NCBI GenBank assembly: GCA_964016885.1
Contig: OZ024742.1
Location: 287,060,001 to 287,124,000 of the forward strand
Length of the DNA stretch: 64,000 bases
From: Eledone cirrhosa
Taxonomy: Eukaryota
Reading direction: 5' to 3'
Below the pieces are notes generated by a model that searched no databases, had not been told where the DNA came from, and saw only the letters and a list, made by a program, of their open reading frames with translations. Below are positions 1 to 64,000 of the stretch, in pieces. The position numbers and the translations under genes are program-made. Numbering within the stretch: the stretch's first letter is position 1; the number at the start of each line of letters is the position of its first letter.

Positions 1-59
1 TGTCATGGTTACTTTGATCATTTCACAGCTTGTACCAGGTTGGCTTTTGTTTTTCCTAG

Positions 60-330
60 CGCAACCACTACCACTTAACAGAGTGAACTGGGTGCCTTTT
101 TTTTTCATGACACCAGTACTACCACTTTATAGTGTGGGCTGGACATTTTATGGTGGCACCAGCACTACTACTTTACAGAGTGGACTGGATGTTTTTTTCC
201 TGGTTCCAGCACTACCACTTTACAGTGTGGGCTGAACACATTTTATCGTGGCACCACCACTACTACTTTAGAGTGTGTGCCGGATCATTTGATTGTGGCA
301 CCATCACTACCACTTTACAGAGTGGGCTGA
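60..330. repeat. Degenerate tandem repeat (CACCACTACTTTACAGAGTGGRCTG core), related to the RTE/SINE 3'UTR motif
   Basis: About 5 imperfect copies of cactaccactttacagwgtgkgctg, similar to accacatttacagtgtgg in the RTE 3'UTRs of this window. Confidence 0.55.
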
Positions 331-1579
331 ATGATGATTCAACCCATGTATAACTGCTGCGATAGTTTTCCTGACAAGAGATGTTTTAATATAAAACTGC
401 CAATGAAACAGCCACAAGTAAAACTGTACCCAATTACAACATTAACAATATAAACATTTCATTAGAACATCAAAGTCCAATATCCTAATTACTTAATCAT
501 CAATTTTCCATAACATTTTAAATAGCAGCAATGGTTCAAATTCTTTCAAAGCTTTCATACAAGAAAATCTCAACAGAAGAGTTCCAGCTAGATCCTGTCA
601 ACAAAATTTCCATACAGTTTAAATACACAAGTCTTCAATATCCAAATGGTACACAGGAATCATGACCGAGGTGCGGCCCAGCTCCTTTAGAGGGTAAGAA
701 GTTAAGGGCCGAAACAGTTGCTTGAAGGGAGGATTCTTCTCTGAAGACCTTCTGCTGTCCAGCTCTCCTGAGAGTTTCTTACCATTTGTGATAGATACCT
801 AAGATATAACAGCAATTATTGATACTTATAGATACCCAAAATTATTGATAATTAAAGATATCCAACATATAACAGCAATTATTGATAATTAGCTATGATT
901 ATAATCAACTATAATAACAGCGAATGTATGTGTATTTATTTATATATTTGTCCATCACTCACTGAAAGGAGATGAGGAAGGAAGGGGTTGGTGACAACCT
1001 TTAGAAAAAAGCAATCAGTGTTCTAAGATGCCGCTACACTTGTGTGAGTATATGTGTAGCAAATTGGCTACTATTACTGTAGTGTGTGTGAATATATGTA
1101 AACTTGTGTGAGTGTATGTGTGTTTCTGTATATATATTTATATACTCATACATATAAATATATACATATGCACACCAAGATATTATCTTGGTTATCTCTG
1201 TTAGTAATGGATATTTTGTTTTTTTTTTGCCCCAAAAATATACAATAAAAGAATTAAGCTAAAAACTTGGTTTTGTACCCTTAAAACATTACAATTAACT
1301 GTCATTTTTGACGGCACAGCCAATGTGTTTATATATTTATCTGTCACACACTGGAAGGGAAAGATACATAGACAATAGAATTGCAAACACACATGCACAT
1401 ATCTACACATACATATACAGATGCATTAGACAAAATAATTATTACATACACACACATCTATGTGATGACTGAGGAAATAAGGGCGTGGTGAGAAACTATA
1501 GAAGACCAGCGTTCTAAGTTTCATTACACTTGTACACTAATTAGATACTATAAAGGCATAGTGTTGGTGAGACAATAAA

Positions 1580-1955
1580 TGTACCCAGTACACACTGTAA
1601 AATATTGGTAATAAGAAGGGCATCCAGCTGTACTGTAGAGAACTTGCTAAACAAAGAGTAGAGTGGATTTTTCAGTTGTGTCATAGCCATGACATCTCAT
1701 ATTGGTACTACGATAAAATGTACTCAGTACACTCTGTCGAATGTGGCCATGACAACATCTCTCATACTGGTACCACAATAAAATGCACCCAGTATACTCT
1801 GTAGTGTGTGGCCGTGACAACATCTCATACTGGTACCACAATATAATGCACCCAGTACACTCTTTAGAGTGTGGTCATGACAACATCTCTCATATTGGTA
1901 CCACAATATAATGCACCCAGTACACTCTTTAGAGTGTGGTTATGATAACATCTCT
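1580..1955 (+). repeat. RTE/SINE 3'-motif fragment followed by a 63-65 bp tandem repeat
   Basis: aagaagggcatccagctgta at about 1613-1631; units gacaacatctc...tggtaccacaat...cccagtacactct start at 1751, 1816, 1879 and 1944. Confidence 0.65.
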
Positions 1956-2594
1956 TGTGTTAGTGGGGTGGCTGTTACAGCGCGTGTCTGACCATTTTCT
2001 GCAGTAATGCCTTTGCCATTTTGTCCATGAGACTCAGCTGAAGCACCACCCAGACTGTCTGTCCCTCCCCCTCTACCTTGCTTTCGTTGCTTGATCTTTT
2101 GGTTTTTTTTTCTTCTTTTCATTTCCTTCTTTCTTCCTTTTAGTAGTGTGTTTTGTTTCTATTAGAAACTGCTCAATAATTTCTATATGTCAATGGTTTT
2201 ACATGACATTGTGAGATTTTGTATATTGAATATGTCTGTTTACATTTCAATTATTTTATAATAAAAAGAGAGTTTCCAGAAATAAAATTATTTCTGAGAT
2301 TTCACATATCAAATAAACCCCACAAGGAATTCAAATTCTTTAATAAACAAGGTTTATACATTCTTCACATTAAATTCTGGGCTGAGGAATGTTTCTTCAC
2401 CAAGTAGCCAATAATCAGCCAAACATTACAAATGATGATGATCATCATCATTTAACATATATTTTCCATCTAGCATGGGTTAGACAAGTTGTTATGTTAT
2501 GAGGCAAGATATGTCTGGTGTCTGCGTCCTACTCATACAATTTGTGTTTGGTTGGTTTTCTACTGCTGGATACCTTTCCTAATACCAACCATCA

Positions 2595-3075
2595 ATAATA
2601 TCATCCTAAACACATCCCAATAATATCCACCTAAACACATTACAATAATATCCACCTAAACACATTACAATAATATCAACCTAAACACATTGCAATAATA
2701 TCAACCTAAATACATCCCAATACCAACCTAAACACATTGCAATAATATCAACCTAAACACATTGCAATAATATCAACCTAAACACATTGCAATAATATCA
2801 ACCTAAACACATTGCAATAATATCAACCTAAACACATTGCAATAATATCAACCTAAACACATTGCAATAATATCAACCTAAACACATTGCAATAATATCA
2901 ACCTAAACACATTGCAATAATATCAACCTAAACACATTGCAATAATATCAACCTAAACACATTGCAATAATATCAACCTAAACACATCCCAACATCAACC
3001 TAAATTCATCAGAATACTAACCTAAACACATGCTAATAATATAAACCTAAACACGTTGTAATATTATAAACCTAA
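2595..3075. repeat. 25-bp minisatellite AATAATATCAACCTAAACACATTGC
   Basis: Perfect head-to-tail copies at about 2741-2985 with degenerate edges; no spacers. Confidence 0.95.
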
Positions 3076-3188
3076 GCACTAATCAAAACTAGTTTCCATA
3101 TTAAAAGTTTCCAATGGTTACCTATCAGCCTGTCACTTTGTTCCAACTTTAGCACCATCTGACTATTTCACCAACTTTGGAAAATTAC

Positions 3189-3417
3189 TTGAAAATGTGA
3201 GAATCCCCAAAGCAGAAAATAGCTGTTATAAATAATGGCTGAGATAATCAGGTAAAATTTCCCTAGAGACAGAAATAAAATAAACAAAGGCACCCCAAGA
3301 TGTGCCTCTGTTCCCTCTTTTCTGTTTCTAGGGATATTTTACCTGATTATCTCAGCTATTATTTATATTGTCTGTTATTACAAATATTTTCTGCTTTGGG
3401 GATTCTCACATTTTCAA
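3189..3417. mobile_element. Fold-back/MITE-like palindromic element (about 230 bp)
   Basis: ttgaaaatgtgagaatccccaaagcagaaaata matches tattttctgctttggggattctcacattttcaa; inner arms ctgagataatcaggtaaaat/attttacctgattatctcag; apex aggcac-loop-gtgcct. Confidence 0.75.
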
Positions 3418-3459
3418 ATTTACAATCTCCAAGGACTTCGAGAATTCACACAATAAAAT

Positions 3460-3580
3460 TATGAAAGGATGAAAGACAAAGTTGACCTTGGTGGGATTTG
3501 AACTCAGAGAGCAGAAAGCCAAAACGAATACCACAAAGTACTCTATCTGACATAACGACTCTGCCAATTTGCTACCTTAA
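3460..3580 (-). mobile_element. tRNA-derived SINE fragment (family A)
   Basis: Reverse-complement B-box (ggatttgaactc) with gaaaggatgaaagacaaagttgacct; homologous to 47479-47865 and 53922-54960. Confidence 0.7.
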
Positions 3581-4391
3581 CTATATTTAATGATCTTTAA
3601 ATATGAGCAAAGGATCTCATAAAGAAAAAGTCATTCCAGAATAGAAAAGTAATTCTGTAAAAGCTACAACTGTACAAAGAATGTCTATCTTTAACCTCTG
3701 ATATTAAAACATTAATATGACAATGTTAAACTTTACAGAATAGCAAGGAAAGAATGAGTAAGCAACCATCATCATTTGTTCGTTTTTTTGTTTGTTTTGT
3801 TTTTCTTGCCCTAAACACTCACATTTATTTGAAATGGCCCATGAGCTGGGGGTGGCTGTTGCAAGGGGTGTCACTGGCCATTCTCCATGCTTTTGTCCTT
3901 TTGTCCATGTGGCACAGCTGAAACACCACTCCCTCCCCCTCTCACTGTCTTTCATTGCTTAATTCTTTTTGTTGTTTTTTGTATTGTTCCCTTTAACAGT
4001 GTGTTCTGTTTCTGTATAAGCTTTGGAAAATAAAATAGGATTTCTTCCAAAGAAAGAAATTTACAATTTGCATATTAAAAATAAGAAAGAAAAAACAATT
4101 AAATAGCAAAAGTAAGAGAAAGGGTAGACTCTAGACCCAGTCAAGTCAGTGTATCTCAACTGAGCCCCATGGACAAAATGAAGGTATTGCCACGGAGAAC
4201 AGCCAGTGACATATGCTGTATCACCCACTCTACCTCACATACATATATATACATATATATACATATATGTGACATTTTTTGCGATGCATGGTATTGCTGG
4301 CCATAAGCAAGTCCGAAGGAGGACTAAAAGACCACGTCCTTCATGATCATATTTAAGTATCAAGCGATGTCATTACTCGAAATCGAGTAAT

Positions 4392-4434
<43 letters not shown>

Positions 4435-4487
4435 ATATGTATATGCATATATATATATACATATATATATATATATGTGTGTATACG

Positions 4488-5125
4488 CATCATCATCATC
4501 ATCGTTTAACGTCTATATTCCACGCTAGCATGGGTTTGGACGGGAATTGTCCCACTTGAGGCAAGATTGGTCGTCTTGCTTGTATAGGACTGTCTGGCAG
4601 GTTCTCTATGCCCTTCCTAACACCAACCAAGTTTACAGTGTGGACTGGGAGGTTTTTCCCGTGTTACCTACACAGCCACATTACAGCGTGGACTGTGTGT
4701 TTTTTTGTCATGACACCTACACGACCTCATTTGTTTAGGACTGGATGTTGTGGTACCAACATAACTTTACAGAGAAAGAGGTGGTGGAGTTGGGGTAGTG
4801 GGATGGGGGGTGTATATTTGATTAAGAGGTGCCTACTGACTGTAGGTTTCGCTTTGTACTTAGGCAAAGCGGGCTTTCTGTATTACTGCATAGAGCCAAA
4901 GATCTTGATGTAGTGACATTGTCTTAGAGAGGTGTAAGTATGTAAGGTCGGAATTTATCAAATCATCCCAGGTTTCTCTGGGTCTGCCTACTCCGTAACT
5001 TCCGTCAATTTTGATCTCCCTGCACTTTTTTATACAGCTGTCGTCTTTCATGCGCATCACGTGACCATACCAACGCAGTCTTCTCTCGAGTAAACAGCAT
5101 CTGGTCCCTCTTATACCTAATTTCT
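4488..5125 (-). mobile_element. 5'-truncated RTE LINE, older subfamily
   Basis: (CAT)n tail, RTE 3'UTR, ORF end MRMKDDSCIKKCREIKIDGSYGVGRPRETWDD; flanked by TA repeats. Confidence 0.9.
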
Positions 5126-5140
5126 CACTTCATATATATG

Positions 5141-5182
<42 letters not shown>

Positions 5183-5302
5183 AATATATATATATGTATA
5201 TTTGCATATATATCAATATGCCCAGACATGTAGATATATTGCCCTTGGTATGACAGTGTGGTTTTAGCTCAATGTAGGATAACTAGTATACTACAGAGCC
5301 CT

Positions 5303-5717
5303 TATAGTTATAGGAATAACCAAAGAGTGCTTAGAAATACATTGTTTTATTAGCTAACAGTGTTTCATCCATACACCATTGCAGGAATCTTCAGAGCCTA
5401 TAAACATGAGTATATCAGTAGTTGCATGCTCCATTGAGTTGCATCACCAGAACAAGGTTAAATGACCAGCAGGGGCGTCCCGAGGCTAGCGCTATATGGA
5501 AAAAGACAGAATACATGATGCACATAATGTCATAAAATGTCTTCAAAATTTCAAAATTTTTAATTTTGGTGTAATTATTAATTTTGAAATTTTTAAGACA
5601 TTTTATGACATTATGTTTATAGGCTCTGAAGATTCCTGCCATGGTGTATGGATGAAAGACTGTTAGCTAATAAAACAATGTATTTCTAAGCACTCTTTGG
5701 TTATTCCTATAGCCATA
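5303..5717. mobile_element. Penelope-type pseudo-LTR in inverted arrangement with hammerhead-like motifs
   Basis: 105-bp inverted arms 5303-5407 and 5613-5717, plus 37-bp arms 5522-5558 and 5580-5616; CTGAAGA...GAAA core at 5622-5668 (+) and 5352-5398 (-). Confidence 0.65.
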
Positions 5718-5733
5718 TATATGTATATGCATA

Positions 5734-5789
<56 letters not shown>

Positions 5790-5870
5790 CATACATACAT
5801 ATACATATTCATATACATACATATATATATATATATACATACATATACATATATATATTCATATACATAC

Positions 5871-5903
<33 letters not shown>

Positions 5904-5904
5904 C

Positions 5905-5968
5905 ATCACGTTTAAACCCATGCTAGCGTGGAAGATAGACGTTAAATGACGATGATGATGATGATGAT
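5905..5968 (+). mobile_element. Minimal RTE 3'-end fragment
   Basis: acccatgctagcgtggaagatagacgttaaatgacgatgatg embedded in (TA)n. Confidence 0.75.
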
Positions 5969-5969
5969 A

Positions 5970-6019
<50 letters not shown>

Positions 6020-6048
6020 TATATATACAGGGTGTGGACGATATTTGT

Positions 6049-6390
6049 GGAGGCACATGGCTTAGTGGTTAGAGCATTGGCCTTGCAATCGAAAGGTTGC
6101 GAGTTCAATTCTCAGACCGGGTGATGTGTTGTTTCCTTGAGCAAGACACTTTATTTCAGATTGCTCCAGTTTACTCAGCTGTAGAAATGAGATGATAAGG
6201 ACTGGGGTCCTTATCATTCCACTGTAAAATGGTCGTGGAGGTGCCACGGCAAAAAAGCACCCAGCACTCACTGTAAATTAGGTTGATGTTAGGAAGGGCA
6301 TCCAGCTATAGAAATCAAGCCAGAATCAGTTCCCATCCCACCCTTGCAAGCAGGGAAAAAGCGGACGTAAAATGAAATGAAATGAATGAA
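6049..6390 (+). mobile_element. tRNA-headed SINE (family B) with RTE-derived 3' tail
   Basis: A-box tggcttagtgg, B-box gagttcaattc, core ccttgagcaagacactt; tail gttaggaagggcatccagc...gcaagcagggaaaaagcggacgtaaaatga shared with RTE 3' ends. Confidence 0.85.
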
Positions 6391-6826
6391 ATATATATAT
6401 ACATATATATATATATACATATATACACATATACATATATATATATATATATACATATATACATATATATATATACATACATATATACACATACATATAT
6501 ACATATATATATGTACATATACATATATACATATATATATTCATATATATATATACATATATATATATACATTTTAGTCCAGAATTAGCAGTCGAAACGG
6601 CTTGCGCTCAACCGTCGGGGTCCTACTCGTTCCTATATACATATATATATACATATATATATATATACATACATATATATATACATATATATATACATAT
6701 ATATATACATACATACACATAAATATACATATACATATATATATACATATATACATATATATACATATATATACATATACATACATATACATATATATAT
6801 ACATATACATATATACATATATATAC

Positions 6827-6889
<63 letters not shown>

Positions 6890-7022
6890 CATATATATAT
6901 ATACATATATATATATACATATATATATATACATATATATATATATACATATATATATATACATATATATATATATACATATATATACATATATATATAT
7001 ACATATATATACATATATATAC

Positions 7023-7053
<31 letters not shown>

Positions 7054-7141
7054 CATATATACATATATACATATATACATGTATATATACATATATATAC
7101 ATATATATATACATATATATACATATATACATATATATATA

Positions 7142-7748
7142 GTGGCTGCCAACTCGTTTTCGAGTACGGCCACTACTTTATATCCATGTAGGAGAACCCC
7201 TACCGATGCGCTGAACGAGTGTGACTTTTTAGTCCAGCCAGCGACTTGAAAACTCTGGTACAAACACTACACTTGTGACAATTACTGACACATAGTGCTG
7301 GGCCCATGGTACCATGTGACGACAAGTGCAGAGAGATCTCCAGATATAAAGCAATGCCTGTGCCGTGAAGCTTTTATAGTGAGCAAAGGCACTGCACAAA
7401 GCCAGTCCCACTCTCTTAACCAAGATGATATTTACCAAAAAGAAGAACAAGTCAACATCATTGGATACCATCAGGGTTGCAGGTGTTATATCAGAGTTTT
7501 CCTTCTCCTAGAATTCTGCCTTGACAAAGGCTAAGGGGTCATCTCTCCCGGTGATTTTGGATGGCCATTGACTCTTAAGAGCTCCTTTGCCCTTTGACAG
7601 GTTTTGTTTTTAGTCCTGCAGGATGTCCAAAGTCACCCTCCTCACCAAGAAACCTTGGTGGGGTTGCCAGTTTAGTCGCCAACGACCCGACCATGGGACA
7701 GGTTGTACTGGGATACATGTTACCAGTAGCACCAACTGGTGACCTGAC
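7142..7748 (-). mobile_element. Non-autonomous internally deleted RTE-derived element (5'UTR joined to C2H2-encoding 3' end)
   Basis: Minus strand has the RTE 5'UTR-like motif tctaggagaaggaaaactctga and ends in a frame reading [25 protein letters not shown]; further copies at 38004 and 38434. Confidence 0.7.
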
Positions 7749-7981
7749 ATATATATATACATATATATATACATATATATATACATATACATATATACAT
7801 ATATATATATACATATATATATACATATATATACATATATATATACATATATATACATATATATATACATATATATACATATATATACATATATATACAT
7901 ATATATATACATATATATATACATATATATATATACATATATATACATATATATACATATATATATATATACATATATATA

Positions 7982-8707
7982 TGCATGCTCCGCTGGATGT
8001 GTAACAGTAATATACGTGAACGGCAAAGCATAAACGAACTAAGGAAAAAATTAGAGATAAGAGGGATCAGATGTTGTTTACTCGAGAGAAGGCTACGTTG
8101 GTATGGACACGTGATGCGCATGAAAGTCGATAGCTGTATAACAAAGTGCAGGGCAATAAAGATAGACGGTAGTCACGGAATAGGCAGACCTAGAAAAACC
8201 TGGGACGAGCTGATAAACTCCGACATCACACACTTACACCTCTCCAAGACAATGTCACTGGACCGAGACCTTTGGCGGTACTCAGTAACAGAGAAGACCC
8301 GCCTTACCTAAATATATAGTAAAACCTACTCCAGCCAGTAGGCATCTCTAACAAAATACACCCCGTCCCACCACCCCCACCCCCACCCGATCCACACCAC
8401 CCCGTTCTATGTAAAGTTATGTTGGTGCCGCGCCATCGAGGCCGAAACAAATGAGATCGTGTAGGTGTCACGACAAAAAAACACACAGTCCACGCTGTAA
8501 TGTGGCCGTGTAGGCAACACGGTAAAAACCTCCCAGACCCACACTGTAAATGTGGTTGGTGTTAGGAAGGGCATCCAACTGTAGAAAACCTGCCAGACAG
8601 TCCTATGCGAGCAAGACAATCACTCTTGCCTCAAGTGGGACTACCCCCGTCCAAACCCATGCAAGCATGGAACACGGACGTTAAATGATGATGATGATGA
8701 TGATGAT
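7982..8707 (+). mobile_element. 5'-truncated RTE LINE (single 3'UTR unit subfamily)
   Basis: ORF 7985-8311 matches the C-terminus of the intact ORF; 3'UTR and (GAT)n tail; TA arrays on both sides. Confidence 0.95.
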
Positions 8708-8871
8708 ATATATATACATATACATATATATATATACATATATATATATACATATATACATATATATATATATACATATATATACATATATACATATATA
8801 TATATATACATATATATACATATATATATATATAAATATATATACATATATATATATATACATATATATAC

Positions 8872-8902
<31 letters not shown>

Positions 8903-9177
8903 CATATATATACATATATATACATATATATATATATACATATATATACATATATATACATATATATATATACATATATATACATATATATACATATATA
9001 TACATATATATATATACATATATATACATATATATACATATATATATATACATATATATACATATATATATATATACATATATATACATATATATATATA
9101 TACATATATATACATATATATATATACATATATATACATATATATATATATACATATATATACATATATACATATAT

Positions 9178-9224
<47 letters not shown>

Positions 9225-9227
9225 TAC

Positions 9228-9258
<31 letters not shown>

Positions 9259-9313
9259 CATATATATATATACATATATATATATATACATATATATACA
9301 TATATATATATAC

Positions 9314-9384
<71 letters not shown>

Positions 9385-9419
9385 CACATATATATATATA
9401 TACATACATATATATATAC

Positions 9420-9474
<55 letters not shown>

Positions 9475-9599
9475 CACATATATATATATATACATACATA
9501 TACACATATATATATATACATATACACATATATACATATATATATATATACATATACACATATATACATATATATATATATACATATACACATATATAC

Positions 9600-9630
<31 letters not shown>

Positions 9631-9651
9631 CATATATATACATATATATAC

Positions 9652-9698
<47 letters not shown>

Positions 9699-9709
9699 CA
9701 TATATATAC

Positions 9710-9802
<93 letters not shown>

Positions 9803-9809
9803 CATATAC

Positions 9810-9874
<65 letters not shown>

Positions 9875-9877
<3 letters not shown>

Positions 9878-11407
9878 CGTTTCTGAATTTGTTTAGCAAG
9901 ATTCTTTATCTGAAATCGTGTGTTGAAACCGATATTGTTATACTTTGGGAGGGTCATGTTGCCAATAAGAAACACACGCACCAGTTGCTTTCACTTCAAT
10001 TTATTATATATTTATAAATTTATAAATTTACAAATCTACAAACTTATAAATTTCTGGTTGGTTGGTTGGTTCCACAACCAGATAGTTGTTTATATATAGT
10101 CATAGTCCTTTTGTTACACACTCTGTGACCTCTTCAGTGACTGGGGTTACCATTAACAACCCAAAACAAATCCTCCATTCCCATTATGCCAAACCCATGA
10201 CTTCCAAACATCTGATCCACCGAAACTCGGTCATTTCGGACCATACCAAAATCAACATACTGATTGCGGTTTGGTACGGGTGATGAGAAATGTGTCCCGC
10301 ATGTGCAACCCCGAAGAACTAGAGAGACACATACAACACTTCATCCACCGTATGCAGTTCTCTGGCTACAATCGGAGAGATAGAATCAGAGTGTATAGAG
10401 GAGCCAGAACCAAATGGGAAAAAATGGTAAATAATGACATAAATGGGACCTGCCCCTTGTATAGGAGCAAATTTTGGAATAGAGTAGAAAGAACTAGGAA
10501 CAAGGCCAATAGAATAAACTCATGGTATGATAGCAATAAATACCAGAGTGTAATGTTAATCAATACAACCCTTAGAGGCGAAGTAGCCTACAAATTTAGA
10601 AGGGCCCTAAATAAACATAAACTCAATATTAAGATAGTAGAAAGACCAGGTACCTCCGTAAAAACACTTATTAGCAAGACATACCCGTTCCAAAGACCCT
10701 CATGTATAGATAAGAAATGTATAACCTGTAAAATAAGCCCCCATATTAACTGTAAAACTAGAAATGTAGTGTATAGCATAAGATGTACTGAAGGACAATG
10801 TAGAAACAAAAATATAGTGTACTTAGGTGAGACAGCTCGTAGTATAGGGGAATGGATAAATGAACACTGGTGAGACCTTCAAGATAATAAAGAATCATCT
10901 GTACTCTACCAACATGATAAGATAGAACACAAGGGTAAATTAGAGAACATAGAAATAAAAATAGAATCCACACACAGAAAAGATGCAATGTTTAGGCAAA
11001 TTACAGAGGCAGTAAGCATAAAAGAATTACAACCAAAATTAAATAGAAAATATGAGAGGAACAGCAACATCACAACTTACAATTAAGGACAAAATGAAAA
11101 CACACACACACATAGAACAAACAACCAACCAACAACATGTAAATAAATAAACAAATAGATAAATGAAAACAAACACACAGAGACACCCGGATGTGGCGCA
11201 TGCGCAAACTGAGCACACAACACACACACAGAAACAAAATGGCGTAGGACAGAAGAAAGGAAAGGCACAGAAACAAAGTAAGGAATCCCCAGTCACTGAA
11301 GAGGTCACAGAGTGTGTGACGAAAGGACTATGACTATATATAAACAACTATCTGGTTGTGGAACCAACCAACCAACCAGAAATTTATAAGTTTGTAGATT
11401 TGTAAAT
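9875..11407 (+). mobile_element. 5'-truncated Penelope-like element (RT thumb plus GIY-YIG endonuclease) with inverted pseudo-LTRs
   Basis: YAKPM..HLIHRNS motif, then NVVYSIRC...IVYLGETARSIGEWINEH; frameshift near 10270 and stop at 10871; 121-bp inverted arms 10026-10146 and 11287-11407. Confidence 0.9.
11291..11335 (+). ncRNA. Minimal type I hammerhead ribozyme in Penelope pseudo-LTR
   Basis: agtca-CTGAAGA-g-gtcaca(gagtg)tgtgac-GAAA-ggac-TA-tgact: stem I agtca/tgact, 6-bp stem II, vestigial stem III. Confidence 0.75.
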
Positions 11408-11667
11408 GTATATATATATATGTATATATACATATATATACATATATATACATATATATACATACATATATATACATATATATACATACATATATATATA
11501 TATATACACACATATATACACATACATATATATACATACATACATATATATACATATACATATATATACACATATATATATATACACATATATACACATA
11601 TATATATACATATATATACACATATATATATACATATATATACATATATATATATATATATACATAC

Positions 11668-11703
<36 letters not shown>

Positions 11704-12001
11704 ATACATATATATACATATATATATAGATATACATACATATATATACATATATATATAGATATACATATATATACACATATATATAGATATACATATA
11801 TATACACATAATATAGATATACATATATATACACATATATATAGATATACATATATATACACATATATATAGATATACATATATATACACATATATATAG
11901 ATATACATATATATACACATATATATATATATGACATATATATACATATATATATATATATACATATATATACATATACATATATATATACATATATATA
12001 C

Positions 12002-12062
<61 letters not shown>

Positions 12063-12118
12063 TACATATATATACATATATACATATATATATATATATA
12101 CATATATATACACATATA

Positions 12119-12176
<58 letters not shown>

Positions 12177-12189
12177 TATATACATATAT

Positions 12190-12222
<33 letters not shown>

Positions 12223-12897
12223 TATATATATACATATATATACATATATACATATATACATATATATATATATACATATATACATATATATACATATATA
12301 CATATATATACATATATACATATATATATATATACATATATACATATATACATATATACATATATACATATATATATACATACATATATATACATATATA
12401 CATATATATACATATATATATACATATATACATATATATATATACAATATATACATATATATACATATATACACATATATATACATATATATACAACATA
12501 ATATATACATATATATAGATATATGCATATATTCCTTGTCTGGCTTTCTGGAGAATAGAGGAAAGGTGTTTCCTCAAAAACCAGTATGACTCTAAAAACC
12601 GGTTTGTCTGTGTGTTTACATACAGAATAGCTGGCCACTCACAGTAAAGTGATCAGTGAAAAAAAACTTGGTACATCTACATATGTATACGTGTGTGTAT
12701 TCATATACATACTAGTATTTCAGTATACATATATGGATGTACATCTTTGACTTAATTGTTTATACATATATACATATATATACATATATATACACATATA
12801 TATACATATATATAGATATATGCATATATATACATATATACATATATATACATATATACATATATATACATATATACATATATATACATATATATAC

Positions 12898-12946
<49 letters not shown>

Positions 12947-13115
12947 CATATATATACATGTATATACATATATATATACATATATACATATATATATACA
13001 TATATACATATATATATACATATATACATATATATATACATATATACATATATATATACATATATATATATATATACATATATATACATATATACATATA
13101 TATATACATATATAC

Positions 13116-13164
<49 letters not shown>

Positions 13165-13195
13165 CATATATATACATATATACATATATATATAC

Positions 13196-13246
<51 letters not shown>

Positions 13247-13278
13247 CATATATATACATATATACATATATATATATT

Positions 13279-13407
13279 CCTGATGATTTCTAATGAATGA
13301 AACAGTTCAAGTCCTGTAGAATCTCTTCTATATTAAAACTGTTATACTCTGCTATGTATTGAGTACCTTACTTACTGTGGTTACCTCAGATTCAACCCGG
13401 AATAACG
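13279..13407 (+). mobile_element. Penelope-type pseudo-LTR fragment with partial hammerhead
   Basis: CTGATGA-tttctaatgaat-GAAAC-agttcaa-GTC-ctgtaga; homologous fragments at 46867-47060 and 50565-50670. Confidence 0.6.
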
Positions 13408-13417
13408 TATATATATG

Positions 13418-13453
<36 letters not shown>

Positions 13454-13462
13454 CATATATAC

Positions 13463-13497
<35 letters not shown>

Positions 13498-13614
13498 CAT
13501 ATATACATACATATATACATAAATATATATATATATACATATATACATATACATATACATATATATATATATATATACATATATATATACATATATACAT
13601 ATATACATATATAC

Positions 13615-13677
<63 letters not shown>

Positions 13678-13719
13678 CATATATACATATATACATATAT
13701 ATATATATACATATACATA

Positions 13720-13769
<50 letters not shown>

Positions 13770-13780
13770 CATATATATAC

Positions 13781-13811
<31 letters not shown>

Positions 13812-13853
13812 CATATATACATATATACATATATATATATATACATATACATA

Positions 13854-13903
<50 letters not shown>

Positions 13904-14162
13904 CATATATATACAGATAGATATATATACATATATATACACATATATATACAGATATATATACATATATATATACATATATATACATATACATATATAT
14001 ACATATATATATACATATATATATATACATATATATATACATATATATATATACATATATACATATATACATATATACATATATATACATATACATATAT
14101 ATATACATATATATACATATACATATAAAAATACATATAAATATATATGTATATATATATAC

Positions 14163-14211
<49 letters not shown>

Positions 14212-14240
14212 CATATATATATATACATATATATATATAC

Positions 14241-14309
<69 letters not shown>

Positions 14310-14364
14310 TATATACATATATATATATACATATATATATACATATATACATATATATATATAC

Positions 14365-14481
<117 letters not shown>

Positions 14482-14511
14482 CATATATATACATATATAC
14501 ATTATATATAC

Positions 14512-14554
<43 letters not shown>

Positions 14555-14699
14555 TAAATATATATATACATATATACATAGATATACACATATATATATA
14601 TACATATATATAGATATACATATATATAGATATACATATATATATATATACATATATATATACATATATACATATATATATATACATATATACATATAC

Positions 14700-14732
<33 letters not shown>

Positions 14733-14969
14733 CATATATACATATATACATATACATATATATATATATACATATATATATACATATATATATATACATA
14801 TATATACATACATATATACATATATATATATATACATATATACATATATATATATATACATATATACATATATATATATATACATATATATATATACATA
14901 TATATACATATTTATATATATACATATATACATATACATATATATATATATATATATATACATATATAC

Positions 14970-15016
<47 letters not shown>

Positions 15017-15354
15017 CATATATATATATACATATATATATATACATATATATACATATACATATATATATACATATACATATATATATACATATATATA
15101 TATATACATATATATATACATATAAATATATATGTATATATATACATATATATATATATATACATACATACACATATATATATATATACATATATATACA
15201 TATACATATATAATATATACATATATATATACATATATATATATATACATATATATAAATATACATATATATATATACATATATATATACATATATATAT
15301 ATACATATATATATACATATATATACATATATATATATATACATATATATATAC

Positions 15355-15385
<31 letters not shown>

Positions 15386-15432
15386 CATATATATATACAT
15401 ATATATACATATATATATACATATATATATAC

Positions 15433-15552
<120 letters not shown>

Positions 15553-15776
15553 ATAAATATATATATACACATATATATATATACATATATATATATACAT
15601 ATATATATACACATATATATATACACATATATATATATATACATATATATATATAAATATATATATACACATATATATATACATACATATATATATATAC
15701 ATACATATATATATATACATACATATATATATATATACATACATATATATATATACATACATATATATATATATAC

Positions 15777-15857
<81 letters not shown>

Positions 15858-15885
15858 CACACATATATATATATATACATACATA

Positions 15886-15965
<80 letters not shown>

Positions 15966-16219
15966 CACATATATATATATATACATATATATCTATATAT
16001 ACATACACATATATATATATATACATATATATCTATATATACATACACATATATATATATATATACATATATATCTATATATATATTACATATATATATA
16101 CATATATATATACATATATATATATATACATATATATCTATATATACATACACATATATATATATATATACATATATATCTATATATATATTACATATAT
16201 ATATATATATATATATTAC

Positions 16220-16361
<142 letters not shown>

Positions 16362-16364
16362 TAC

Positions 16365-16395
<31 letters not shown>

Positions 16396-16554
16396 CATAT
16401 ATATATATACATATATATATATACATATATATATACATATATATATATACATATATATATACATATATATATATACATATATATATATACATATATATAT
16501 ACATATATATATATATACATATATATATACATATATATATACATATATATATAC

Positions 16555-16663
<109 letters not shown>

Positions 16664-16740
16664 CATATATATATACATATATATATACATATATATATAC
16701 ATATATATATACATATATATATATATATACATATATATAC

Positions 16741-16777
<37 letters not shown>

Positions 16778-16822
16778 CATATATATCTATATATACATAT
16801 ATATATATATACATATATATAC

Positions 16823-16871
<49 letters not shown>

Positions 16872-16898
16872 CATACATATATATATACATACATATAC

Positions 16899-16975
<77 letters not shown>

Positions 16976-17535
16976 CATACATATATATATATATACATAT
17001 ATATATACATATACATATACATATATACATACATATATATAAATACATATATATATATATACATATATACATACATATATATATATATACATACATATAT
17101 ATATACACATACATATATATATATATAAATACATATATATATATACATATATACATACATATATATATATATACATACATATATATATATATACACATAC
17201 ATATATATATATATAAATACATATATATATATATACATATATACATACATATATATATATATACATACATATATATATATATACACATACATCTATATAT
17301 ATATAAATACATATATATATATATACATATATACATACATATATATAAATACATATATATATATATACATATATACATACATATATATATATATACATAC
17401 ATATATATATATATATATATACACATACATATATATATATATAAATACATATATATATATATAAATACATATATATATATATACATATATACATACATAC
17501 ATATATATATACATATATATATATATATACATACA

Positions 17536-17947
17536 CCCCATCCACACCGCCCCTTCAATGTAAAGTTATGTTGGTGCCACTACATCCAGGCCGAAACAAA
17601 TGAGATTGTGTAGACACAGTCCACGGTGTAATGTGGTCGTGTAGGCAACACGGTAAAAACCTCCCAGCCCCACACTGTAAATGTGGTTGGTGTTAGGAAG
17701 GGCATCCAGCTGTAGAAAACCTGCCAGACAGTCCACGCTGTAATGTGGCCGTGTAGGCAACACGGTAAAAACCTCCCAGCCCCACACTGTAAATGTGGTT
17801 GGTGTTAGGAAGGGCATCCAGCTGTAGAAAACCCGCCAGATAGTCCTATGCGAGCAAGACAAACACTCTTGCCTCAAGTGGGAAAACCCCCGTCCAAACC
17901 CATGCAAGCGTGGAACACGGACGTTAAACGTTGATGATGATGATGAT
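17536..17947 (+). mobile_element. RTE LINE 3'UTR-only copy (duplicated 112-bp unit subfamily)
   Basis: Matches the 3'UTR of the intact copy and ends in (GAT)n. Confidence 0.92.
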
Positions 17948-17952
17948 ACATA

Positions 17953-18991
17953 CTAGCATGAAAGCCCGGCGTTGCTCGGGGTCATTAAGTTACCAAAGTT
18001 AGGTTGCACCACCCATTTTATGGCAGCACTTTTTTGTCTGCCAGGCACTGGGTGAATGAATTGCAGACCTGGAAGCAGGAGCTGCGCCAGCAGTGACAGT
18101 TGTAGTTCCGCCTATGGATATTATCTCTGTGCAAAAAAGTGTTGAAATTTATTGTTTCACAGTACTTGTGCAACACGCGCGTAGACGATGCCAGCTGAAC
18201 AACAGAGCTGCGATGGAGTTGTTCTGCATGGTTGTCTGTGTGTTTTCTAAATTTAAGACAGTAGGGAGGGTTGTGATATGAGGGAGAGTTAGCTGTTGTT
18301 TCTAGCAGGTTAGTGACCTCATAGAGGATATGTGTTTTCTAAATTTAAGACAGTAGGGAGTGGTGTGATATGGAGGAGAGTTAGCTGCTGTTTCTAGCAG
18401 GTTTAGTGACCTCATAGAAGATATGTTTTCTAAATTTAAGACAGTAGGGATGGGTGTGATATGGGGGAGAGTTAGCTGCTGCTATAAAAGGCAGATTGTT
18501 GTTGTTGTTGTTGTTGAAGTGAGTGTGTGTTTGTATGCGTTTGGAAAAGAGGTTTTAAAAAAGATTTATCGCTTGTTGTTGAATAAATGTATCTGTTGCT
18601 TTTGAATAATTGTCGTTTCGTATGAAATGTAATAATTTAAAGTATAAAAGAGAAAGTAGCAAAATGTGTGGGTTGTAGATATAGGTAGGCAGATGATATG
18701 AGAGAGTAAAACGGACATCAAGCTTGGAAAGAGAAAGTAGCAGAAAATATGAAGTTGTATAGATTTTGAATGGTAGTGGAAAGAGTTTAGCAGTTTAAGT
18801 GACAGAGAAAAATCGTAAAATATTGAGTTTTATCTATTTTTTGCGTAATTATGGGTGAAATTGAAAAAATGAGATGTGCCAAGATGCAATCGAAACTATT
18901 TTGAATACTGAATTGTAAATTTCAATTGAAAAAATTCTATATCGTAGATTTCTATAAAAAAGGAGCATGACCACACACTGAGCTTTATAGA
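17953..18991 (-). mobile_element. Non-autonomous Helitron with internal tandem repeats of about 92 bp
   Basis: Minus strand starts A|TC at 18991, ends with hairpin cccgagcaacgccggg then CTAG|T at 17953; three repeats tgttttctaaatttaagacagtaggga at 18239-18490. Confidence 0.7.
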
Positions 18992-19132
18992 TTATGATAC
19001 ATATATATATATATACACATATATATATATACACATATACATATATATATATACATATATATATATACACATATACATATACATATATATATATACATAT
19101 ATACACATATACATATACATATATATATATAC

Positions 19133-19245
<113 letters not shown>

Positions 19246-19291
19246 CATATATATATATACATATATATATATACATATATATATACATATA

Positions 19292-19339
<48 letters not shown>

Positions 19340-19357
19340 TATATACATATATACATA

Positions 19358-19484
19358 TGGAGGAGGTTATAGTTCACTGGAAGCATTGTGTAATGAGGTA
19401 TAAACGTTTGTATATGTATAATAAAGCCAAAACAATGCAGGTATGGCAATAGAATAAAGAATGCAAATGCAAAAGATATTGTTG
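19358..19484 (-). mobile_element. Penelope-type pseudo-LTR 3' fragment
   Basis: taaacgtttgtatatgtataataaagccaaaacaatgcaggtatgg is homologous to 34741-34820, which continues into a hammerhead-like motif. Confidence 0.55.
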
Positions 19485-19765
19485 ACCGTGCCAGATGCCT
19501 TCAGCATCTCAGCAACTATTTCCGAAGGCCCAGCCGCCTTACCCGTCTTCATATCCTTGATTGCCTTACTTATTATACTCCCCTCGACTAACACTGCTGG
19601 TCCCTCTATTGGGTCGATATGGGGGAGACTGTCTTTCTCCCATTTGTTCTCCTCATTTAGTAGCCTTTCATAGTGACACTTCCAAGCTACCTTCTTATCA
19701 GTGTCGGTGATGGCAAGTATGCCATCATCGTTAAGTACACACTTCTCCCCGACAATATCACGGTT
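19485..19765 (-). mobile_element. Internal RTE ORF fragment with no 3' end
   Basis: Encodes [15 protein letters not shown]...[10 protein letters not shown], nearly identical to 43395-43695. Confidence 0.92.
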
Positions 19766-19779
19766 ATATACATACATAT

Positions 19780-19811
<32 letters not shown>

Positions 19812-20597
19812 ATATATACATACATATACACATACATATATATATATATACATATATACATATATACATACATATACACATACATATATATATATATACA
19901 TATATACATATATACATACATATACACATACATATATATATATATACATATATACATACATATACACATACATATATATATATATATACATATATACATA
20001 CATATACACATACATATATATATATATATATACATATATACATACATATACACATACATATATATATATATATACATATATACATACATATACACATACA
20101 TATATATATATATATACATATATACATACATATACACATACATATATATATATATACATATATACATACATATACACATACATATATATATATATATACA
20201 TATATACATACATATACACATACATATATATATATATATGCATATATATATACATATACACATACATATATATATATATATACATATATATATACATATA
20301 CACATACATATATATATATATATACATATATACATACATATACACATACATACATATATATATATATATACATACATACATACATATACACATACATATA
20401 TAAATATATGCATATATACATACATATACACATACATATATATATATATATGCATATATACATACATATACACATACATATATATATATATGCATATATA
20501 CATATGTACATATATATATATATATATACATATATATATACATATATACATATACATATATACACATATACATACATATATATACATATATATATAC

Positions 20598-20662
<65 letters not shown>

Positions 20663-20863
20663 CATATATATACATATATAAACATATACATATATATATA
20701 TACATATATATATACATATATACACATATATACATATACATATATATATATACATATATACATATATACATATATACATACATATATATATACATATATA
20801 AACATAAACATATATATACATATATATATACATATATACACATATATACATATATATATATAT

Positions 20864-20895
<32 letters not shown>

Positions 20896-20921
20896 ACATA
20901 TATATACATACATATATATAT

Positions 20922-20983
<62 letters not shown>

Positions 20984-21041
20984 ACATATATATACATACA
21001 TATATATATATACATATATATACATACATATATATATATAC

Positions 21042-21102
<61 letters not shown>

Positions 21103-21117
21103 CATATATATACATAC

Positions 21118-21207
<90 letters not shown>

Positions 21208-21317
21208 ATACATATATATATATATATACATGTATATACATATATATATATATACATGTATATACATATATATATATATACATGTATATACATATATATA
21301 TATATACATGTATATAC

Positions 21318-21349
<32 letters not shown>

Positions 21350-22011
21350 ACATATATATACATATATATACATATACATATATACATATATATACATATA
21401 CATATATATACATATATATACATATACATATATACATATATATACATATAAATATATACATATATATACATATATACATATATATACATATATACATATA
21501 TATACATATACATACATATACATATATATATATACATATATATACATATACATATATATATATACATATATATACATATACATATATATACATATACATA
21601 TACATATATACATATATATACATATATACATACATATACATACATATATATACATATATACATATATATACATATAAATATATACATACATATATATACA
21701 TATATACATATATATACATATAAATATATACATATACATACATATATATACATATATATACATATATATACATATAAATATATACATATATATACATATA
21801 TATACATATACATATAAATATATACATATATACATATATATACATATACATATATATACATACATATATATACATATATACATATATATACATATATATA
21901 TATACATATACATATACATATATATACACATATACATATATATACACATATATATATATATACATATATATACATATATATACACATATATATATATATA
22001 CATATATATAC

Positions 22012-22136
<125 letters not shown>

Positions 22137-22282
22137 TATATATATACATATACATATATATACATATATATACATATACATATATATATATATATATACA
22201 TATATATATACATATATATATACATATATATATACATATATATAGATATATACATATATATATATATATACATACATATATG

Positions 22283-22316
<34 letters not shown>

Positions 22317-22317
22317 C

Positions 22318-22368
<51 letters not shown>

Positions 22369-22396
22369 TGTATATATATATATGTATATATATATA

Positions 22397-23472
22397 TTTC
22401 GTTTCTGAATTTGTTTAGCAATGGGTCATGTTGCCAATAAGAAACACACGCACCAGTTGCTTTCACTTCAATTTATTATATATTTATAAATTTATAAATT
22501 TACAAATCTACAAACTTATAAATTTCTGGTTGGTTGGTTGGTTCCACAACCAGATAGTTGTTTATATATAGTCATAGTCCTTTCGTCACACACTCTGTGT
22601 CCTCTTCAGTGACTGGGGATTCCTTTCTTTGTTTCTGTGCCTTTCCTTTCTTCTATCCTACGCCATTTTGTTTCTGTGTGTGTGTTGTGTGCTCAGTTTG
22701 TGCATGCGCCACATCCGGGTGTCTGTGTGTGTTTGTGTTCATTTATCTATTTGTTTATTTATTTATTTATTTATTGTTGGTTGGTTGTTTGCTCTATGTG
22801 TGTGTGTGTGTTTTCATTTTGTCCTGTGTGTGTTTTCATTTTGTCCTTAATTGTAAGTTGTTTGTTCTATGTGTGTGTGTGTTTTCATTTTGTCCTGTGT
22901 GTGTTTTCATTTTGTCCTTAATTGTAAGTTGTGATGTTGCTGTTCCACTCATATTTTCAATTTAATTTTGGTTGTAATTCTTCTATGCTTACTGCCTCTG
23001 TAATTTGCCTAAACATTGCATCTTTTCTGTGTGTGGATTCTATTTTTATTTCTATGTTCTCTAATCTACCCCTGTGTTCTATCTTAGCATGTTGGTAGAG
23101 CACAGATGATTCTTTATTATCTTGAAGGTCTCGCCACTGTTCATTTATTCTTTCCCCTATACTACGAGCTGTCTCACCTATGTACACTATATTTTTGTTT
23201 CTACATTGTCCTTCAGTACATCTTATGCTATACACTACATTTCTAGTTTTACAGTTAATATGGGGGCTTATTTTACAGGTTATACATTTCTTATCTATAC
23301 ATGAGGGTCTTTGGAACGGGTATGTCTTGCTAATAAGTGTTTTTACGGAGGTACCTGGTCTTTCTACTATCTTAATATTGAGTTTATGTTTATTTAGGGC
23401 CCTTCTAAATTTGTAGGCTAGTTCGCCTCTAGGGGTTGTGTTGATGAACATTACACTCTGGTATTTATTGCT
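22397..23472 (-). mobile_element. Second 5'-truncated Penelope-like copy (GIY-YIG plus pseudo-LTR)
   Basis: ORF 22957-23451 with NVVYSIRC...IVYIGETARSIGERINE; hammerhead copy at 22570-22614; highly similar to 9875-11407. Confidence 0.9.
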
Positions 23473-23502
23473 ATAAATACCAGAGTGTAATGTTCATCAA
23501 TA

Positions 23503-24460
23503 CAAATAGTGGACAGCTTCCGTTACCTGGGTGACAAAATCAGCAGTGGGGGAGGGTGCTCCGAAAGTACAGTAGCTAGAGTCAGAACTGGATGGAAAAA
23601 GTTCAGAGAGCATATACCACTATTAGCCGCTAAAGGGTTCTCCCTAAAAATGAAAGGCAGGTTGTACGATGCCTGCATACGAACAGCAATGTTGCATGGC
23701 AGTGAGACCTGGGCATTGTGTGCAGAGGATATACGCAGACTAGAGAGAAACGAAGCTTGCATGCTCCGCTGGATGTGTAATAGTAATATACGTGAACGAC
23801 AAAGCATAAACGAACTAAGGAAAAAATTAGAAATAAGAGGGATCAGATGTTGTTTACTAGAGAGAAGGCTACGTTGGTATGGTCACGTGATGCGCATGAA
23901 GAACGAAAGCTGTATAACAAAGTGCAGGGCAATAAAGATAGACGGTAGCCACGGTATAGGCAGACCCAGAAAAACCTGGGACGAGCTGATAAACTACGAC
24001 CTCACACACTTACACCTCACCAAGACAATGTCACTGGACCGAGACCTTTGGCGGTACTCAGTAATAGAGAAGACCCGCCTTACCTAAATACAAAGTAAAA
24101 CCTACTACAGTCAGTAGGCATCTCTGACAAAATACACCCCCGTCCCACCACCCCCTTCTATGTAAAGTTATGTTGGTGCCACACCATCGAGGCCGAAACA
24201 AATGAGATCATGTAGGTGTCACGACAAAAAAAACACACAGTCCACGCTGTAATGTGGCCGTGTAGGCAACACGGTAAAAACCTCCCAGACGCACACTGTA
24301 AATGTGGTTGGTGTTAGGAAGAGCATCCAACTGTAGAAAACCTGCCAGACAGTCCTATGCGAGCAAGACAATCACTCTTGCCTCAAGTGGGAAAACCCCC
24401 GTCCAAACCCATGCAAGCGTGGAACACGGACGTTAAACATTGATGATGATGATAATGATG
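23503..24460 (+). mobile_element. 5'-truncated RTE LINE
   Basis: ORF 23509-24087 (DSFRYLG...EKTRLT), 3'UTR and (GAT)n tail. Confidence 0.95.
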
Positions 24461-24483
24461 CATATACATATATATATGCATAT

Positions 24484-24540
<57 letters not shown>

Positions 24541-24807
24541 CATATATATATATACATATATATATACATATATATATATACATATATATATATACATATA
24601 CATATATACATATATATACATATATATATATATATATACATATACATACATATATATATATATATACATATACATATACATACATATATATATATATATA
24701 CATATACATACATATATATATATATATACATATACATATACATACATATATATATATATATACATATACATACATATATATATATATATACATATACATA
24801 TACATAC

Positions 24808-24838
<31 letters not shown>

Positions 24839-24848
24839 CATATATATA

Positions 24849-24879
<31 letters not shown>

Positions 24880-25037
24880 ATACATATATATATATACATA
24901 TATATATATACATATATATATATACATATATATATATACATATATATATATACATATATATATATACATATATACATATACATATATATATATACATATA
25001 TATATATACATATATATATATACATATATACATATAC

Positions 25038-25068
<31 letters not shown>

Positions 25069-25102
25069 CATATATATATATACATATATACATATACATA
25101 TA

Positions 25103-25170
<68 letters not shown>

Positions 25171-25179
25171 CATATATAC

Positions 25180-25210
<31 letters not shown>

Positions 25211-25245
25211 CATATATATATACATATATATATATACATATACAT

Positions 25246-25288
<43 letters not shown>

Positions 25289-25341
25289 TATATACATATA
25301 TACATATATATATACATATATATATATACATATATATATAC

Positions 25342-25376
<35 letters not shown>

Positions 25377-26011
25377 CATATATATATGTTTCATACATAT
25401 ATATATATACATATATACATATATATATATACATATATACATATATATATACATATGTATATATACATATATATATATATACATATGTATATATACATCA
25501 TCATCATCATCATCATCATCAGGTTTAGCGTCCGTGTTCCACGCTTGCATGGGTTTGGACGGGGGTTTTCCCACTTGAGGCAAGAGTGGTTGTCTTGCTC
25601 GCATAGGACTGTCTGGCGGGTTTTCTACAGTTGGATGCCCTTCCTAACACCAACCACATTTACAGTGTGGGGCTGGGAGGTTTTTACCGTGTTGCCTACA
25701 CGGCCACATTACAGCGTGGACTGTCTGGCGGGTTTTCTACAGCTGGATGCCCTTCCTAACACCAACCACATTTACAGTGTGGGGCTGGGAGGTTTTTACC
25801 GTGTTGCCTACACGGCCACATTTACAGCGTGGACTGTGTGTTTTTTGTCGTGACACCTACACGATCTCATTTGTTTCGGCCTGGATGTTGTGGGGCCAAC
25901 ATAACTTTACATTGAAAGGGGCGGTGTGGGTGGGGTGGAGGTGGAGGTGGTGGGACGGGGGTGTGTTTTGATAGAGGTGCCTACTGACTGTAGTAGGTTT
26001 TTACTTTGTAT

Positions 26012-29000
26012 TTAGGTAAGGCGGGTCTTCTCTATTACTGAGTACCGCCAAAGGTCTCGGTCCAGTGACATTGTCTTGGAGAGGTGTAAGCGTGTGAGGT
26101 CGGAAATTATCAGCTCGTCCCATGTTTTTCTGGGTCTGCCTACTCCGTGGCTACCGTCTATCTTTATTGCCCTGCACTTTGTTATACAGCTGTCGTCTTT
26201 CATGCGCATCACGTGACCGTACCAACGTAGCCTTCTCTCGAGTAAACAACATCTGATCCCTCTTATTTCTAATTTTTTCCTTAGTTCGTTTATGCTTTGC
26301 CGTTCACGTATATTACTATTGCACATCCAGCGGAGCATGCAAGCTTCGTTCCTCTCTAGTCTGCGTATATCCTCTGCACACAATGCCCAGGTCTCACTGC
26401 CATGCAGCATTGCTGTTCGTATGCAGGCATCGTATAACCTGCCTTTCATTTTTAGGGAGAACCCTCTAGCGGCTAATAGTGGTATAAGCTCTCTGAACTT
26501 TTTCCATCCAGTTCTGACTCTAGCTACTGTACTTTCAGAGCACCCTCCCCCACTGCTGATTTTGTCACCCAGATAACGGAAGCTATCCACTATTTCTATA
26601 GAACCCTCTGCGCAGTTGAAGGAGCTAGTATTTTGTGGGCACTTGCTGCTACTTATTGCACCAGAGCACCGGCCACATGTAAAATCTATGTTCTTAGTTA
26701 GCTTACCTGTGATCCCACTACATCTTTTATGCACCCATACTTTGCATTTGGGACATAAAATGGAGTTTCTACCTACGCCTTTCCTACACACTGAGCATGG
26801 CCATTTCCCCGATGGGACCGCCGCCTTATTTTCTTTCCTACAAACTAGAACTTTAGTCTTAGCCAGGTTAATTTTAAGGCCTTTTGATTCTAGGCCGTGC
26901 TTCCACGTTTGGAATTTCTTCTCTAGTTCGGTCATTGATTCAGCTATGAGCGTTAGATCATCTGCGTATAGGAGTTCCCATGGGCAGCCGGTCTTGAACT
27001 CCTCTGTTATAGCCTGAAGGGCAATAATAAATAGTAGGGGGCTAAGTACAGAGCCCTGATGGACACCAACTTTTACGCTAAACTCTTCACTATATTCGTT
27101 GTTAATTCTAACCTTACTGACTGTTTCTTTATACATGGCTTGTATAGCTCTCACAAGCCATTCGTCAACACCTAGTTTTCTAAGAGACCACCAGATAATG
27201 GAACGGGGGACTCTGTCGAAGGCTTTCTCCAAGTCGACAAAAGCTAAGTATAGGGGTTTACTTTTAGCTAGGTACTTCTCCTGTAGTTGTCGTACAATGA
27301 AAAGAGCGTCTGTGGTACTTTTGCCTGACACAAACCCGAACTGCATTTCATCTAGATCAATTCTCTCTCTGATTAGTTGCGCTATTACTTTTTCCGTGAC
27401 CTTCATGACCTGGTCGATTAATTTAATGCCTCTATAGTTACTCCTATCTAGGGCATCTCCTTTTCCCTTATAGCAGTTAACGATGATGCTGCTACGCCAT
27501 TCCTTCGGAACAACCCCATTCTGTACGACTTGGTTAACTATCCGGGTGACCATGGTGTGTCCCACCGAACCAGATGCCTTCAGCATCTCAGCAACTATTT
27601 CCGAAGGCCCAGCCGCCTTACCCGTCTTCATATCTTTGATTGCCTTACTTATTATACTACCTTCAACTAACACTGCTGGTCCCTCTATTGGATCGATCTG
27701 GGGGAGACTATCTTTCTCCCATTTGTTCTCCTCATTTAGAAGCCTTTCGTAGTGACACTTCCAAGCTACCTTCTTATCAGCGTCGGTGATGGCAAGTATG
27801 CCATCATCGTTAAGTACACACTTCTCCCCGACAATATCACGGTTTTCCTTGACACATTGCCTGGCAATCCTGAACACCTCACGTTTTTGGTCCTCACGTT
27901 GTAGAACATGCTTGAACTTTCTTTCCTCTGCTTCCCTTCTTGCGAAGTACACTTGTCTCCTAGCTTCCCTCCTGGCCACTTGATAGTCTTCTCTACTTCC
28001 CCCATCCCGCCATACTTTCCAAGCCTGCTTTTTGGCCTTAATTGACTCCTCCACCTTACTGTTCCACCACCATGTTACTCTCCTCCTACCTACAGGCCTG
28101 CTCCAGCCACAGACTTCGTCTGCCGCCGTCAGCAGGTTTGCTCTCAGGAATTCCCACTGTTCCTCTATATTATACGACTCTAATTGCTCTTCCTTACTGT
28201 CGAAAGCGTCAAGTAATTTGCTTTGAAATTTATTTCTGGCTATGGGGTCCTTTAGCTTCCATATTTTTCTCCTGAGGATAGTCCTCTTTCGCTGTCTAGT
28301 ACGTCTCGTCCTGACTATGAGGTCGCTAATTATCAGTCTATGTTGGGAGGTGAATTCTTCATGGGGGTGGGATTTAGTGTTAACAACAGACACTCTGTCA
28401 CGTCTTCTGGTAAGGATATAATCTACCTGGCTTGTGTGTTCCCCCGACCTATAGGTGATCAAGTGATTGTCTCGTTTTTTGAAGTTAGTGTTACAGATAG
28501 TTAAGTTATTTGCGTCGCAGAATTCCAGGATTCTGGAGCCTTCCTCATTTCTAGTACCGAACCCATAGCCTCCATGGATTCCGTCATAGCCGTCACAATG
28601 TTGTCCAACGTGACCATTTAGGTCGCCTGCAATAACTATATAGTCACTGTCGGTTATTTGGGAGGTAGCGAGCATCAGTGTCTCGTAGAATCTGTCTTTT
28701 ATAGCGCGGGGCTGTCCGGATTGGGGTGCGTACGCAGATATTACTGTCACCGTAGTTTTATTGAGGACAAGTCTTATTTTAATTATTCTGTCGTTCACTC
28801 TATTTACGTCTATTATCTTATCTGCCCACTTTTCTGCTACCATGATTCCTACCCCACCCAACCCATTGTCATTTCCCACCCAGAAAAGCTTATAGCATCG
28901 CTCTTTACCCACGATGAATCTAGCCGACCCTCCCCTCCACCTGGTCTCTTGAATACAACAAACATCGACCTCCTTACGTTCAAGCATTTCTACAACCTCG

Positions 29001-29245
29001 TTCGAGCGACCCTTTAAGGTGCCTACATTCATGGTACCAACTCTGAAGTTTTGGATTGCGTTTGGAGGGTGGGAGCGGTGGGGCGCGGGGGGGGGTGGGG
29101 TTATGTTAGCCATCCTGGGCCGAAACAAGGAGGAGTGCTTGCATTCTCGTCCACGAGGTGAATTTGGCTTTATCTTTGGCATTGTCGCTGAGCGTCCACA
29201 TTTTTCTCTCTTCAACTCTCCAGAATTCCGTAGTCCATCCATCAT
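26012..29245 (-). CDS. RTE ORF: APE endonuclease, reverse transcriptase and PHD finger
   Basis: Uninterrupted frame with APE motifs GTMNVGTL, IQETRW, SAYAPQ, GDLNGH, QVDYIL and RT motifs NYRGIKL, QFGF, FVDLEKAFD, GVHQGSVLSPLLF, YADD, FRYLG. Track start 29257 is TTG; ATGs at 29245, 29242, 29182 and 29113. Confidence 0.95.
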   Translation of the reverse strand: MMDGLRNSGELKREKCGRSATMPKIKPNSPRGRECKHSSLFRPRMANITPPPPAPHRSHPPNAIQNFRVGTMNVGTLKGRSNEVVEMLERKEVDVCCIQETRWRGGSARFIVGKERCYKLFWVGNDNGLGGVGIMVAEKWADKIIDVNRVNDRIIKIRLVLNKTTVTVISAYAPQSGQPRAIKDRFYETLMLATSQITDSDYIVIAGDLNGHVGQHCDGYDGIHGGYGFGTRNEEGSRILEFCDANNLTICNTNFKKRDNHLITYRSGEHTSQVDYILTRRRDRVSVVNTKSHPHEEFTSQHRLIISDLIVRTRRTRQRKRTILRRKIWKLKDPIARNKFQSKLLDAFDSKEEQLESYNIEEQWEFLRANLLTAADEVCGWSRPVGRRRVTWWWNSKVEESIKAKKQAWKVWRDGGSREDYQVARREARRQVYFARREAEERKFKHVLQREDQKREVFRIARQCVKENRDIVGEKCVLNDDGILAITDADKKVAWKCHYERLLNEENKWEKDSLPQIDPIEGPAVLVEGSIISKAIKDMKTGKAAGPSEIVAEMLKASGSVGHTMVTRIVNQVVQNGVVPKEWRSSIIVNCYKGKGDALDRSNYRGIKLIDQVMKVTEKVIAQLIRERIDLDEMQFGFVSGKSTTDALFIVRQLQEKYLAKSKPLYLAFVDLEKAFDRVPRSIIWWSLRKLGVDEWLVRAIQAMYKETVSKVRINNEYSEEFSVKVGVHQGSVLSPLLFIIALQAITEEFKTGCPWELLYADDLTLIAESMTELEKKFQTWKHGLESKGLKINLAKTKVLVCRKENKAAVPSGKWPCSVCRKGVGRNSILCPKCKVWVHKRCSGITGKLTKNIDFTCGRCSGAISSSKCPQNTSSFNCAEGSIEIVDSFRYLGDKISSGGGCSESTVARVRTGWKKFRELIPLLAARGFSLKMKGRLYDACIRTAMLHGSETWALCAEDIRRLERNEACMLRWMCNSNIRERQSINELRKKLEIRGIRCCLLERRLRWYGHVMRMKDDSCITKCRAIKIDGSHGVGRPRKTWDELIISDLTRLHLSKTMSLDRDLWRYSVIEKTRLT

Positions 29246-29386
29246 ATCGAAAAGCAACCAGTTAAGCGATAGTATGGGCCTCTGACTTATGATTGGTCCA
29301 CGTAATAATGGTGGTGCGTGGGGGCGGGAGGGAGGGATGATGGGTTGTTAGCGAGAATGTAAGGATTAAGATAAGATCGCCGTATT

Positions 29387-30275
29387 TTGGGCATGATTTA
29401 ACAATAAACGAAAATACAAGATTTGTTTTGTTTAAGAAATTACGATAGAGAAAATGCGGTGGTAGGGGAAGTATGATTTTTAGAGAAAAGATATGATATA
29501 TAATGGTGAAAATATGATATAGTGTGAAATTAGGACATAGAAGTGATTGAATGAATGGGTTCGGATGGAGAGAAGGATCGAGAAAGAAATTGGGCATAAT
29601 TTAACAATAAACGAAAATACAAGATTTGTTTTGTTTAAGAAATTACGATAGAGAAAATGCGGTGGTAGGGGAAGTATGATTTTTAGAGAAAAGATATGAT
29701 ATATAATGGTGAAAATATGATATAGTGTGAAATTAGGACATAGAAGTGATTGAATGAATGGGTTCGGATGGAGAGAAGGATCGAGAAAGAAATTGGGCAT
29801 AATTTAACAATAAACGAAAATACAAGATTTGTTTTGTTTAAGAAATTACGATAGAGAAAATGCGGTGGTAGGGGAAGTATGATTTTTAGAGAAAAGATAT
29901 GATATATAGATATGATATATAATGGTGAAAATATGATATAGTGTGAAATTAGGACATAGAAGTGATTGAATGAATGGGTTCGGATGGAGAGAAGGATCGA
30001 GAAAGAAATTGGGCATAATTTAACAATAAACGAAAATACAAGATTTGTTTTGTTTAAGAAATTACGATAGAGAAAATGCGGTGGTAGGGGAAGTATGATT
30101 TTTAGAGAAAAGATATGATATATAATGGTGAAAATATGATATAGTGTGAAATTAGGACATAGAAGTGATTGAATGAATGGGTTCGGATGGAGAGAAGGAT
30201 CGAGAAAGAAATTGGGCATAATTTAACAATAAACGAAAATACAAGATTTGTTTTGTTTAAGAAATTACGATAGAG
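29387..30275 (-). promoter_or_regulatory. Tandem 203-bp monomer array (about 4.3 copies) at the LINE 5' end, putative promoter
   Basis: Near-identical units spaced 203, 216 and 203 bp (one has a 13-bp duplication); promoter function is inferred. Confidence 0.6.
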
Positions 30276-30283
30276 ATATATAC

Positions 30284-30344
<61 letters not shown>

Positions 30345-30383
30345 CATATATAAATATATATACATATATTTTTATATATATAC

Positions 30384-30434
<51 letters not shown>

Positions 30435-30469
30435 CATATACATATATATATATACATTTATATATATAC

Positions 30470-30500
<31 letters not shown>

Positions 30501-30501
30501 C

Positions 30502-30564
<63 letters not shown>

Positions 30565-30599
30565 CATATATATATATACATATATATATACATATAAAA

Positions 30600-30649
<50 letters not shown>

Positions 30650-30671
30650 ATACATATACATATATATATAC

Positions 30672-30702
<31 letters not shown>

Positions 30703-30759
30703 CACATAATATATGTATTTATATATATATATACATATATACATATATATATATGTATA

Positions 30760-30826
<67 letters not shown>

Positions 30827-30833
30827 GTATATA

Positions 30834-30909
<76 letters not shown>

Positions 30910-31206
30910 GATATATATATACATATATACACATATATATATACACATATATATATACATATACATATATACATATATATATACACATATATATATACAC
31001 ATATATATATACACATATATATATATACACATATATATATACATATATATATACATATATATATATATACATATATATATACACATATATATATACATAC
31101 ATATATATATATACATATATATATACACATATATATATATACATACATATATATATATACATATATATATACACATATATATATATACATACATATATAT
31201 ATATAC

Positions 31207-31277
<71 letters not shown>

Positions 31278-31486
31278 CATATATATATATACATACATAT
31301 ATATATACATACATATATACATACATATATATATATACATACATATATATATATACATATACATACATATATATATATACATATACATACATATATATAT
31401 ATACATATATATATACACATATATATATACATATATACATATATATATATATACATATATATATACATATATATATACATATATAC

Positions 31487-31519
<33 letters not shown>

Positions 31520-31522
31520 CAC

Positions 31523-31593
<71 letters not shown>

Positions 31594-31719
31594 CACATAT
31601 ATATATATATATACACACATATATATATATATACATATATATATACATATATACATATATATACATACATATACATACATATATATAAATACATATATAT
31701 ATATACAAATATATAAATA

Positions 31720-32290
31720 TAAAGAATTTGCTACCAGATCAACCAACCTAACACTCTTGTTTACCTACCGAAGTGCTTCTACTACACGTAACTCTCTGCC
31801 ACACTATATAAACAAGACGCACGTGCTTGCCACACATATAACATTTGCACTATATAACCGCTTATTTTCATGTTGTATTTAACCTGTATTTTGATTGTAC
31901 CTTTTAATATGAATGTAATCTCTAAGTGTGTACTGCCACTCTAAATGCTGTAATGAATGTTGACCCACAATATTTGATATGTATCTGTATGTCTCTTGGG
32001 TAAAAAGGAGGTCATATAACTGTCCATTCATTAATAAATTGCTCCGAAGAATCCAAAAGCCTCGGTTTGGAGGAAACAGTTGTAAGCACAAAAATGTTTT
32101 GAACAGTTCTTTGATTCTTATATTTCATATAACTGCTCTGTAAATCATCTGATGTTTTTACATTGAGCTACTTAACTTACTGGTAATAAGGTAGTAATAT
32201 ATTACTGCCTACCACTATTTAGGGTTTGTATAAAAAAAAAATATATATAACTGCAAAAGGTTTTTGTATTTACATAACCATAAATAGTAT
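31720..32290 (+). mobile_element. Penelope-type pseudo-LTR remnant with hammerhead-like motif at 32040-32088
   Basis: tgct-CCGAAGA-a-tccaaa(agcctcgg)tttgga-g-GAAA-cagttg-TA-agca. Confidence 0.55.
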
Positions 32291-32318
32291 AATTAATACT
32301 ATGTATAAATACGTATAT

Positions 32319-32434
32319 ATAGGAACCAGTAAGACCCCGACGGCTGAGCTCAAGCCGTTTCGACGGCTAATTCTCGACAGAATTAGCCGTCGAAACGGCT
32401 TGAGCTCAGCCGTCAGGATCTTACTGGTTCCTAT
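32319..32434. repeat. 116-bp near-perfect palindrome
   Basis: 56-bp arms (2 mismatches) around a cgac loop; a single arm recurs at 6581-6635. Confidence 0.9.
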
Positions 32435-32620
32435 TACCCACTCTACTACCCTAAGTATTGAGTACTTTGGTGCATTATGGTCCACCTGGTTCCTTACCAC
32501 ATTTCCTTCGTTATACATATATATATATATATATATACCTATATATACATATATATACACATATACATATATATACATATATATACATATATACATATAT
32601 ATACATATATATATACATAC

Positions 32621-32655
<35 letters not shown>

Positions 32656-32701
32656 CATATATATATACATACATATATATATACATACATATATATATAC
32701 A

Positions 32702-32739
<38 letters not shown>

Positions 32740-32894
32740 CATATATATATACATACATATATATATACATACATATATATATACATATATACATACATAT
32801 ATACATACATATATATATACATACATATATATATACAATATATACATACATATATATATACATACATATATATATACATACATATATATATACA

Positions 32895-32926
<32 letters not shown>

Positions 32927-33033
32927 CATATATATATATACATATACACATATATATATACATATATATATACATATATATATACATATATATATACATA
33001 TATATATACATATATATATACATATATATATAC

Positions 33034-33112
<79 letters not shown>

Positions 33113-33300
33113 TATATACATATATATATACATATATATATACATATATATATACATATATATATACATATATATATACATATATATACATATATATATA
33201 CATATATATATACATATATATACATATATATACATATATATATACATATATATATACATATATATACATATATATATACATATATATACATATATATATA

Positions 33301-33500
33301 NNNNNNNNNNNNNNNNNNNNNNNNNNNNNNNNNNNNNNNNNNNNNNNNNNNNNNNNNNNNNNNNNNNNNNNNNNNNNNNNNNNNNNNNNNNNNNNNNNNN
33401 NNNNNNNNNNNNNNNNNNNNNNNNNNNNNNNNNNNNNNNNNNNNNNNNNNNNNNNNNNNNNNNNNNNNNNNNNNNNNNNNNNNNNNNNNNNNNNNNNNNN
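33301..33500. other. Assembly gap (200 N)
   Basis: Run of n within a TA array. Confidence 1.
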
Positions 33501-33626
33501 CATATCTATACATATATACATATATATATATATATACATACATATCTATACATATATATATACATATCTATACATATATACATATATATATACATGTATA
33601 TATATATGTATATATACACGTGTATA

Positions 33627-33693
<67 letters not shown>

Positions 33694-34148
33694 CTACATG
33701 CTGTCGAAATGTTGGATAAATACTCTATCGGGGCCACCGCGAAGAGGCCACTTTCGGTTATTTGTCGGAGATTTCTTCATAGGAGCCTTTATCCTTATAG
33801 CTTGCTCTAATTGATTTTTTATATGGTTAATTATGCCGATTGGCAGAGGAAATGGTATATATTTTATTTATCTGATAATTCTATAGACATGATTTATGAT
33901 ATATATATATATATATATATATATAGTAGAATAATCGAGTATCGAAAAATCGGCGCACGAGTTCACGATAAACAAAATTCGAGATGAGCGGCAGAGGGCT
34001 CTATAATTCAAATAAATTAGAGCTATAACTATCGTTAAAATACCGTCACACGTAGAATATGTCTACAATCAACCAAATAGCCGAAAAGTTCGACATGGAA
34101 GATTCGGGACACTCAGATAAATTATCAATAAATCAATAAATGAAATGA

Positions 34149-34180
<32 letters not shown>

Positions 34181-34182
<2 letters not shown>

Positions 34183-34225
34183 TCATCATCATCATCATCG
34201 TTTAACATCCGTGTTCCACGCTTGC

Positions 34226-34228
<3 letters not shown>
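34181..34228 (-). mobile_element. Minimal RTE 3'-end insertion
   Basis: (cat)6 followed by cgtttaacatccgtgttccacgcttgcatg, inside (TA)n. Confidence 0.85.
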
Positions 34229-34311
<83 letters not shown>

Positions 34312-34396
34312 ATATATATATATATATATACATATATATATGTGTATATATATATATATATATACATATATATATGTGTATATATATATATATATA

Positions 34397-34427
<31 letters not shown>

Positions 34428-34442
34428 GTGTATATATATACA

Positions 34443-34482
<40 letters not shown>

Positions 34483-34683
34483 CATATATATATACATATA
34501 TACATATATATATACATATTTACATATATATATATACATATATACATATATATTTACATATATATATACATATATACATATATATATACATATATACATA
34601 TATACATACATATATATATACATACATATATATATATATACATACATACATATATATATATACATACATATATATATATATAC

Positions 34684-34717
<34 letters not shown>

Positions 34718-34740
34718 ACATACATACATATATATATATA

Positions 34741-34960
34741 TAAACGTTTGAATATGTGTAATAAGGCCAAAACAGTGCAGGTATGGACATAGAAAAAAGA
34801 ATGCAATAGTAAAAGAATTCGTCTTTCACCTTGAATTTATTTAAATGTCCTTAATTTTCGAGATAATATCTCTTCTTCGGAGGGAAATAAAGGTCTCAAA
34901 CCAGCGTCTTAAATCTCTAGACAAGCCATGCTGACCGGAAATAGTATAGAGTATCTGTCC
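34741..34960 (-). mobile_element. Penelope-type pseudo-LTR with hammerhead-like motif at 34849-34883
   Basis: Minus strand reads cct-CCGAAGA-a-gagat(att)atctc-GAAA-at-TA-agg. Confidence 0.55.
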
Positions 34961-35054
34961 TCCTATATATATATATATATACATATGTGTATATATACAT
35001 ATATATATATACATATACAGATCTACCTGTGAGAGTGCCAACATTTTTAAACAT

Positions 35055-35105
35055 CCCGCCCTTGCAAGCAGGGAAAAGCAGACGTAAAATGATTATGATG
35101 ATGAT
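35055..35105 (+). mobile_element. 3' end of a second RTE family or its SINE
   Basis: cccttgcaagcagggaaaagcagacgtaaaatgattatgatgatgat, as at 6341 and 47076. Confidence 0.7.
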
Positions 35106-35134
35106 ATACACACACATATATATATATATATATA

Positions 35135-36869
35135 TCATCATCAACGTTTAACGTCTGTGTTCCACGCTTGCATGGGTTTGGACGGGGGTAGTCCCACTTG
35201 AGGCAAGAGTGATTGTCTTGCTCGCATAGGACTGTCTGGCAGGTTTTCTAGTTGGATGCCCTTCCTAACACCAACCACATTTACAGTATGGGTCTGGGAG
35301 GTTTTTACCGTGTTGCCTACACGGCCACATTACAGCGTGGACTGTGTGTTTTTTTGTCGTGACACCTACACGATCTCATTTGTTTCGCCCTGGATGTTGT
35401 GGCACCAACATAACTTTACATAGGAGGGGGTGGTGTGGACGGGGGTGTGGATGGTGGGACGGAGGTGTATTTTGTTAGAGATGCCTACTGGCTGGAGTAG
35501 GTTTTACTATGTATTTAGGTAAGGCGGGTCTTCTCTATTACTGAGTACCGCCAAAGGTCTCGGTCCAGTGACATTGTCTTGGAGAGGTGTAAGTGTGTGA
35601 GGTCGGAGTTTATCAGCTCGTCCCAGGATTTTCTAGGTCTGCCTATTCCGTGGCTACCGTCTATCTTTATTGCCCTGCACTTTGTTATACAGCTATCGAC
35701 TTTCATGCGCATCACGTGTCCGTACCAACGTAGCCTTCTCTCGAGTAAACAACATCTGATCCCTCTTATTTCTAATTTTTTCCTTAGTTCGTTTATGCTT
35801 TGCCGTTCACGTATATTACTATTACACATCCAGCGGAGCATGCAAGCTTCGTTCCTCTCTAGTCTGCGTATATCCTCTGCGCACAGTGCCCAGGTCTCAC
35901 TGCCATGCAACATTGCTGTTCGTATGGAGGCATCATACAACCTGCCTTTCATTTTTAGGGAGAACCCTTTAGCGGCTAATAGTGGTATAAGCTCTCTGAA
36001 CTTTTTCCATCCAATTCTGACTCTAGCTACTGTACTTTCGGAGCACCCTCCCCCACTGCTGATTTTGTCACCCAGGTAACGGAAGCTGTCCACTATTTCT
36101 ATAGAGCCCTCTGCGCAATTGAAAGAGTTAGTATTTTGTGGGCACTCGCTGCTACTTATTGCACCAGAGCACCGCCCACATGTAAAATCTAAGTTCTTAG
36201 TTAGCTTACCTGTGATCCCACTACATCTTTTATGCACCCATACTTTGCATTTGGGACAGTTTCTACCTATGCCTTTCCTACACACCGAGCATGGCCATTT
36301 CCCGGAAGGGACCGCCGCCTTATTTTCTTTCCTACAAACTAGAACTTTAGTCTTAGCCAGGTTAATTTTAAGGCCTTTTGATTCTAGGCCGTGCTTCCAT
36401 GTTTGGAATTTCTTCTCTATCTCGGCCATTGATTCAGCTATGAGTGTCAGGTCGTCTGCGTATAGGAGTTCCCATGGGCAGCCGGTCTTGAACTCCTCTG
36501 TTATAGCCTGAAGGGCAATAATAAATAGTAGGGGGCTGAGAACAGAGCCCTGATGGACGCCAACTTTTACGCTAAACTCTTCACTATATTCGTTGTTAAT
36601 TCTAACCTTGCTGACTGTTTCTTTATACATGGCTTGTATAGCTCTCAAAAGCCATTCGTCGACACCTAGTTTTCTAAGGGCCCACCAGATAATGGAACGG
36701 GGGACTCTGTCGAAGGCATTCTCCAAGTCAACAAAAGCTAAGTAGAGGGGTTTACCTTTAGCTAGGTACTTCTCCTGTAGTTGACGTACAATGAAAAGAG
36801 CGTCTGTGGTACTTTTGCCTAACACAAACCCGAACTGCATTTCATCTAGGTCAATTCTCTCTCTGATTA

Positions 36870-36871
<2 letters not shown>
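35135..36871 (-). mobile_element. 5'-truncated RTE LINE (1.7 kb)
   Basis: Open frame LIRERIDL...YADD...EKTRLT with an in-frame 9-bp deletion in the PHD finger; TA arrays on both sides. Confidence 0.95.
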
Positions 36872-36924
<53 letters not shown>

Positions 36925-37733
36925 TGAGAGGATAAAGTTTCATACAAAACAAAGGTTATAGTTAAAAAGTGAAATGCACAGAAGTATGTTTAAAGATTAT
37001 TTTTTTTCTTTAATCCGACAGAATGAATAATTCTATAATTGTTGCGTTAAATATAAGCAGTTTCGATTGGTATAACAATTTTATAAAATATCAAATATTT
37101 AAAAAAATGTTTTTCATATATTCTGTTAGCAGTTAAAAATAGAAAATGTTCTTACCATTCATATTGATTCTCCAGATGACACTTTTAATGTGTATCTCTG
37201 TGGGTATAAAGGTGGGGTTCAATTGTATTTGTGAAACTGAAAAAATGTTAGGGGTGGATATAGAATCTTTTGTCTTGTGGTATGTGAGTGAGTGTGTGTT
37301 ACCCCCTGTATCAAGAGAACAAATTTGTTTTTAAATATTTAACATTTAATATCTAATAAGATTGTTATAGCAATTGTAAAAAGGTTATATTTAATGCGAC
37401 AATTATAAAATTACTGGATTAAAAATATACTTAAATATATACTTCTGTGCATTTTCACCTTCACATTGTAGCTATATATATATACGTATATATACATACA
37501 TATACATATATATATACATATATATGCATATATATACATACATATATATATACATATATATGCATATATATACATACATATATATATACGTATATATACA
37601 TACATATATATATACATATATATGCATATATATACATACATATATACATATATATGCATATATATATATATATATATATACATACATATATACATATATA
37701 TGCATATATATACATACATATATATATATATGC

Positions 37734-37812
<79 letters not shown>

Positions 37813-38003
37813 TATACATACATATACATATATATACATATACATATATATACATACATATACATATACATATATATACATACATATACATATATCTATA
37901 TATATACATATACATATATCTATATATATACATATACCTATATATATACATATATATACATACATATATATACATATACATACATATACATATATATATA
38001 TAT

Positions 38004-38196
38004 GGCGGCTGCCAACTCGTTTTCGAGTACGGCCACTACTTTATATCCATGTAGGAGAACCCCTACCGATGCGCTGAACGAGTGTGACTTTTTAGTCCAG
38101 ACAGAGACTTGAAAACGCTGGCACAAACACCCCACTTGTGACCATTATTGACATATAGTGCTGGGCCCATGGTACATGTGATGACAAGTGCAGAGA
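38004..38196 (-). mobile_element. Truncated copy of the 7142-7748 element
   Basis: Same 3' end ggctgccaactcgttttcgagtacggcc. Confidence 0.85.
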
Positions 38197-38433
38197 TATA
38201 TACATACATATATATACATAAATATAGATAGATATATATATATATATACGTACATATACATATATATATACACACACATATACATATATATACACATATA
38301 TATATATATAGATATACATATATACAAATACATATATATACACTTATAAACATATACATGTACATATATATATACACACATATATATATATATATATATA
38401 CACGTATATATATATACACATATATATATATAT

Positions 38434-38835
38434 GGTGGCTGCCAACTCGTTTTCGAGTACGGCCACTACTTTATATCCATGTAAGAGAACCCCTACCGAT
38501 ACGCTGAACAAGTGTGACTTTTTAGTCCAGCCAACGACTTGAAAACTGGTACAAACACTACACTTGTGACAATTATTGACACAGTGCTGGGCCCATGGTA
38601 CCATGTGACGACAAGTGCAGAGAGATCTCCAGATATAAAGCAATGCCTGTGCCGTGAAGCTTTTATAGTGAGCAAAGGCACTGCACAAAGCCAGTCCCAC
38701 TCTCTTAACCAAGATGATATTTACCAAAAAGAAGAACAAGTCAACATCATTGGATACCATCAGGGTTGCAGGTGTTATATCAGAGTTTTCCTTCTCCTAG
38801 AATTCTGCCTTGACAAAGGCTAAGGGGTCATCTCT
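38434..38835 (-). mobile_element. Truncated copy of the 7142-7748 element
   Basis: Near-identical to 7142-7545. Confidence 0.9.
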
Positions 38836-39241
38836 ATATATATACACATATATATATATACACATATATACATATATATACACATATATATATATACACA
38901 TATATATATTATATATACATATACACATATATATATATACACATATATATATTATATATACATATACACATATATATACATATACACATATATATATATA
39001 CACATACACATATATATATATACACATATATATATACACACATATATATATACACATATATATATATACACATATATATATATACACATATATATATATA
39101 CACATATATATATATACACATATATATATATACACATATATATATACACACATATATATACACATATATATATATATATACACATATATACACACATATA
39201 TATATACATATATATATATATATACACATATATATACACAC

Positions 39242-39279
<38 letters not shown>

Positions 39280-39661
39280 ATATATATATACACATATATA
39301 TATATACATATATATATATATACACATATATATATATACACATATATATATATACACATATATATATATACACATATATACACATATATATAGACATATA
39401 TATATACACATGTATTTATACATATATATATTTACATATATATACATATATATATGTATATATTTATACATATATATATTTACATATATATACATATATA
39501 TGTATATATACATATATATATTTACATATATATACATATATATGTATATATACATATATATATATATACATATATGTATGTATATATACATATATATATA
39601 TATACATATATGTATGTATATATATATATATATACATATATGTATGTATATATATATATAC

Positions 39662-39726
<65 letters not shown>

Positions 39727-40137
39727 CATATATATATATACATATATACACATATATACACATATATACATATACATATATATATATATACATATATATA
39801 TATACATATATATATATACATATATACACATATATACACATATATATATACATATATACACATATATACACATATATATATACATATATATATATATACA
39901 TATATATATATACATATATATATATATACATATATATACATATATATATATATACATATATATATATACATATATATATATATACATATATATATATACA
40001 TATATATATATATAGATATATATATATACATATATATATATATACATATATATATACATATATATATACATGTATATATATACATATATATATATATACA
40101 TATATATATACATATATATATACATGTATATATATAC

Positions 40138-40170
<33 letters not shown>

Positions 40171-40185
40171 CATATATACATATAC

Positions 40186-40216
<31 letters not shown>

Positions 40217-40223
40217 CATATAC

Positions 40224-40290
<67 letters not shown>

Positions 40291-40297
40291 CATATAC

Positions 40298-40332
<35 letters not shown>

Positions 40333-40363
40333 CATACATACATATATATATATATATACATAC

Positions 40364-40402
<39 letters not shown>

Positions 40403-40407
40403 CATAC

Positions 40408-40438
<31 letters not shown>

Positions 40439-40445
40439 CATATAC

Positions 40446-40496
<51 letters not shown>

Positions 40497-40525
40497 GATA
40501 TACATATATATATATATACATATAC

Positions 40526-40696
<171 letters not shown>

Positions 40697-41057
40697 CATA
40701 TATACATATGTATATATATACATATATACATATATATACATATATATACATATATATATATACATATATATATACATATATATACATACATACATATATA
40801 TATACATATATATACATACATACATATATACATATATATACATACATACATATATATATACATATATATACATACATACATATATATATACATATATATA
40901 CATACATACATATATATATACATATATATACATACATACATATATATATACATATATATATATACATATATATACATACATACATATATATACATATATT
41001 TATACATATATATATATACATATATATATACATATATTTATACATATATATATATAC

Positions 41058-41110
<53 letters not shown>

Positions 41111-41161
41111 TATATACATATGTATATACATATATATATATGTATATACATATGTATATAC

Positions 41162-41226
<65 letters not shown>

Positions 41227-41254
41227 TATATATACATATATATACATATATATG

Positions 41255-41285
<31 letters not shown>

Positions 41286-41329
41286 GTATATGTATATATT
41301 TACATATATATATATATGTATATATTTAC

Positions 41330-41360
<31 letters not shown>

Positions 41361-41460
41361 CATATATATATATACATATATATATATATACATATACACA
41401 TATATATATATATATATATATACATATACACACATATATATACATATACACATATACATA

Positions 41461-44298
41461 TCATCATCATCATTATCATCATCAACGTTTAACGTCCGTG
41501 TTCCACGCTTGCATGGGTTTGGACGGGGGTAGTCCCACTTGAGGCAAGAGTGATTGTCTTGCTCGCATAGGACTGTCTGGCAGGTTTTCTACAGTTGGAT
41601 GCCCTTCCTAACACCAACCACATTTACAGTGTGGGACTGGGAGGTTTTTACCGTGTTGCCTACACGGCCACATTACAGCGTGGACTGTGTGTTTTTTTGT
41701 CGTGACACCTACACGATCTCATTTGTTTCGGCCTGGATGGCGCGGCACCAACATAACTTTACATAGAACGGGGTGGTGTGGATGGGGTGGGGGTGGGGTG
41801 GTGGGACGGGGTGTATTTTGTTAGAGATGCCTACTGGCTGGAGTAGGTTTTACTATATATATTTAGGTAAGGCGGGTCTTCTCTGTTACTGAGTACCGCC
41901 AAAGGTCTCGGTCCAGTGACATTGTCTTGGAGAGGTGTAAGTGTGTGATGTCGGAGTTTATCAGCTCGTCCCAGGTTTTTCTAGGTCTGCCTATTCCGTG
42001 ACTACCGTCTATCTTTATTGCCCTGCACTTTGTTATACAGCTATCGACTTTCATGCGCATCACGTGACCATACCAACGTAGCCTTCTCTCGAGTAAACAA
42101 CATCTGATCCCTCTTATCTCTAATTTTTTCCTTAGTTCGTTTCTGCTTTGCCGTTCACGTATATTACTGTTACACATCCAGCGGAGCATGCAAGCTTCGT
42201 TCCTCTCTAGTCTGCGTATATCCTCTGCACACAATGACCAGGTCTCACTGCCATGCCAAATTGCTGTTCGTATGCAGGCATCGTACAACCTGCCTTTCAT
42301 TTTTAGGGAGAACCCTTTAGCAGCTAATAGTGGTATAAGCTCTCTGAACTTTTTCCAACCAGTTCTGACTCTAGCTACAGTACTTTCAGAGCACCCTCCC
42401 CCACTGCTGATTTTATCGCCCAGGTAACGGAAGCTGTCCACTATTTCTATAGAACCCTCTGCGCAATTGAAAGAGCTAGTATTTTGTGGGCACTTGCTGC
42501 TACTTATTGCACCAGAACACCGGCCACATGTAAAATCTATGTTCTTAGTTAGCTTACCTGTGATCCCACTACATCTTTTATGCACCCATACTTTGCATTT
42601 AGGACATAAAATGGAGTTTCTACCTACGCCTTTCCTACACACCGAGCACGACCATTTCCCAGAAGGGACCGCCGCCTTGTTTTCTTTCCTACAAACTAGT
42701 ACTTTGGTCTTAGCCAGGTTAATTTTAAGTCCTTTTGACTCTAGGCCGTGCTTCCATGTTTGGAATTTCTTCTCTAGCTCGGCCATTGATTCCGCTATGA
42801 GCGTCAGGTCGTCTGCGTATAGGAGCTCCCATGGGCAGCCTGTCTTGAACTCCTCTGTTATAGCCTGAAGGGCAATAATAAATAGTAGTGGGCTGAGAAC
42901 AGAGCCCTGATGGACGCCAACTTTTACGCTAAACTCTTCACTATATTCGTTGTTAATTCTAACCTTGCTGACTGTTTCTTTATACATGGCTTGTATAGCC
43001 CTCACAAGCCATTCGTCAACGCCTAGTTTTCTAAGAGCCCACCAGATAATGGAGCGGGGGACTCTGTCGAAGGCTTTCTCCAAGTCGACAAAAGCTAAGT
43101 AGAGGGGTTTACCTTTAGCTAGGTACTTCTCCTGTAGTTGTCGTACTATGAAAAGAGCGTCTGTGGTACTTTTGCCTGACACAAACCCGAACTGCATTTC
43201 ATCTAGGTCAATTCTCTCTCTGATTAGTTGCGCTATTACTTTTTCCGTGACCTTCATGACCTGGTCGATTAATTTAATGCCTCTATAGTTTCTCCTATCT
43301 AGGGCGTCTCCTTTACCCTTATAACAGTTAACGATGATGCTGCTATGCCAGTCCTTCGGAACAACCCCATTCTGTACGACTTGGTTAACTATGCGGGTGA
43401 CCATGTTGTGTCCCACCGTGCCAGATGCCTTCAGCATCTCAGCAACTATTTCCGAAGGCCCAGCCGCCTTACCCGTCTTCATATCCTTGATTGCCTTACT
43501 TATTATACTCCCCTCGACTAACACTGCTGGTCCCTCTATTGGGTCGATATGGGGGAGACTGTCTTTCTCCCATTTATTCTCCTCATTTAGTAGCCTTTCA
43601 TAGTGACACTTCCAAGCTACCTTCTTATCAGCGTCGGTGATGGCAAGTGTGCCATCGTCGTTTAGTACACACTTCTCCCCGACAATATCACGGTTTTCCT
43701 TGACGCATTGCCTAGCAATCCTGAACACCTCACGTTTTTGGTCATCGCGTTGTAGAACATGCTTGAACTTTCTTTCCTCAGCTTCCCTTCTTGCTAAGTA
43801 CACTTGTCTCCTAGCTTCCCTCCTGGCCACTTGATAGTCCTCTCTACTTCCCCCATCCCGCCATACTTTCCAAGCCTGCTTTTTGGCCTTAATTGACCCC
43901 TCCACCTTACTGTTCCACCATCATGTTACTCTCCTCCTGCCTACAGGCCTGCTCCAGCCACAGACTTCGTCTGTCGCCAACAGCAGGTTTGCTTTCAGAA
44001 ATTCCCACTCTCCCTCTATATTGTCCGACTCTAAATGTTCTTCCTTACTGTCGAAAGCATCAAGTAATATGCTTTGAAATTTATTCCTGGCTGTGGGGTC
44101 CTTTAGCTTCCCTATTTTTCTCCTGAGGATAGTCCTCTTCTGCTGTCGAGTACGTCTCGTCCTGACTATGAGGTCGCTAATTATCAGTCTATGTTGGGAG
44201 GTGCATTCTTCATGGGGGAGGGATTTAGTGTTTACAACAGACACTCTGTCACGTCTTCTGGTAAGGATATAATCTACCTGGCTTGTGTGTTCCCCGGA
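41461..44298 (-). mobile_element. 5'-truncated RTE LINE (2.8 kb) with one nonsense mutation
   Basis: Frames 43921-44244 and 41863-43905 are separated by TGG>TGA at 43921-43923; RT and PHD intact. Confidence 0.95.
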
Positions 44299-44387
44299 TC
44301 TCTATATATATATACATATATATATATACATATATATACATATATATATACATATATACATACATATATACATATATACATACATAA

Positions 44388-44426
<39 letters not shown>

Positions 44427-44451
44427 CATATATACATATATACATACATAA

Positions 44452-44490
<39 letters not shown>

Positions 44491-44589
44491 TATATACATA
44501 TATATATACATATATATATACATATATATATAAATATATATATACATATATATATAAATTTATATATACATATATACATTTATATATAC

Positions 44590-44620
<31 letters not shown>

Positions 44621-44717
44621 CATACATATATACATACATATATATATACACATACATATATACATACATATATATATACACATACATATATACATACATA
44701 TATATATACATATATAC

Positions 44718-44750
<33 letters not shown>

Positions 44751-44822
44751 CATATATATACATATATATACATATATATATATATACATACATATATATA
44801 TACATACATATATATATACATA

Positions 44823-44862
<40 letters not shown>

Positions 44863-44932
44863 CATATATATACATACATATACATACATATATATACATA
44901 CATATACATACATATATATATATACATACATA

Positions 44933-44986
<54 letters not shown>

Positions 44987-45113
44987 CATATATATACATA
45001 CATATACATACATATATATATACATATATATATATACATACATATATATATACATATATATATACATATATATATACATATATATATACATATATATATA
45101 CATATATATATAC

Positions 45114-45144
<31 letters not shown>

Positions 45145-45145
45145 C

Positions 45146-45190
<45 letters not shown>

Positions 45191-45219
45191 CATATATATA
45201 TATACATATATATATATAC

Positions 45220-45261
<42 letters not shown>

Positions 45262-45292
<31 letters not shown>

Positions 45293-45952
45293 GGTTTAGC
45301 GTCCGTGTTCCACGCTTGCATGGGTTTGGACGGGGGTTTTCCCACTTGAGGCAAGAGTGGTTGTCTTGCTCGCATAGGACTGTCTGGCGGGTTTTCTACA
45401 GTTGGATGCCCTTCCTAACACCAACCACATTTACAGTGTGGGGCTGGGAGGTTTTTACCGTGTTGCCTACACGGCCACATTACAGCGTGGACTGTCTGGC
45501 GGGTTTTCTACAGCTGGATGCCCTTCCTAACACCAACCACATTTACAGTGTGGGGCTGGGAGGTTTTTACCGTGTTGCCTACACGGCCACATTTACAGCG
45601 TGGACTGTGTGTTTTTTGTCGTGACACCTACACGATCTCATTTGTTTCGGCCTGGATGTTGTGGGACCAACATAACTTTACATTGAAAGGGGCGGTGTGG
45701 GTGGGGTGGAGGTGGTGGGACGGGGGTGTGTTTTGATAGAGATGCCTACTGACTGTAGTAGGTTTTTACTTTGTATTTAGGTAAGGCGGGTCTTCTCTAT
45801 TACTGAGTACCGCCAAAGGTCTCGGTCCAGTGACATTGTCTTGGAGAGGTGTAAGCGTGTGAGGTCGGAATTTATCAGCTCGTCCCATGTTTTTCTGGGT
45901 CTGCCTACTCCGTGGCTACCGTCTATCTTTATTGCCCTGCACTTTGTTATAC
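45262..45952 (-). mobile_element. 5'-truncated RTE LINE, sister of the intact copy
   Basis: Shares the diagnostic tail junction catcaggtttagcgtccg and the duplicated 3'UTR unit with the 25496 copy. Confidence 0.95.
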
Positions 45953-45958
45953 TCTTAC

Positions 45959-46009
<51 letters not shown>

Positions 46010-46311
46010 TATATACATATATATATATATATACATATATATATACATATATATATACATATACATATATATATACATATATATATACATATATATATAC
46101 ATATACATATATATATACTTATACATATATATATACATATATATATACATATATATATACTTATATATATATACATATATATAAGTATATATATATACAT
46201 ATATATATATACATATATATATATACATATATATAAGTATATATATATACATATATATATATATATACATATATATATACATATACATATATATAAACAT
46301 ATATATACATA

Positions 46312-46815
46312 TCATCATCATCATCATCATCCTCGTTTAACGTCCATGTTCCACGCTTGCATGGGTTTGGACGGGAGTTTTCCCACTTGAGGCAAGAGTG
46401 GTTGTCTTGCTCACATAGGACTGTCTGGCGGGTTTTCTACAGTTGGATGCCCTTCCTAACACCAATCACATTTACAGTGTGGGGCTGGGAGGTTTTTACC
46501 GTGTTGCCTACACGGCCACATTACAGCGTGGACTGTCTGGCAGGTTTTCTACAGCTGGATGCCCTTCCTAACACCAACCACATTTACAGTGTGGGACTGG
46601 GAGGTTTATACCGTGTTGCCTACACGGTCACATTACAGCGTGGACTGTTTGTTTTTTTGTCGTGACACCTACACGATCTCATTTGTTTCGGCCTGGATTT
46701 TGTGGCACCAACATAACTTTACATTGAAAGGGGCGGTGTGGATGGAGTGGGGGTGGTGGGACGGGGGTGTATTTTGTTAGAGATGCCTACTGACTGTAGT
46801 AGGTTTTACTTTGTA
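46312..46815 (-). mobile_element. RTE LINE 3'UTR-only copy
   Basis: (CAT)n tail and complete 3'UTR with duplicated unit. Confidence 0.93.
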
Positions 46816-46866
46816 TATATACATATATATATACACATATACATACACAAATATCTTTATTATATA

Positions 46867-47060
46867 TAGAAATGATATCTACAGGACTAGAACTGATTCC
46901 TTTGTATAAAATCATTGGGATCATTTCATTTAAATGAAACAGTTCTAGTCCTGTAGAAGTCATCTCTACATATATTAAAGATGCCTATACTCTACCAACG
47001 TATTGTCAACTTTTTTTTTTAAATTGTGGTTACCCCTCCAACACAACTTGGGAACCTGCA
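46867..47060 (+). mobile_element. Penelope-type pseudo-LTR fragment with 5' inverted duplication
   Basis: tctacaggactagaactg (46878-46895) matches cagttctagtcctgtaga (46940-46957); homologous to 13279-13407. Confidence 0.6.
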
Positions 47061-47074
47061 TATATATATATATA

Positions 47075-47316
47075 TCATCATCATCATTTTATGTCCGCTT
47101 TTCCCTGCTTGCAAAGTTTAGATGGGTCCTATTCAGCACAGCATCTCTCCACTTGTCACGGTCCTTCGTCATCTCCTCAGTGAGTTTCAGCAATCTGAGG
47201 TCTGCTCTCACCACCTCCGCCCATGTTTTACGTGGTCTACCTCTTCTGCGTCTTCCTTCTACTGGGATTTCTTGGCACTTCTTTACCCAACGGTCATCCT
47301 CCATGTGCATCACATG
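47075..47316 (-). mobile_element. 3' end of a second RTE family
   Basis: HVMHMEDDRWVKKCQEIPVEGRRRRGRPRKTWAEVV...; ORF runs almost to the (GAT)n tail. Confidence 0.88.
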
Positions 47317-47478
47317 TATGTACATATATGATGACGATAATGGTGAAAATAATGAGCTGAAAAGTGTGCTTTCATGTATTTGTTTGACCTGTTAGGATTA
47401 GCAGTCAAAGTCCTGTTACAAAGAATATCGGTCTTAAATGAAGGAAAGGACACATTAAATAATTCTCTCTAACACTGA

Positions 47479-47865
47479 TACAAGGCCAACACTTTGGGTG
47501 GAGGGGAAAGTCGATTATATCAACCCCAGTATTTAACTGGTACTTTATTTCATCCACCTCGGAAGGATGAAAAGCAAAGCTAACCTCAACGGGATTTGAA
47601 CTCATAATGTAAAAGGACGCAACTAAATGTCGCAAAGTTTACCGATTCTGCCAATGTAACTAAAATGGTTTCTGATTTGGGCACAAGGCCAACAATTTGG
47701 AAGGAGAGGGGAAAGTCGATTAAATCAACTCCAGTGCATTACTGGTACTTTATTTTATTGACCCCAGGCTAAGCTTACCATGGCAGGATTTGAATTTAGA
47801 ACATAAAGGGATGTAACTAAATGCTGCATTTCATTTTGTGTGATGCTCTACCAATTCTGCTAATG
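47479..47865 (-). mobile_element. Two tandem tRNA-derived SINEs (family A)
   Basis: acaaggccaaca...gggaaagtcgatt...actggtacttta...ggatttgaa occurs twice. Confidence 0.8.
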
Positions 47866-48404
47866 TAGTCTTACATGCATACCATGAAAGTATTAATAGA
47901 AAACAGACAACCATTTTGCTGAGTTGTAGAAATATAAATTCTCAAAATAAAAGATGCTGAAATGTAGATAGTTAACTTTTGAAAGGTCAGCAAAATAAAT
48001 GACTAACAACAATGTCAATATATATGTAATTAAATAATTTGAAACAAGTAGATTAGAGAACTGAACAAGGAAACTTGTTGGATCAACATATTGTCGATTA
48101 AACAACAGTATATATTTGTCCTACCCATGCTAGCATGGAAAATGGATGTTAAATGATGATGGTAATGATGTGGAATGACAGATAAATATAGTGTAATCTA
48201 TCAAACCACTAACAAACAATTCTGGGATATGGTGTCTCTCCCTCCTTCTCTCTCTGGTCTTTTTTATTTTTATTTTCTTCCATTTTTTATCCCTATAACA
48301 GTGTTTTGTTTTTATTAGATAATGCTCAATTAATTTTTATGTAATTATATCCTAGACATAACAAAAAAAAGTTGATATAATGAAATAGGGGAGCCGAACT
48401 AAGC

Positions 48405-48770
48405 AAATCGGTGTGGCAAGGGATCAGGCTAGGCTAGACAGATGGGTGTGGCAAGGGATCGGTCTAGATGGGAGAATGTGGCAAGGGATATGGCTAGAAG
48501 AATGGATGTGAGAAGGGCTATGGCTAGATGGATGGGTGTGAGAAGGGAGCCAATCTATGACAGGTGGGTGTGGGAAAAGATCAGGCTTGACTGGTGGGTG
48601 TGGGAGGGGGTCAGGCTAGACGGACGGGTGTGAGAGGGGGTAGGTGTGAGAGGGGAACAAGCTAGACTGATTGTTGTGAGAGAAGAGGGCAAACTGGTTT
48701 GAGGGGAGAGCAAACTAAGACGGGTGGGAGTGAGAGGGGAGTAAGTTAGACAGATGGGTGTGTCAAGAAC
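48405..48770. repeat. Degenerate G-rich minisatellite (about 30 bp)
   Basis: Recurring gggtgtg(g/a)gaaggg...ggctagac. Confidence 0.65.
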
Positions 48771-49089
48771 AAACAATGGGAAGAGCAAAAAATAAATAAA
48801 TAAAAAGAGGGAACTAAAAGTAGAAAGACAATTACTTCAGTGTGTATTTAAATGACACTAAAAATACTTTCAAATATAAAGGGCACCATGAAATATTAGC
48901 TAGACGGAGTAACGATCTGAGAACTTTAGTTATTAATTTACTTTATTATCACTAATTAGAAATAGAATGTGACTATATCTTTATATCTTTTCTCCTCGTC
49001 AATTGTTTTAATGCCAGCTTTCACACACACACAAACACGTGTGAGTGACAAAAATAAACTGACATGGAATTCTGTGGTGTTATTATAGT

Positions 49090-49512
49090 CAAGGCCGGAT
49101 TTAATGGGGGGGGGGGGGCAATTGTCCCGGGCCCCCTGCAGTGTGTGTGGGTGGTGGTGGTGTGTGTGGGTGGTGGTGTGTGTGTGGGTGGTGGTGTGTG
49201 TGTGGGGCAACGATTATAATTTATCTGTGCCCTCTAGTTTTAGGATGGTTAAAATGTTTAATTTAATTGTTTCTACTTTAGGCACAAGGCCAGCAATTAC
49301 TCAGTGCATTACTGGTACTTTATTTTATCGACTCCGTAAGGATGAATGTTTAATTTAATATCTGAATGTATAACTTGGAAATTCCAATTACTTGCACCAA
49401 GCTAACTTTGATACGTAAAATTAGAGGGTTTGCTGTGTATACTGTTTCCTTGTATGAAGGGCCTCCTAAACCTGAAGTACCCCGGGCCCCACAAGGTCTA
49501 AATCCAACCCTG
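49090..49512. mobile_element. hAT-like MITE
   Basis: TIRs caaggccggattta and taaatccaaccctg; imperfect 8-bp TSD attatagt/attatgat; subterminal cccgggcccc motifs. Confidence 0.6.
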
Positions 49513-50045
49513 ATTATGATAATGATAAAAATGATTTTCCTTTTTAAGGATCAAAATATAAACTGTTACAAGTTATGAAAACTATATTTTTTTTTATGCC
49601 ACTATACGTATAAATGACTTTAATATCCACGTTTGAATATAGTTTTCTACATGCATGTGAGAGTCCTAAACGAAGAAAATAACTGTAACAATAGTCGATT
49701 ACTATAGATAATGGTTGGGAAAATTGTGTAAATTAACCCTTAGAGACGTATTTTTCTACAAAGTGTGTATATAATATACATGTATATATATATATATGCA
49801 TGTAAAAGGTAAAGAGAAATAACAACACAATCGGTACAGTATATGGAAGGGATATATTAGGTTAACGCTTATATATATATATATATACGTATATGCTTAT
49901 TGAACGTATACATTTTGTTTTAACGCCATTTCATAATGTTGTACACTATGTCCATTGTCTTTATGTGTGCATCTGTGTGTGTGTCTGTGAGTATATCTGT
50001 GTGAGTGGGTGTGCATTTATATATGAGTGTGTTTGTGTGAACGTA

Positions 50046-50047
<2 letters not shown>

Positions 50048-50098
<51 letters not shown>

Positions 50099-50135
50099 GC
50101 GTGTGCGTGTGTGTGTGTGTGTGTGCGTGTGTGTA
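50048..50135. repeat. (GT)n microsatellite
   Basis: Direct. Confidence 0.95.
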
Positions 50136-50484
50136 CATACGTGCGTGGCGATGTTTTGTTAGGTGGTAGACGAAAAGTAAACAATGAAATCGACATTTTT
50201 CGACACTCACATATATACAGACGGACAAAGTACAACAGAAAAATACACAATATAAACAATATATAGATATATATTGTCTAACACACACATAGATATATAA
50301 ATAATATATATATATTGTTTAACACATATATATATATTGTCTAACACACACACACAGATATATAGATATATATTAACACAAACAGATATATATAGACAAT
50401 AGATAGATATATTTTGTCTAAACACACAAATATACAGATACATACGTCTACATATATCATCATTTAATGTCCGTTAAATGGTGA

Positions 50485-50536
<52 letters not shown>

Positions 50537-50678
50537 GTATGTATATATATATTATTAATTTTTAGTGAAACAGTTCTACTCCTGTAGAAACCATTTCTCT
50601 ATTAGACGTTTACACTCTAATAATGTATTGAGTAACTTACTGTAGTTACCCCCGATTGAACCTGGGGCTCACATATCT

Positions 50679-50712
<34 letters not shown>

Positions 50713-50849
50713 CTCACACAGACACACAAGTAGTCAGAAGTTGTTATAGAACCGTCAAAATATTGAGATAAACGTGAAATACTTCAATGACGTAACTGTC
50801 TGTTTAGACTAACAGGTACCACAAATAGATATGTTGTTACTCTATCTAT

Positions 50850-51560
50850 ATTGTTAAACCGTGTTATTGTATCTGTTATACTTTGTTGTTATTGTATCTA
50901 TATTGTTATACCGTGTTATTGTATGTTATACCGTGTTGTTATTGTATCTGTTATACCGTGTTGTTATTGTATCTGTTATACTGTGTTGTTATTGTATGTT
51001 ACACCGTGTTGTTATTGTATCTGTTATACCGTGTTATTGTATGTTATACCGTGTTGTAATTGTATCTGTTATTGTATGATATACCGTGTTATTGTATCTG
51101 TTATACCGTATTGTTATTCTATGTTATACCGTGTTGTTATTGTATCCGTTATACCGTGTTGTTATTGTATGTTATACTGTGTTGTTATTGTATGTTATAC
51201 CGTGTTATTGTACGTTATACTGTGTTGCTATTGTATCCGTGTTATACTGTGTTGTATCTATACTGTTATACTGTGTTATTGTATCGATATTAATCTGCGT
51301 TGTTATTGTATCTGTGTTGTTCCACTGTGTGTTATTGCTGTGTTAAAACCCTGTGTTATAACTAATACAGTGAGCGTATAATATATCTACCAACCATACC
51401 AGACAGATGATGGTATATCTACCCATCATACAAGACATGGTATATCTACCCACTATACATGAGAGATGCTATATCTACCCACTATACAATACAGACAATG
51501 TTATCTACCCACCACACATGAGATATGGTATATCTACCCACCATACAAGACAGATGATGC
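50850..51560. repeat. Two adjacent degenerate minisatellites
   Basis: gttataccgtgttgttattgtat units to about 51350, then tatatctacccaccatac units at 51383-51560. Confidence 0.85.
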
Positions 51561-52389
51561 TATATGTATGTAGTATGAAATACTTTATTTACCTAAGAAG
51601 AATCAACTCTAACTTTTAACTCTAATAAAATTTAATTTAGATTTTCAAAGTTCTCAACGGACGAAACTTTGTTTTTTTAAACTAAATGATGATAGATATT
51701 AATATAAAACATTCTTTTTAAAGAAATATGTAAATATATACTGAATGAGATCGTACACATATCTAAATTAAACAAATACATTCGTGATCTAATTAATAGT
51801 CATCAAACGAACCTGCTAGAAATAGCAGCCAAATTTCATTTCACATGTTTTGTTTTGTTTGTTAGTTACTTTTTTATTTCGTTCTTTTTTTAAAGCCAGG
51901 AACACATCGGATAATATAAACCTAGGTAGACTTAGCCTGGCAAAACAACTGTGATGACGGCTAGTATACCTTTGATAATATGTCTGCTCGTTGAGAGTCG
52001 AAGAATGGTTAAAGTAAACAACAATAGTTATTTAAGAATATCAAATATTGCACAAAATTTTACTTGAACATAAAAAAACTACACTAAATATAATATAATA
52101 GAAGGTTTATAGGTTGTGTTGTTTATAATAGGGTTAAATTACTGTATCACAATTAAATGGTGTCTAGTACATATAATTAATAAAGATAGAAAATTGAAAA
52201 TTATTAACGAAACTTCGCAGTGGTATATAAAGATATATAATTGGATGTGGTTTTAGATGAGATCCAGTGAAGCTTTAAATTACTGTGAGAAGACGATTTT
52301 ACATTATTAAATGACATCGGTCAACAAGACACAAACGCACATACACGCACACACACAAACATACCCTTCGTACTCTAAATGGTTTTAAC

Positions 52390-52890
52390 AGAGAAATAGG
52401 ACAAATACAACATACATAAGTGTGTATGAATAAATAGGATATGTACAACATACGTACACACACACATATATATATATACTGTATATATATATATATATAT
52501 ACATTACTTAAATAAAAAGGACATATACAACATACGTACATATATACATACATGTACTTAAATAAATAGGACACGTATAACATACATACATATATACTTA
52601 AATAAATAGGACATGTACAACAAACATACATATGTACTTAAATAAATAGGACATGTACAACATATGTACATATATACATAAATAAATATGACATGTGCAA
52701 CATATATACACATGGATACGTTCAGCAATACATAGACAGAGAGAAACAAGACATGCACAACATACATATATACACGTGCAACATATGTACATATACATAT
52801 ATTTATATTCACACACACACACACACACAGAAACAGCAATAGAACAGGTGCATCATCATACAGACAGACAGAAATAGGACGTATATAACA
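52390..52890. repeat. Degenerate repeat of about 40 bp (aaataaataggacatgtacaacata)
   Basis: About 8 imperfect copies. Confidence 0.7.
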
Positions 52891-53400
52891 TAGTATATCT
52901 GAGTTTTTCGAATATTAATAATAATATTCGATTCGTTTGCAATTATGCAAACAGCCCAAAAAGAAAACCGATGCGTGTTCAGGATTATTGTAGGGTATAT
53001 TTATATATTAACTGATAATTTCGGAGGGTTAATATGGCATTTGAGAAACTCAATATATTAAGCTATAGATTAAAATAATTTCTGATTAGAAGATATTATA
53101 GGTATATAGTATTATATACTGAAAATATTGCTAGATACAGCAACTGTCAACATCAGAACTCTGATCAAAGAACCTACAGTTCCCTTAAACGTTCGATCTT
53201 ATTAAGATGTTATTTTATATCGGAAACTAAATATAATTTATAATGATTTTTTTACACGGAAATAAATAAATAAACAATTTGTCATCTGTCTTTCGAGAAC
53301 CAACAAATATATATATATATGTGTGAGAGAGAGAGAGAGTGTGTGTGTGTATTTATATATTTGATAGAGGAGAGGAGAAATTATATACACATACATGCTC

Positions 53401-53464
<64 letters not shown>

Positions 53465-53921
53465 ATGTATGTATTAAGGCTGTATTTGGGCTTTCAATAA
53501 CTCACCGGTTTCTAATATGAACACTTGATAATACAAAATAAGTGATACTGTAATGTTAAAAGACATAGTAAAGATAGAAGAGTAAATGAAATACCTAAAT
53601 ACAATATGGAAGGAACAAAGTGCGCAGCTTTCAGCAGACAGAGACGGTAAGAATCCATTGCAAATTCGACGTGGCAACGATGGAAGCTGCCATCTTGCAG
53701 CTGTACGGCCGCTTATGATATTCACTGTATTATTCAAACAATTCTTTTTTTGTTTGTTTCATAATAAACGTTCTAAATATAATTATGATAGTGATTTAAA
53801 TGTTATTTTAAATATTAAGATTATTTAACTTATTATATAACTTCTTTATATGATTTAATTTTTTTTACTCATAAGCGACAAATAATTATTAAAACAGTCA
53901 GAAAGCATTAGTGTACGCTTG

Positions 53922-54960
53922 TTTGGCAGTATCGGTAGTGCGTCAGAGAAAATGTTTTACAGCATTTAGTTTAGTTTTGAGTTCAAATCTCGTTGGGGTC
54001 AACTTTATATTTCATCCTTCTTCAGTTCATTTAATCTGCTTGCCTTTTCCTCAGTGGATTAGCAGACTTGTTAGAGCGTCGGACAAAATACTTTGTGGCA
54101 TTTAGTTGCGACTCTTTATTATGTTCCGAGTTCAAATTCCACCAAAGAATATTTTGCTTTATCACAACCAGTAAAGTACTTGGGCAGGGTAGGATTTTCA
54201 CTTGCTGAGGCCCTGGTCCCTTCTCTAAAAAAAATTGTTATTTTTTAATATTAAGTTATATTAATTTATTTTTATATTAATGTTAATGATAAAAAATAAA
54301 TTATATATATATATCACATACACTATATATATATATATATTCAGTGAATTACTGGCGGTGGTACCAAAACGAGCACTCAATGCACAAGCACAGTGGATAA
54401 ATTAAAAAAAAAACGTTAAAGTTTCGTTTACATGTACTTAGTTTTTTAGTTTATATCGACCTCTTACGTACGTTTCACAGAGGATTGGCTCAGGGTCACC
54501 CATAGAAGTGATGGACCCGACTTCCTTATCGATCTGCTCTTCAGACTGACGATTCAACACTTTTGATTATTTTCATGATTTGTCCTTCGTATATATATGT
54601 ATGTATAGAGTCTGCCATGCTGAGACCAGGAAAACTAATCATGGGAGTACTCAATGCATAGGGAGATGCAGAGTGAGTATAGGGATATGTAAAATCCCAA
54701 CCAACGCGCCAAGTGATTTCAGCTTGTGTGCCATATATATATGTATATATATAATATATATATAATTTTTTTTATGATTTAGTGTTAAAGAATAAAAATT
54801 ATGATAAAATAAAATAAAAACATATTTTTAAAAATAAGGGTTTGTGGCTCTAAGCTTTAGCTTGTTTAGCTTATAGGTAAGTCCAGCACTGTATTGAGGT
54901 TGATATAATCTGCTTTCCCTTTCCCACAACTTACTGGCCATGTACCTAAATTAGAAACTA
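53922..54960 (+). mobile_element. Tandem family A SINEs, the second interrupted by a hAT-like MITE (54185-54891)
   Basis: B-boxes gagttcaaat at about 53979 and 54128; degenerate TIRs cagggtaggatttt/taagtccagcactg; TSD-like tacttggg/tattgagg; SINE resumes gaggttgatataatc. Confidence 0.55.
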
Positions 54961-55599
54961 TCATTATAGCAAGTTGTCGGAATTTAACTTTTATTGTACA
55001 TTAGAATAGAGCTTGATAATTTTAGAAAGGAGAGAATGAAAGTTTTTTTTAAACTCATGCTTTTCCCTAAGGTTTTAAAGCAAAAGGGTTATGACTAAGA
55101 TTTGACATCGAATCACTAGTTGATTTGCCCAACTTGTGAACCCTTTAGTATTTAAAACGACTGTATCTGGTCAGAATTCTCTCACCTCTTTCTGTTCAAA
55201 CAGGCCATAACCAGCCACTCATACTTATGTAAAGGTATTGTTCTCAAAATAAGTAATATCAAAATCTCAGATTCGATATTATGTGAGATAATTATGTGAG
55301 ATAAAGCCTTTACCACAAAAATACAATAGTAAATGTAGAGTAATGTAAATGCTAAAGAGCTATACAACACTATTTCTTAACTGTTTTATATTTCTTGTTG
55401 TTTAACCCCAGGTCAGCCGTTATTAAGCAAACCTATGATCATGGGCATTCCAGCCAGGAACATCATATTTGGTTTTAAAGACTCCAGTTAAATACAAGTT
55501 GTTAGGTAGATGAAATTGTCAAAAACTCATCTCTGGAAAAATATGAGGTTTGAAATGTCAATAAAAAGATTTATTCATTTCTTTATACATAAAAAGTGA

Positions 55600-55920
55600 A
55601 GGTAAGAGTAAAGACACCCTTTAGTCACAAATGACTATGGAATTTACACCTAGAAAGTTCTGCTCTAAGGCACAGGTCTAGGCAATGTTATGTATGGAAG
55701 ACCAGCAGTCACCCAACATACCAGTCTCCTCTCTCCATGCCACCAATGTTGTCTAAGGGAAAAACAAAGGCCAATGCAGCTTGGCACCAGTGATGTTGCA
55801 ACTCATTTCTACAGCTGAGTGAACTGGAATAAAGTGTTTTGCTCTAAGAAACAACACATCACCTGGTCTGGGAATCAAATTCACAACCTCACGATTGTAA
55901 GCTCAACACCCTAACCATTT
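55600..55920 (-). mobile_element. tRNA-headed SINE (family B-like head)
   Basis: Reverse complement of the 6049 head and core (ctcatttctacagctgagtgaactgga...aataaagtgt). Confidence 0.75.
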
Positions 55921-55929
55921 GTTAGATTG

Positions 55930-56368
55930 TAGTGCTAAATTGTATGATGCCTGTGAGAAGTGCAATGTTGCATGGCAATGAGACATGGGTAGTAAATGCA
56001 GAAGATATGCAAAGGCTAGAGGGAAATAAAGCAATCATGCTCCATTGGATCTGTAATGTTAGTATGCATGAACGACAAAGTAGAGATGAGCTGAGAGAAG
56101 ACTGTTCCATTATGGGTTATGGCCATGTGATGCATATGGATGAGGATTGTTGGGTGAAGGAGTGCTAGGATATGCCAATGGAAGGAAGCTGCAGTAGAGG
56201 AAGACCTGGGTAGAAATGGTTAGAATTCAAAACATTGAAAACCCTTCCTCCCAGAAGAAATAACAAAGGAATGTTATAAGTAGAGGTTGGCTCTTCTGTA
56301 GAAGACCTATTTAACTCATGAAAACATGGACAAGTAGACATAAAATGATGATGATGATGATGATGATG
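55930..56368 (+). mobile_element. Degenerate RTE 3' fragment
   Basis: VRSAMLHGNETW...LHWICNV, GHVMHMDEDCWVK, (GAT)n tail. Confidence 0.8.
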
Positions 56369-56649
56369 AAAAGGATGAGGAAGTGATAGTCACAGCCTGA
56401 AGAAGAAAAAGAAAAGAAAAACAACTACTAAAGTTGAGTAAAAGTTATTTATTGGTTGGGAACAGATGTGTTGAAAACAAAGGAATTACACAATATAACA
56501 AAAAAAAATGATGTAGCTTTATGTAGGATTATTAACCAATAGAATAAATATTCAATAAGCAAGAAGAAGAAGGAAACAATCGATGCAATGCCCCAGTATG
56601 GCCACAGTCTAATAACTTTTTTATTTTTTTATTGTATTGATCAACAAGA

Positions 56650-56990
56650 TCCGAGACCTCATTTGCTTACCGAGTGTCTTACTATCTACTGGTCACAACT
56701 ACTGGCAGATGGTATGGTATGAACCTGTAACTCCAGAGGGAGTCTTAGGGGTGCCATGTTGATATACGTCATTTCTAGGGCATTTTCAAACCTGGTGGAG
56801 CCCATCTCCTCTCCAGGTCTGAGTAGAGCAGATTTCTTCCATAGAAGGACAGAGAGTAGAGAATGGAAATGGAGCAACATGAAATAAAGTGCCTTGATCA
56901 AGGTCATAACGCATTGCCCAGTTCAGGATCGAATTCCAAACCTCACAATTGTTAATCCAATTCTCTAAGCACTAAGCTACATACATGTCT
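56650..56990 (-). mobile_element. tRNA-headed SINE remnant
   Basis: ggagcaacatgaaataaagtgccttgatcaagg...ggatcgaattc...cactaagc. Confidence 0.65.
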
Positions 56991-57309
56991 TCACAAATAA
57001 GCAAGAGTCTATTAAATAATTAGATATAGGTTTACTGTTGATAATGAGATTAATTACAATGAAATTATTCTTATTTCTTTGATGTTGCAATAAATATTTA
57101 TAAATACCATCCGTAATAATGTCTATTGTGGAGCTATATCAACTCAAAATAGATTCTGATTAGAAACATGGTGGCTTGATTACAACAAGCATTTTAAGGC
57201 CATCTTCCTTCCTGAAGCAGAGATTAGCCTTGTGGATACCATGACAAACATCTCCACTTTTCAATAACATCAGCATAATGATGTCAAAAATTATGTTCGA
57301 GATTGCTCT

Positions 57310-57675
57310 AAATGGTAACAGAGATGATTTCAAATACTTCGGCACATACACCAACTCATCAAATGATATAAACAACAGGATAGTACAAGCATGGATTGCT
57401 GTGAACTGAAGATGTGGAAATCTAACATAACCACAAAAACAAAAGGTAAATTATCCAAAGAAACAGTAGAATCAATATTCCTGTGAATCATGTTCAGTGA
57501 CAATACCTATCACCAAAGTTTTAGATGGTTGCTATACATGAATAATAAGAAGGATGAAAAACATTAAGCCTCTCAAGAGTGTTACAAACAGAATTCTGTA
57601 TAGCAACCTACCACCCATTAGCCATATCTTCCATGTTAGATGTCTTCAACTTGCAGGTCATATTATGAGAGGTAA
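57310..57675 (+). mobile_element. Highly decayed RTE-clade fragment related to 63600-64000
   Basis: Remnant motifs DFKYFG, LDGCYT, LYSNLP, LQLAGH with stops and frameshifts. Confidence 0.6.
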
Positions 57676-58222
57676 TGAAAGACATGAAAGTGAGAGAGAA
57701 ATTAAGAAAGAGAGAGAGGAGATTAGAAAAAACTGTTAGGTAGAGAGGGTGGAGATGCATGAGAAGGGGTGATGTGGACAAGAACATGGAAGTATATTTA
57801 CACCTCCATGAGGATACATATACAATAGTGGTGGCAGTAACTCTAGATATGTGAGTGACATGTAAACGTACCCGTATACATTTTTGGGGTGTTCTTTAAC
57901 TTGCAGTTAGAATGAATAATTTTGAAGTTTGGTGAATGACCAAAAGAATACGATCGTGAATACAAGCAACTGAAATGGACTTTTTTCTGAATAGTCTTTG
58001 GAGTAACATTACTCCATAGAGTGCATAGTTTGGAAATCAGAGTAGCTCCTGGTAAAGCCATTACTTCTCTGAATTGAAAGATCACAGCTCTGATATCACG
58101 AACATACGGTTAGAATGTCACAGGAAAGAATTGCTGGATAGATTTTACAGGCAAAACCAACCTGCAGGCAACCCTGGATAACATCCATGAGCTTGACTGG
58201 TCTCATTTGGGGATCTATCAAT

Positions 58223-58321
58223 AAGAAGAAGAAGACGAAGAAGAAGAAGAAGAAGAAGAAGAAGAAGAAGAAGAAGAAGAAGAAGAAGAAGAAGAAGAAG
58301 AAGAAGAAGAAGAAGAAGAAG
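58223..58321. repeat. (GAA)n microsatellite
   Basis: Direct. Confidence 0.97.
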
Positions 58322-59009
58322 GAGGAGGTGGTTCATGAGAGAACCAAAGTTGATATGAAAGAATATCTTTACTTCTCTTGCTGCTGCACCGATGCAAAAG
58401 TCCACAAGAAATGAATCATAAAAACAACAACAACAAAACAGTAAATAGAACTGACCTGCATTTTAACGACGACTTCTAACAAGACACAGTCCAGTAAATG
58501 TCACAGAAAAATCCTCCAAGTTTCTGCATTGATCGCATATAATAACCAGTCGTTCGATGGACAATTAAGTCAAATATGAATATATTTGTCAATGATAAAC
58601 AATCAGGCGAGATCAGAGAAATCCACGTATTCATGAGTGTAATGTACTCAACAAAAGATTTGGAATTACAGTGAAGTGATTTGGTGGGGCTTTTTGTTAT
58701 CTTTTCTAAGTTCAAAAGTTATTGTTACAATACGTTGTTATTTATTTTAAACATTTTATGAGTCTGCAGTTTTGATAATTAAATCCTTGTTAACGTTCAT
58801 GTTCTAGTTTTATAATGAATGAGAGGCTCACCTATATTTTTTTAGGTGTTTATGAATGGCACTCAATTAGAGTATATCCTAGCTGGAGTTACTTAAAAGT
58901 ACTGGGCTAGATTATTTGTAGGGTGAGATAGGGTGTTATGATAATGTACATACTCTCTTTCTGGGTTTAGTATTGTATTCACCAAGATCAATAGTATCTG
59001 TAACTGTAA

Positions 59010-59480
59010 TATACTAATAGGTAGGCCCATACTAATAGATAAGCCCTTACTAATAGACAGGCCCATACTGATAGACAGGCCCATACTGATAGACAGGCCT
59101 ATACCAATAAATAGGCCCATACTAATAAATAAGCCCTTACTAATAGATAGGCCCATACTGATAGGCAGGCCTATACTAATAGATGGGCCCATACTAATAA
59201 ATAGGCCCATACTGATAGACAGGACCATACTAATAGATAGGCCCATATTGATAGACAGGTCCATACTAATAGACATGCCCATACTAATAGACAGGCCCAT
59301 ACTGATAGACAGGCCTATACCAATAAATAGGCCCATACTGATAAATAGATAAGTCCATACTAATAAATAGACCTATACTAATAGATAGGCCCATACTAAT
59401 AAATAGACCTATACTAATAGACAAACTCATACTAATAGACATGCTTATACTAATAGTCAGGCTCATACCAATAGACAGAC
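59010..59480. repeat. 18-bp minisatellite CATACTAATAGACAGGCC
   Basis: About 26 imperfect tandem units. Confidence 0.92.
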
Positions 59481-60191
59481 AAATGCAAAACTAACAGAAG
59501 ACCTAGGCCAGATGACACCCCCCCCCCCACCCCCCACCCCCGAAAGAAAAAAAACCTATTAATAGGCCCAGGCCAGATGTGAAATATTGATCATCAAAGT
59601 CGATAATGGGCTGAGGTCAGATTTGAAATGTAGACTCTCAAAGTTAGTAATGGGCTCTGGCCAGATGTGAGATAAGATATAGACCCAGGCCAGTTGTGAA
59701 TTGTAGGCACCCGAAGATGATAAGTTGAGGCTAGATGTGAAATAAAATGTAGGCCTTCAAAGCTGGTAATAGGCCCAGGTCATGTAACATGGCAACTATG
59801 TTTTGATTTAATATTTCATAAATTATGTCCCTTAAAAAAGACATCATGTGAGTTAATATTTAAAAAAAGGAAGATAACCAAGATGGTGAAATAAAGTAAC
59901 TTATTTAAAGATTTATCTGTTTCAATTGTGTCAAACAATAATATGTGTGTCAAAGACATGAAAACCTCTCCTGTGCACTCGGTGGAGTGTTGACTGTATA
60001 TAAAGCGAGACACAGATCCTTGGCCTCTCAGGGAGATCTGTAGCCACCATTTCAGTAGTGACTTTGTCAATGTGAACCCATCCAACCCTTGCTAGCAGGG
60101 AAAGTGGATGTTAAAATGATGACTATGATATGATGATGATGATGATGATGATGATCTATATATCTCTATATATACATATATATATATATAT

Positions 60192-60273
<82 letters not shown>

Positions 60274-60296
60274 TATTTATATATATATATCTTTCA

Positions 60297-60335
<39 letters not shown>

Positions 60336-60533
60336 AGATCCCTGGCCTGTCTGGGAGATTAGTGGCTCTGCTTCAGTACTAACTTGGTCTATGCAAACAC
60401 CCATCCAACCATCGCTAGTAGCAAAAGTAGATGTTAAAATGATGATTATGATGAATAACATATCAGGTCAGATGTGAAATTTAGGTCATGTTCGCTTAAA
60501 AATATATTTTTAAAATCATGTTCACTTAAAAAT

Positions 60534-61113
60534 ATCATCATCATCATCATCATCGTTTAACGTCTATCTTCCACACTAGCATGGGTTAGACGGGAATTGT
60601 CCCACTTGAGGTAAGATTGATAAGGTGCCCTTGTCTCACTCATATAGGACTGTATCTGGCAGGTTTTCTACAGCTGAATGCCCTTCCTAACACCAATCAC
60701 ATTTACAGTGTGGACTGGGAGCCTTTTTACCATGTTTCCTACACGACCACTTTACATCATGGACTGTATGTTTTTTTTGTTGTGACACCTACACAACCTC
60801 TTTAGTTTGGATTGGATGTTGTGGTACCAACATAACTTTACAGAGAAAGGGTGGTGTTGGTGGGAGTGGGAGGATGGAGTAGGGGTAGTGGGTTGGGGTG
60901 TATATTTGGTTAGGAGAGGCCTACTGACTGTAGGTTAACTTTGCACGTAGGGAAAGTGGGTTTTCTGTATTACTGCGTGGCGCCAAAGATCTTGATGTAG
61001 TGACATTGTCTTATAGAGGTGTAAGTGTGCAAGGTCGGATTTTATCATGTCGTCCCAGGTTTTCTGGGTCTACCTACTCCGGAACTTCCATCAATTTTGA
61101 TCGCCCTGCACTT
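60534..61113 (-). mobile_element. 5'-truncated RTE LINE, older subfamily (like 4488-5125)
   Basis: (CAT)n tail, cgtttaacgtctatcttccac, 3'UTR and decayed ORF end. Confidence 0.88.
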
Positions 61114-61779
61114 TATACTTTAAAATAATTTTTATACAATTAAAATATACACAGATATGTATATAATGTAAAATAAAATTGGAAGGCCCATGTATATATA
61201 TATATATATGTGTGTGTGTATGTATGTGTGTGTGTATGTATATATATATATGTGTGTGTATATATATACATGGGTGTCTGTGACCTATAAACACTGATCA
61301 CAGACACACATACACACACATAGAAACCTTTCCTATTTAGCAGGAAATATTTGCTACTCTCTCACAACCACTATCTCTTTCTTTCTATCTTTCTCTATCT
61401 CTATTTATGAAGGTACCCGGAAAAACCCTTGTATCTCGGGAAACTGTGCTCCGATTTATGCAAAACTTTTTCCCATTATGTGCCGTTGGGACTGTATTAA
61501 ATTACAGACAGGCACACAATCACAGAGTTTTAGTAGTATATAGATAGATAGATAGATAGAGAGATAGATTTTTAAAAAAACACCACACTAACACCACTTT
61601 CGATAACCACATATTTTAAACTCTTGTCAAATAATTAAACAAAAGCACACCGCCCCCAAAAAGAAAGATCTCTTCCACATCCCAGGGGTTCAAAAAGTGG
61701 GGGAGGGGATGGATATGTTTGTCGTTCTTTACAGAAGATGAACAAATTTGTTGTTTCGAAGTAAAAAATATTGTAATGG

Positions 61780-62990
61780 GATATACAGAGGGAGAGAGAA
61801 TTTGGTGGTCTAGTGAGAGACAGGGAATTGTGAGAGAGAGTGAAGTATGTAGTGGAATACAGAGAGGGGGAGAGAATTTGTTGGTCTAGTGAAAGAGGTG
61901 GAATTGTGAAAGAGAGTGAGGTATGTAGTGGAATATAAAGAGGGGGAAAGAATTTGGTGGTCTACTGAGAGAGGGGGAATTGTGAGAGAGTGTGCTGTAT
62001 GTAGTGAGATATAGAGAGCGAGAGAAAATTTGTTGGTTTAGTGAGAGAGGGGGAATTAAGAGAGTGAAAGAGAGTGAGTTATGTAGTGGAATATAGAGAG
62101 GGGGGAGAGAGTTTATTGGCCTAGTGAGAGAGGGGGTATTGTGATAATGAAAGAGAGTGAGGTATGTAGGGGAATAAAGAGAGGTGGAGAGAATTTAGTG
62201 GTCTAGTGAGAGAGGGGGTATTGTAGTGGAATATATAGAGTGGGAAAGTATTTGTTGGTTTAGAGGGAGAGGGGAAATTAAGAGAGCGAGAGAGAGTGAT
62301 GTATGTAGTGGTATATAGAGAGTGGGAGAGAATTTGCTGGTCTAGTGAGAGTGGGGGAAATAAGAGGGTGAAAGAGATTGAGATATGTAGTGGAATATCG
62401 AGAGCGGGAGAGAATTTGGTGGTCTATTGAGAGAGGGGGAATTATGAGAGAGCGTGTTGTATGTAGTGATGCATAGAGAGCGGGAGAGAATTTTTTGGTT
62501 TAGTGAGAGGGGGGGGAATTAAGAGAGTGAAAGCGAGTGAGTTATGTAGTGGAATATAGAGGGGGGGGGGGGTTAGTGGTTTAGTGAGAGAGGGGGATTT
62601 GTGAGAGAGTGAAGTTAATAGTGGTATAGAGTGAGGGGGAGAGAATTTGGTGGTATAGTGAGAGAAGGGCAACTGTGAGAGAGAGTGAGGTATATAGTGA
62701 GATATAGAGAGAAGGAGCGAATTTGTTGATTTAGAGAAAGAGAGGTAATTAAGTGAGTGGAAGAGAGTGAGTTATGTAGTGGAATGTGAAGAGGGGGAGA
62801 GAATTTGGCAGTCTAGTGACTGAGGGTAGAATTTTTTGTGGTTTAATGAGAGTGAGAGAAAGTGAGGTATGCAGTTGCATATAGAGAGGGAGAGAGGGTA
62901 TGGTGGTCTAGTGAGAGAGAGTGAGGCATGTAGTGGAATATAGAGTGGATGAGAAAGGTATAATTTTTTAGAGAGAGAGGGGTAATATTT
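61780..62990. repeat. GA-rich minisatellite (about 65-70 bp unit)
   Basis: Recurring gagagaatttggtggtctagtgagagagggggaatt...gtatgtagtggaatatagag. Confidence 0.85.
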
Positions 62991-63279
62991 TGAGAACGAG
63001 TGACAAAATAATTGTAGGAGGGAAGAAAAATGTCTGAATATTGGGTTTCACAGTAAAGTGGCTGTATATATATGAGTGTGTGCATTTATACGTATGTGTG
63101 TGTGTATATATATATATGTGTATATTTATATATGTGTGTATGTGTGTGTGTGTTTATATATATGTATGTGTGTTTATTTATATATGTGTGTGTTTATATG
63201 TTTGTGTGTGTGTTTATATGTGTGTATGTGTGTGTGAATATGTATGTGTGTGTGTATGTGTTTGTATATATATATGTGT

Positions 63280-63540
63280 GTGTGGTTAGGGTGTTCGGTT
63301 CCCAATCATAAGGTCATGAGTTTGATTCCCGGTGGCGCGTTTTGTCCTTGCGCAAGACACTTTATTTCATGTTGCTCCAATCCACTCAGCTGGCAAAAAT
63401 GGGTTTTACCTGTAACTCGAAGGACCAGCCTTGTCACACACTCTGTCACACTGAATCTCCCTGAGAACTATGTAAAGGGTAAGTGTGTCTGTGGAATGCT
63501 CAGCCACTTGCACATTAATTTCACGAGCAGGCTGTTATGT
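63280..63540 (+). mobile_element. tRNA-headed SINE (family B-like head)
   Basis: gtggttagggtgtt...gagtttgattcc...tccttgcgcaagacactttatttc. Confidence 0.75.
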
Positions 63541-63599
63541 GGTTGTCTGTGACCTATATATACTGGTCACATACTCACACACACACACACATACAGACA

Positions 63600-64000
63600 G
63601 CTTGAGATCGGTGTGGAAGTCGGACCTTCGTAAAGACCTGAAAATCCGCCTCTTCATTGCTGTAGTGGATTCTGTGCTGCTGTACGGGTCCGAGACTTGG
63701 ACACTGACCAAGAAACTCACTCAGATGCTGGATGGGTGCTACATGAGAATGCTGAGGATGGCTCTGAACATTAATCAGTATACACTGAGGATGAAAAACT
63801 CAGAGCTGTATGGGAGCCTCCCAAAAGTCAGCTCAAAAGTGACACAGAGGAGACTGAGGTTAGCTGGATATGCTCACCGACATCCAGAGTTGACATTGCA
63901 CTCAGTGCTCCTGTGGAAGACCCTACATGGATACACTGGAAGAGGAAGACCAAGGTTAACGTATGTTGATGCCCTAAGGACAGACACTGGTCTGTTGGAG
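63600..64000 (+). mobile_element. 5'-truncated LINE of a third RTE-clade family, running off the window
   Basis: Open frame from 63602: VWKSDLRKDLKIRLF...VLLYGSETWTLT...LDGCYMRMLR...RRLRLAGY...RGRPRLTYVD. Confidence 0.88.

What the first reader, a model, noticed from the sequence alone, without database searches (positions are those of the whole stretch)
25871..29128. Possible 5'-3' RNA panhandle in the intact RTE LINE that covers an AUG
Seen: plus-strand 29100-29128 (gttatgttagc-catcc-tg-ggccgaaacaa) and 25871-25905 (ttgtttcggcc-t-ggatg-ttgtggg-gccaacataac) are inverted repeats 3.2 kb apart. In the element RNA the 5' segment UUGUUUCGGCC-CA-GGAUG-GCUAACAUAAC can pair with the 3'UTR in helices of 11, 5 and 11 bp (one G-U). 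The paired region covers the in-frame AUG at 29113, which has a strong context (AGG-AUG-G) and lies just upstream of the endonuclease domain. Across the other 3'UTR copies, ccaacataac is invariant even in the old copies near 4750 and 60830, while the predicted 7-nt bulge is highly variable. Both sites sit next to C-rich tracts. Inference: end-to-end pairing could switch the RNA between translation and reverse transcription, as cyclisation sequences do in some RNA viruses. I am not aware of this being described for RTE LINEs.
Basis: partly seen in the sequence, partly recalled or inferred. Interest (0 to 1): 0.75.

Follow-up and report, generated by a model that had tools for sequence, protein, structure and literature searches.

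The report
Long-range RNA helix in RTE LINE
Two short stretches 3.2 kb apart in this jumping gene are complementary and changed together during the family's evolution, so they likely pair in its RNA, but they are not the RNA's ends, the covered AUG is likely not the start codon, and the oldest relatives lack the match.

Summary
The inverted repeat is real: 27 pairs, -37 kcal/mol, and it forms in the predicted fold of 3.85 kb of the RNA. It is not a terminal panhandle: the arms lie about 1,150 and 370 nt inside a 4.8-kb element. AUG 29113 is likely an internal Met: it is ACG in 20 of 20 copies of a young sister subfamily and absent in 27 of 27 oldest-family copies; AUG 29182 is the likely start. 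Across 82 copies with both arms, pairing is kept through two compensatory changes, G-U swaps and one re-registered helix, better than 51 of 51 control helices in the best-calibrated test, but less clearly in others. Against it: single-sequence strength is not exceptional, 19 copies lost 5 nt of one helix, a local 3' hairpin explains part of the conservation, and the oldest family shows no pairing (0 of 9). Verdict: a lineage-specific long-range helix, about even odds functional, resembling Ty1 CYC5/CYC3. I found no description for RTE LINEs and no earlier scan note on it.

The parts
25497..30275 (-). Full-length RTE-type LINE (boundaries approximate; flanks are TA microsatellite)
29286..30275 (-). 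5' UTR array of about five ~203-bp monomers
26012..29182 (-). ORF from the likely start AUG 29182 (1056 aa): endonuclease, RT, PHD finger; the frame is open from 29347
   Evidence: the start is inferred from conservation
29100..29128 (-). 5' arm, inside the coding sequence (codons 19-28 counted from 29182)
29111..29113 (-). Internal AUG (codon 24); ACG in subfamily D, mostly AAA in family C
25871..25905 (-). 3' arm in the 3' UTR; likely a degenerate copy of the tandem 3' UTR hairpin unit
   Evidence: paralogy judged by eye
25885..25902 (-). Predicted local 6-bp hairpin within the 3' arm, mutually exclusive with the long-range helix
25847..25866 (-). Second 3' UTR hairpin unit, directly after the 3' arm
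25744..25767 (-). Conserved RTE motif with the core GGAAGGGCATCC, copy 1; in the 5' UTR in two distant relatives
25632..25655 (-). Same motif, copy 2 (112-bp duplication)

Best explanation
The two complementary arms likely form a long-range RNA helix, kept by weak selection in the younger subfamilies of this RTE LINE, that joins the N-terminal coding region to the first 3' UTR hairpin unit and would be opened by each translating ribosome. Shown: the complementarity, its position inside the ORF and 3' UTR, and its history across subfamilies. Predicted by folding: the helix outcompetes a local 3' hairpin in young copies. Inferred and untested: once ribosomes have cleared, the helix re-forms, melts the local hairpin and holds the 3' UTR hairpin array near the 5' part of the RNA, favouring the replicative ribonucleoprotein state; it tunes rather than permits retrotransposition.
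For: Two double-sided changes between old and young subfamilies (A-U to G-C; A-U to C-G) plus G-U swaps; 25 of 27 pairs are kept despite 12-13 substitutions in 66 nt. Cognate arms pair better than crossed ones: young 5' with young 3' -35 to -43, young 5' with old 3' -17 to -29, old 5' with young 3' -22 to -26 kcal/mol. Retention against 51 control long-range helices of the same element: 0 of 51 as good for B, 4 of 51 for I1, 0 of 51 for D, 0 of 51 for I1+D. 1 of 59 controls has two compensatory pairs. Sister subfamily D lost the middle helix but gained a re-registered one through two 3' loop changes. The helix is in the minimum-energy fold of 3851 nt and has pair probabilities 0.8-1.0 in a two-fragment ensemble.
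Against: Strength on one sequence is not an outlier. The tree-path null was lenient (11 of 44 controls had P<=0.05) and the arm ranked second, tied with a third. The B comparison is inflated by a gap. D alone from its real ancestor gives P=0.145. 19 of 65 copies lack 5 nt of the inner helix, and a sub-branch has an uncompensated G-A mismatch. With flanks included the helix is predicted in 0 of 9 B copies, 5 of 10 intermediate copies, 7 of 7 A1/A2 copies and 2 of 3 D copies. Absent in family C. No pile-up of truncations (2 of 30) and no loop-out deletion copies. All subfamilies come from one genome and mostly one lineage.
Confidence: 0.5

Rival explanations
1. Chance complementarity. The 5' arm is constrained as coding sequence and the 3' arm as a local hairpin of the tandem 3' UTR unit. 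The match was picked because it peaks in the youngest subfamily, so it must look weaker back in time.
For: Comparable helices occur elsewhere in the element. The local hairpin explains the conserved 3' strand and its core survives the 5-nt deletion. D's 3' changes also give a local hairpin. Several 5' changes are synonymous (read). A listing abstract (PMC6193969) reports that long RNAs generally fold with their ends close.
Against: Both compensatory pairs lie in the outer helix, outside the local hairpin. Retention exceeds controls after conditioning on the young state.
Confidence: 0.4
2. One reading: the helix hides the start codon at 29113 and switches translation off.
For: The AUG lies in the middle helix and has a good context; it is present in the B to A1 subfamily majorities.
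Against: ACG in 20 of 20 D copies; ATG in 0 of 27 C copies; an upstream in-frame AUG and the SSLF peptide are conserved.
Confidence: 0.05
3. A DNA-level or processing signal instead of RNA pairing: an inverted protein-binding site, a splice acceptor at the 5' arm, or a template-switch guide.
For: The antisense strands pair nearly as well (-34.9 against -37.2). Families B and C have a pyrimidine tract plus CAG at the 5' arm.
Against: G-U-type changes keep pairing only on the sense strand. The AG is missing in D. No deletion junction across the helix base was found.
Confidence: 0.05

Closest known systems
Ty1 LTR-retrotransposon CYC5/CYC3 cyclization (PMC7969010, passages read)
   Same: Long-range base pairing between 5'- and 3'-proximal sequences of a retroelement RNA, competing with local structure.
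   Different: Ty1 is an LTR element with tRNA priming and strand transfer, and its pairing has genetic support. Here the element is non-LTR, the pairing is young and lineage-restricted, and no function is tested.
Orthoflavivirus 5'/3' complementary sequences (PMC12168079, listing and start of abstract; the position in the capsid coding region is recalled)
   Same: Complementary 5' and 3' sequences proposed to switch RNA conformation.
   Different: Essential and conserved across the genus; here dispensable in part and absent from the oldest family.
RTE 3' hairpins and bipartite RTE-derived SINEs (PMC5786205, parts 2-4 of 5 and passages; PMC6007223, passages)
   Same: RTE elements carry conserved 5' UTR and 3' UTR pieces; a local 3' hairpin with compensatory changes is described in plants.
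   Different: The parts I read propose no pairing between the 5' and 3' pieces; the 5' arm here is coding sequence, and no bipartite derivative at the arms was found.
RTE-2_OV of Octopus vulgaris (PMC9115989, passages)
   Same: RTE LINE with a single ORF of about 1,100 aa, endonuclease, RT and a zinc finger.
   Different: Sequence identity not tested; its 3' UTR is described as mostly microsatellite, unlike the 500-nt structured 3' UTR here.

Membership tests
RTE-clade LINE | Single ORF with apurinic-type endonuclease and RT | tested here: met
RTE-clade LINE | 3' end of short tandem repeats without poly(A); frequent 5' truncation | tested here: met
   (GAT)n tail; 19 of 30 copies truncated within 1.5 kb
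RTE-clade LINE | RT phylogeny places it among named RTEs | not tested
Terminal panhandle | Arms at the RNA's 5' and 3' termini | tested here: not met
   About 1,150 and 370 nt inside the element; the transcript start is not measured
Cyclization sequences (Ty1, flavivirus type) | Complementary 5'- and 3'-proximal segments predicted to pair over local structure | tested here: met
   young subfamilies only
Cyclization sequences (Ty1, flavivirus type) | Covariation that preserves pairing | tested here: inconclusive
   Two compensatory pairs; empirical rank 1-5 of 45-60 depending on the test
Cyclization sequences (Ty1, flavivirus type) | Conserved across the family | tested here: not met
   0 of 9 family C copies; 5-nt loss in 19 of 65 copies
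Cyclization sequences (Ty1, flavivirus type) | Required for replication and rescued by compensatory mutation | not testable with these tools
   needs a retrotransposition assay
Start-codon-sequestering switch | The paired AUG is the initiation codon | tested here: not met
   (by conservation, not by ribosome data)

The most novel reading that the evidence does not exclude
A non-LTR retrotransposon evolved its own cyclization helix de novo, and the dated subfamilies record its stepwise build-up, compensation and re-registration; the helix works as a ribosome-gated switch that remodels the 3' UTR hairpin array for reverse transcription.
Probability: 0.3. Interest if true: 0.75.

Novelty: new variant of a known kind. 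Interest (0 to 1): 0.48.

Why it matters
How a LINE RNA passes from being translated to being reverse-transcribed is an open question, and LINE cis-signals are usually treated as local 3' hairpins. A coding-region-to-3' UTR helix would give RTE RNA a cyclization step like Ty1 or flaviviruses. The natural subfamily variants (one lacking 5 nt, one re-registered) supply ready disrupt-and-rescue designs. If it is chance, the case shows how a match picked in the youngest copy mimics evolutionary build-up.

Tried and rejected
Full 3.8-kb partition function: timed out; a two-fragment ensemble was used, which ignores competition from the ORF interior. Rfam scan: only microsatellite-driven hits below gathering scores, no ribozyme. 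Distant relatives: metagenome, genome and viral contig scans gave 3, 14 and 1 loci; none that I examined had both the region upstream of the endonuclease and the 3' UTR; L314 appears 5'-truncated, so its negative result (233 of 500 shuffles) is not a valid test. Sequencing runs: no RNA holder listed; contigs of two other organisms barely covered the arms. Loop-out bipartite copies: 0 matches to one exact junction pattern. RT stalling at the helix: 2 of 30 truncations in the 40-nt arm, about 0.8 expected by my arithmetic; not significant. ADAR footprint: 13 A>G against 4 T>C rare changes in 126 3' arms, over about 12 A and 7 T sites; inconclusive. Splice-acceptor idea: dropped because D lacks the AG. 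Target-site duplication could not be fixed inside the TA microsatellite. Literature searches listed no paper on 5'-3' pairing in RTE LINEs; the library lacks most subscription papers, Gogolevsky 2008 was seen only as a citation, and no supplements were read.

Full report
Observation. The segments are as described: 29100-29128 and 25871-25905 co-fold on the minus (sense) strand with 27 pairs and -37.2 kcal/mol. The helix is in the minimum-energy fold of 3851 nt and has pair probabilities of 0.8-1.0 in a two-fragment ensemble. On one sequence it is strong but not an outlier: rank 3 of 222 windows, rank 2 of 60 compact long-range helices, and 16 of 500 shuffles reach its inverted-repeat score against the 3' UTR.

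Anatomy. The element has one ORF with endonuclease, RT and PHD domains, a (GAT)n tail near 25497 and a 5' array of about five 203-bp monomers reaching about 30275. The arms are therefore about 1,150 and 370 nt from the ends. The genome is 3.0 Gb; that it is an octopus is my inference from recalled features and the likeness to RTE-2_OV (PMC9115989, passages), not a call result. The 3' UTR is built from tandem hairpin units, and the 3' arm looks like a degenerate first unit (by eye). It can fold into its own 6-bp hairpin, which excludes the long-range helix.

The AUG. 29113 is the fourth in-frame AUG. A young sister subfamily, D (about 94% identical; 3,065 exact hits to one 3' pattern), has ACG there in 20 of 20 fetched copies, and three of these keep stop-free frames of 1079-1114 aa across it. 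In the oldest family, C (68-75% identical), 0 of 27 copies have ATG at that codon, while the SSLF peptide and an upstream Met are kept. The Met at 29182 recurs in the subfamily majorities whose frame could be read. The 5' arm is thus coding sequence, about codons 19-28, and start-codon masking is not supported.

History of the pairing. Of 141 fetched loci with an endonuclease anchor, 95 reached the stop codon, 77 passed coverage and consistency filters, 73 were above 78% identity, and 65 of these had both arms; 17 of 20 D copies were added. Sampling was partly by genome order and partly seeded. An ORF tree gave a ladder with side branches. Family C shows no pairing (z from -0.9 to +1.2 in 9 of 9 copies). 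Pairing appears at about 83-87% identity and strengthens to -37 to -44 kcal/mol in young copies. Between old and young states 25 of 27 pairs are kept, with two double-sided changes (A-U to G-C, A-U to C-G), G-U swaps and two mismatch repairs. Crossed arms pair worse than cognate ones. In D the middle helix is broken at two places, and two 3' loop changes create a new register.

Controls. Because the match was chosen in the youngest subfamily, older states must look weaker, so I ran neutral simulations outward from the young state. They gave P about 0.02 for energy and 0.05 for two compensatory pairs, and P=0.003 over the tree. Control helices showed the tree null to be lenient: 11 of 44 reached P<=0.05, and the arm ranked second, tied with a third. 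A pairwise null was better calibrated (control z mean about -0.2, sd about 1): 0, 4 and 0 of 51 controls matched the arm for B, I1 and D, and 0 of 51 for I1+D (8 gapped controls dropped; the B value is inflated by a gap). 1 of 59 controls had two compensatory pairs. These tests overlap; together they are moderate support, about p 0.02-0.07.

Against. 19 of 65 copies lack 5 nt of the inner helix but keep the local hairpin core. A sub-branch carries an uncompensated mismatch. With flanks, the helix is predicted in 0 of 9 B copies and 5 of 10 intermediate copies, though old copies carry post-insertion damage. D's changes alone are not significant (P=0.145) and also make a local hairpin. No truncation pile-up, loop-out copies or clear editing footprint was seen.

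Mechanism. I put 0.5 on a selected long-range helix. Elongating ribosomes would open it, since the 5' arm is coding; when they clear, it would re-form, melt the local hairpin and hold the 3' UTR array near the 5' region. These steps are inferred. I put 0.4 on chance plus separate local constraints, 0.05 on start-codon masking and 0.05 on DNA-level or processing signals.

Comparison. It works like Ty1 CYC5/CYC3 (PMC7969010, passages) or flavivirus complementary sequences (PMC12168079, start of abstract), but fails the terminal-position and family-wide conservation tests. The parts of PMC5786205 and PMC6007223 that I read describe bipartite RTE SINEs and local 3' hairpins, not 5'-3' pairing. Searches listed no such report for RTE LINEs; supplements were not read. 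Earlier scan notes held nothing on this pairing; related notes gave the editing lead and agree on the monomer arrays. Interest 0.48; new variant of a known kind.

Noticed in passing
window 25744-25767 and 25632-25655 (-); L315:199; L251:1830: The motif with the core GGAAGGGCATCC lies in the 5' UTR of two distant relatives (45-47% protein identity) but only in the 3' UTR of this family, suggesting relocation or capture of a bipartite RTE module.
   Followed up: partly
window 29286-30275 (-): Array of ~203-bp monomers at the 5' end, with copies starting at variable places in it, as recalled for mouse L1.
   Followed up: partly
window 41463-44304 (-), 7982-8707 (+); L359-L378: A second very young subfamily (D) with near-identical copies and open frames coexists with the window's subfamily; it also lost the next Met (GTMNVG to GTINVG).
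   Followed up: yes
L212, L217, L218, L223, L226: Several family C copies reach the stop codon only 0.9-1.7 kb after the endonuclease start, hinting at internally deleted derivatives.
   Followed up: no
window 45271-45952 (-) and 25500-26187: A 5'-truncated copy 98.7% identical to the intact element, with the same 112-bp duplication, lies 20 kb away.
   Followed up: no
window 10157-10873 (+) and 22957-23493 (-): ORF fragments that look like Penelope-type GIY-YIG endonuclease regions (label recalled).
   Followed up: no
G000:C1:143304822-143793908: Old copies recur at about 60-kb intervals on one strand, pointing to a tandem segmental array.
   Followed up: no
L314, L315, L318: RTE-like elements sit on contigs of bacterial genome bins, probably eukaryotic contamination.
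   Followed up: no
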